DNA of 63,878 nt, counting the filler, from Phoronis australis (lineage: Eukaryota > Animalia > Phoronida): the NCBI GenBank assembly GCA_002633005.1. It is 5 parts of 5 records of this genome, joined end to end, with 100 filler letters (N's around TTAATTAATTAA, not from the genome) between each part and the next. Parts side by side here need not be neighbours in the genome. Positions count along the whole stretch, not along the records: positions 1 to 27,110 come from NMRA01001321.1; 4 more parts are not named here. One strand, given 5' to 3'. How positions within the stretch are numbered: position 1 is the first letter of the stretch; each line of letters begins with the position of its first letter. The notes under the pieces are model-generated. The model was given only the letters and a program-made list of their open reading frames with translations, was not told where the DNA came from and searched no databases. Below are positions 1 through 63,878 of the stretch, piece after piece. The translations under genes and the position numbers were made by a program.

Positions 1-319
1 GAATTCGACTCTCACACCCCTCGACCCACAATCCCCACGACCGACCACTTTCATCACCCAAAGCCGGGTTCGGCTCCGTCAAGTTATCGACTCACCTTCG
101 GCTTCGCTGGGTCTGCACAGCTGTACAAACCGGCACAACTAGCAGCAGACAGCCGCACGCTTCAAATGCACCATAAACAAAGCGCATATAATCGAAATTT
201 TCTGAGGGAAACGGCAGACGAACCTCCGAAGCAACGAAAAGAAGCCGATGCCCTTTTCGTCAGGACAGGAATCACGTACTATTTTTCAGTTTGGCGGATC
301 AGAGCGCGACACTTCAGGT

Positions 320-915
320 GATGAAGCGAGTAAAAGGAAGACCCCAGCGCTGAAAGGCATCCTGCACACAGCCAACGACTGAAGAGTGTGGGCAGACCTT
401 GCCGGTCATCAGTCATTCTTCCCTCATCACCTTGTCCAGACGCCCCAGCGCCCTGACTTGGTTACTTACTCGGACAGTTCCCACCAGGTCATCCTGATTG
501 AGCTCACTATCCCGTGGGAGAGTAGGGTGGAAGAGGCACACGAGCGAAAGAACTTGAAGTATGCAGACCTGAGGAATGACTGTCATGCTAACGGCTGGAG
601 ATGTTGGAGTTTTTCTGTGGAGGTCGGCTGCCGGGGTTTTCCGGCCAGTTCGGTCATCACCATGGCGAGATCTCTTGGCGTCTCCGTGTCAGGAAAGAAG
701 GCTCTTCTACGCGATGTAACCACTGAAGCTGAACAGGCATCTTGTTGGATTTAGATGAAATGCCAACAACAACAACACCAACAACCGTCAGACAGAGCCT
801 GATCAACTATGTTGTCCCGCCTACTAGAGATGGTCTTGGTTTAGGGACGAAACCATTAAGGACTGTAGGAGACCAACTGAAGATGGCGGTTGAGCACAGT
901 TCCATCAAGTGTTTA
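320..915 (+). mobile_element. 3' fragment of an RLE-type non-LTR retrotransposon (HERO/R2-superclade-like): restriction-like endonuclease domain plus 3' UTR, decayed
   Basis: Translation GILHTAND*RVWADL...RPDLV...ILIELTIPWE...AHERKNLKY...VEVGCRGF...EQASCWI* carries the PD-(D/E)xK RLE motifs. Two stops (380-382, 752-754) fall at Trp-like positions. Boundaries approximate. Confidence 0.85.
803..893 (+). ncRNA. Putative non-circularly permuted hammerhead ribozyme
   Basis: Core CUGAAGA 877-883, GAAA 849-852, GUC 833-835. Stems: I 836-842/870-876, II 814-818/844-848, III 830-834/852-856, extra 820-824/865-869, closing 803-813/885-893. Confidence 0.7.
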
Positions 916-1860
916 AAGTAAGCACTAGTGAAGAGAGAAACAGTGTCATCAATGTCCCCGGTGTCCAGTATGGAATCCCAATCAGAGGAGATAATATCCT
1001 GACGTAGTTTATCGGTGTCGACTTGATCATGTTTCCATATGGCTCGTGTGGTGTCTTGGTCTTTAACCAGTTTGTTAAGTGTTAAAGCGGTTTCAACTTT
1101 GTGGTGATTAGAATTGCCAACAGGAAGTAATACAGAACATGATTCAATGACATTCAAATTGTTTGTTATGCAGAGATCAATACATGATTGAGAAATGTCG
1201 GTAATGCGCGTTGGCTCATTAATTAGCTTATGCAGTCTTCAGAAAGTAAGATATCAAACAATTGTAGTCCCGCCGCATTGTCATGATCGTCATGAAACCA
1301 GGTGGAGTTTCTGGAATTAGAATCCTCATATGATTATACCAACCCTATTGTGATTAAATTGCGCAAAGTAATGGGATAGATCTTTGAAGAAGTGTTTTCT
1401 TTCAGTTGGTGACTGATAAGGTGATCGATAAAACAACCCATAGAGATTTTTTCTGGGACCGAAATAAACTTAGTTAGTCCAGCATTTGCATATCTGAGAT
1501 CAAGTTTAACTGGCACATAAGTAAAATGTGAGAGTGTTTTTAGTGGACAGGATGATGCCACGACCACTGTTACTGTGATAGGCTATACTGTAACCATTAT
1601 CAAAATCGTCTTCGGTAACATAAGTTTCACAAAGGGCGACAAACATATAATTGTTGGACAGGGCAAAGTTCTTTAACGGTTGGAATGTGGAGAATTTGTT
1701 TGATTTGATGCTAGTATGCTTGAAAACAGAATTAAAAGTAATATTGCCGTCAGGCCCAGGATTTTCTTCAACATCGCCTTCACTAAGAGAGGGCACATGG
1801 CAATAACGACTCCGTAATCCACACAGGTGTTATGTGAACAATAGTCAGGCACGTCAGTAA
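915..1860 (-). mobile_element. Decayed APE-type LINE (CR1/L2-like) ORF2 N-terminus: endonuclease domain
   Basis: Fragments FVALCETY, PTRITD-like and IDLCITN segments, LPVGNSNHHKV (SDH-like) and DWDSILDTGDIDDTVSLF, broken by frameshifts and stops. The element probably continues beyond the MITE to about 2630. Confidence 0.75.
1752..1778 (-). other. 2A-like ribosomal stop-go peptide (GDVEENPGP)
   Basis: Exact D(V/I)ExNPGP consensus immediately N-terminal to the APE domain. Confidence 0.8.
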
Positions 1861-1868
1861 CCTGAAAC

Positions 1869-2478
1869 TATGGTGGGCCGATGAGGGGAAAGTGTCGCCG
1901 TAAAATTACGCTCGTAATTACGAGCGTAAATTAAATTGCAGTAGTGTCGCCGTACAATTACGCTCGTAAATTAAATGGGGGAAAGTTTCCCCGTAAAATT
2001 ACGCTCGTAATTACGAGCGTAAATTAAATTGAAAAAGTGCTGCAGTAAAATTACGCTCGTAAATTAAATGGGGGAAATGTCGCCGTAAATTACGCTCGTA
2101 AAATACCTTAAGAACGTTCCAAATTTAAACCAATCAGTGTTGACCTAACATACACGACTGTTGCCGGCTAGGGAGCTCGTTCTTGCACAATCGCTGACAT
2201 TGCAGCAGCGATTTGATCCGCCATAATTCAGCGCTCGTATCATAGACATGTAACCCGTCAGTAAATAAGTATTTCCATGAGCACGCGCGACCGTGGATTG
2301 TAAAACCCAACGTCACTGGCTAAGAGTTTAAACTAAATTACGAGCGTAATTTTACGCCGTAAAGAATTAAATTACGATCGTAATTTTACGGCGTAATTAA
2401 CAGCGTAAATAACGGCGTAATGTACATAATTACGCTGGTATTTTTCCGGCGACACTTTCCCCCCAACGGCCCATCACA
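1869..2478. mobile_element. Non-autonomous DNA transposon (MITE), 610 bp, 6-bp TSD; IS3EU-like by termini
   Basis: TSD TGAAAC at 1863-1868 and 2479-2484. Imperfect ~50-bp TIR (TATGGTGGGCCGATGAGGGGAAAGTGTCGCCG vs TGTGATGGGCCGTTGGGGGGAAAGTGTCGCCG). Subterminal AATTACGCTCGTAA arrays. Superfamily assignment is inferred. Confidence 0.85.
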
Positions 2479-3602
2479 TGAAACTGCATAACATGATGTC
2501 TCATACCATGACCACCACGAGAATTGAACCATACTGGGAGAAACATTGACAGACCAGAGAAACTAGCTATACTCCAGGCACCCAATGGATAGCCGTATAA
2601 GTACACCAAAGCTTATCGACAATTCAAAATTGGTTAATTACACACGCACACATGCACACGCACACGCACACACTCAAACACGCCTCGCAGAAATGTCACC
2701 TACCTGAAGAGCATGGGACCTCACCGACCGTGTGAACGGTGAGGAAGCTGAGGGACTGGGGTTTGGTTGACGTTTTATGTGGCATGGGTATGGGGATTTG
2801 TACTGTGGGTTTTGTATCTGCTGGTCCAGGATTGGGGTTTGGAGAAGTGTAGCTTAATTTAGATATACAGCCATGGAATCGATTCCGCCCTCTGTCCTAT
2901 GTCCAATACTCTATTACAAACTCAGGATATTGAAAATCAAAATATCACGCAGGAAACTTATTTCTCGTAATCAATTGATATCGTCATTTCTAAGAAATCG
3001 TGTGCTTACGTGTTGTATATAATCTCCCCGAAGGGGAAAAGTTAACAACCAAAGCTGAATCATTAATACTGGGTATTGGGTTTGAAATTGAACACAACTC
3101 AAAGTCTACACAATTACGTCGACTTCGAATGACTCAGGATAATGACAGAAATAGTTAAGAGAACTGAACTGCTTAAAGTACTTGTTGGCCAAGTCGAATT
3201 TACATGAAGCTCCATCAGCAGGGTGTTAGACTGCCATCGTGGGCATTGCAGGTTCACATTCGCACCAAGACTAATCTCAGGAATCACTTTTCTTTAAAAT
3301 GATGTGAAAGCTCAGAGATTACAAAACGAAAGTGAAATTTTTCTTTAACACGCATCTTGCATTATTCGTATTCAATGTATAAACGTCGAAGCGTGTATTA
3401 TTTGCTTTAGCCCAGCAGCCTATCAACTACCAAAGTCACGTTTTTTTTTCGATTTTCTGTTCAAACATTATACAATGGCGATCACTGGGGCATTGTACAT
3501 TGGTATCGAACACTATTCTGAACAGAAAGGGTCAGTCATCCGACGTGTTATTAAAAGTAAGTTTTCAAGTTGGCATGGCGTAAACTGCATGTACATGTAG
3601 AC

Positions 3603-3667
3603 ATGTCATTTTTTCTAAAGTTGCTCATCTTGCTGTTATCTGGACGATTGGCGCTAAGTGCGGATGG
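3603..3667 (+). CDS. Gene 1 exon 1 (signal peptide) of a giant secreted EMI/EGF/FN3-Ig-like repeat protein
   Basis: MSFFLKLLILLLSGRLALSAD-G then GTAAG donor. Phase 2 matches the next exon. Confidence 0.65.
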
Positions 3668-4674
3668 GTAAGATTTAACTTATTCTTTCACGTGTATTGT
3701 ATCAGGAACTGAAAGAGCTCCGAGCTTTTGTTGTTTTTTGTTAACGAATAAGACCTACGTGTAGACTACGTGTGTAACAGAATTATCTCCTAAGCGATGG
3801 TCTTTGTTGTATTTTCTCCATTTTAAAGCACAGATCAAAAGATGTCAACAAAAGTGGAACAATTTTTCGTAATTTTCTTCGAAATGTTTTAAAGTTCTTA
3901 AAAAACGTCCAATGTGATTCACCTGTTGGTGTCATTTTGTTGATACAACGACAGGAGCTCAATTTAAAAATTTTATCTCAAATTCTGTTTATTTAAAAGT
4001 TAAATGGAAATTTTAAAAAAAGATATTTAGGACTAATGGTCTCTAGTTCAATCCCAGTGTGTGCTAAGAAAAAGGGGAAATGTCCATTATCGACCAAGAT
4101 GAGTGTATCATACAACCGTGCTCTTTCTTCTAAGAACGCTGCAACACCTGAAGATGACATCAAAGTGACGTTGAGTCAATGTAAATGGGCTAGAGGTTGA
4201 TTAATTTCACGGATAGATTTTAGAAATGATGTTACCATAACCATCACTTCAAGGCGGTCTTAGTAGGAAGACAGAATATAAACTGACTGACGAGATGGCT
4301 GGAGACATGAATATGCAGAGTGACGATACATGACACGAGGATTTCAACAGCCTGGTACAGGAACTCAGTGTTCCTACCTGACTACAATTTGAAAGTTGAA
4401 GAAGGTCATCAACGGTACTACGTACGAAAGGGGAGCAAATTTGCACACATGTGCATAAAAGGTCCACGTAAACAGTTTCCGATATTTTGCGAATAATTAC
4501 TACAGACACACATTTCTTAATATAACCACTCTACATTTTATCAGTGAAAAATTTAAAGGATGAGAGTAAACTCTCAGCAGATTTGCGTGCCCGTGCAAAC
4601 AACAGCAGCATCATCGTCGTCGTCGTCGACGACAGGAGCAGCAGCAGCAACGACAATAGCAATGAAACAACCCC

Positions 4675-4675
<1 letters not shown>

Positions 4676-4761
<86 letters not shown>

Positions 4762-4791
4762 ATTAATAATAATAATAATAATAATAGCATC

Positions 4792-4820
<29 letters not shown>
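4676..4820. repeat. Compound (AAT)n/(GAT)n microsatellite
   Basis: Directly visible; explains the poly-I/M/S ORFs. Confidence 0.95.
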
Positions 4821-4822
<2 letters not shown>

Positions 4823-7510
4823 CCAATAATAGTGGTAATCATAGTAATAAATAGTACTAGTAATTATAGTACTAGTAATTTAAAAACCGTTGCAGCGAAT
4901 ACAAAAATGATATATGTGGAGCTGTGAAGGTGGGCAACAAACTACCAAAGCAACACTATGACATCAACATTAGGAAATTCAGAGGAAGTTCGTAATAAAA
5001 TGGATTAAGTGAGGGAGGGTTATAAATAAACTGAATGAAAAAAAGTCCAGAAGAAATTATGTACGATGGCTCAGTGTTGCAACAAGACAAATAAATCCCG
5101 TAGTGCAATTTAACCAATAGGGAAGAGACCAAGAATGGCCAGTCACCCGAGAATCAAAACATTATGATATAAGGAGTATAACTGACAGAAGAAAATAATT
5201 CAATACTTAAATAATGTTTACATGCGATACCTGCGAAGCGATACTGAAGCTAGTTTACAGTGAAACAACACATGAGGACGAGATGAAAGGTCATATATGT
5301 TATGACAACAACAGAAATTGATAAATACATAAGTTATATAATATGTTGAGCTGTAAAGATGGGTGACGATCTAGCACAGGAATCAGCAGAAGGATGTATC
5401 CGCCCACTTTGACCAAATTTATAGAAAGTGGACATCAACCTAATCTGAAGTAAATTTTCAACAATGAAATCCTACCTGTGGGGACAATCATACCTTGACA
5501 ATGCTGTTTGTTGATTCTCTTGGTTTTAACTTGCACTCCGGTTACAGATCATTGATACACTTGAGCGTATATTCGTCACTTCTAAATATACGTCCACGCT
5601 TATGTATGGAACTGACTGTTGGTTCCTAAACTGATATTTCCAAACACGAGCCCTGGGCTTGTTTGCAGAAAATTCTGATACCAAGTTACACCCAGGTTCA
5701 GATTTATTTCCTGCGTAAATGTTGCTCATGTAAATTAAATATTAGATACAGTGTATTTAAAGCAATTTTGATAGTGTGCTCTTCGTTTGGATCAATAAAT
5801 GCTGAAAATAAATAGCACTTTTGTCTTCACTGTCTATCCACATATTTATGAACACGTTGATTATTAGTACCGTTGTCAAAATGCAGATCTACAGTTTCCA
5901 TTAAAAATTAGATGCGCCCTAAGCAAAGGCTACGTCGTAAAAAGTAACCGAGCAAAATTGTTCTCGATGCTTTTATTCTAGTCTCTGCAGTACATGCAAA
6001 GAAACATACTACCGTCGAAGAAGTTTAAGAGCCACCCCACGAGGGAATCAAAAGAAATAAAAAATGCCTCTAGGAGTCATCTTTTTTACATTCAGCTTAA
6101 ACTTTGTGTATGTGATCATGGTGTGGCTCTGATACAAAATCACCAAATTTGCACTTTCTGACATCTTAACTTTTCACCTTTAGGCCTTCAAAGGTTCACG
6201 AAGAAAATGACACGTTTGGGCATACCGAAACCAGCAATATGAAAAAAACTGCATGTAACGAGAGAAAACACATAATGGGATTAGAAAGTGAGACATCAGG
6301 ATTACGAAATATCATTAAAATAAATACTAAGAATTTGGCTGCATTCATCAAGTGACAGGGGAGATAAACCCGGAGGCACTTTTTGAACTTTTGAAAGTGG
6401 GTGTTACTCAAGTGCTTCTACAAGCCAGTTTGCGGGGCTGTGAACATTGAAATATATCTTTATAGACCGATCTTGGATGTGTGAGCAAATTTAAGAAATC
6501 TCTCGAATGGGCTATCTCCATTTTTGTTCTAAAAATGCGTATTCTACATTAAACGAATTTTTTTAACTTGGTTATACTTAAAATGGTTTCAAGAAGAAAT
6601 GATTAATGAGAATTAACATTTTAGATACCATAATGTTGTCTAACATATCAATATACCATTTCACACATTAAGCATTCGTAACTGATAGTGGGTCAGAGGT
6701 TACGCAGGCACAGGTGATGGCCTATTTTTCTTGAGTCAATATCCAAACCGGTTGACGCCCTCCGAGACAATTTTTAGACCGATATAAATGATTCATGTGA
6801 TTTTTTAATGAAATATTCCGATTCGTGCACTATTTCAAGGTGATTTAGCTTTTGTTTATAAAAATTCTTTCGAATTAAGGGTTTGAGACCACACGAAGCA
6901 TAAAACCGAAAATTATTTTTTCTCTTTGAATACAAAAGCCTATATCACAGCAAATACATTGATGACATTTTGTCTGAAACAAGAAAATAAAGAAATTATC
7001 AAAATCGCACGGTGCGTTAAAAATTATGGCTATCTGTGTATCAAATTTTGACACTGTTTTGATTGGGTCGGCCATCTTGGATACCAACGGTTTAGTTTAC
7101 GAGTTTCAAAGTGCTTAAAATTATTTTGACAAATATTCTAACACCAAAATTTAGTGAAACGTATCCTTACCTACCATTCTGTACAATCCAAGAACTTACA
7201 GCATAATTTAATCACGCAGACACAACTTATTGAGTGGTTTAAGTGCTCAAAATTAACGTTGGATAACATGGCGACTTTTGTTGAACTGAAATGCATGGTC
7301 AACCGGCTAGATTGTCATCGATGAAGATTTAGCCTAGGACAAATCCCGTTTACACCTGTTTTTTTAGTCATGAGGTCCACAAACTCAAGACCCCTGTATC
7401 CCTACATTGTAGGCTGGATGTGGTGAAATTCTGGTTATTAAAGCCACAACATCAATTGTGTCACAGTTGGAGTTAAATGGCCCAACTTTGTTTTCCTAGT
7501 GCTCGCTATA

Positions 7511-7514
7511 TAAT

Positions 7515-7571
<57 letters not shown>

Positions 7572-7750
7572 AACAATAACAATAACAATAACAATAACAA
7601 TAACAATAACAAAAACAATAATAATAATAATAATAATAATAACAATAATAATAATATAACAATAACAATAACAAAAACAATAACAATAACAATAACAATG
7701 ACAATGGCAATAACTATGACAATGACAATGATAATGATATTGATAATAAC
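7511..7750. repeat. (AAC)n/(AAT)n microsatellite, probably the 3' tail of the adjacent LINE
   Basis: Directly visible; on the minus strand it follows an AATAAA at 7763-7758. Confidence 0.9.
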
Positions 7751-7754
7751 AATA

Positions 7755-8575
7755 TAATTTATTATACTTTGCCTACTCATAAATAAATGCATAAATTCAA
7801 ACGTATATCCAGAGTATTTACACGAAAAGCAGTTCTTCTCTTAAAGCCATAGCCTTCTGAATGTACAATGCAAGGCCCTCGATACAGTCATGATTTTTCT
7901 GTTGGAATAACTTAACAAGAGAATAGTTAACATTCTTAAGCTCTGATAGAAGATATCTTCAAAGGTCTCCAAGAACAGGGCATCGACACATGAAATGAGG
8001 CTCATCTTCAATGACACTCACACAGCATATGTCGCATATTCTCTCACTTCTAGGAATACCCATATGTCTCCCTTTCTCGATATTGAATGGGTGACCTGAA
8101 TATCGAAATTGCGCACGTTTTCTTCTTGAAGTAAGCGCTTAAACAATTCACATATTGCTCGAAAACAAGATCACGTTTAATAAGACAATAAAATTCATAT
8201 TTATTTGAGCTACCTATTTCCTGTTGCCATTCCTGTACGCCAAAATCCAGTAATCTCTGTTTGAATACCATAATAAATTCAGCACTATTGCCTGGGCCAA
8301 GTAACCACACTTCTCCATAGCCGTACCTGTACAAAATTTCTTTGACACTGTGAACCCAGTTACAAATACCATTTTCACTTTGTTCCCTAAGCGTACTGTA
8401 ACACTTCAGTGGGTACCTACATGCGATGTATGTTCTTCCATATCAAGTAATTTTGTCCAATAGATAATTGGTTTACACATATATTTTGTAATTAACAATT
8501 GCCTCCCATATTCACCGCGAGCCATAGCATTTGGCGTTTTAATACTCAATCTCAGAACAAATTTTACAGAAATCG
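7755..8575 (-). mobile_element. 5'-truncated non-LTR retrotransposon 3' end (RTEX/L2-like ORF2 C-terminus with CCHC finger), decayed
   Basis: KTPNAMARGEYGR...IIYWTKLL; YRYGYGEVW...FKQRLLD..QEW; FRYSGHPFNIEKGRH..PRSERICDICCVSVIEDEPHFMCRC. Confidence 0.85.
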
Positions 8576-10458
8576 TTATGTACTTTTTCAATAGACTCAA
8601 AATATACATGTACTATATATTTTATCGTAATTAATGGCAGTTTGTAGTTGAGGTGAGCGTGCACATCCTTGCCACCCGTCTACACCTCACTAAGTGACGT
8701 CCCCCATCCCCGATTGGTAGCTGCGTAATTTGTAACCCCTCAGTTAACAGCGCGGTGCCCCTCTTGGTCGACACCTGTTTAGCACTCCCCCCTTCGGCAG
8801 GCTCCCGGCGGCATCTAACCTCCCTTGCTACGGCACAGACTCAGTCACTCGGTATGTTTGCTACGAAGTCCAGATCGTTGTGTTGAACTGTGTTTACCCA
8901 ATGCCTGTCATGAACTGAGTCATTAATACAATTGTCTTTCGTGAATTGTTTTCTCTTGACCTTGAATGCATGCATTTCCATACCGTTAATGATCGTACTT
9001 TCAGAAATATTCAACCTGGTTGGAATGGCCGGCGACCCGTCTGGAGACTAATAGCAACCAGCAGGGTCATTCAATTTTACAATGAGTTTTGACCGAGTTG
9101 AAGATTTTTTACACTGAACTGAGGGCCATAACCCCCTTAGGTTCCTCCCTTCCTATGCCTGAGGCTTTTAAAACTAAGATAAAGCACGAGTAAGGCAAGA
9201 ATACGCTAGTAGTCGCGTCCAGTCTCCATGTAAACAAACAGCGACGCCATCTATCATTTAGACGAAATACGCATGTCAGTCACAATTTATGTACATAATT
9301 TTTGTTATAATCAATAATCATTAGTGTGGTTTTAAGAGAATAGTAATTAGTAGTACTGTCTGCTTTTTTTTCTAAAATTCAAGCTTTTTACATCGTTTTG
9401 CAAGCTAATAAAACGTTTCAAGAGACCCCCTATTGGTGATTGAGGCAACTGAGAACAGGCAAATAGGACGAAGTGCATTTGATGTAATGCTTCGTAAGCA
9501 AAAACTACGGCAGAGGCAAGATTTTGTATTTTAGATTATGAAGAGGAAGCGAATGACTAAACAAATTATTATCAGTTTTTGAAAAGGTGCAACATGGCTG
9601 CTACGGAGTGCCAAATTGAGCCGAAAATGGCTTCAGTGAAAACCTGCAAAATAGACGTTTTCTTGCCACACAAAATCAAAACATACAAATTTGAAAATAA
9701 ATTTTGAAAATTATGCCATTTATCTATTCAATCATAGTCTTTTAAAACTGTATCACTCATTTGTTATCAGCTAGCTATATTTGCTAGTAAAATACAGTCT
9801 ACTTCGACGCCTAATTTTGTTGCAAAATGGAGTCATAAGAAGAGAAAAAATGGATGCAAATTATTAAAATTTATTTTTTCTACATCTCACCAAACCACCT
9901 CATGTGCTAAGTCTCACAAAATCTGTGAGTTTGGGTATAGACTCTACCTGGTGGTTTTTATATGGAGTCGCTCTTAAGTTGGCGAATGCATAACTCTGAT
10001 GTAATCTCTTGGCCAACACTAAACACATGATTTCAACCAGTCCTCATGGGCTGCACACCATAGGGGGCGGGGGGGTATAGCCCTCACTTTTTTCAGTGCT
10101 GCGCCACCTGTGATCCTCCATCTGTCGGTGCAATCAGTTATTACTTGAGTAATAAAAGCACAACTCAACTAAAAACACACACTCACTACGTCACAGAATG
10201 GATAGTATGATTCTTGGTTGGTGGTCTTCTTCTAACAGCGTAGGTCTCGCTTTTCCGTTTAGCACGCGTTGCAAAGGATTTTCAAGAATTGCTCTAAACT
10301 TTAAGGATTGACATAGCAACAGAGCATTCTCCTTTGTTTCAGAGTGTTGGATGAGAAAGATATTATCAATATTTATCAATAGGTCAAAACCTGATTTCGT
10401 ATCCTTTTAACACGGGATTCTTGTTCTTCCAATTAGTTCAGTGTTCCTATTTTTACAG

Positions 10459-10560
10459 GAAGTGTTCGTATTATGTCACAGAGGTATATCGCAGGAGCTA
10501 CCAAGAGCGTTACACAGAGAGCTGTGGTTTTTTGTGGTGGTGGAGATGCACCCGCTACAG
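10459..10560 (+). CDS. Gene 1 exon 2 (EMI-like)
   Basis: AG/GT bounded; KCSYYVTEVYRRSYQERYTESCGFLWWWRCTRY. Confidence 0.85.
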
Positions 10561-12063
10561 GTATAAGTTACTCATTAAAAAATAACACGACGTACCTATC
10601 GTTTGATTAAAAAGTACCAAGCCTGACAATATGCTAATGAGCTTAATTATATATATATAACTTAATTAGCCGCTGTGTCCCTTTGTAACCCATACACTAC
10701 TATGGCGGTGAATCAAACGGTTTCCTCAGGGATTTTGAAAAGCGGTTGCAATCATGGGAATTAACGGCAGTACCTTTAAGAAAAACAGGTATTTCTGGTA
10801 AGCCTGATTAAGGATATATTCAGCATCTTGAGGATTATGATATAACTAAACACAAGAAGCGTTGATTTATTTCTAGGCTCGATTTCTTTGTCAATGAACA
10901 AAGCATTTCAACCTTAGCCACCTTTTTAGATAGTTTGACACGTCACATTACAATGGATTGTGGGATGTCGTTCATTCAGAGCAGAGCAAAACTGACCATT
11001 GGAAACAGAGAACGCACACAAACATTTTTCTGTCAACCATTGACTTGGGCAGCGTTCCCTAGACCCGAGGCATTAGGCTAGCTCTTGGGGCAAGACGTCT
11101 TCGCACATGGAACGGATCCAAAACGGTAACTCTCTCACAAAATTCAAAAATCCAACTTCACCAAACATATCACTTAGTGGTCGCCATTTTGTTAGTTTAT
11201 TCTAGTTATGTGTCGATTATACTCGCGTGATTTTGCGTGCTGGCATTCTTCCAAGAAACTGGGTCTACGGAACGCTAACCTGGATGAAGATTCCATAATG
11301 ATCCGCAATCAGTTGAAAGTGTTTGAAACGAGATGTCCCAAGGAAACAGTCATATTACCGAAATGACCCCGAATGTATAGTCAATCGTAGTTTGATCAAA
11401 GAAAACACGTTTCTTTCCCAAATGGTCTCATTTTTGTTATTAATGTATATCATATGTACCGTCAACACCCTACTTTATGGAACATCTCTGAACAATATAG
11501 AAAATAATTTATCCGAGTTTTCCATAAAACGTACAAAAGTTTTCAGGACGAAGCGACACAAATTTTTGCGTCTTATCCTCCGCAATTTACATTTTGCCGG
11601 TTTTGATATCGGACATCGGTTTGTTAATTCAAATATTTTAGTTAAATATGTCCAACACATCTTTAATCAATACGCGTTAGTTTTACAACTTATTTTATAC
11701 AGTATTTGCCTACTTTCGGTTCGTCTTGGAGTTATTTGAAACCTGAAAGGCGGTAGTATCGGGGATTCTAAGATTTACATGATCTAGCTGTTTGGGTGTG
11801 TTAAGATAAGCTCGCAAAACGAGTGCAAACTAGTGCCAAGCTTGTATTCCATGCAGGAAATCTTGTATGTCACCAAAATAAGTGCATTATCTCCATTGCA
11901 GAACTGACATGAGTGTCACGTCATGGAGTTAAAAATTGCGGCACAGGCATGTCGTTATCACATTATACATTATTGAAAGTTACTTTGTTCTAGGTGCAAA
12001 TTGACGATTTTATAAATGAGAGAAATTAATGTACGTTTTGTGGAATTATTACCGTACTTTCAG

Positions 12064-12152
12064 CACGGCGTACAGACATGATACCAGACAAGTAATGAGG
12101 TACCGCTGCTGTCCAAATTACTTGTATGTTCGTCAGAATTCTACCTGCGAAC
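12064..12152 (+). CDS. Gene 1 exon 3 (EMI-like C-half)
   Basis: AG/GT bounded, phase-consistent; TAYRHDTRQVMRYRCCPNY...STCE. Confidence 0.85.
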
Positions 12153-12637
12153 GTAAGTTTTCACGTCATAGCGTACTGTATTGCTAAATGTTAGATATAA
12201 AAAAGTTCAAGATGAAATCTCAAAATATGCATTAACAGTTTTAATAATTATCATTTCGTTTTCGTTTGATGCAACTTTGGAAATTTTCCATAAAAATCAT
12301 CAATGTCATTTTTGATAACAAAGAGGAACAATTTAAAATCCATTCCGTTTTTGAGACCAATACATAAAGCGTGGTATCTGAAAGTTTCATGTGAATCCAA
12401 TTATCCATTCCGAGATATGATGTTCCGAAGTTTGCTACATGTAGATATGGACAATTTTCTAAGGTCGTACATGACCTTAACCAAGAGTTCTCTAAGCATC
12501 TGACAAGTGATTGGCGTGAGTGACACCCCATGAGTATTACACCGCAGTTGCTTGGCAAAATTTATTTTCTCCACATGTGTTACCCGATTGTGATTATTTG
12601 TTTCACTGTTCGTATAACGGGGATTTCCGATAGATCC

Positions 12638-12899
12638 CCTGCATGCGCGCACCCGGGGGGGGGGCTAGGAGGGCTCAAATGAGTCCCCCATTTGGCGAAG
12701 TGGACAAAAAGGTCCGCCTCAGAGAAACAAAAAATTCGAGAAAACAAGACAAATGTCCACTGAAAAGGCACAGCCGACGCACAGTGAAGCTGGTACTCCG
12801 GCCGATTTTTTTAGTTCTCCCTCTTTTTTGTCAGAAAAAGGTCCACATCGCCAGAAACTCGAGCCCCCCATAATAAAGACTGGATGAGCGCATGCCCTG
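12638..12899. mobile_element. Short GC-ended MITE-like element
   Basis: Inverted GCATGCGC ends with G/C-run subtermini; TSD not resolved. Confidence 0.4.
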
Positions 12900-13269
12900 G
12901 GTGCTCTTTCAGACACGCCTATTTCCCCCGACGTGGTTTTGCGTCCACAAAACGCCCCAGGGGGTCCTTTGGAAAATGTGGTGGGGCTAATTCGGAAACT
13001 AGTACTAAATACCCCAGCGGTCTTAGTGAGCAGTGATGTTACAATTTCGTAAAATGTAACATCACATTTTACATCAATATAACATCAAATACAGAGGAAA
13101 AACGTACGTTTTAGAATTTGCTGACAATTTAAAAAGCAGATTCTTGAGAAAATATGAAAGCAAACATGAAGCTAATAAAAACAACATTAAAGAAAATGAG
13201 GAACAATGGTTTCAAAATACTGTATACCCACAATGAATTTCATACGTCGTACTTATCAACATTTTGCAG

Positions 13270-13371
13270 CACTGTGCCAAGGAGAGAGGAAGTGCCCGAA
13301 TGGAGGACACTGTTCCAGCCCTAATTTCTGCAGTAACTGTAATGATGGATACTATTCACCCAAATGTGACG
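13270..13371 (+). CDS. Gene 1 exon 4 (EGF-like)
   Basis: LCQGERKCPNGGHCSSPNFCSNCNDGYYSPKCD; AG/GT, phase 1-1. Confidence 0.85.
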
Positions 13372-14513
13372 GTGAGTTGAGCAATCATTCGAAGGGAGAG
13401 CCAATAGCCACATCTGAACTAAATCGACTAAGTAAAGGACGACGTCACATTTTCGTTTTTGCCTTTGGAACTAGGGAATTCACTTAACAAACGTAAAACT
13501 TCACTGAAATTAGAATGACTGAGTATTGATCAGCATCAGTGACAGCAGAGAACAACGGTGAGTCAACTTCTACGGATACCCAGCATTGCGTGTAGATACA
13601 GCAGAATCAGAGTGGCGTTGAAGTACTTCAGGATGTGGCTATATAGTAGTTTTCTTAAATGTTGTAATTGGCTTGATGTCATTACAATTACGCCCACAGT
13701 GATGGTATAGTGTATACACCGACTATTAATAAGTCCTCGACTTTTCGCGTTGTGAAGCAAGACTGAAAATGCAACATGTACTTATGTAGCGTGTAGCAAT
13801 CCATTTCTTTTTAGCCAGTCGTGCCCTCTAAAAGCGGGACTTACCAGATTCTACGACCAATGAATTAGGTTAGAATAGTTTGAGGTTTCATGCAGAAATT
13901 AGTCAATAATGGACCACCACCAATTTTCAGAATATGTTGCGGGACCCTATTGATTTCTGGTGAAATCGGTACGCGTCACCCTCCGACGTTTCTGAAAATT
14001 GTTAAGGAATCACCAGCATGTCGTTATTTTCTACCATTTGACGTCTGCTCTAGAAAGACACGAAGACTAAGCAACCCAATTTTTGCATTGCATTCCAATG
14101 GACCGCGCTGCCTAAAAATGTTAAGAACCGCGTGCAAGGAGCATTTTAAGCGTCTGAACGTGCATCAGCCAAAACGTCTGGGTGTCCTGCAAAGAATTAC
14201 TCAACGAAGTCGAGAAAAATCGTCAGAAACGTAAGCAAAGGTTAACTTAGAAATAGATTTATATCAATCTGTGAGGAAAATACTGAAAACAGCAGATATG
14301 CACCCCAAGCCTGTAGCTGCTGTAAAATACAACTTGACTGCCGTGTCATGCAGGCTGCAAAAAATTCATTTATAAAAATGTTGCGTGCACGTATACATGT
14401 CACGCGATCTGCGATCATCATTGAAAAAAAAATGGCAAACGACACCAAGACAAGCGGAGCAATCTGTGTAAACCCTCTTGTTTAAAGAATCCTCAGTGGA
14501 GCGCATAGGATAA

Positions 14514-14658
14514 ATAGGTTATACAAAGTACGTGTTTGTACCAATTTCTTATTATATCTCGTTTCGTGATATGCAAAATTATTTGAACGAGGGCTTTTGC
14601 ATAACACAAATCTCGATATAATAACCACTGGTACAAACACGTACGTTGTATAACCTAT
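14514..14658. repeat. Fold-back palindromic element
   Basis: ATAGGTTATACAAAGTACGTGTTTGTACCA...TGGTACAAACACGTACGTTGTATAACCTAT, with further internal pairing. Confidence 0.8.
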
Positions 14659-14751
14659 ATTTATACCACAATATTAGCCTGGAATGGCAGATACAACCGT
14701 GTAATAACCCATATAGTTATCTCACTAGTGAGATAACATTTTGGCGGGAAA

Positions 14752-14822
14752 CCGAGGCCGAATTCGAACCCGGACCTCCAGAGTTTCTGGTCGCCGACTT
14801 TACCAGTACACCACTTAGCGGC
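14752..14822 (-). pseudogene. tRNA-like (A/B box) cassette inside a repeat
   Basis: TGGTGTACTGG and GGTTCGAATT spaced as in tRNA; acceptor stem poor. Confidence 0.5.
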
Positions 14823-15374
14823 TGACGTCATCGAACGTGAAAATGGAATACTTAAATGAGCACGCGCAACAATCCCATGTTCAGCAAAGGGCATTGTATC
14901 GACATTTATACGCTATGAAAATAAGACGCATAATTTCCATAAAAACGATATTTTAATTCAGTGAAATTTTTCTCTCACGTTCTCTCTCTTGTAAATCACC
15001 GATCTCCAATTTAAATACGAGTATCGTGTCGTCTGGATCCCTAGACTTGAGCATTATACTCGGTTACCAGTGGTAACCTACTTTAGCAGACGATATTTTC
15101 CCGGTCGAAGCTTAGCGTGATAAAATGTGTAGTAACCTAGTTGCTAAACCTTAATTTATAGATTCACTTTACTTCTATTTTGTTTTTAAACTTAAAAGTT
15201 TTAATTGATTTTGAGTAAAAGCATTATTTGACAAAAATAGCTCGGCTTTTCTTAAAAGGTCACGACCTCCGACCCAGGCCTCTGACACAGAAAGTAGTTA
15301 CAAAGCCGAGGCCAATCGAGAAAGGTAGATCGATTCATTGCAATGTTTTTCGTTCAGTTGGTGGTATAATAGTG

Positions 15375-15440
15375 GTGGATTTTTGAGAATTATGACCCTC
15401 GGGGCTGACGCCCCTCGGGCGATAATTCTCCAAAATCCAC
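15375..15440. repeat. Long imperfect hairpin
   Basis: GTGGATTTTTGAGAATTAT...GGGGC-TGAC-GCCCC...ATAATTCTCCAAAATCCAC. Confidence 0.75.
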
Positions 15441-16113
15441 TCGGGCTCTAGATAACAGGGGATAACGACTTCGCCATGTAATAATCTATATTTCTCTCAC
15501 GCGTCAATTACCAACGTGTTGCCAGGTAGTAGCCTGTGAAATACTTAGTCTTTGAGGTGGCTCTTATAATGTTTAACGTGGGGGGTTCAACTTCTTGTCA
15601 GCAAACTTTGGATAACTCAATATTGCTATTCAATTTCTGAGTACTAACTACGAATAAAATGTTTGCAATAAATAGAGTTCGCTTTGCAAACATTTTATGA
15701 CCAGCATGGACAGTAGCATCTTACAATGCAGCATCAATATGGCTTCCCTCCCGCAAGGGTAGGGTTCGGTAGACAAACGACACGCGAAAAATCAAGGTCA
15801 TACAAGAGCATGACGTACATGTACACTGTAAAATCACGCGAGTGGAAGGTCAAGGTTTCGCAAATACGCTAGGGACAGTACTATCAAAATAGCAGACACT
15901 GAGAATATCGATCGGCCAAGCAAGAATGTTGAATTATGGGATAGAACATGCTGTTTTCGTTCCATAATGAAATATTTCTCGCCTCACTAAGTCTTGCTGG
16001 TGACTTGCGTCAACGGAACGCATCCCATGTAAAATTCCATCATGCACTGCATCTTGTTAAGGCCGCTAACTTATACTTACAGTTTTCATGCCCAATTACC
16101 TCGCATATTTCAG

Positions 16114-16248
16114 CGTGTCCACTGTCCAGGATACCAGGCTGCTTAAAGATGACCTGTTCAAGCGGACCGTCAAACTTCGTGTGTCAGGAATGTTACCTGA
16201 GTTCCCACTCGGGCTCGGCTTATTTGCTTTCAAATAACAGATGTTTGC
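16114..16248 (+). CDS. Gene 1 exon 5 (Cys-rich)
   Basis: CPLSRIPGCLKMTCSSGPSNFVCQECY...RCL; AG/GT, phase 1-1. Confidence 0.85.
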
Positions 16249-16963
16249 GTAAGTATATCAAAACATTTGACGCCTCTTTTACTGCAAGTATATTTTCAAA
16301 TAGGCGGAAATTAAATGAAAATGATAAGTTTTTCCGACGTTTTTTATTACTGTACAGTTTCATTGATATATTTTGCGTAATAATAAGGCATCCGTGAGGT
16401 TAGGATAACAGACTGTACACGTGATATTATGACTGGAAAATGGCGAAACTATGATTGTGTGCTAGCTTGTTCCTAAAAGACTAAAAATGATTGCAAAAGT
16501 CGAAAACTGCAGAATTGTATGTTATTGATTGGCTGCAAAAAATAAAAAAGAATACTGAACATTTGCTGAGTTCCTTAATATATTCATTCCAAAGATGACA
16601 AAAATGAGCACATTCCAAAAGTTAAGTCATAATTATATCACTTTCTTGGTACTGTATACTGACTCTGCTCCCCATCCATGCGGCAGTACGTCATTCTCAC
16701 TGAACAGTAGTCAGTTACTGAAAAATAAACATTTTCTGAAAGAAGACGCACGAGGTTGGCATAATCGTTGCAGTGACTGTTACCAGTGTATTATTATAAT
16801 AATAATGATAATAATAATGATAGTGATAATGATAGCAAATGGTAATGATTAATTGCTATTGTAATTATTATTATCAGGAAATTTCGAGAGTCTTTGTTAT
16901 TGTTATTATTATCGTTACTTTTATTATTATCGTTGCCACACTTATAATTCTACATTGTTTTAG

Positions 16964-17086
16964 CAAAGTGCTCTTGGCTGTCAAACACGTGGTGTTGGCC
17001 CGGTACTTGCAAAGACAGGGGGTTGACTTCATCGTGTAGCTGCATTGCTGGATTCGCCAAGAAATTGGGGACCAACAACTGCGACA
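16964..17086 (+). CDS. Gene 1 exon 6 (EGF-like)
   Basis: KCSWLSNTWCWPGTCKDRGLTSSCSCIAGFAKKLGTNNCD; AG/GT, phase 1-1. Confidence 0.85.
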
Positions 17087-17505
17087 GTGAGTTAAATACT
17101 TACACTGTCACCCTGGATGTTGACAAAATTTTAGGAACTCAAATGAAAAAATACTGAAGATAAATTATTGACAGTGTGCCCAGGCTGCTTAAGTATGCTA
17201 TATCTAGATATTTTACATTAATATTAACGTTAAAACTTCTGGTTTTATTTCCTCCCTTGTTGTTTGAGGATCATCTTTGAGCTGTAAAGACTGGTTAAAT
17301 GGACTTTTTCAATTGAAGAAGTCAATACAGCAAGAACCCTGACTGTATTTTAGCTTAGAAGTCGACTTCCTGCGGCTCATGGATTTACCGAATAGTGGAC
17401 TCAAATGTTGGCTTCCGGCTAATTTTCAGCTCGCATAACGATCCCGGTGGAATATGTTTCCTGCAGCACATGTACAAGTTAATAAAACACGTCTTATAAT
17501 TTCAG

Positions 17506-17775
17506 TTGCTTCTGTTAGACCAAATTTGCTGACTTGTACAACGAGAGCAGTCAGCGCAAGCAACGAGTATGCCGACTCAAGTGTCCCCAACGGATCCCCT
17601 AACTCTTGTGGCAACCAACAAGACTTTTGGAGCAATTTCCAGCCAACCGAAATTAGATTCAGCTTTACGTTCGAGTTCAAAGTGTCCAATATACCTGCAA
17701 GACCAAGTCACATCAATGACTTCGTTTTCGGCATCACAGACGCATACATGCAGGTTACAACGCTGAGTAAAACAG
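17506..17775 (+). CDS. Gene 1 exon 7
   Basis: Open frame ASVRPNLLTC...INDFVFGITDAY...SKT; AG/GT, phase-consistent. Confidence 0.8.
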
Positions 17776-18260
17776 GTTTGTAATGTTCTAAGGTAAAATT
17801 ATACTTTCATACAAAACACATTTTACTATTATGTCCCATCCGAGATCGGCGATTCAGTTTAGGGTTTCCAGTCAAAAACGAGAACAAGCACTTTCATCTT
17901 CGTGGTAAGGATGCATTAGGCCACCACCTCTTTGTACTGTTTATCTTCAGAGGATGGTTGGAAAGTTGGAACGTAAACTTCGAATGCGAAATAGAGGTAC
18001 ACAACATATCTCGTCTACGAACATTATTTTGTACCTGATTTTGCATTTATCCCGTTTCTTCTTCATGTGGTTTTTCGGCTCCCTGTCTCATTTCCACTAT
18101 CTCTTTCCTTCTTACTTTCCTCGTGTTGAATCCAATGGAATGCTCTGCTAGTTATCTCCATTGAAACCTCCCAAATCTCCCAACCCGTCCTGTGTTGCCT
18201 CTGTCTAACATCCCAATCTGGTAATGCAGTGCGTTTCGTATACACAAACATATATTGCAG

Positions 18261-18399
18261 GAGTGGCGAAATACAGCGGTAACAACCGATACATATCGAG
18301 GTGTACGCACACCTATTCTTCTTCAACACCACAACCTTCGACAATCACCTGTACGAATAAACTGACATTTGAAGGAGTTGCCTTGCAGAACAACGACAA
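18261..18399 (+). CDS. Gene 1 exon 8
   Basis: VAKYSGNNRYISRC...LQNND; AG/GT, phase 1-2. Confidence 0.8.
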
Positions 18400-18527
18400 G
18401 TTAGTTTTCACTAATTATACCTGCTGAAAATACTCGAGTAAATAATTTAATTACCTTTATTTTCGGTAGTGGTCGCAACTAAAGATGACTGAACGTTTGG
18501 TTCAGGTATACTGATGATAGATTTTGG

Positions 18528-18611
18528 GGTAATAGTCACAGAGGTCTCTGATTTTGAGAACCAGAGAGAACTGGTTCTCAAAAAGAGGGACCTCTGTTAG
18601 TGACTATTACC
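18528..18611. repeat. Imperfect hairpin in intron
   Basis: GGTAATAGTCAC AGAGGTCTCT TTTGAGAACCAG loop CTGGTTCTCAAA AGGGACCTCT GTGACTATTACC. Confidence 0.75.
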
Positions 18612-18803
18612 GAACTGTGAGTGCATAATTATCGCACAACCATTCGTCATTATAGAATATACTCTCAGGCTATAATTTCTAGATCGACATTAGTGCTTTT
18701 CACAGACAACATTAGAAAATTACCTTGAACAACACTCACTAAGTCAGGCCAACGGGACACATGTCGAAGCATTGATTTCCACAGTTCTTTCTTTCCACCC
18801 TAG

Positions 18804-19938
18804 GTATTGCGTGAAATACACGGCGGTTGGAGGAGGGTACTTCAGAACAAAGAACCTCGTGAATAACACTGTGTCTTCCAAGGAGTACTACACACCAGTG
18901 TTGAGTTCAAAATCTGTTTGTCTCTTATACGACAGTGTTGAACCTATTCACTGCTCAGAGACATCAACATGTCCACCGAACACCCCTTACGAGACAGATC
19001 CCTTAGAGTTGACAAACAGGATAACCAACAACAGTAATGTTACAGTGTCTTATGGGGGTTGGTCAGACACAGGTTCCGGCGTTGCTTTGCTGGAATTCAC
19101 TTTGCACAATATGGCTGAAAAGTCGTCAAATCTTCTCGGTTTAAAAGATCGAGTCCACCAGTCGGTGAAGATTCCTAGGAATGGCGAAGGTTCATTAAAG
19201 TTTGTACTTCCGAGGCAAGGTTTGTATTGCGTAACAGCCCAAGTTTTGGACGTCTCCGGAAACACTCGGGTCGCTAGAAGATTCGTGCTTTACGACTCTT
19301 TATCGGACGTTGCGATTAGCCCCAAACCACAAACATTTAAAGTTATCTCGGCGGCTGCCAACACCAATTACGTTTGGCAAACAAACTTGAACTCGATAAA
19401 TATTCTATGGACGAGGCATTTCTATAATACGTTTCATGTTCGCAACAACATGTTGAGGCCAATTGAAAGAAACTCCCTAGTCTCTGGGTCTTACGATCAA
19501 ATTACAGGCGACCTGCCCGTTATGGGAACACGAAATGTTGACGGGATTACTAGATTTCAATACGCAGTTGCTAAGCTGCCCAGTAACATGCCGCGCTTAA
19601 CCACTCTAATGGGTGTCCCTACATCATTGACGTTAACTCCAAAGTTGAGAGACGGTGATACATACCGTATATGGGTCCAAGCTAAAGACGTGATGGGAAA
19701 TGTTGCGATAGACAACATCACTCTTCACATCGATTCGTCGCCCTCTCTGTTGACCAATGCTGGTTTAATTGGAAACGGATATAAGAAACTCTTTGTACAC
19801 AGCGTGGACGACCTCTCGAAAATGAAATTCGAGTTTAATGCCATGGACAGCGACAGCGGCCTTCATGATGTTAAGTGGAAGCTCGGAACAACTGAAGGCA
19901 GTGCAGATATCAGTGATGGATCGCTTGCCATTGTAAAG
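18804..19938 (+). CDS. Gene 1 exon 9 (FN3/Ig-like repeats)
   Basis: Lies in the 391-aa ORF; motifs GWSDTGSG, IDSSP, DSDSGL..WKLGT..G..D; AG/GT. Confidence 0.9.
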
Positions 19939-22000
19939 GTACGGTAGGCTATAAAGTTGAATCTGTAATAGCCTTAGCTCGCCGTTGTCACCCAAATGAC
20001 TCAGTTTTGATGTATATCACGTATAGTTATAAAGCTGGCTCAGAATTTATTTCTATGCTTTTAAGGAATCAAACATTTTTGTACCTGGTGAACGATCTGA
20101 CAGTTCTTCCCAAGGCAGAAAGCACCTTTACTTTAAGTAAGAAACTAAGAAACAAGTTGCACTGAGCCAGGTTTGAAGCAGACGAGAGCCCACTTAGAAG
20201 GATACCAAACTTGGTTTGGCCTAAAACATATATGGAAAACTTCATTGTACATGTACGTAACCAGTAATTGAGATGCTATGTATTACCTGGACGAGAGCTA
20301 ATTTACGTGTAAATCTCAGAAAGGCAACTAAATACGAAATGGCCACCCTGTTTGTCTACCTGAAAGCATAAATAGCTTGCTGAAAAAAGTTATATGTATC
20401 ACGTGAAACTTTGTTGCTACAGACCGAGGTTTATTGTGAAAAACATTTCATATGTTCACAAGTGCATGGGGGTCCAGCATCCGAGCGTCTGTCGTCGCTG
20501 CTGTATCTTATAAACTCCTTGCATGATCCTAATAGAATCAGAAGACAAATTTCTGACCAATTCAACTATCACTATGGTAATCTTCAAGTTTTTTACGTTT
20601 GCTTCGTATCATGATCTTCGGAGTTCCTTTATAGATTTTCCGTAAATTTCACAAATAGATTTTTATTTACAACACCTTCCTACTTTGGATGGATTTGCCG
20701 TATTCTGCGTCACCTACTGGACATTAAAAATCGATTCAGTTTCGATTTTTGCCTCTTTATCCCTCAAACAGTTAGAAGTTTCATTGTGAAAACTCAATAA
20801 GAAAACCGCAGATGACGGAAGTTGATTTTCGAACGGTTCAACTAATCTGGCTCTCTCTAGTGACGATTTTGTTGTTTTACGTCTACGATTGTATCTTCTT
20901 AACCAAGTGCAAGATCTTTGTAAAATTTGGGGGATGTGTTCTTGTGACGATGACAACAAATGTCAACAAATTGTAGACCAATCCGACTATCGCTAAGTAC
21001 CCTAGTGGTAATTTTAATTTTAGTTTAGTTCATAGATGGATTTTCGTCGAAATTCAGGCGACTGGGTTTCTATTAAGGGAGAGATAATGCCGATCCGTTT
21101 TTATTTGGATTCGATTTATTTTGCGCATCTAATGTCCGCTTTTATTTTTCGATTCCTTCCTCTTTATCTACCAAACCGCTCAAAAGATCATCTAAAGAAC
21201 TTAGCGAATGTTTCTGACGAAAAGACCGTTGCTGACATTGATTCTTGGACGACTGTGACAGCTGTGGCGCCCTGCTGCGATCACAGCGGTTTCTATCTTT
21301 AATCCACGCAAGTCATCTGACAACGGCTGCCAACAACTAGCGGACAGCTCTGCCAACCAATGTACCAATTAGTTGCAATTCAGTTTTACGTTTACCTCTT
21401 GTTGTATCTATTATAAAGACGACACCACTATTCCATTTTTTGAGACAGACTCAACGAATTCTGCGCCACTTAGTGGTCATCATTTTTAATACATTCGAGT
21501 CGTGTGCCTCTGTATACGCCCAACCGCTCCGAAGATCATTATGAAAATTGCCATTGCATGTAACCCTTCTACAAGACGGCAACTGGATTTTCACATGAGT
21601 TTATCTACTAGTGACAGTGTCTTTTCTTCGGCTCTTGAAATTTCTCTCTCCTAATTCCCCTAACAAAATTTGGCGAGTGCATTCCAATTAACTTGACAAT
21701 GGTCATTTGTTTTTTTCCACCTTTTGAATTCAGTGACCGATTTCCATGAAACTTAGCCAAATGATTTTCTTTGCTGGGACGAATATTCCTTCCCATTTCA
21801 GACGGTTTTCTTCGTATTGTGTGGCATTTAACTGACATTGTGTGGCACCAATAAACGCCCTTAGAAACACACCCTTTGCGGAGTAATCGTGGGCCTATTT
21901 AAACGTTCCGTGTTGCTCTCATATCGTTTTCCCATCCTTTGTTTTTTCCTACAAATAACACTGGCTTTAGAGTACCAAACGAGAAATATTTTCCTTTCAG

Positions 22001-23186
22001 ACACCGACCGGTGGTGATAATGTATATTGTCCAACATTGGTCGACAGCTTGTGCGAGTATTACAACTACAGCATCAAACTAAACCATCTTATAGCCGAAA
22101 ACAAGCACAGAGGAAACCATAACAGAGACTACTATTTCACGCTGACAAGCAGAAATAAGGCGTTACTCTCAAATTCACCTTTAAATGTAAAGATATTGGT
22201 CGATACATCACCACCAACCACAGGGGTAGTTCGTGACGGACCAGACGGTTCCCATCACGATGTGCAACATCAAAGTACGCTGACTCTTTCCGGAAACTGG
22301 CATGGCTTCTTCGATCACGAAAGCGGCGTTCGCTTCTATCGCTTCGTTTTTGGAGAAAATTGTATGTCAAAGCAGAATGTAACTCTGTTTGGTAGAAGCA
22401 CGACGGCGAATTTTGCAACGGATGTTGTAACAAAAGACGGGAAATATTACCTTAGCGTAGTGGCATACAATGGTGCCCATGAGCCCTCCGAAGCTGCTTG
22501 CTCCAATGGCGTAATCGTAGATAGAACAATTCCCAAGTTTAAAAACATCCAGTTTGACGGACTTCGCGTCCACGGAGGCATTACATGCTCCTTTGACCCT
22601 GAGCTGAAAGTCTGGCACGTTAACAGTTATTATACCCGAGTCCAGCTCCACCCGACAGATGAATGTAAGTCGTTGTGTTCATCAACCCAAAGTGTGGATA
22701 CTCTTCGTATACCAGAACTGAAACCTGCCAATAACTCTGATGGAGCAATCAACGCAAGTGAAAGTGATGCTATTTGCAAACAGGGGAATATTTTCAAGAA
22801 GTCTTTCCCTAAGTACATCACGACTGATCACGTACGACTGCGTTGGGATTCTGTTAGCGGGTCTCCAATAGAAGACTACAAGATTGGATTTTCTAGAGCT
22901 GATCTAGAGACAACGCATGGTGCACCGTTTTACAGCAAAACCTATTCTGGCTTTGGACAAGGTGATTCGTTCTACCTATGGATGCAAATTATCTCCAAAT
23001 CTGGAACACAGTCGAAGATAACTCTGGGGCCAATATTCGTCGATGAAACGCCACCACAATTTTCTGGAACTCTTAGTGTGAACGTGGGAAGTAAGAGAGA
23101 GGACCCTATAACAATTTCATGGTCAGCTGGTGCAATTTATGACGAAGAATATTCCAACGGAATTGACAAATATCAATATGCCGTAG
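22001..23186 (+). CDS. Gene 1 exon 10 (FN3/Ig-like repeats)
   Basis: In frame with the 385-aa ORF; VDTSPPTTGVVRDG, WHGFFDHESG, VDETPP; AG/GT. Confidence 0.9.
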
Positions 23187-23745
23187 GTAAGTGACACATT
23201 ACTCGAGTGTAACAACTCTTGGAAGGCCCGGATGTTTCAACCAGTCTCTGTTACTTGTAACAAAGATGTCGCCTGTCATTTTCTGCTTTCCTGATTGCAT
23301 GTTCTTGTTTTTTGAAGTAAATATCGTCATCTGAGCGAATCTGTGCGATAACTGAAAAATATGTTACATCGTCATTTCCCTAAGTATTGCGGTAGATGCC
23401 CTAACTGGGTTACCGTAAGTGAATCTCAAATTTCATCATTGTAGCGAAAGTAATAGCTTGTAATTTGTAAGTAGATCTGTACGTGGTAAAGTGAAATAGA
23501 AATTATTGTCCATTGAATCTATATGCAACGCCATCTTTGAACGCTACTTTTTTGATTCATGAGATTCGATGGAACCATTTGTTTCGGTTCTTTAATGCTG
23601 AGAGGAAGTTCTCCTAGTTACACACCAGAATACCAAAGACTTCCGCTTGAACCAGGTAACGAGAACTTTAAAAACTTTTTCGAAATTGCTGAGGATTGGC
23701 AAGATAGCTCAAAAAGTGTAAAGTAATACCATCATTTAATTCCAG

Positions 23746-24614
23746 GTGACGAGTTCACCATCCATTCCGCTTCACCATTTCAAGCTTTTGTACCTCAAAG
23801 TTGTGATCGAGGTACACAGTGTCTGCATGTAGAGAAAGGTCCCATTCAAAAGCATGACGCCGCGTTTGGGCGGAGTTACTCTATCAGCATCAAAGTGTTC
23901 AATCGCGCTGGCTTGAGTAGTGTGTTCACTACTTCCTTGTTTAATCTGACGTCAGGTATTCCACCGAGTGTGGGCGTGGTCTATGACGTTGATGGCGATT
24001 CCAGTTACGGTTCTTTGGTTGACGATGATTTTATGAAGCCAGGCAAATTCTGTGTTCGGTGGTCCGGTTTCAGAAGTCAAGACGAGATCGAGTATGACGT
24101 TGGATTAGGCACTGCAAAAAATCTCACCGACGTTGTGAGCTACATATCAGCTACTCAGCTAGCTGTTGTGGGTAAAGATTATGTTTGTCTCACACTGCCT
24201 GACAGGAATCTGTCGAGAGTGTTTTCCACAGTGAAAGCGTCAGTGAAGCATGATTCTTCGAGTTTTGTCGTTGCTTCCTCAGACGGTGCGTATATTTTGA
24301 GAAGGAACATTCAAAAAGAGTCTTTGAAAATATTTGATGGTTTGGGCTGTAAACACGTCAGAGAATACGAAGATGCACCCGGTTTTACATTAAATGGCTC
24401 AACTGGCTCAACGCACATTCTTCGTTTTAAACAAGTCGAATATCTATCACCATTGTACACTGTAAAACTATCAAGCTCTGAAGAACTGACTGGCGTGAAA
24501 ATGACCCAGAAAGGAGCAGAACCCAGAAACGTGCAGAACGACTTTGACGGATCAAAGTATTTCGCTTACTATACGTTTGAGTGGCGGAATGACCCATTCA
24601 CATTTGATGTAGTT
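23746..24614 (+). CDS. Gene 1 exon 11 (runs into N gap)
   Basis: AG acceptor at 23745; open frame to the gap; PPSVGVVYD, WSGF, GLGTAK..DV. Confidence 0.85.
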
Positions 24615-25255
24615 NNNNNNNNNNNNNNNNNNNNNNNNNNNNNNNNNNNNNNNNNNNNNNNNNNNNNNNNNNNNNNNNNNNNNNNNNNNNNNNNNNNNNN
24701 NNNNNNNNNNNNNNNNNNNNNNNNNNNNNNNNNNNNNNNNNNNNNNNNNNNNNNNNNNNNNNNNNNNNNNNNNNNNNNNNNNNNNNNNNNNNNNNNNNNN
24801 NNNNNNNNNNNNNNNNNNNNNNNNNNNNNNNNNNNNNNNNNNNNNNNNNNNNNNNNNNNNNNNNNNNNNNNNNNNNNNNNNNNNNNNNNNNNNNNNNNNN
24901 NNNNNNNNNNNNNNNNNNNNNNNNNNNNNNNNNNNNNNNNNNNNNNNNNNNNNNNNNNNNNNNNNNNNNNNNNNNNNNNNNNNNNNNNNNNNNNNNNNNN
25001 NNNNNNNNNNNNNNNNNNNNNNNNNNNNNNNNNNNNNNNNNNNNNNNNNNNNNNNNNNNNNNNNNNNNNNNNNNNNNNNNNNNNNNNNNNNNNNNNNNNN
25101 NNNNNNNNNNNNNNNNNNNNNNNNNNNNNNNNNNNNNNNNNNNNNNNNNNNNNNNNNNNNNNNNNNNNNNNNNNNNNNNNNNNNNNNNNNNNNNNNNNNN
25201 NNNNNNNNNNNNNNNNNNNNNNNNNNNNNNNNNGTCTTATTATATTTGTTGGTAG

Positions 25256-25952
25256 GATAAAGCAACGGTTGACTGGAAGAACCATCGTCTGCAGACGATG
25301 TACTTGTTAGTGAAAGGATATTCCCTTGCCAATGTGTACACAACCGCCGTCAAGAATTTGACATCACCAGAGCAGATGACTACATTTGACACGGCAGTGT
25401 ACGATTTAACCAAAGAAGACATGGATAGCTTCAGTCCTATTGTACACACAAAGAACATACTTTCAAGTACGCTTTCTCGACTGCATATTGCTGAAGTGGA
25501 CTTCACAAACAGCAGCACCACAGCGTATGCTGTGCTTGCTGCTCCGTTGTACGATACGTACACGTGGACCCTAACCACAGTGAACAATCCCGAGTTAAAT
25601 TGCTCCGTCAGCCCACATTGTGTTGCCGTGGTAACAAACTCTAAAAACAACGTGGAGTTTGGGAAATTGAATCTGATCAACGGAGTTGAATATTTTTCGT
25701 GTGTCCGAACAAAAAATCTGACGAGATCGGTTGGAAATCAATTACAGCAACTTCCGGAGCTTAAGATGTGCAGTAATGGGTTTGTGATAGACACTACACC
25801 CCCGGTGGCCGGTGTTGTCAGTGTCGTGAACAGTGAAAACCGGTTTGTGACCACCTACAATTATTTACATATTCGATGGACAGCGTTTGACGATCTACTT
25901 GGAACTGAAGAACACAGATCGTCTGGTATCATGTCATATTATTATTCTGTGG
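25256..25952 (+). CDS. Gene 1 exon after gap (FN3/Ig-like)
   Basis: AG/GT; CSNGFVIDTTPPVAGVV...W.AFDD...SGI..YYYSVG. Confidence 0.85.
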
Positions 25953-26854
25953 GTAAGTATCCTCCAAGAGATTCTATTATCATGGAATTGTCATTTTGTC
26001 TTTGTGTGAAAATCACATGTGTGTAGTTTTCTCTTAAAGCTGCAACCAACTCCCTCTCGTTCAAAAATCAAATTTCAATTTGTCGTGATCAAAATGGTCT
26101 CAACATGGTCCTTTGTCAGATTAGAGGTAATTTAGAGACTACTTGGAAAGAGGTCAAAGTTCACTGCTTTGCCAGGTCTAAAAAGTTGAATTGCCACGGC
26201 AATTGACCTATTGCAAGCTCCGCCCCCTTGCGAAATGTCAATAAAAAACAATACGTTTTACCCGGTAACGTGTTGTTTTTTTATAGTAAAATGGCAGCTT
26301 GGAAACGAAGGTCTGTCAAGAGTGCTGCGTTATAATATGTCATTTAAATCGTCATTCAAAATCCTGGCGATTGGTCAATTCACGTTTTGTGCGTTGACCG
26401 TAGTGTTAAGTAGAGATGAGCTGTCAGTTCTTATCCAGTACAGGAAACACTTCTCACTTGAACATGGAGGTACTTCATAACGCTAATTAAATAGTCTACT
26501 ATATCAGTAGATAATATTATGAATGGCGGATTCATAGCCTTCTGAGGGAGGGACTTGAAAGACATACACCACGGATTGACAAAGAAATCCACTTACCTTC
26601 AAATTTGATGTCTGCAAGTGATATTACACGGGTCCCACCTATCATCTGCTGAAACTCCTATGGACTCAGCCTCTCAGGTGAAAGTGAATACAAGTTATTT
26701 CGAATAAGCACATACCACATACTGACTGGTAAGCAGTATTCAAATCAAGAGGTAATACTGTGCGATCATTTGAAATAAAGCAGTAGAGAAACACCAACCT
26801 CAGCATTATTTATTGCTTAATTACAACCGTAACTGCACGTCTGTAATGTTTCAG

Positions 26855-26971
26855 GCACAGCGTCAGGATTTGACGATGTAGTTCCCAAAACTCCAACGGG
26901 GCTTCGCACGGAAGTAATTATTGAACACGTGAAGTTGCAAAATGGCAAGGAGTACTTTGTGACAGTTTCTG
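26855..26971 (+). CDS. Gene 1 last visible exon; gene truncated by contig end
   Basis: GTASGFDDVVPKT...LQNGKEYFVTVS; AG/GT; no stop reached. Confidence 0.85.
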
Positions 26972-27110
26972 GTAAGAACTATGAATCCTTGTCACAAACT
27001 CTTAACTAACAGCTCTTGCCCTCTCTTTAATCTGGACTTGCCGCTTTCCCGTTTCTATTAAATCAGTGAGTCTGTGATGAGTTTCTTGTTTATTTTGAGG
27101 TGGCCACTTA

Positions 27111-27210
27111 NNNNNNNNNNNNNNNNNNNNNNNNNNNNNNNNNNNNNNNNNNNNTTAATTAATTAANNNNNNNNNNNNNNNNNNNNNNNNNNNNNNNNNN
27201 NNNNNNNNNN
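27111..27210. other. Artificial contig linker
   Basis: 44 N + TTAATTAATTAA (stops in all frames) + 44 N. Confidence 0.97.
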
Positions 27211-27946
27211 GGACGCGCGTACTTTACCACTACACCAACACGACTTCACTAATAAGCAGAAACTAAGAGACCTACTTGTTTATGGTCCACAGCGTTTGCG
27301 CGCGAAACCTACTTCTTTTTGTAATGCTTATTACACGTTTTATATTTTGTGTAATCGGTTCTTAAAAAATTCGTTGTATCTAAAATAGTCTTCAAATGCC
27401 CAAAAGACCAAATCCGTTTTTCGTATTGGCAATAATGACGGGATTGCTTTGGAAATCGTCTTAAGTTAAGGTTTGACAAAGAGAGAATTAATGAGTTTCT
27501 GACTGATTCACTTAGGCTTCGATTAAAATTCACATCTTACCAGCAGCTTCTGTTTTTTCATCGTCACTCAGGTTCCATTTTCTTTAAAAAATGAAGTAAA
27601 TTTTCTTCATTGCACAGTGGAGCAGACGACGGAAACGGAGTCGTAGTGAGCAGCGCCACTGCCGGTCGCCTGGGATATCGCGGGAGAGCCTACACTCAGC
27701 CATAGTTCCGTTACGAATGCGCCGTGTTCCGAATTTGAAAGAATTTGACACTTGAAATTGGATTTGAGCCCCCCACCAACACTAAAACTGCACACATTTA
27801 AATCTTTTTTCATCCTTATAATTGTAATTACCGGGGTTAATTAATAAACTCAACATTTCCCTACGCTCTTACTGTTTTATTTTTTGCGGCAGCCAAGCGG
27901 GGGGGGAGGGGCAGGGCCCCCTGGGCCCCCCCTAAATCCACCTATG
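27211..27946 (-). mobile_element. Partial hAT-like MITE with internal tRNA-like cassette
   Basis: 27211-27600 is an inverted homologue of 46931-47305. 27853-27946 is homologous to 50818-50911. End reads CATAGGTGGATTTAG. Confidence 0.7.
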
Positions 27947-29554
27947 TAATAAGGCTTAGCGCGACGACGTATTTTGATAAAAATTGCATCTTTTACCAGT
28001 TGTGTACATGCAGACAGCCACGCATGCGCAATTCAATCACCACTTGTACAGCAGCGACACCACTTGGATTCTCCAAATAGCCCCATTAAATACCCTACTT
28101 CACTTCGCAATAGGTCTAACCAATCAGAAATAATAGGTCAAAGGTCATTGAGTGCAAACTAAAATTTTGAGCTAGAGACTTCAGAGTTACGTACCTGTTT
28201 ACTAACTGCGATTGAGTATGAATTCTAAATTTTCAGGTCATTTGGTGCACCCATGGGGTCATTGGGTGCATTTTTCTGCTGAAAGTTTGACCATTTCATT
28301 CATCTTGTATTCTGAAGTGCTTAAAGTAAAACATCTGTGATTATTAGCATTAACCACACTTTTAATCGAGTTAACAATTACTCCCTCATCGGGGCTCATA
28401 ATGCACCGGAAGAGGTCAATTAGTGGAAAGGTCATCAAAAAATTAATATGTAATTTCTCCTACAATTTTAAAAAATTCCTTTTCATATTGGTAAACGGGT
28501 TGCTGTCAGTAACTTCCCAAAATAATTCCAGTAATGCGCACGCGCAGAGTCCGTTATTGTCACGCCGTGACAATAATCTTTCTAGTTTAGATTTGCATTT
28601 CTTTGAAACAAAAAGTGCAGAAACTTTAAATCATGTAGCCATTTTTAAGTGAGTTGAATAACTAAGAGACCGTCACATTTAAACTCGTATTTGGTTTCCG
28701 AACTCACCTTTTTGGTTGTACTAGTAATTTAGTCTGTCCGACACATAAAATATATTCCAGTAATAGTTGCAATACAGTGAAAACAACACAACACAACTCC
28801 CTTTTTACCATTCTTTAATATTCTGTTCTCAAAGCGTATATTTATCCAGTACATATACTGACCTTGACCTTAACATGGTCTGCTTTAATGTAAGCTACCT
28901 GTACTCTACTTTAAGTGTACTCTACTTTAAGTGTACTCTACTTTTATGTCTTAGTACAGTAGTCTAAGGTTTTATATGTCACATTCCACAAAAATTTGAA
29001 ATGAAAAACATGAATTAAGCAACACTGACTTTCAGTTTTCAAGGAAATGATTATAGTAGGAAACATATGTTGTTCAAAGGCAGTCTACCTGAGGCAAGAA
29101 GTTCATTCAGTTTCACGTAAGATTCCATGAAACCATTTTCTTTCATTGTCTCTATGACTTGGGGAAGCAAGAAGCACAACTTGTCAAACTCTAATTCTTC
29201 ATTACTGGTAGTCTCAACTATTTTCAGATTTTCTTTGGCAAACTCACTATCATTGCTTGACTTCACTGGCGTGTTCGGTTTTTTTCAGGGCTCGACGCTA
29301 TTAAAATCGCCAGGTCGCATTTTGCGACCTAGCCAAAATCTCAGGTCGCATTTTCAAAATCCAGCTCGCATACGTAAATGCCAGGTCGCAAAATTTTCCC
29401 GCAATTTTTACGCGCCAAAATAGATTTTTTAGATCATTGAGAAAATGTTTAGATTATGCTCTTACCTGCAGCGTTAAATACTCACAAATTTTGGATCTCA
29501 AAATTGACTTCATTCATGCAGGTACGGCCTTACTATTCTTCACGACCGCCATTG

Positions 29555-29737
29555 AAAGACTCTAGAGCACAAGGCAAGTTGCCGACGTGAAAGTTGAATC
29601 AGTGCTCTGACTTGTGCATTCAAATAGCTAAATTTGCGATGTGAAAAAGACTCTAGAGCGCAAGGCAAGTTGCCGACGTGAAAGTTGAATCAGTGCTCTG
29701 ACTTGTGCATTCAAATAGCTAATTTGCAATGTGAAAA
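29555..29737. repeat. Tandem duplication, ~92 bp x2
   Basis: AAAGACTCTAGAGC...AATTTGC(G/A)ATGTGAAAA repeated; lies in a repeat beginning CAGGGCTCGAC at about 29287. Confidence 0.9.
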
Positions 29738-30093
29738 GAGAGAAAATACCCGTTGAAAAAGTATCCGGGATTTTGTTAGATCTGGCCTGCTACTGGCTGT
29801 CATCAAAGTCGTTAACGATTCAAACTAACTCGGGTAATGGCGAGTTTGCTCCTCATACCTTCCAAGTACGGGAAAAATAGGTCAGTCACAAAACGACACG
29901 AATGTCACAAGTGTTAACTTTCTTTCCGAGGTATAAAATAAAGCCGGGATTTGGTTTTTACATATTGTGAAAAGACGTTTCCGAAAACTGAAGTTGTGTA
30001 AAATGAAAGTGACACACCATATAAGCTGCGTGTCAATTTTAAACCACACAATAAAACGCGGTCGTTTGTAGTGCGCTATGATGGGCGCTAGCT

Positions 30094-30636
30094 TGAACTG
30101 TGGGCGCTTAATTGGAAATGTTCAAAATTTAAGGGGGGACTTTTAATAGATCAGTGAGCGCTTATTATGAAACACTTTAAATGTAGGGAGTAGGCTTGTG
30201 CGTGAGCATAGTCGTTAACCTCAGTGTTTGCGGTAATAAGATATTAAAACGCTGCAATGGTAAGAAACGTTATAATTATACGATTTTGCGAGGCAAACTC
30301 CACTAGTAGTAGGGCTTTCTGGATATCGTTACCACCTACATTGTACCCTTTTTAGCGACCCGGAATGATTTTGTTTTTAACTGCCCGCTTNTGAACTGTG
30401 GGCGCTTAATTGGAAATTCTCAAAATTTAAGGGGGGACTTTTAATAGATCAGTGAGCGCTTATTATGGAACACTTTAAAGGTAGGGAGTAGGCTTGTGCG
30501 TGAGCATAGTCATTAACCTCAGTGTTTGCGGTAATAAGATATTAAAACGCTGCAATGGTAAGAAAAGTTATAATAATACGATTTTGCGAGGCAAACTCCA
30601 TCTGGTAGGGGTGACTTTCTGGATATCGTTACCACC
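30094..30636. repeat. Near-identical duplication across single N (30094-30336 vs 30392-30636), probably uncollapsed haplotypes
   Basis: Direct copies with scattered substitutions, joined at N 30391. Confidence 0.8.
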
Positions 30637-33277
30637 CAGTGTTCTCCACGACCTGTTTCAACTCGACGCTGTAACAAGTTTGGATTTTGCTGCGTTGAGT
30701 TTGGAAAATGCGCGAGTTTGGAAAATGCGCGTCGAGTTTGAAAAGTGCTGTGTCAGGTTTGAACTTTTGGCCAGGCTTGGCATTTCAGCCCTCGACACTA
30801 AAGCAGGGCCTGATTAACCAACATCAAGCCCATTACAGAATGTTAGAGGCAGTCAACACTATATGTATAACTTTGTATGACACTACAAAAAGAGTTTAAA
30901 TCATCATTAATAAAATCTGCAAAAATCTTCAAATAAAGAGAAGAATGAAAAGATCGCTAACTTCAACCACAATTTCGCATCTAGTGCCAGATTAGTTGCA
31001 ATAGCTGGCTACGGGCATAGAATACAGGGTTTAGAGAACATCGACCTCGGGAAACATCGGAACAGGATAACGTTAGTTCTGGGTTATATCGGTCCCGGGA
31101 CATCGGTCTTTTATAACCGCTGGGAATCTGAGTTCATTTTCAAATAAACCAGAGCCAAGCCGGTATACTCTTTCATTTAGGACTGTCGCTGTTCTTTGAA
31201 GTGGTGCGCACGCGTGAGTTCACGCACTTGAATCGCTGGAGTAGGCCTACACTTTACGTTGGCAACAACGTGTGAAAGACCAATCATATTTCGCGCACGT
31301 AGCCCCAGAAACAAGTAAAGGGTTTGAGAATTTCTTGGNTTTAGGACACAAAGTGACCGTGGAAAATATCTAGAACCAAAATTACGCTTTTCCATTCTCA
31401 AGTTCTGTGACTTTGAAAGATATCTGGCTCTAAAATGATGCATTGTCCGAAATTGATGTTTTTTATAATTGAGCCTTCTCATAAGTAGGCTTAGCGCATG
31501 AATTTCTTCCTTTGCTCATCATGTTAGTGCCGGGTAATCCCCACGGTGATAAATTCGAAGAACTCAACTATCAGGGGTGGGCGTTCTGACGATCGGTGTT
31601 TAAAATTTATGAAGTCCTGTTGGGCGTTAACCTCAACTCCCAATGCATTTGAAGTTATACACCTGAGGTGTATTGTGGGTAACCCACGTTACACGCTATC
31701 TTCAATTAGATGCAGCGCCACCTACATCAATCCAACGTCCAAACTCCTTAGCAGTGGTGAACATAAAAGACTCCATTCATGATTATGTCACTTTTAAGTT
31801 GAAGGTAAATTTTACACTAAAATTCCGGATTTCCGTGGTAATATGTAGAACATAGCTGTTAACATAATGAGAATTCATGTGACACTTAACTGTGTTAGCT
31901 ATGTGTCATGTCATCCCATCATTACTATTGTATGGTGTGGTGTACAAATATTAAGTGTCAGATCAAATATCAGGAGTGGGAAACAATGGTGATGTCATAA
32001 AGTATGCATAAACATTTAATGATCTCGTTAAATACGTGTTCAAGTTAGGACAGAGCTTTTCGTATCTTAGAAGTGGCTGATCAAATTGGTATGTAATTTT
32101 CAAATAGTGTGCTTTACGCCATTAGGAATTGTTTTTAAAAGGTTCTACTTTTGCACGAGGGACTATAAAAATAGGACTTTTATGAAAAAATAAAAAATGC
32201 CTAAAATGAAAACAATGATGATTTAGAAAACCGTAACTGTGTTTTTTAGATTTTATCTTCAGCATTTGAATCAACTGAAAATAAGTTTTTGATACTAATG
32301 TACCTTTCTTTTTAACTTAAATATTAATTAAAAAGACCTGTTCATGTGACCCAGCTGATGGCATTTTTCAAGTAAACAGTAAAAAGTATAATTACACAGT
32401 TTTTCTACTTTCAGAAAACGTACTATTACTGAAATAAGTTATGCTATACACAGACTTGTGGTACTTGACGACATAACTTTTAGCTATTAATTACTAGTAT
32501 TAATCATAGGGTTCCGGTAAGATATAAAGTGCTTGCATTTTGAAAACCAGTTTTGTCCACTGAATAACATGCTTCAAACTGGTTCTCAAAATGAGGGCAC
32601 GCCACTCATTGTACACCTTGATGGTCCTTAGTGACGGAATTAAATATAAGACCATGTTCAATTATCTTTAGTTTTAGATTGTTTTCTTTCTCCAAAATTT
32701 GGACTCCTGTTCATTTGGGAACAAATAATGTTTGGTTATTATGCTAAAGTTTCACCAATTTAAGACAGTCATTTTGTTGCGAACAAGTGATTTTTTACAT
32801 TTTTTTTCAAAAAGATTTGTTTAGTGGCACCAAATAAGTGCTTTACTGTTTTTTAGTTCTACACCTTAGCTACTGTACTATCAGACAGTTCTTTGAGAAG
32901 CTGTGGGCTTTTACTAAAATGTTAAAAAGTCCTTTAAAAATAAAAAATATCAATTTTAGCAATTGTTTTGTTGGTGTATAAACTGATAGGCTCTTGTCGC
33001 AAAATAAAACCGAAAGAGCATTTTGTGTCCATGGTAACAGTTGATTGATTTCGCACATTGAATGATTTATTACTATTCAATTATTCCAGAGAGCAGTAAT
33101 TAAGTAAGCTGTCATTAATATAAGTTACGTAATGATGAAGTAATACCCAAGTCCTTAATAAAATGTCACATTTTTGTGACAAAATTTTGCAGAAATCTCA
33201 TTCATTGTATTCATTGAAACCAATGTTCTTAAACACAAGTTCCGTTTTGGAGAAGTAAATTTTTTTTCGTTCTGTAG

Positions 33278-33487
33278 GTGATCAAGTCAGCACGGAAACT
33301 TGAACTTGTGGTCCGCCATGTTGGCCGGGTGCCTGGATCCTCATTCGCTCACCAGACGTACTCATGGGTGGATCCTGAGGGCCGGTCTGTGTCTCCTCCC
33401 CCAGAGGTGGATTCTACGGGGCGGTATGAGCTGCATGGGCGGAGTAAGAGTGGATTGATGCTGCTGAAGGACAGTGACGAGCGCAAG
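33278..33487 (+). CDS. WHRN: Whirlin orthologue exon (end of PDZ1 and linker)
   Basis: GRVPG...TYSWVDPEGRSVSPP...DERK matches the whirlin PDZ1-PDZ2 linker as I know it; AG/GT. 5' exons are not in this contig. Confidence 0.92.
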
Positions 33488-34372
33488 GTGAGTGGAGGGG
33501 CGGAGCTTCTTGCCTTATAAGTGGATGTAAACCTGCCTTCCATTATATGTTGATCTAGACCAATTACTGTTTTGAAATTAGTTTCAAATTGTTCTTTAGA
33601 AAATTTAAATTAGACGTGATGCGAAAGCTTTGAAAGAAATTGCAGCTCGTTATAGCACCATGCTCTACAAGTTGGCTGGTCGTCGTGTGTCATTTTATCT
33701 ACTGAGCTGTCTGTTCTTCGCGAGCCCACAAATCATCTGAATAAGGAACAAGTTGAAACCATTCTAAGTCAAAAGTTCCGTTCTTGGACAGAATGCGTTG
33801 GTATAGCGATTAAAACAAATTTCAGTACTGCATCGCTGCGTTTCAAGATATTGAAATTTAAATTTGAGAATGCTTGCATTTGATTACAGAGTTTGGATGC
33901 TTTGGAGTTATGTAACAGAATCTGTTGGTTGAATAATGTGCCTGTGTTTTAGTCAATAGGTTTTGTCCAAGGCTGTAGTTTTGCATCATAGGACACAAAA
34001 AGGTACACTGAGGAGTGAACGTCATCTGGAATGCACATTTGCAGTTGGTTGCAAGAAATGTATCTTTGAAATGAAACCAAGAGAATTCGTCTGCTCTTAT
34101 TAAACTCAAAAGAGAGTTGAAAATAAATTAAAGTCCTTTGATTCGTTGAAAATAAAATTTTTTTATCTACAATATCTATTTTTCAATTTTTAGCTCAGTT
34201 TTATGGACCCGAAAGGATAAAAATTGACCCAAAATTTTTTGTGTGAAAGTTCAATAGAACCTTTATCTTGTAATTATGTTGTGAACACTCAGTAATGTGG
34301 ATGCCTTGCTGGAATATGGCTTAATGAATGCTATGACTTCTCAGGATAAATTGAGCTCTTTCTTGATTTTAG

Positions 34373-34498
34373 GTCAACTGTGTTGTTGATGAAGGTCGCA
34401 GCCTCGGTCTGATGATACGGGGTGGTACAGAGTTTGGTCTTGGTGTCTACATTACAGGAGTTGATGCCTATTCTGTTGCAGAGAATGCTGGTTTAAAG
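34373..34498 (+). CDS. WHRN: Whirlin exon (PDZ2 N-half)
   Basis: VNCVVDEGRSLGLMIRGGTEFGLGVYITGVDAYSVAENAGLK. Confidence 0.93.
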
Positions 34499-34994
34499 GT
34501 ACGTTCCTGAGGGTGTGAGGTCAGTGGTATGAAGGTTTGTAACTTGGTCTGATATGTTGCAATACTGCTGACTGGAAATTTGACACTGGACATGTGTTTC
34601 TAATAAACCTCGCCTTACCTGAAACCACAGGCTGTGTTTTGGTCCAGTCAAGTTACTGTTAATATCCTATAATGTTCAGGGAATTTCTTCTTTGTGGGGC
34701 CCTGTAGTGGTCAGGCACAAATTTGTTTGTTGTCCACTCGTTTGATTGCTGACAACCAGCTAGTTTAGACTTACTAAGTCTTCAGCAGCCAGTAACGATT
34801 TATTTGTTCCTCCTTGAAGTGTACAAATCACTTCTAAAGGTTAACTGAGACCATTTTTACAGTAAGTGCACTGTTTCAAAAGTTAACTCTTTTTAACATT
34901 TAATTGGAAGTCGCGCAGAGGTATGTGGATTGGAACTTAAAATGATGGCCATTACTGGTATACTGGTTTTGAGGCTGCCGTTTTACTTCATCAG

Positions 34995-35200
34995 GTGGGT
35001 GACCAGATACTGGACGTCAATGGCCAGAGCTTCCTGGACATCTCCCATGCTGAGGCTGTACGGGTGCTTAAGTCATCGCGTCACATGATGATGACGGTCA
35101 AGGATGTCGGGAGACTGCCATTTGCGCGCACGACATTTGACACAACAGAGTGGGTGGAGGGTCATAGTCTACCACGGCCGCAGAAGAATGCTGGGAAAAG
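34995..35200 (+). CDS. WHRN: Whirlin exon (PDZ2 C-half)
   Basis: VGDQILDVNGQSF...LKSSRHMMMTVKDVGRLPFARTTFDTTEWV. Confidence 0.93.
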
Positions 35201-35581
35201 GTGAGTTGTGGCCAGTGTGAGAATAATTTAAAGAAAGCGTTTGCCTCTTCTGAATCTTGTGGAATCCTTGTTTTTTTTCCATTTTTGATTGATTGCTACA
35301 ATGTTATTATTTTCTCAATCAGTACTTCAATGTTTCATCTAAAATTTGTGTTTTAACCAAAGTAGGAGGTCTTACTTAGGAGACGGATTAAAGTGTTTCC
35401 GTTCGTGTGTTTCAACTCAGTGTACTTGGAACCAAATTCAGAATGTTTGAGCTGGGTACAAGATATTCCCAGAGTAACATGTCTTTGCATTCTTGAACAA
35501 TAATCGTGGGAAAAAATAATTGGTGTTCTCTGTAACATTGCCAATCAACTACATTTTGATTCTTTTGACTTTCCATTTTAG

Positions 35582-35645
35582 CAACACATTACCAGCCAGC
35601 TATGGTTCACTGGATAGAACACAGATGAAGGCCAGACGTCCAGAA
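35582..35645 (+). CDS. WHRN: Whirlin small linker exon
   Basis: AG/GT; phase 2-0 bridges the flanking exons; NTLPASYGSLDRTQMKARRPE. Confidence 0.7.
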
Positions 35646-36545
35646 GTAAGAGGAGTAATACTGATAAAAGATATCGCCAAAAATTCACTCAATGCGCATC
35701 ATTCTCTTTGTCAAATTTAACAAGGTTTTAAATCCACATTGCGTACAACAATCAATTTTTGTGATTTAACCCACTTACAGTAACAGTTTTAAAATCAATC
35801 TCTACCCATTTCTTACTCAAATGAGAAGCGATTCCTAGGTTTGTAAAGAGCCACGACTGACAGTTTGCTTTTGTTTGAGATCCTGCTCGATTCGTAGTAT
35901 AATTCACCATGACAAGACTGTAGAGTCTGGTCACATGGGATAATGAAGCACCGGTTATTTGGAGGCTTTGACATCGTCTGAAATTTGACTAAGGAACAAT
36001 TTGAGAAATAGAAATTATTCAGAATATAAACTCTGACTGTTTAAGATAGGGATTTCACACTGTTATTAATAGTTGGAGCTTTCTAAACAATCTCGTTATT
36101 TAGTTTCTTTGAGGTTATGTCAAAAATTGTGAAGGAAATGAGAAGAAAGCCATATTGTAAAACATTTCAAAATTTGATGGATTTTTTTCTCTGTAATTCA
36201 ATGAATGTCAGACTGTATATCAGTGACCATAAGGATGTTTCATCTGTCGTCTTGTAAGTGTATTTTAGCTATAATTGAATCTTTATGAATATGAAATAAT
36301 TTTGTGTTATGTGTTTGTGTTTTCAAGTAAATAGTTTAAATACACATCTTCATTGTGTGGTCTAAAGCCCCGAAAATAAATCACTGAGCTTTCACTAACC
36401 TCTTATATTGTTTTTGTTGATAGTAAATGACCTTTGACTTGTGACCTGTGACTTAATTCAAATCCTCCCCTCCTAATGGCCTGTGTAACCTCAGGGTGCC
36501 AACTAATGCATCATGTGTTCAATATGATCCTTTCTCCCCTTCCAG

Positions 36546-36755
36546 TCCTCGTTCTTCAGGGGCGCAGGGTCCCAGTTGATGTTATCCAGCATGACCAGTC
36601 AGCCTCTGTCGATGATCGACGACCAGTCTCGCCAACTACTGAATGATTCCGAGCGAAGCACAATGAACTACTACGTTAGCGAATACCAGCAAAGTCATGT
36701 GTCTATAGACGCCTTAGTACTGGCGCTGTTTGAACTGCTTAACACACATGCAAAG
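36546..36755 (+). CDS. WHRN: Whirlin exon (harmonin-homology domain 2)
   Basis: FRGAGSQ...QLLNDSERSTMNYYVSEY...LVLALFELLNTHAK. Confidence 0.92.
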
Positions 36756-37721
36756 GTACGGCCTGGTACATGGTAAATAGGGTAAATTGCTCGAGTGTAG
36801 GATTGACCTCTGTGCATGCTTCTGATTTGCTACTGTAAGATGGAATACAATGAGATTATCTGTTAGAATTCTTATAGTAGTGCTTGTGATCCGACTGCGA
36901 TCATATGTGAAGAAATACCTGTATTCATCTCACGTGGCATCTGGTATTTCACAATAATGTACTCAACCTATTCACATGATGGCCCGTCCTTCACTAGCGC
37001 CACCTAGGACGTCCAATTTATTATATGGCTTTACTCGTACATAGTTTTCTAAATTCGTCAGTTGTTCAGATTCAGACGTTTTTGTCAGGGACTTTAAAAA
37101 GTATCGTTGGAACATTGTTTGGTCACAGTTTGTAGAAAATTCACCAAGATTTTAATGTTGGAAATTAAGTGAAATTTGACTAACTTTGTGTGGCAAATGG
37201 TTAGGAAAACTCATGCTTTTTAAAACAACAGAAATATGGCGCTGTTGTATGTCAGTACATGCTTCTAACGATTATTGATGGACTTTGAGTAATATAAAAC
37301 GATTTTGTCCTTGCCTAGGTTTTTATTGATTGATGTATTTAACATCGATTGAGCCTGAAATGTCAATACTTTACAATACAATGCAAAAACTAACGCAGTC
37401 CGGCAAACACACTGGAATAATGGGAGGGGTGCTAAATACGAAGAGCCTTTTATGGGATGTGGTGTAAAATTTTGCCAGTGTCTGATAAAAATAGTTACCA
37501 AACTGACCTGTTTTCATGTTTAAAAAGCTTCCGACATAGTTACGGTTGCCCACTATTTCTCAAAGCATTGTTTGATGGTAGCTATAGTACCCTGCTCATT
37601 TTAAAGCCTTTGTTTAGTGCTACTTATCTTTTAGAAAAACGTATCACTTGTCTATCTCATTACGTGCTAGATTTGTTAGATTGAATGTACAATTCTTTAA
37701 GCTTACATGTTCCCTTTTCAG

Positions 37722-37817
37722 TTCTCGTTGTTGAATGAGATTCGTGGAGTCATTATGCCTAAAGACTTGGACCGCTTTGATTCTTTGGTGCTGAAGAAGG
37801 AAGTTGAGTCCATGAAG
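37722..37817 (+). CDS. WHRN: Whirlin exon (HHD2 C-half)
   Basis: FSLLNEIRGVIMPKDLDRFDSLVLKKEVESMK. Confidence 0.92.
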
Positions 37818-38318
37818 GTAATTGAGGCAATGTGTCCCTGAGCCGTTTCCACAAGGCAGTAGTTTGAATTCTTATGGAATGAGTATAGGGAAATTGTCTC
37901 TGAGCACTGTCCTTTACAATATTGGTATGTGAATTATGAATGGAACACACTGCATAGCTTACTGTTTTAGCTTGGAATAAATTTTGATATTTTGTAACTA
38001 TGAGACCCTCTCATATAAGAATTATACACATAAAATCATAACATTTTTGTGATGTAGAGTATTTCCAAGCTGTGGTTTTCTTTGGATACTTAAGTGGGAA
38101 GTTAAACATTTATTAAAAAGAAAGTATTTGCTATTGTCTTATTTTAGCAAATTGCAATCTGAATGCAAGCACAGTTAATCGTAAAACTTAAGATTACGTT
38201 TGTCAATTGTTGTTACCAATAGCTATTTTTTATGTTTTTTATGCATTAGTTTTTCTTTCTGACAAAACTTACCTAGTTTCATTTTCTCTGAAACTTCTCC
38301 GTTGGCTCATTCTTCTAG

Positions 38319-38480
38319 GCTCGACGAAACGAACAGTTTCAACAGGACCGTCTGTCCCAACATTCCCTGGAGAGTTCCCTCTCCAGCGCCTACACCACAA
38401 GCTCCGTCCGAGAATCCGACGATGGTCATGTTATGCCAGTGCCTCTCAAAGTCCCCGAGAAACTTCCACCCAATGTCAAG
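38319..38480 (+). CDS. WHRN: Whirlin exon (Ser/Pro-rich region)
   Basis: AG/GT, phase 0-0; ARRNEQF...PEKLPPNVK. Confidence 0.75.
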
Positions 38481-38707
38481 GTCAGATCCACAGCAAAAAA
38501 ATGACATTTTACCAGTTTGATTCCAGGAGTATGATAATTTGGGTTATTTGTTATAATCCATGTCAGAACTCCAAGACCACTTACTTGATGTGCCAGAGAT
38601 GTTATAGACTGCATACCAGGGGTGGACATGATTCCATGGCTATGCCTCTGGTCCAGGACTGTAGTTTAGCCTTGGGTGTGGAGTTAGTCACTGGGTATAG
38701 ATTACTT

Positions 38708-38790
38708 TGTGTGTGTGTTTGCGTGTGTGTGTGTGTGTGCGTGCGCGTGCGCGTGTGTGTGCGTGCGCGTGCGCGTGTGTGTGCGTGTGC
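38708..38790. repeat. (GT)n/(GC)n microsatellite
   Basis: Directly visible. Confidence 0.9.
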
Positions 38791-40790
38791 CGTAGTGCTG
38801 GTGTTTGCTAGCACGGAACTGTGGTTTAGGAGATAGCAGCTGGAATAGGCAGACATGGTTTTATCAGGTGAAGGAAATATTATTATGCAGTGATGTAATA
38901 AAGGGTCTAGTGAAAAACTGGTGTTTCGTGAAGCGTCCAGAATTTGGTGGACCTCGGAAATTTGAATGCTGGAATTAATTGATTTTTTCTTCTTTTTCAG
39001 CTAATAAAAGAGAACATGGACTCATTAAAAATAGCTATTGATCAAATAAACGACGACACAGACGGCCTGCCAGACTATTTTAATCCTGTGAGTATCAAAC
39101 ACACATTCTTGGAAAGTCTAGTTCTTCCCACTAAACATCTTTCAATTGGTTGAAAATTTGCATTCATGTTATTATGGTTCGATGCTCTTCGAAACATTTC
39201 GTCTGCACAGCTCTCCCACTGTTTGCTGGTGATGCTGCATAAAGTCACCAGTACTCATGGACTTATAACATAACACAGGTGTGGCGTCCAGCGTGAAGAC
39301 AGTTGTAACTCACGTGTCTCACAGATTCTGTTCCAGCAGTTTTATTTCCCAGTTAATATGACCTAACCCCCCTTTCTTTACTCTTCATGTCAGACATGCT
39401 TAACCTCATAACATTGCTCACAATTGGCTGGTCTATACACAACCATTTTACACTAGACACTCTGCTGTCACCTAATTGGATTTTAGCTGACTGGCTTTTG
39501 TATAGGTATGAAAATCTATGGGTCAAGGTTAGGTTTACTTGGAGAACAAGGCAATTCTTGGTGCTTATATTTGCTGAATTGTTGTGAGGGCTTTACCTCT
39601 ACTATCCAGTACATGTCCCTTTAATTGTCTCCCAGGTGGACAAGTGGCAGTACGTATCGCCCCCACCCACCCAGATCACTGTCGCACAGGTGCACTCCGA
39701 CTTCCACTCCTCTGGCTCGTCCTCGCCTAAAGACCTGGAAGAGGGCGCTAGAAGTCCTAGCGACAGTGGCGTGGANTGTGCGTGCGTGTGTGTGTGAAGT
39801 GTGCTGTAGTGCTGTTGTTTGCCAGCATGGAACTGTGGTTTAGGGGATAGCAGCTGGAATAGGCAGACATGGTTTTATCAGGTGAAGGAAATATTGTTAT
39901 GCAGTGATGTAATAAAGGGTTTAGTGAAAAACTGGTGTTTCGTGAAGCGTCCAGAATTTGGTGGACCCCGGAAATTTGAATGCTGGAATTAATTGATTTT
40001 TTTCTTTTTCAGCTAATAAAAGAGAACATGGACTCATTAAAAATAGCAATTGATCAAATAAACGACGACACAGACGGCCTGCCAGACTATTTTAATCCTG
40101 TGAGTATCAAGCACACATTCTTGGAAAGTCTAGTTCTTCCCACTAAACATCTTTCAATTGGTTGAAAATTTGCATTCATGTTATAATGGTTCGATGCTCT
40201 TCGAAACATTTCATCTGCACAGCTCTCTTCCACTGTTTGCTGGTGATGCTGCATAAAGTCACCAGTACTCATGGACTTATAACATAACACAGGTTTGGCG
40301 TCCAGCGTGAAGACAGTTGTAACTCACGTGCCTCACAGGTTCTGTTCCGGCAGTTTTATTTCCCAGTTAACATGACCTAACCCACCCTTCCTTTACTCTT
40401 CATGTCAGACATGCTTAACCTCATAACATTTCTCACAATTGGCTGGTCTATACACAACCATGTTACACTAAACACTCTGCTGTCACCTAATTGGATTTTA
40501 GCTGACTGGCTTTTGTATAGGTATGCAAATCTATGGGTCAAGGTTAGGTTTACTTGGAGAACAAGGCAATTCTTGGTGCTTATATTTGCTGAATTGTTGT
40601 GTGGGCTTTACACCTACTATCCAGTACATGTCCCTTTAATTGTCTTCAAGGTGGACAAGTGGCAGTACGTATCGCCCCCACCCACCCATATCACTGTCGC
40701 ACAGGTGCACTCTGACTTCCACTCCTCTGGCTCGTCCTCGCCTAAAGACCTGGAAGAGGGCGCTAGAAGTCCTAGCGACAGTGGCGTGGA
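38757..40790. repeat. ~1-kb near-identical duplication across single N (about 38757-39775 vs 39777-40790), probably uncollapsed haplotypes
   Basis: Intron and exon sequence are both repeated with SNPs and indels; junction is N 39776. Confidence 0.85.
39001..39087 (+). CDS. WHRN: Whirlin exon (copy 1; duplicate at 40013-40099)
   Basis: LIKENMDSLKIAIDQINDDTDGLPDYFNP; AG/GT, phase 0-0. Confidence 0.7.
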
Positions 40791-40838
40791 GGTGAACGGC
40801 CATTACAGCTCTCATGGTAGTCGATCCTCACACGGAAG
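40651..40838 (+). CDS. WHRN: Whirlin exon (complete copy; partial copy at 39636-39775)
   Basis: VDKWQYVSPPPTHITVAQVH...SPSDSGVEVNGH...; GTAAG donor, phase 0-2. Confidence 0.7.
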
Positions 40839-41089
40839 GTAAGGCAGATAGACTAACGTCTGTGAACGCCCTCTATTGACCATCACAGTGTCCAGTTGAC
40901 TTATCCTATTCCAACAAAATACTAGCTGCGTTACTCGTCGTCGAACTCGATCAAATTCACCGAACTAGTGGCAAACCAACAGCTTGTCTGTGTTTTTGAT
41001 GTTCTTTCATCCAAAACTAATTCTCAAAACCTGCGAATAACTCAAATGGCTCTATTCTCTGTCTGAGTAACAAATTTTCTTCATTTCAG

Positions 41090-41489
41090 ATCCGTACCAA
41101 AGCAACTGTCAACATTTACAGTCTCGCCAATAACTTACAGTCCACCTAAATCAGTGAGTGTGAACGGGAAGTCTCCGAAGGACAAATTGAAAATGACCAA
41201 CGGCCAGACACGGTCGCCGAATGACAAATCAAAATCGCCTAGCAACGTAAACTCTCAAAAGCCGCAAACGGCTAAACACGCGCAGGCGAATAAGTACTCT
41301 CGTCACCACAGGGACGAAAATCAGGTCACCAGTCAAGAATTTTCTCAGCAGGAACGACACCACCAGAGGAGTGGCAGTCCTTCCAGGAAACAGGAAGTGA
41401 GTTCGGACAATCCAAGGATGTCGGAGCAGTCTCCTTTATATGTGGACACAAACTATAGCCACCGTGTCAATGCTAATGTGGAGCCGCTG
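41090..41489 (+). CDS. WHRN: Whirlin exon (low-complexity region), truncated by contig end; PDZ3 not present
   Basis: AG acceptor; phase matches the previous exon; open to the linker. Confidence 0.7.
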
Positions 41490-41589
41490 NNNNNNNNNNN
41501 NNNNNNNNNNNNNNNNNNNNNNNNNNNNNNNNNTTAATTAATTAANNNNNNNNNNNNNNNNNNNNNNNNNNNNNNNNNNNNNNNNNNNN
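41490..41589. other. Artificial contig linker
   Basis: 44 N + TTAATTAATTAA + 44 N. Confidence 0.97.
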
Positions 41590-42849
41590 CTTGTGGTTGC
41601 TATGGGAACGTGTTGTTTTTCTGCCAATTCCAAGCCTCGTTACAGCTACATTTTGGCACTTTTTGCGAACTTACCTTGAGAACAATAGTGCAAAATAAAA
41701 CACTTCAAGTTTATCACTGAATTGGGGTGTCTTTCAACTTGCCAGTCATAGAAAATGTCACGGTTTCAGTTACATCTTAGCCGTTTTTGAAGGCTACCAG
41801 TTTAGCTAGTTTGCGGTGATTCCAAAATGTTGAAAATTGCCCTACTTCCTGCCTCAATATCTCAGCTGAAGCCAAATTTAAAACAACAAAACTACAACGA
41901 GTGTTTAGATTGATCTTTGCTCTACAAAATAAAACCATAAAAAGTCTAGGCAATCACCCTTCTTCATACCGCATCGGGCTCTAGAAGTAGGGCACCTCAC
42001 CAAAATTGTGCAACTGGCCAATGTCTGCATAGTAACAAATGAACACGAGGATTCAAAATACAGTTTTGAAATTTCAAAATAGGCGATCAAACATATCAAG
42101 AGAGCTTTAATTTTGTTACTTTACAGAAAAGAATGAGAAGCACAACAAGGCACGTTGGTTTCCTTTGACCCTGATGATAACACTGCCCAATAGCATGTAG
42201 TCACAAATGCATATAGTCACCGTTTCAAAATGCATTATGGTTGAGTAAAAAATCTATAAAGTAAGTCCAGTTATATATAACTGCGAACTCGAATCTGAAA
42301 TTTCAATGTGTGGGTCTGCTTGAAATTTAGTTTTTTAATGTTCTCGAAGTCGGTTGATCGTGTCCCGACGCATCTCAATGCAACGAATTTTATAACGAAC
42401 AATAATAGGTGTATTGGGCCGGAAGGAGACTGCATCTCCATACAGTGTATATCACTAAACCCGAACAAATCAGACAGCAAAGTAGTTAGTCATAAAAAAG
42501 AGATATATTGAAATGGTATGGGATAGATGCTGTGAAATGAGGTCAGAAAAACTGATCTTATAAGGATAGTCGACTACCGGTGAAATTGGCGTTTTTGAAT
42601 AACTTTTCTTACGCGTTTCATTCAGGAAAGTCCTCGAACAGCACACGCCCAGATGTGCATATGGATGTCTGAATATTCTCGCACTATGAATACCAATGTT
42701 TTTTAGTTTTCACCGACAACGCATAGAATGATGTATTTGCGGAATGTTCGTAGACATTTTCGTAAAAAAACACAGGAAACCGAGTATTTTACACGCAAGA
42801 TAGCAGAAAAATCAGTTATCAGATGATTTTTGCATCTATCACAGTTTCA

Positions 42850-43145
42850 ATGGCGGATTCCAGGAGGGGGCCAAGGGGGTCATGTCCCCCTAAAATTCTC
42901 CCAGATACCATTTGTCGGTTCGGGGTGCGAATTGCTGACTAGCATATGCGCGCACCCAGGGGGCTCCGGGGGCGAAAGCACAATGCATTGGCCTTGAACA
43001 AACCCCCTTTACTGGATTTTTTTAGTAATAAGGTCCACAAACCCAAAAATTCGAGACCCCTGAATCCCTACATTTTATGGTGGGCGCGCAGATGTGGCAA
43101 AATTCTGTGCCCTGCCCCCTCCAACTCAAAATCCTGGATCCGCCC
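42850..43145. mobile_element. Short hAT-like MITE
   Basis: GGCGGATTCCAGGA...TCCTGGATCCGCC inverted ends with G/C-run subtermini. Confidence 0.55.
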
Positions 43146-44748
43146 GAGTTTAGTATGGGTATGCAATGGTGTTTGATGCTTACCATCAGTCAGACTCCAA
43201 AAATTCAGAAGTCTCGAGAGTGTAGTGTCAGCTACTTCTTTGAAAAATCATAAGACAATGCATGTGCAGCAAAACGAAAATAAAATACACAAAGTTAACA
43301 TTCCGACTGCATTAAGGTGAACTTGGGTAATCCTGCAAAGAGATTTTGGAAAAAAGTTGGGCAATATTTAAAAACTGTCCTGATTTAAATTATTGTTTAT
43401 GTTAGACATAGAGATGCATTAGAGCAGGTTATACTGTACTTATGTAGCAAAACGATAAGATAGCCAAACATTAAAAAAAACCAAAGTAGTTGAGAGAATA
43501 GTAATACTATATTGAGGCTGATACATGACACAGGCAAATTACACGCCATAAATCAAGTAAATAGAAAAGAAAAAATGTGGTCACATTTACAAAATGCGAG
43601 CAAATTAGCTGTACAATGAGACACCTTTAGTCAGCACAGATGACACGTCACAAAATGGAAATAGCATTTTGTCTGACTACTTTTGACATACTGTATTTCA
43701 AATGTCTCTGAGTCTTGTATACATGAAAATTGTGCTACTGCGGCAATTCCATCGACTCAACAATCTTTTGTCACAGTTCAAATCGACGGTCTTCCTCAGC
43801 AATTCTTTTCATTCCAAAGGCATCAAACAGTGCGAGTTTCCCAGAATGATTGAGTGCTGCTAAACGGGAAAATATTTAATCTGTTGAGGTGAGAGATATT
43901 CTTCAAAACATCACTATGACCAGGAGCAATACATTCATGGGTTACAGATAATGCTTTGCTGGCTTTTTGTTTGTAATATCGCTAGGACCTTTCAGCAAAT
44001 TCATCGATGTCAGTTAGAAGCTGGGTCCCAACAGGGTTGACTCTTCCATCAGATGCAGCAGTGAGAAACTGATTCGACTTATGGATCTTTGGCAAAGGCG
44101 TGGGCAGCCAGAATGATGGTTGGTCCCCCTCATTTCCACTTGAAAAATTTGCCTGTAAATATTACAATTATATGCAACTTAATCCGTAAACACAAGAATT
44201 ATATTTCCCATAAATAGCCTTTACCCAATATTAATTTTCACCATTCAAAATAGCTTGGAAAGATGGCCACTCACATATGCATGCAACCCTCATTGTGTGC
44301 AAGCAGCACTCAAAACAAAAGATGTCGTCAATTAATCAAAATGTAAGTTCACTACTAAAACCTGGAAAGCCATCAATTTTGATATATAGCATTGCCACGG
44401 CTTCGAAATGCCATAAAGTTAGGACAAGATCCCACAGTCTTCATGCCATGATGCTGATGAGAAAATTTTATGTTTTAGTACAAGATTTTCAGGCTAAAAG
44501 GAATACAATTGCATCTTCAATATTTTTAGCTAATGCACCTTTCAAAATTTGCCTCAGTGGTCACTAAAACAACCCGGAGCAACTATAAAAATCCTGTTAT
44601 GACCTATTTGAAGTACCTAAGCTTTCATTACAAGCAGTCTTCCCTCTCAGAGGAATTTTCAAATGTTGACAGTTGTAGTGAAATAACTGGCACAGAACTA
44701 AACAGATTGTGCACTTATGAACATACAGCACACATCACGAATTTTTGT

Positions 44749-44929
44749 CCGACCGGTCGGAAATTGGTCGACGACCGGCCGTGGACAGGTCGTCTAGCCG
44801 ACCAGCAGCCGACCAACAACGGTCGGCTAGGAGCCGTCTGCTGAGTCGCCTCTGTGGGCGGCACTTGGGTCGGCTAAGTGGTCGCCTAGCGTAGACGACC
44901 AATTTGGATTAAGCGTGTCCTCGGTCGGC
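44749..44929. repeat. GC-rich fold-back repeat built from CCGACC/GGTCGG motifs (MITE-like)
   Basis: Inverted AAATTGGTCG / CGACCAATTT and TAGCCGACC / GGTCGGCTA pairs. Confidence 0.55.
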
Positions 44930-46930
44930 AATTACCATTTTATGTAGCTCCCCAAATAAACATAGTTCAAAGTCTGTTAACGCTATCCATTGACTCACAA
45001 GCTCTGGCCAAAACTTGCAAAACATAACTTGTGCACCCAAAAATTGCAGTGCGTGAAGCCAAATCCACTTTGACTGAGAGACATGGTTGACAAGACAGTA
45101 AATACAGCATACATGCAAAGTGTTTTGTCTGCAAATACAAGGACAGGGTTACAGTCCATCAGTAATGTTTCCTAGCAGATGAGTTAGTGAGACTGTCACC
45201 AGTTTTTGAGTCAATGCGCAGTTTACAAGCCCACCAGCCCTGTTTATATTTGAGGCAATTAGCAAACCTTGTAGTTACATACTCCTGTAACTATGGACAA
45301 CTTGTGCAGTAAAACTTCAGAGATGCAAAATTTGCTGAATGCACGGCATTTTTATTGTCTACGAGGTTTATAAGCAACCACAATACAACTGAAATAAAAA
45401 TCTACTACAACTACTGTTTTGCGATCATTAAATGTTGATGCACTTAATCCGGGAACCAAGAAACTCAGAAAAAGGTTTTCTTCAACAACACTCCAATTCA
45501 TTAACTAACTACTTACTAGTACTCTTTCTGTAGTAAGCTCAACAACAGTGGCTAACTTCTTTGGTAAACGCTTACAATTTCTGCATAGACCTGCAATAGA
45601 ATTTTATGGAAAGTAGGCATAACAGAACTTCCAATAGAATGCTGTATTTTGAATCCCCAAATGTTTTCCCAGTCTTATTTTTGAGGTTGAAGGATTCAGG
45701 TATAAGGGACCTTAACGGTGTTAAAACTTTAGCCATGTTAATTAAAGTAGGCTGTGTTGTAATGGGGTTCCACTCATACTTGGAAAATTATGTATCTCTG
45801 GTTATACAGATAGAGCAATGTGACCAATCAGAAGTGACTACAGGTGAATTAGATGAGAAATTGGTGTCAGCTAGGAGACAAGGGCTCGATTAAATCTTTT
45901 GATAATGGACACCAAATTTCCACTTCTTACACATGCGTATTCATAAAATGGTATGTATTTCGACAAACCCTAAATATTGAGATAAAGTGAATATTTTACT
46001 AATACAAGTCAGTACTGGAAGAAGTTACTAAAATTACTCTAGTACTCGAGTGTCGCTTTACTTCATGTAGGATTGTGCCCTTCATGGCGACTGCAGTCAG
46101 AATCTAGTTGAGAAAGGAAATATAATAAAGGCGTTATCAACAGGTATAGAGTATTGATGACCTGCAGCTGCATAACAACTTACCTGACCCAACTGGAATC
46201 GATGCATTCTGTTCTTCCAGAAATTCTTTGTTGACTGTATTTCCACTTACATTCCAAACTCAAGCTTGGCCTTGGGCTTAGAGCCTTTCTGATGTTGAAG
46301 GTGGGCACATATCTTACTTTTACTTGGCCTCCATCTGATTCCATGCTGAGGTCGACGATTTCCACAAACTGGGGGGGGGGCAAACTGTTGTAAACAAGCC
46401 CACTCTGACCCTGGCAAGAATCAGCTGCCACTTTCTTCACTCAGTTTCAGTTTCAGCACTGCCACTGAACGGGACTGGGTCGGTGACTTTAACATATTTC
46501 AAATGGCTTTCTATTGACTTGCTGCAATCAGTTAGTGCTTAAATTGCTTGCTGCATGGTTTCGATATTCCTTTGAAGCTCCATAAACCAGATTTGAAGGA
46601 TTATGCCAACGAACACACTATATTAACAACTTCCACCACCTCATCAGCCATTTTTTCTTCAGTGATATCAGAGACACCTGTAGGGCTCTTCATCAAAACG
46701 GTAATTCAAAGTAAAAAAANNNNNNNNNNNNNNNNNNNNNNNNNNNNNNNNNNNNNNNNNNNNNNNNNNNNNNNNNNNNNNNNNNNNNNNNNNNNNNNNN
46801 NNNNNNNNNNNNNNNNNNNNNNNNNNNNNNNNNNNNNNNNNNNNNNNNNNNNNNNNNNNNNNNNNNNNNNNNNNNNNNNNNNNNNNNNNNNNNNNNNNNN
46901 NNNNNNNNNNNNNNNNNNNNNNNNNNNNNN

Positions 46931-47562
46931 TTTTTTAAAGAAAATGGAACCTGAGTGACGATGAAAAAACAGAAGCTGCTGGTAAGATGGGAATTTTAAT
47001 AGAAGCCTTAGTGAATCACTCAGAAACTCGCAATACTCTCTTTGTCAAACCTTATGTTAAGACGATTTCCAAAGCAATCCCCGGTCATTATTGCCAACAC
47101 GAATAACGGATTTGGTCTTTTGGGCATTTTAAGACTATTTTGAATACGACAAATTTGTTAAGAATCGATGGCACAAAACGTGTAATAAGCATTACAAAAA
47201 GAAGTAGGTTTCGCGCGCAAACGCTGTGGACCATAAACAAGTAGGCCTTTTAGTAAGAATTAATAGTAAAGTCGTGGTGGTGTAGTGGTAACGCACGTGC
47301 GCTCTATGCGCAAGGTCGTGAGTTCGAGTCTTTGGTACTTGCTGCTTTTCCTGTTTGACGCGTTCTCCGTGTTATTTGTTTTTGCCTTTTTTCTTGGTTA
47401 ATACTTCAGAAACCAAGGAAAATAATTGATTTTTAGAGGTCGAAACAGAAAAATTTCCTGGGCGGGCAAACCCCCCTCCCAACCTCCCCCCATTTGGTGC
47501 AAATGTTTACAGCGGGACAAAAATGTTGGGCCCCCCCTTGTGATATCCTAGATCCGCCACTG
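46931..47562 (+). mobile_element. Partial hAT-like MITE (same family as 27211-27946) with tRNA-like cassette at 47271-47338
   Basis: Homology to 27211-27600; ends CTAGATCCGCCACTG; A box TGGTGTAGTGG, B box GTTCGAGTC. Confidence 0.7.
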
Positions 47563-48736
47563 TTACTATATGAAGATATGTGTTTGCCGGTGGTTTTGAT
47601 GCCCAATATCTATTCTACTAAGATAGATCAAACCCACAATTAAGTTTCAAAGTGTAAATTTTGGCTTCAGCTGAGATTGACTCATTCAAACCTAGGCAAG
47701 TAATCCATGTTTTCTGCTTGTATGAACCCATGACCCTTCAAACCCGAAATGTGGAATTTAAGGTGCAACTTGACACTTTTATTTTTCATTTTTACGAAGA
47801 CAGTGGATGACTTTATACAAAATAGTAGCTATTTTATTTTCTAGTAGCTTCTGTAATTACTTACAATGTCACAAAAAATGTGATTATTTGGGTAAGTTCT
47901 GATAGTGGTTTTCAGTGAAAACTGAGGTACCCGACTTTTAAGCTACCTAACGCCATAGAATTTATTTAAAGTGCATTTTAGTAATTACCATAAGAAAGTA
48001 AACAAAAATGCATAATATGATCCAAATCCGTCACATAGGGTTTATCACCCCTGTATGTATTTTTGCCTGATCTGAAGTGTACTGCACTCTTAAGCATTTA
48101 ATGTGTAGCATTCATTCCTTCAATTGAGATAAAAAGTTCACAGGGGCAAAGGAGTCATTTTGTTGGTTGAGTCTACTTAGACACTGGAGCAAATGGTTGA
48201 AAATGTGTTGTTTTTGTGGGCTATTCTTGCAACAACACACAACACAATCCTCTACAGAGTTACTCCAACACTTATACTCTGTTTTTAAACCAGGGTCATG
48301 GATAGAGACTTGGCTTTGTGGCAGAAGGGAATAACCAAAGATGTGTTTGAGGCGGCCAAGTCTCGTGGAACTCACTACCAGATCATCAACCACAAACTAT
48401 ACAGGGAAAAAGACTGCATGTTTCCGTTCAGGTGAGTTAGATTGCTTATCAGTGTTCTGATTATCAGTCTGTTCCAATTAGTATGATCACTGGTGTTCTT
48501 ATGGATGCTTTTGGGATGGGCGTATTTTGTTGTTTATTTAACATAAGTCCAGCTTTAGGATTAGTAACTTTTTTAAATGACTCTCAGGTCTCAGTTTGGC
48601 AACCTGCATGCCGTCAATACAACCTAAGATTCCGTTTGGGTAACTGGTAAAATTGCAAGGACATGCTCAAAATACTGCTAGAAGTAAGCATACTTTTTGG
48701 AAAAGTCCGTAAAGGTCCATTCATTTCCCTCTTTGT

Positions 48737-49727
48737 ATGTGGACGCATTATGCTGTCGTGTCTGTCCGTCTGTCCGACGTCCTCTGCTCCATCTCCAAAA
48801 CCCTTGATGCATGTTTATGAAGTTTGCTTGTATGATCCTATCATGGATGGGACGGCATGAGCGAACTTTCAGATGGCATGAGCGAGATTTCAAACGGATC
48901 CAACTACTGGTTTGCCACCTTGTAGCAATTTTAGCTTTTTATGTTTTAATTCTGTATCTTTAAAGTTCCTCTCAACGGATTTTCATCGAATTTGGCTAAT
49001 AGGCATCTATTAGTGGGTTGACGCTACCCTCCTATTTTCGGATAAATTTGAGTGGCCATGTTTATTGTTTTTAAGTCTGTTTTTGGCATCCGCACGTGTA
49101 TCAACCGAACCACTCTCGGGATGATTGTGAAAATTACCATTATCTTCCAGCTGTTAATAGGATTGCTAAGGATGGTTTTCGAAAACTTCGACTACTGTGG
49201 CGCTTTTGTTTTTTTTTTTGGTGCCCGTAGCTGTATCTCTTATTTCCTCTGCAATATCTTTATTGAATTAAGCACTTGTATTTATGTGAAGGTGACAACG
49301 GATGACAATGACTTTCGGTCAGATTCGACAAATGCTGTGCCCCTCTGTTTCGCTGTAATTTATCGACAGATTTTTATGAAATTTAGTAAATAGTTTTCTA
49401 TTAAAGAAACAATGACATGTTCCCGTTTTTGGATGGATTCAATGTATTTTGCGCAATGTAGTGGCCAATTTTGCTGTTTTGTACTCTGTTTTTGGCATCC
49501 GCCCCTCTCAACCAAATCAACTCTTAAGGATGAATTGGAAAACTGGTCTTTATGTTTCTACTGCTAAGAGGACAGCTGACTGATAATGATTTTGGATGAC
49601 TTGGACTACTGTGGCGCCTCCTAGTGGCAGTTGTTTTGGTTTGGATGGGTTTGACGCATTCTGTACCATCTTAAGGCCAGTTTTATCAGTTCTGGGCGCA
49701 TTGCAACGCTACGTGGTGCTCTTTTTT
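48737..49727 (+). mobile_element. Helentron-type non-autonomous element (HINE/DINE-1-like)
   Basis: Inverted homologue of 57896-58850; (GTCY)n tract, GGGCGCAT subTIR and terminal hairpin. Confidence 0.75.
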
Positions 49728-49779
49728 ATAAGCAGCGATTTCATTAATAATTTTCGACACTCTCAAGTGTTGCTTGGCT

Positions 49780-50290
49780 GACACTTATCTTTTCTCTGCT
49801 GTTGCAATTAGAATTTCATAGGATGTCTGCACATCACAAATTTGTCTCCCATTTCTAGCCCATTTTGAAAAAAAAATTCAAGCAGTTGTTTGGAGCATGT
49901 TCAAAAATTCTCGAGGTGCAGTGACATTTGAATAAGTACTTGCCAGGCATGCGAAGCAACTGAGAACCTCAGCAGTCATTTCAATAGATTTTTTAAACTC
50001 TTTTAAACTCTCTTGTGCGTTATTCGCCATTTGGTGCCAACATTTGCAGCCAGATGAAGTCCAAGGTTTGCTTTCATTATCACCATCGTCACTACTGTCC
50101 CATTTCAAACTTGCAGATGCAGTGGCGTTGAACACTTCATCTTGCAGATCATAAGGAAACTTCCAGACATGGAGCTGGTCGTCAACACTCGCGACTNTTC
50201 CCCTTCGAAGGTCTGGTAACTTTAGACAGTTTTTCAGGATCATAAAATGTTCACTGGTCCAAGTGTAATCTTTGTCGCACAGATGATTTT
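49780..50290 (-). pseudogene. Possible decayed hAT transposase C-terminus
   Basis: LKEFKK...TYSNV...LQTTA followed, across a stop and frameshift, by FFSKM; loosely resembles the hAT dimerisation motif. Confidence 0.3.
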
Positions 50291-50717
50291 CTTGAATGCT
50301 TTAAAGAGGGTAAGCCAAGGGTTCCACAAATTCGAACAAACAAAAATATATATTTTTTAAATCGTACTGTACTCAATTAGTTAAAAATTGCCAAACTTTT
50401 ACCATGTGTTTGTTGATGACATCCGTACAATGCAACCTCTGTAAATTTCCCTCAGGTCTATTTTTTGACAGTTTTGAAAAAATAAAATTTCAGACTTTTC
50501 GGTCGTACTGTGCACTAAGTTGATAAAACTTTACTTTAATAAAAAGGCTGTTTTCCAGGATATTAATTATGTGTGCAATATTGTGAAGTTAGGTGACTGA
50601 TATAATTGTCTTATCTCTGCATTGCATTCCTCATTGACTGATTAAAGGCGAAGGCAACCTTTTTCCATGTCATTTTGAGCTAAAATAAGGTTGGTTGGTT
50701 ATCCTAGACATATTTTC

Positions 50718-50817
50718 NNNNNNNNNNNNNNNNNNNNNNNNNNNNNNNNNNNNNNNNNNNNTTAATTAATTAANNNNNNNNNNNNNNNNNNNNNNNNNNN
50801 NNNNNNNNNNNNNNNNN
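50718..50817. other. Artificial contig linker
   Basis: 44 N + TTAATTAATTAA + 44 N. Confidence 0.97.
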
Positions 50818-51319
50818 ACATTTCCCTGCGCTCTTACTGTTTTATTTTTTTTGCGGCAGCCAAGGGGGGGGGCCGGGCCCCCTGGGCCCCCCCCCCCTAA
50901 ATCCGCCTATGGAGTCAGTGAACAGTGTTTGCAGGTACGTGAGTCAGGTTCATGCAACCATGACTTTGTAGTTTAGGTACCTTGCCTTAGCAAAGTTAGA
51001 CTTTGTACAAGTAGACCTTTGAAGATAGGCCAGGTGAAGCTGCACAAGACACCATTAGTTAGCCTAATGAGAACAGGTGTACTTACTGTGAACTCCATGG
51101 GAAAGTGTCAACAAATCGTCTAGCAGAGGCAAACAGACAAAAAGAACAAGTAGTTGTTAGTATGACAGAAGGAAACTATGGGCTAAAACTAATCAAAGCT
51201 ACTTGTGTGCCTTTCTCCAACATCATCCTGTTTCTCATTATTTTTTTTATTTTTCTAATCCCACCTTGATCATCTTGCAACAAAAAACTCAAAATTTGAC
51301 AAAGTGTATGTACTGGTAC

Positions 51320-51578
51320 TACTGCTGAAAGGCACAAACAATGTATTGATACCACTCACTGCTGCAGGGCACAAACAACATATTGATACTACTGCTGCAG
51401 GGTACAATCAATGTATTGATACTACTGCTGCAGGGTACAATCAATGTATTGATACTACTACAGCAGCAGGGTACAAACAACATATTGATACTGCTGCTGC
51501 AGGGCACAAACACTGTATTGACGCCATTGCTGTAGGCACAAACAATGTATTGATACCAGCTGCAGGGTACAAACAATG
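51320..51578. repeat. ~33-bp minisatellite, about 8 degenerate copies
   Basis: Unit CTGCTGCAGGGTACAA(A/T)CAATGTATTGATACTA. Confidence 0.9.
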
Positions 51579-51786
51579 CTTTTGCAGTAGAATCTCATAC
51601 AAGTGTTCATTTTCTATGGTAGGCTTAACAGTTACCAGAGCATTACCCTAACCTTCATTTAGGATATAATACTGCTGAAAGACACACAAATTAATACAGT
51701 AAGAAAATGAAACCCTTTAACACACTTGCTCAAGCCAAAAGCAACAGTTGTGGCCAATAGATATATAAGGCAAGCTGACTTCTAGA

Positions 51787-53681
51787 CAGTGTTCTCCACG
51801 ACCACTTTTAACGTGTCGTAGCGACCAGTTTGGCCGAGCGCGCGTCCTGTTTAAATGTCCCGCGTCCTGTTTAAAAATCCAGCGTACTGTTTAAAAATCC
51901 CGCGACCAGTTTAAAAATATAGGGACTACTTTGTAAAAAAAGGCGCCGTCGTCGTTAATAAGTTCTTCACTGGTTCAAATTACGCTTGACAGCAACTGGC
52001 CATAGCCCATTGAAACTGAATAAATGCTAAGCCTAACTAAGGAAGTGGGTGGTCCCTTGTGGACAGCCTTATCACCGGACTCACTCAAGCGGCAGACCGG
52101 GCAGCAAGCCTATTTATGATGTAACGCAGCGTGTAAATAATCTCTGGATTACCTTTTCAATTCATGGGGAACAACTTGTCAATTTAAACAAAGGCCCAGT
52201 GCTACCTATATGCCTAATCCACTACCTGCTCACTGGAGGTGCAGTCCAGCACGAAAGTCGCTGATCGTTGCCTTAGGCCTTTTCGCTTTTGCAGTCACCT
52301 TTTTGTGTTCGGCGGAGAACTAATCATATTACCCATTGGAAATAAAATAATTAAGGCTCGGTGGTTAGTTCTGCGAAGTATATGTTGTCAGCAAAGACAT
52401 CGTTGCGCAGCAGTTTATGCGACAGCCGTCTTCTAGGAGGCCATAATTTTGGTTTTCGTAGCACATTTTTCAATATTCCGTAGGCCCCACAACAGACTTT
52501 ACCGATACCAGTCTCAAAAACATTTGCATAAAACTGCATTTGATGGTTCCCATTGGTTGTTGTTTGTGTATTTCTCACTTAGATGAATATTATTGGTTAC
52601 TTTTTGTGCCACCGACCCATTGAGATTGACCGAGTTCATCTCGTTGCCTTATAAGGAGTTTCGTTGGCAGCATGAACATTAGGTTTGTGGCGCATACTCC
52701 CTCTAAAAATCTGCCGAGCCGTTCGCAAACTCAACTTCGATAGTGGCTGTGACGTTTGCGGTTTTAGGGGAGTATTCTGAGATTTGGGACAGCGGGTGAC
52801 GTCACTGAGTAAAGTTATGTGTTTCGCGCTGAGAAATTGCAGCCAAAATCACGTGCTCTCATTGAAATCAAGCGGTAATATCTCGCGTAATCTCGCAGAG
52901 TTTTGACATGAGAATAGATGGTTTTCATCTGGACAATCCAGAAAATTATGGGAATTCCATAGTTGCAAGCGTTTGATAATTCAGTTGATATCTTTTTAGA
53001 AATATTGGTTGTCATCAACAGGCCTGACACTCCCGTCCAAGTAGGCCTAGATGGAAAACGCAAATAAATTGTTTTGTTTACCCTACCTAATTTGCATTCA
53101 AGGGGGACTCGCGTATTGTGCAGTTTTTACAAGAGTTTTGGTAGAGCAGAAGTGCAATATGTTGTACCAGCTTCAGAACATCGAATTCAGACTGTAAGAA
53201 TGTGCAAAATATTACACGTACAGACTGAGAGAAAACGTAAACTCTGCTATCAAGACATAAAAATGTGACTGACTTAACAAAGACACTTCACTTGGACTGT
53301 CTACGGCATAGGAAAAGTTTACTTCTGTGTTAGACTTTTTGTACTTAGTTGACATTGACATCATTATTGAGTAGCCTATAACATTTCCCCATACTGTATC
53401 AAACACTCTGTAGACTTCCATTTCAAAGTCATTGACTAAGCAAATGGGTTATGATATATGTGATATGTCTGTAAATAAGCCAACTTTTAAAAATAAAAAG
53501 TTGAATACACACAGTTATTGGTTTGCACTACTGTGCATTACTATTAAAATGAGTGGGTAAAAATAAGGTGCACAAAAAACTGCACACTAGCTTATGGAGA
53601 ATGTTGACCGCCACGCGGTTCCGGCACGTTCCAGTTTTTACGCGTGCGACCTGTTTAGATTTTCAGATGTGGAGAACACTG
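51787..53681. mobile_element. Non-autonomous hAT-like DNA transposon with 5-bp TSD
   Basis: Perfect 13-bp TIR CAGTGTTCTCCAC; TSD CTAGA on both sides; subterminal GCGTCCTGTTTAAA-type repeats. Confidence 0.88.
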
Positions 53682-53757
53682 CTAGATACTGGAAAATCCA
53701 GTAAAGCTTGGTAGCAATACAAGTCAGGAGAAAGTAATCTTTTGAAAATACTATAAG

Positions 53758-54944
53758 ACAAGAGCAACGCAGAGCGTTGAAATGCGCCCACAATTGCACC
53801 GCATACGGTATCCTTCTAGGGTTGTTTATTGGTACCACAAAGTGGCCAGTAGAGGGCATATATGTAGTATGTTGTACTTAGCAAAATGGAAAGGCATGGT
53901 CATTGTCTCCTCAATAGGCTAGGGGCAAAATGTGAGTAATCTTCATAATACAAGCACATCCTATACACCAGTTGCTTAAAGCACCACAGAAACATAAAAT
54001 AAAAACAAATTTACCAACATACGAGATTAGCACAGCATTAGAATGCCAGAAACAAATTTCTACTTGGAACTTTTCCTTCATAGTCACGAAGTAACACAAA
54101 GTATACACCTGAAGACCTATGAAAATACAGAGGTCAATGTAAAATACTATAAATTGCCACTAGAGGCAAATACTAAAATTGCCACTAGAGGCATACCGGT
54201 AGTCAGAATCATCCTAAAGTCGTCATCGTCCGTTGTCAACATCACATCAATACACTTGCTAAATTTAGTAAAGATCCTGCAAACGGTTTGGGAGATACAA
54301 CCATGGGCGCAAAAAAAACAAAACTGCCACTAGGAGGTGCCACAGTAGTCCAAATCNNNNNNNNNNNNNNNNNNNNNNNNNNNNNNNNNNNNNNNNNNNN
54401 NNNNNNNNNNNNNNNNNNNNNNNNNNNNNNNNNNNNNNNNNNNNNNNNNNNNNNNNNNNNNNNNNNNNNNNNNNNNNNNNNNNNNNNNNNNNNNNNNNNN
54501 NNNNNNNNNNNNNNNNNNNNNNNNNNNNNNNNNNNNNNNNNNNNNNNNNNNNNNNNNNNNNNNNNNNNNNNNNNNNNNNNNNNNNNNNNNNNNNNNNNNN
54601 NNNNNNNNNNNNNNNNNNNNNNNNNNNNNNNNNNNNNNNNNNNNNNNNNNNNNNNNNNNNNCGTTCAGGACTTTTGAAGATACAAAGGTAAGCGTAAAAA
54701 ACTAAAATTGCCACTAGGGGGCACACCGGTAGTCGGATCCGTCCGAAAGTTCGCACATGCCGTCCCATTCATGAATGGAACATATGTGCCAAATTTCATG
54801 AACGTATGTCAAAGGGTTTTGGAGATAGAGCAGCGGACGCCGGACGCCAGACGCCGGACGCCGCCCGGACGGACGGACGGACGGACGGACGGACGGAGAT
54901 GACGGCATAATGCGTCCACATATAAATATGTGGGCGCATAAAAA
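53758..54944 (-). mobile_element. Helentron-type HINE copy A (contains N gap)
   Basis: subTIR ATGCGCCCACA (53782-53792) / TGTGGGCGCAT (54929-54939), adjacent hairpin, (GACG)n tract, CAACGC-AGA-GCGTTG hairpin. Confidence 0.8.
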
Positions 54945-55237
54945 GGAGGTTGAAATGAGTGGTGAGTTGGCTTCCTACAGTCTTGAATGAAGCCAGCTCT
55001 GCTGTAAGACTATGTTCAGTGATTGGGCATTAAACAGTACACACCATGGATTTTTGCACATTTCGAATTACCGGTGGCCACAGACTAAATGTATGACGTA
55101 AAATTTAGCCAAATCCATGATTCTTTTGTGTCATTAGCTCGAAATTTTGATTTCTCTTTCAATTTTGCCAATTTTCGCATTTCCCGCCATGTGGCATCAT
55201 GGGTTGAACACAAGAGATCAGCGACTAGCATTGAACA

Positions 55238-55512
55238 ATGGCGGAGAGTAGAGAATTTCAAAGCGACAAAGATTATTATGAGCAAGAAATAAACAAATAC
55301 TATGAAGAAACGTACGAGAATGGTGGCCAGGATGGCGAAATGGGGTTGCACGCGGAAAGCGAGAACGAGTTTGATATGTTTTCAGCTGCGTACTTTTCTA
55401 CTTTGAGGCCTTACGAACTGGATCCTCCCACGAGAGAAGCGGCCTTAGGCTCGGCTAGTCAACCCAGTCATCCAACAGACGATCCTGAATAAAGAGCCGA
55501 TGTTTCTGAATA
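55238..55512 (+). pseudogene. Decayed first exon of a P2X7-C-terminal-like (Cys-rich) transposon accessory gene
   Basis: Acidic N-terminus, LRPYELDP motif, then DPE*RADVSE followed by a GTAAAT donor-like site. Confidence 0.5.
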
Positions 55513-55514
55513 GT

Positions 55515-55765
55515 AAATATTGTTCTTTATTGAACCAGGCCTTCATCGTAACATCTCCTCTGATTGGAGTCGAAACACGACTCCTCAAAGTGGGCAGAAC
55601 ACAGAGTGGCCCCGAACAGAATCGCTTGGTCCACGATGAAGTCCCACACTATCGTTCGGCGCACGAAGCGATGCCACTACTGCACAACTTTGGCGTCCTT
55701 CAGAACACCGATACGTTCTCCGTCTGACTGCTGTTGCTGTAGCTTCCACAAACACATCTTTTCAT
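55515..55765 (-). pseudogene. Decayed THAP DNA-binding domain
   Basis: MKRCVCGSYSN...F/KDAKVVQ*WHRFVRR...LCSAHFEESCF...; one frameshift and stops. Confidence 0.8.
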
Positions 55766-55767
55766 CC

Positions 55768-56701
55768 CTCTACGAACCTTCTCGACGCTAAATATACTTT
55801 ACTTTCACTTCACTCTATACACTCGGTAGTTGCTGATCCGAACAGTATGCCGAACGACTTGGGTTCAACCCATGACGTTGTACATAATTATTATTTTTTT
55901 CAATTTTTACGTGTTTCTTTATGAGCTGTGCACTTAAGGCACTGAAATCAACTAAGATATGATAATTAAATTTATTTTGAGGTACTAGAGTCATGTTGCG
56001 TACACTTTAAAGTTTATGTACAGTAATGTTTCCTAACATTTGAATAAAAATAATGGCCCAAATTGTCATTGTTTAAATTTTTCAAATGCTCACTATATTG
56101 ACAACAATGTTCAAAATGCCATTGTTTATTTGTTGGTGACTGCTGTACTATATAAAGTTTTCAATTAAACAAGTTTAAATTGGCTTCTTGTTTACTTCGG
56201 CTGAAAATGTTGATGAAATAAAATTTTAGTGTCNCTCTACGAACCTTCTCGACGCTAAATATACTTTACTTTCACTTCACTCTATACACTTAGTTGCTGA
56301 TCCGAACAGTGTGCCGAACGACTTGGGTTCAACCCATGACGTTGTACATAATTTTTTTTTTTTTTTTTCAATTTTTACGTGTTTCTTTATGAGCTGTGCA
56401 CTTAAGGCACTGAAATCAAGTAAGATATGATAATTAAATTTATTTTGAGGTACTAGCGTCATGTTGCGTACACTTTACAGTTTATGTACAGTAATGTTTC
56501 CTAACATTTGAATAAAAATAATGGCCCAAATTGTCATTGTTTAATGTTTTCAAATGCTCACTATATTGACAACAATGTTCAAAATGCCATTGTTTATTTG
56601 TTGGTGACTGCTGTACTATATAAAGTTTTCAATTAAACAAGTTTAAATTGGCTTCTTGTTTACTTCGGCTGAAAATGTTGATGAAATAAAATTTTACTGT
56701 C
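55768..56701. repeat. Duplication across single N (55768-56233 vs 56235-56701), probably uncollapsed haplotypes
   Basis: Near-identical direct copies joined at N 56234. Confidence 0.85.
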
Positions 56702-57336
56702 CCACCAAACTGTGTTCTAATTTGTACTCACTTAAGCGCACATCCATTTTAAACAAGAGCAACGCACAGCATTGAAATGCACCCACGAATGCACCGCAAG
56801 CGTTGTTGCTTCTAGGGGTGTTTATAAGCATCATAAAAACAGCCACTACAATGGCGCAAAATACGTCGAATCCATCTGAAAACGGAAGCATGCCTCGTTT
56901 TTAATAGAAAGCTACTTAATGAATTTAATAATAATCCATAAAGGAACTTCAAAGCAACAGAGGAAAATGGAAAAAATGAAATTGCCACTAGAGGGCACAG
57001 CGTTCGTCAGCTACGTTTGAAAGTTGTCATTATCCGTTGTCAACTTCAAATGAATACATTTGCTAAGTTTAATGAAACATCCTGCAGAGTGTTTAGGAGA
57101 TATAGCTATGGGTACAAAAAAACAAAACTGCCACTAAGAGGCACCACAGTACATGAAGTCATCGGGAAATCGTCAGCACTCCTCTTCACATTAGCAACAT
57201 ACATACCAATTTCCACAATCATCCTTAGAGTGGTTTGGTTTTTCAGAGGGGCAGATACCAAAAAACAGACTCGAAAATAACAAAATAACTCGAACTTAAC
57301 TGAAAACGAGAGGATAGCGTCACCTCACTAATGGAT

Positions 57337-57828
57337 CAGGGCTTGGAATGACCAATGACAAAAAACGCGGAAACTTTTACGGCCCAAATCATGCACGCTA
57401 CCCAGCCTTGAAGTGGTCGATGTGAACCCAGACAAAAATCGGGAGGACTAAAAAAAAATGTTACCACCATCAGTAGCATGCGTCTGCGTCCTTTTAGATC
57501 GCCCGTCGACTCCCAATTTACACACTTTTGGCTGCAGAGCCGTAGTATTTGTCGCCGCGGTTTACAGTAACACGAGACGCCATTGAAAATCCCACCACGC
57601 TATCCCAGATGCCCCGGCAATGTTGACAATTTACGTTCCTCCGAAACATAAAGAGCAACTTCCGCTTTTCGAGGTGAACGTCGTCTGCAACGCCGCGGTA
57701 AGAAAGGAATTTGCCGCGGAAATTTTATATCAAATCCGATTTTTTTACGCGGAAATATTATAAAATGCGCGGAAAGAACATTTGAAAAAAGCGGAAATCC
57801 GCGTTTCCGCGGAAAATTCCAAGCCCTG
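57337..57828. mobile_element. hAT-like MITE, probable 6-bp TSD
   Basis: Perfect 13-bp TIR CAGGGCTTGGAAT; flanks ATGGAT / ATAAAT, each one mismatch from host consensus ATAGAT; GCGGAAA subterminal repeats. Confidence 0.8.
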
Positions 57829-57895
57829 ATAAATGTCTATTTGCTAAATTTTATGAAAATCCGTTGAGAACCAATGAAGACACAGAAGTAAATGT

Positions 57896-58850
57896 AACAA
57901 GAGCAACGCGGAGCGTTGAAATGCGTCCACGAATGTATTGCAAATGGTGTGCTTTTAGGGTTATTTATTTGTATCATAAAAATGGCCACTAGACGGTGTA
58001 AAAACATACAACCCATCCAAAAACAGGAACATGCCATATTTCATAAAAATCTGTCAAGGAACTTCAAAGAAACAAAGGAAAACAGAATAAAATGAAATTG
58101 CCACTAGTGGGCACAGTGTCCATTGGATCTACTTTGAAGATACTGAGTTAAATGTAAAAAACTAAAATTGTCACTAGGGGGCACAGCAGTAGTCAGATTT
58201 GTCCAAAAGTCATTGTCATTCGTAGTCAACATCATATATCTATACACTTCCTAAATTAAGATCCTGCGAACGGTTTATAAGATACAGCCATAGATAGACG
58301 CAGCAAAAAAAACTGCCACAGTAACCGAAATCGTCGGAAAATCATCGTCAACCGTCCCCTTTATAGTAAGCACCTACAAGCCAATTTTCACAACCATCCT
58401 TCGAGAGGTTTAGTTGATAGAGGGGTGGACTCAAAAAAACGGACTCGAAAACACTAAAAATGGCCACTAGGTGGCGTAAACTACTTTGAGTCCACCCAAA
58501 AATGGGAGGATAGCCTCATTTCACTAATAGGTGCCTACACACCAAATTTCATGAAAATCCTTTAAGGACTATTGAAGATACAAAGGTAAGTGTAAAAAAC
58601 TAAAATTGCCACTAGGGGACACACCGGTTGTCGGATCCGTCCGAAAACTCGCTCATGCCGTCCCATTCATGAATGGAACATATGTGCCAAATTTCACGAA
58701 CGTATGTCAAAGGCTTTTTGAGATAGAGCAGCGGATGGCGGACATCGGACGCCGGGCGGACATCGGATGCCGGCCGGACGCCGGCCGGACGCCGCCAGGA
58801 CAGAGATGACGGCATAATGCATCCACATATAAATATGTGGGCGCATAAAA
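57896..58850 (-). mobile_element. Helentron-type HINE copy C, nested in copy B
   Basis: Both ends complete; inserted in an A-run of copy B without a visible TSD. Confidence 0.8.
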
Positions 58851-59845
58851 AACAGAAAATGTCACTAGGGGGAATACCGTTCGTCCAATCCATTCGAAAG
58901 TTGCCATACTCTGCTTTCAACTTCGTATAAATACACCAGTAAAATTCAATAAAGATCCTGTAGAGCATTTAAGAGATACGACCATGGGCGCAAAAGCAAA
59001 CAAAACTGCCACTAAGAGGCACCACAGCAGTCGAAGTCATCGGAAAATCATTGTCAGCCACAGTAGGAACATATATCCCAATTTTCAAAACCATCCCTAG
59101 AGCAGTTTGATTGATAGAAGGGCGGACGTCAGGAAACAGACTCGAAAACAGTAAAAATGGCCACTAGGTGGCACAAAACACGTTGAATCCATTGGAAAAA
59201 GCGAGGATTGCATCATCTCACTAACATATGCATAACTGCCAAATTTTATGAAAATCGGTTGAGGACTTCCAAAGATACAGAATTAAACGTAAAAAACAAA
59301 ATTGCCATTAGGGGGCACACTTGTAGTCGGAAAGGTCCGAAATTTGTCATCATCTATCGTCAGCTTTATAGGAACATGTCTACCAAATCTCATCAAAATC
59401 CAGTTACGGGTATAGGAGATACAGCTGCGAAGGTTGGACACCGGATGCCCAGACACAGATGACAGCATTATGCAATCACATATAAATATGTGGGCGCATA
59501 AATAACCAATAACGCTAGACACTAAGTTATTTCACAAAGTGTAAAACACTGAACAGATTTAATCTTGTCACAAAAAGAATAATGCAAATGTCAAAGAGGA
59601 TTCATTCACATCAGTTTGGGTCTGCTCCTTTGAGCCCATAATTACAAAATCAGTATCAGTATCAATGTTTAGTTATTATTAGGCCGATTGTTACTCATGG
59701 CTGGGCCTGCACACCCAGTGCTCAAGTAAATACATAATTATGTTCATGTATATAAAATATACATTAAATACACATATACGCGCACGCACGTACACAAGCA
59801 CAAACACACACATGTGCGCATACACACACATGTATAGTATATGTA

Positions 59846-61251
59846 CCGTATTCGCCGTAATAATCGCCCATGCCCCTATAAGCGCCCCCCCCAAGCGTTT
59901 TCAGACTTTGCTGAAATAAACGCCCAGTCCATGAACGTGTACATGCGAACAATGAGGTACCTACAGTTCTAAAACTCGGCTACAGTAGCCAGTAACGTCT
60001 TCAATTTATCAAAAAAAATTTGTACGGCTCTTCTAGACCACCAGCGGCACTGCTACGTTTGTATTTAGCCGTGACTTTACTCTTCAAAGTAACGCAGCGC
60101 TTCAAAAAGAACGCAACAGCGTTGCTACACTCTCGCGACGACCGTGTCCCACTATGGTCTGACCTTTCAGTAGACACATCGACTGTCCCATGAATAAAAA
60201 TAACTCGGTGTTAAACGCACATGGCCAGGAAGCACGCGCTACATACATGAACCTGTCAACAGAGACAATAGTCGGGAACTATCCATTCATGAAACGGGTA
60301 GCATAGCATCGATAAGAAATGAATATTGGCACTAATTTCCGACAATTTCTAGTACTATAAAACATGTTTGAGTTATTTTTGAGATGGATTGTTTGATTAA
60401 CCATAATTGGTGTTTTTAAGCCAAATATCCGATAAAATGACAACTGACAGTGAATGCTTACACACCCTTACACCGAAAAATAACTGTCAGATAGTTACGT
60501 ACACGGCGACTAATATGGGCCCTACCGAGACAAATGTCAAAAGTTTTTAGCACGAGACCGGCAAGTGCTGAATGAAACACGCTCTGGTTTAGGCCTACTG
60601 TTTGTGCAAATTTCTTTAGAAACATCTATCTAGTTAGATTGCGTGGCTCTGGCCAAAAGACGGTCTCTGCTTTGGCAAATGAACTCTGGTGACATGCACG
60701 TGCTCCCTTACTCGCAGACGAACTTCAAAACAAACGTCACGTGACCATAACATGTGTGTTCGTCCAGACATTTTTCTTGCCGTGTTGCCGATCATACATG
60801 TAGATGGCACGATGTTGCAGATTTGTACTTAAACCTGCTGTTAATCCAGACTCCACAGGAACTTAAAAAATCTTATAGACGCTACTTGTAAAACTTAATG
60901 AGGATTTCAGGTAATTTGCTTGAGTCGAAACCATTTTTATTCAAGCACTGAAGTCGCCATATCAAAGACGGCGATTTCGAGGCAGTCAGTCGGCGAGTTT
61001 TCGCCCTGGGATTTCAGCAATTTTCTGTACTAAAATGATCGTAATTTAGCAGCAAAGTTTGATAGCAATGCACCAGTTTTGTTGAGTCTTTCATAGATTA
61101 CATATACGTCACAGAGCGCAAATTTGATGAATCTTAGCTTCCGATCTCACTCGTTTCGGAGACCAGGTTTCAACCGCCTTGGGTTATAATAAGCGCCCCC
61201 CCTGAACCGAACTTTTCTAAGCGCCCTGGGCGGTTATTACGGCGAATACGG
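59846..61251. mobile_element. Non-autonomous Tc1/mariner (pogo/Tc2-like) element
   Basis: TA TSD on both sides; TIR CCGTATTCGCCGTAATAA(T/C)CGCCCA; subterminal ATAAGCGCCCCC repeats. Confidence 0.9.
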
Positions 61252-61279
61252 TAATAAACTTTAGGTACACATACACACA

Positions 61280-61592
61280 CATGTATTGTACAATATTGAA
61301 CATGTATTGTATAATATTGAACATGTATTGTATAATATTGAACATGTATTGTATAATATTGAACATGTATTGTATAATATTGAACATGTATTGTATAATA
61401 TTGAACATGTATTGTATAATATTGAACATGTATTGTATAATATTGAACATGTATTGTATAATATTGAACATGTATTGTATAATATTGAACATGTATTGTA
61501 TAATATTGAACATGTATTGTATAATATTGAACATGTATTGTATAATATTGAACATGTATTGTATAATATTGAACATGTATTGTATAATATGT
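61280..61592. repeat. 21-bp minisatellite, about 15 nearly perfect copies
   Basis: Unit CATGTATTGTATAATATTGAA. Confidence 0.97.
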
Positions 61593-62279
61593 AACATACG
61601 TTAGGAAATATCAATAAAATAACAATGGTTCAAACCAAATTCTACAAAATGAAGTATGTTTGAGAATTTACATCCTCGTTTTAAAAACATTGGCGTGTCA
61701 CGCGGTACATGAGCGAAAGGTGCCACTAAATTTTGTCTTGACATCTGAGTTTACTATTAAGTGACAGTGTGATGCACTAAGGTTAGTAACCCAGCTACAC
61801 AAACACAAACACATGAGGCTATTTTTGTAATAATAATTGCTATCCACATTTTTGGAGGTATCAATTCATTACCAGTGTGAGGTATTTTGAAATTTCAGTA
61901 CAATTACAGGCATGAACAAAAACAACAAAACTAATAACATCAAATTGCCAACAAAATGTTGGAATACTAGACAACAACTTGTCTACAGGAAACAGAGAGT
62001 AGATTACAGGGGAAAGCAGCTATTTTAGCTTACCATATCATAAAATGATACTAAATACAGTTTTGACCTATTAACAGATATCAAAACCAATTTTTCCATC
62101 CAGGTCTCTAAAACAAAATAGGTTTGTAAACCTCATCCACCCTCAAAAGTTTGTAGAAAAACTTCTTAAAAGTGTTTTAAACTGCTTTCCCCTTTAACTG
62201 AGTAGAGTAATGAAAGAGTAAATTGTTTACTTACTGCCCCTGTCCCATCCCCGCCATGTTGATGGCATTGAAAGCCATG

Positions 62280-62379
62280 NNNNNNNNNNNNNNNNNNNNN
62301 NNNNNNNNNNNNNNNNNNNNNNNTTAATTAATTAANNNNNNNNNNNNNNNNNNNNNNNNNNNNNNNNNNNNNNNNNNNN
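62280..62379. other. Artificial contig linker
   Basis: 44 N + TTAATTAATTAA + 44 N. Confidence 0.97.
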
Positions 62380-63766
62380 TCTTGAAAACGTTCTCTGAAT
62401 CAACATACTTAAAAAAGGCCTGAAAACATGCTTTGCGCATATTTTTCAGATCAAATTGAATAAAGAATACATTTCTTTTGAAATTTCTCTAGAGGACTTT
62501 TTCTAACAAGGGATAACGGAGTCATTTGTCACTCTCTTTTCCGTTTTTTTTATAAATTACATGTCCCAATTGGGAACTTGACGGAAAGGGACTTAACTTC
62601 AATGGGTGTGCATTACGTGTTCAAAATTCTTTTATTTCCATTTCATATTTAGGACTCATGTCTTTGACTAGAGGCCCATTGATGGCATCCATGACCACCC
62701 TTTTCCTATTTTTATATTTATACCCTTTGTTCTAAGGGGCTGTTCACAAAGGGGTACCGTTTATCTTGTAGTTGTGAAATTGGAAGGTCGCCTCTTGGAG
62801 GGCCACCAGACGGTATTATCAATTGTTGCTTTTTAAACTTTCTTAAAGATGTATTTGCAGGCTCCTAACTATGCTAATGTACAGCAGAAACTAAACGACA
62901 ATGTTATTTAAACATCATCTACGTCAAACAAAGTACTGTTGTATTCATTGACAACTTTTAAATGTGAAAACAAAAAAATCTGAAAATAGGTGACTTTTGC
63001 ACTATTGGCGTACCTTGGGGGCTCACATAACCTGCATCATGCTGTGTTATTCCCCAACACCACGTCACGTTGCTTACTCGACACTGTTTGATGATTTATG
63101 GCGGATCATTTTAGACACAAAACTCGTTCTTAAAAACATTTGATAATTTTTACCTACTTTACATTCACTTCGTCGCTATACGTTGCATTTCTAACCAATT
63201 TAACCAAGCAATCACAGAGACAAGGAATTAGCTTACAAGGTCAACTTTCATGATATAGTCTTTTATATTAAAGGGCCTCCTTTGAGACGGGGCTCTCTTT
63301 TGAAGAGGCGTTCCGGGGCATTTGCCTATTCACGAGAGGAAATATATATACAAACTTTCAAATTGGTTGAGAGAACCACAGAACATGTTCATGTGAAGCT
63401 TAGCAACATCAAAACACTTCCAACCAAATAATGTGAGACTCTAATACATGAAGTTTGACGAAGTTGAAGACTCCTATTTGTAAATTACGCAAGAAGTATT
63501 AACAATGGCTTTATATCGATTAAATAATTCCAAGAAATCATTGTGTACGTAGAGAGAGTTATTCGTAGGAAACCTGCACTTGTCGATCAGATTGTCGGGC
63601 TATAATTTTTAGGACGTCGCCGTGTACAGTGTTCATGTCTAACGGGCTAAAGAGATTACTATTATTAAAATCTCTTGCTCTATTTACTATGTCACGACGT
63701 TTCGTGTTCCCGCGTTCTTAGAAGAACGAGCACGGATATGTGGTACACTCATGGTGTGATTTTTTT

Positions 63767-63844
63767 CCCAGGCAGGATTTGAACCCACGACTTATAAAAC
63801 TACAGATATTTCGAGTCCAACACCTTAACCACTACACCACGGAG
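63767..63844 (-). pseudogene. tRNA-Ser(CGA)-like pseudogene or SINE head
   Basis: GTGGTGTAGTGGTTAAGGTGTTGGA-CTCGAAA-...GTGGGTTCAAATCCTGC; long variable region; anticodon stem broken. Confidence 0.6.
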
Positions 63845-63878
63845 TTATCCATTTACATTTGGTGTAGTGGTTAAGGTG

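Follow-up and report, generated by a model that had tools for sequence, protein, structure and literature searches.

A rewired hammerhead RNA conserved in the 3' UTRs of HERO-like RLE retrotransposons

Downstream of the decayed coding region of an RLE-type non-LTR retrotransposon in the genome of the phoronid Phoronis australis, an RNA motif is found whose strands are wired in an unusual order; the motif is real and conserved across the 3' UTRs of HERO-like RLE retrotransposons, and its fold is almost certainly that of a hammerhead. As judged from its sequence, the RNA very probably cleaves itself after C835. Positions given below count along the window, that is, the whole stretch of DNA that was analysed (63,878 nucleotides, filler included).

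In the initial annotation the window copy had been read as a hammerhead with the strand order II-P-III-C17-I-II'-GAAA-III'-P'-I'-CUGANGA, and this order is borne out by the sequence: the core letters lie where they had been placed (CUGAAGA at 877-883, GAAA at 849-852, the pairs G814-C848 and U834-A852, and a GUC triplet ending at C835), stem I (836-842/870-876) comprises 7 bp with one GU, stem II (814-818/844-848) 5 bp, and helix P (820-824/865-869) likewise 5 bp. Stem III had been located correctly and counted one pair short, since 829-834/852-857 form 6 bp, with G829-U857 in addition to the 5 bp claimed. With the two helices Pc and H described below, the full order reads Pc5'-H-II5'-P5'-III5'-U-H17-I5'-II3'-GAAA-III3'-P3'-I3'-CUGANGA-Pc3' (Table 1). 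A descriptor of the rewired strand order has a single match in the window, and one match in all of 300 shuffled windows. The segment 795-900 has an ordinary folding energy (z -1.22), as expected from a doubly pseudoknotted core; minimum-energy folding, which cannot display such a core, does not by itself favour stems I, III or P.

Table 1. Positions of the hammerhead RNA and of its host element in the window.
Feature	Positions	Strand	Evidence
RLE C-terminal coding region of a decayed HERO-like non-LTR retrotransposon	383..754	+	65% amino acid identity to the C-terminus of P0007
Whole ribozyme-like fold	782..892	+	descriptor matches and covariation in relatives
Helix Pc, 5' strand, pairs with 884-892	782..790	+	9 bp; 8/8 pairs with two-sided changes
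Hairpin H (791-797/807-813), adjoins Pc and G10.1 without spacer	791..813	+	6/6 pairs with two-sided changes
Stem II, 5' strand; G814 = G10.1; pairs with 844-848	814..818	+	sequence, relatives, covariation
Helix P, 5' strand, pairs with 864/865-869; joins distal ends of stems I and II	820..825	+	sequence, covariation
Putative k-turn, non-bulged strand; G827, A828	826..828	+	28/34 lineages
Stem III, 5' strand; U16.1 = U834, C17 = C835; predicted cut 835/836	829..835	+	sequence, relatives
Stem I, 5' strand, pairs with 870-876	836..842	+	sequence, relatives, covariation
Block G: stem II 3' strand, G12 A13 A14 A15.1 (849-852), stem III 3' strand	844..857	+	sequence, relatives
Putative k-turn, bulged strand: 3-nt bulge 858-860, G861, A862	858..863	+	28/34 lineages
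Helix P 3' strand, then stem I 3' strand	864..876	+	sequence, same-species copies
Catalytic core C3-A9 = CUGAAGA	877..883	+	sequence, relatives
Helix Pc, 3' strand, immediately after A9	884..892	+	relatives, covariation, fold probabilities
3' tail of the element	893..922	+	divergence of contigs and reads past 922

The case for the motif is carried by its relatives. A search of metagenome contigs with the RLE alignment returned 345 relatives, the best 80 of which were analysed. Among these 80 loci the strict descriptor fits 41, the misses comprising 29 loci with at least 250 nt of flank and 10 with less; in the controls it fits none of 80 reverse strands, none of 80 coding stretches and none of 1600 shuffles. 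A relaxed fit gave 67 fits, the window included; six were removed (the spurious L018, L041 and L059, the true but misregistered L044 and L070, and L062, in which a deletion spans the site), and the remaining 61, drawn from the best 80 of 345 and the window, fall into 34 lineages when clustered at 80% stem identity. With L044, L062, L070, L071 and L076 added back as decayed or misregistered carriers, the motif occurs in the 3' UTR of 65 of the 73 informative loci among the best 80 of 345, seven being too short and eight being without it. In a MAFFT alignment of the 34 lineages, made from sequence only over the fitted regions, 85.5% of the cells of the six-helix structure are paired, versus 59.8% in shuffles, which ignore kinship, and 33-45% with slid partners, which keep it; the covariation score is 0.632 versus 0.206 in shuffles, 33 of the 36 pairs show changes on both sides, and mean stem identity between lineages is 46%. 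The covariation that the initial annotation had proposed to look for in homologous 3' UTRs is thus present in all six helices of the 34 lineages, Pc and H having taken the place of its closing helix. That the 3' UTR of an RLE retrotransposon holds a hammerhead of non-circularly permuted order thereby gains strong comparative support from descriptor, core and covariation.

The distribution of the motif was followed beyond these loci. The wiring is absent from all of 120 viral loci chosen solely for sequence motifs, no RLE relative was found in viral contigs, and prokaryote genomes yielded only two short contigs with an RLE relative, lacking a 3' flank and probably representing contamination. 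Rfam returned nothing relevant in the window at 600-1200 and no match in 12 motif-bearing loci at the gathering threshold, in agreement with the expectation of the initial annotation that standard hammerhead searches would miss such an RNA. As to the eight loci without the motif (L016, L018, L020, L029, L034, L041, L042 and L059), a quick tree groups seven of them in a single subclade together with the divergent L010, the carrier of a hammerhead with an extended P and no k-turn; in the same tree the window sits on a long branch, its placement being unsure. Rfam has no match in the eight motif-less loci, and a twister- or HDV-like substitute, sought in them by eye, was not supported. By comparison with L015, also by eye, L062 has lost its cleavage site, 11 nt having been deleted between a pair of short direct repeats.

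At the step between A9 and G10.1 a closing helix 803-813/885-893 had been proposed by the initial annotation and had to be abandoned: it is pairable in the window copy, but in the relatives 36.7% of its cells are paired versus 37.9% in shuffles, which is the level of chance, and its pairing probability in a fold of 781-893 is 0.00. It is replaced by helix Pc, whose pairing probabilities in the same fold are 0.94-0.99, together with hairpin H; across the 34 lineages every pair scored in Pc (8/8) and in H (6/6) changes on both sides. The fold therefore begins at 782 and not at 803, so that the range 790-910 named in the initial annotation omits one strand of Pc. The junction lacks any unpaired base in 30 of the 34 lineages, an arrangement that the relaxed fit was built to seek, and the sequences suggest a four-way junction, built by Pc and H, at the A9/G10.1 step. 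The copies of the same species are instructive at these sites: in DNA run X2 other copies have C at 809 (summed depth 6128/6266) and A at 864 (7530/7530), the letters of the window copy thus representing private changes; C809 pairs in H and A864 pairs in P; the common variants G792, A886 and U887 preserve the pairing of H and Pc; one diverged copy, with several non-compensated changes including G at 835, looks dead. The loop of H (window 798-806) carries a palindrome-like motif, UGAUCA in 15 of the 34 lineages and UGGCCA in 5, which could permit loop-loop dimers or the binding of a protein.

Helix P, in which 6/6 pairs show changes on both sides in the 34 lineages, probably serves as the contact between stems I and II, by analogy with the helix called 'I' in type SGC. 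It is linked to stem III by a putative k-turn at 826-828/858-862, which had been overlooked in the earlier reading. A k-turn consists of a canonical helix, a 3-nt bulge and tandem G-A / A-G pairs, and at the level of sequence the joint between P and III has this composition: the pattern (G-A before stem III; a 3-nt bulge, then G-A, after it) is found in 48 of the 61 fits and in 28 of the 34 lineages, and in none of the 34 when bulges of 1, 2, 4 or 5 nt are sought instead.

Since the window copy holds the 3' part of the element only, the full-length architecture was read from the relatives P0007 and P0008, both of which show the characters of the RLE type, namely a single ORF with an RT, a CCHC knuckle and a C-terminal PD-(D/E)xK endonuclease. 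P0007 has 1233 aa with RVT_1 and zf-RVT domains; P0008, a Danio relative, likewise has RVT_1 and zf-RVT, and the best solved-structure relatives of both are R2 proteins. The identity of the product of 383-751 to the C-terminus of P0007 extends over 123 aa; in-frame stops stand at 380-382 and 752-754 in the window copy, other copies differing at 382 and 753, and Pfam gave nothing significant for the four ORF pieces of the window. The RLE alignment conserves D25, E40, K56 and Y60, which we take to be the motif residues of the endonuclease. In another relative, P0009, the RT is preceded by a Ulp1 (Peptidase_C48) domain. The label HERO for the clade of the element is provisional and leans in part on the Danio relative P0008. 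RLE elements fall into five clades, of which the HERO clade is largely non-specific in its insertion (PMC4640811).

Past 922, contigs (15 and 18) and reads (11 and 14) of the same species continue into unlike sequence, and the end of the element is therefore placed at 922. DNA copies thus end 87 nt past the predicted cut site and keep the whole ribozyme, with which the proposal of the initial annotation that the ribozyme could define the 3' end of the RNA does not readily agree. The consensus of the flank after 922 begins with TTC in 5/5 runs, which may reflect either a target preference or microhomology with the start of the element. A second multi-copy repeat occupies window 924-1316 on the minus strand, the HERO-like copy adjoining it in the opposite orientation; its open frame, for which Pfam and the PDB gave no match, has a motif reminiscent of the tail of the endonuclease in APE-type LINEs. 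Farther on, a satellite-like array at 1885-2102 and 2330-2421, with periods of 40-93, appears by eye to have an inverted counterpart nearby and resembles the terminal repeats of a foldback element.

Non-circularly permuted hammerheads are indeed on record, as the initial annotation had noted. In the scheme of Eckert, Friedrich, Weinberg and Weinberg (Eckert 2023; PMC10085705), hammerheads are built from blocks S, G and C, which combine into six types, block C being assumed unbroken beyond 1-2 nt. The HERO RNA fits none of the six published types, though it would work like type-SGC. The block orders of types I, II and III (CGS, GSC and SCG) are not found, S being followed by G and then by CUGANGA; the cyclic order S-G-C of types SGC, CSG and GCS is found, and a contiguous block C is not. 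With these last three types the HERO RNA shares the core, the pseudoknotted arrangement, the short linker from the 5' strand of stem I to the 3' strand of stem II, and a helix that connects stems I and II at their distal ends; unlike them, it has its break within block C, at the step from A9 to G10.1, with two additional helices capping the gap, and a putative k-turn lies between P and III. The settings differ as well, the HERO RNA residing in animal retrotransposon DNA and the examples of Eckert 2023 coming from metatranscriptomes, metagenomes and one bacterium. A plain type SGC was considered and rejected, because the strand after A9 pairs with Pc and forms 0 bp with the 3' strand of stem II in 39 of 41 loci, as in the window, and 1-2 bp in the other two. 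A term search of the supplement text of Eckert 2023 returned neither 'HERO' nor 'Danio' nor 'block C'.

With the classical types I-III the RNA has in common the core C3-A9 and G12-A14, the pairs G10.1-C11.1 and A15.1-U16.1, the NUH triplet and the U3-A8 alternative (Perreault 2011; PMC3088659); unlike them, no circular permutation of a three-way junction yields it, and Rfam does not match it. At the A9/G10.1 step the hammerhead of the viroid CChMVd tolerates one extra nucleotide, A10 (PMC3705267), and in solved hammerheads A9 pairs with G12 beside G10.1-C11.1 (PMC11300833, PK hammerhead); in the literature searched, no precedent for a break of block C was found beyond this documented one-nucleotide insertion. 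Among retroelements, Penelope-like elements and retrozymes also carry hammerheads and occur in tandem (PMC11167929, PMC4918200, PMC7229834, PMC4209133), and retrozymes are reported to spread through circular RNA; their hammerheads are canonical or minimal and lie in the terminal repeats of GIY-YIG or non-autonomous elements, whereas the HERO RNA belongs to an autonomous RLE LINE and follows the ORF. The ribozymes of R2 (HDV-like) and Perere-3 (a twister variant) are self-cleaving RNAs of non-LTR retrotransposons too, of a different class and at the 5' end, unlike the HERO motif in the 3' UTR (PMC13725137, PMC13580325, PMC8501958).

Several features of the relatives bear on catalysis. In the 61 fits U4, G5, A6, A9, A13 and A14 are invariant (61/61), and C3 (58), G8 (59) and G12 (59) nearly so, this conservation being partly built in by the relaxed fit, which tolerated two core mismatches; the 10.1/11.1 pair is G-C or G-U, and the 16.1/15.1 pair U-A, in 31 of the 34 lineages each. 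Position 17, unconstrained in both descriptors, is C in 27 fits, U in 18, A in 16 and G in none; by lineage it is G in 0/34, whereas position 1.1 is G in 10/34, the former having p ~6e-5 at 25% G if lineages are independent, which they are not fully. L027 and L053, of one lineage, have U3 with A8 in place of C3-G8, and L073 has U3-G8; U3-A8 is a natural covariation of active hammerheads (PMC3088659). A genomic junction in L070, described below, coincides with the predicted cut site and is a further possible sign of cleavage. RNA ends at 835/836, as anticipated by the initial annotation, were sought in RNA-seq of the species (runs X5 and X6) and did not appear, there being neither a step in depth nor a pile of ends. 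This null result is weak, because the reads are few (63 and 50, from the ~18-19% of each run that was scanned, the runs having only the species label in common with the window), lie on both strands and stem from mixed copies, and because public RNA-seq likewise shows no such ends for a Penelope hammerhead (PMC11167929). Behind 922 the RNA reads are heterogeneous, and no dominant joint of tail to start is seen among them.

A mechanism consistent with these observations may be proposed. Pc would stack on H, and the resulting four-way junction would hold A9 against G10.1/G12, while P would tie stem I to stem II and the k-turn would bend P back onto III; a standard hammerhead core assembled in this manner would cleave after C835. 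After the cut the two pieces would remain paired via II, III, P and Pc (~25 bp), and for this reason re-ligation should be favoured. Transcripts that read through or span a tandem would be divided by the cut into RNAs of unit length; with two cuts, a tandem would free one unit, whose ends would rebuild the ribozyme and could close into a circle. With priming at the tail by the protein of the element, reverse transcription could continue beyond the 5' end and enter the tail a second time, which would yield head-to-tail copies, the source for the next round. That a conserved RNA with a hammerhead core cuts itself and that unit-length RNAs re-close into circles for reverse transcription has, on the sequences, about an even chance of being right, and the use of circular RNA as template for copying the element is similarly balanced; more tentative is the fuller view that autonomous HERO LINEs replicate via circular RNA which their own ribozyme in the 3' UTR would produce, its core being assembled across a break in the backbone, with tandems as both product and source and a k-turn-binding protein that could gate the cut. 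Circular RNAs were already raised in the initial annotation; excision of circles is preferred here because it best explains selection on cutting.

Tandems are indeed common: among the 52 fits with at least 200 nt after A9, 14 precede the 5' part of another element, head to tail, 13 being called by protein similarity and one by the leader motif. A head-to-tail next element with a leader of short repeated units is seen in L005, L007, L008, L012, L015, L019, L021, L022, L025, L026, L027, L040, L049 and L072; a 5' truncation of the upstream unit is plain to see in L021, L026, L027, L040 and L072. The distance to the next ORF is ~800 nt in L073. The kinship of tandem partners, which could be followed in 9 of the 14 tandems, gives rho 0.30 (p 0.09). 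One tandem is of mixed families, L019 followed by L009 with coding DNA 69% identical, and is therefore not obtainable from a monomer circle; by eye, the start of an element also seems to follow the motif-less L016 and L020, of one family, so that tandems may form without the motif. From these two observations it follows that jumps, or insertion at the ends of elements, occur too. Among the loose ends listed, DNA copies that begin at 836 do not accumulate, and since copies are continuous across the cut the template must have been uncut, re-ligated or precisely bridged.

The foremost alternative, which we regard as rather unlikely, runs as follows: the RNA would cleave itself without forming a circle, ending read-through or restricting the mRNA, insertion would proceed from uncut, re-ligated or two-piece, protein-held linear RNA, and tandems would arise when the reverse transcriptase jumps between RNA ends or when elements insert at each other's ends. 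Besides the mixed-family tandem and those seen by eye in a motif-less family, this is favoured by RNA reads that cross 835/836, by the Penelope element, for which uncut RNA is the main insertion substrate in vitro (PMC11167929), and by a junction in L070, where at bases about 2-53 the 5' half of its own family's ribozyme ends at C17 and is followed by internal RT codons of a 5'-truncated copy. This junction, one event among ~30 visible 5' junctions, has the look of a jump to an RNA that ends at C17 and is a possible footprint of a jump or ligation onto a cut RNA; microhomology of 0-5 nt may lie in it, and a chimera of the assembly could also have produced it. What linear RNA leaves unexplained is why cutting 87 nt inside the end of the template should be selected in most lineages, and why four helices of the wiring hold the two products together.

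Distinctly less probable is a role like that of the 5' ribozymes which serve R2 and Perere-3, the cut in the upstream copy of a tandem making the 5' end of the downstream linear RNA and possibly aiding its translation. The predicted cut does lie ~100-150 nt upstream of the leader motif of the next element in 13 tandems; however, insertions beginning at nucleotide 1.1 would then be expected, and there are none among the loose ends listed, nor was a lone 3' half of the ribozyme found in the best 80 of 345 loci and the window, with flanks of up to 1500 nt upstream. Scarcely better placed, and if anything a shade behind, is a catalytically silent scaffold by which a protein, either that of the retrotransposon or one that binds k-turns, would pick the template for priming, as with the structured 3' UTRs of R2; the position in the 3' UTR, the k-turn and the conserved loop motif of H would suit such a role, as would the missing RNA ends at 835/836 and the failure of minimum-energy folding to favour stems I, III and P alone, but the near-invariant core, the exclusion of G at position 17 and the U3-A8 covariation are requirements of catalysis. 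Finally, a chance arrangement in a decayed repeat, to which the ordinary folding energy of 795-900 and the lack of an Rfam match might point, is refuted by the covariation of the stems across 34 lineages, and the descriptor counts, the core conservation and the frequency of the k-turn are all contrary to it, leaving it next to no probability.

The hammerhead variant is apparently undescribed, and its genomic setting is new; the largely open-access literature searched makes no mention of hammerheads in HERO elements. Its wiring is new to the published scheme of six types and breaks the assumption made there for block C; going by the literature searched, no non-circular hammerhead would have been known before from animal genomes, and no hammerhead of any kind from the 3' UTR of an RLE LINE. 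RLE elements are under development as tools to insert genes, and the circularisation of RNA could benefit from a ribozyme with products that remain paired. The motif is present in most sampled members of a widespread group of retrotransposons while being invisible to Rfam, and it opens to test how RLE elements that are not site-specific define their template and whether a LINE copies itself from an RNA circle.
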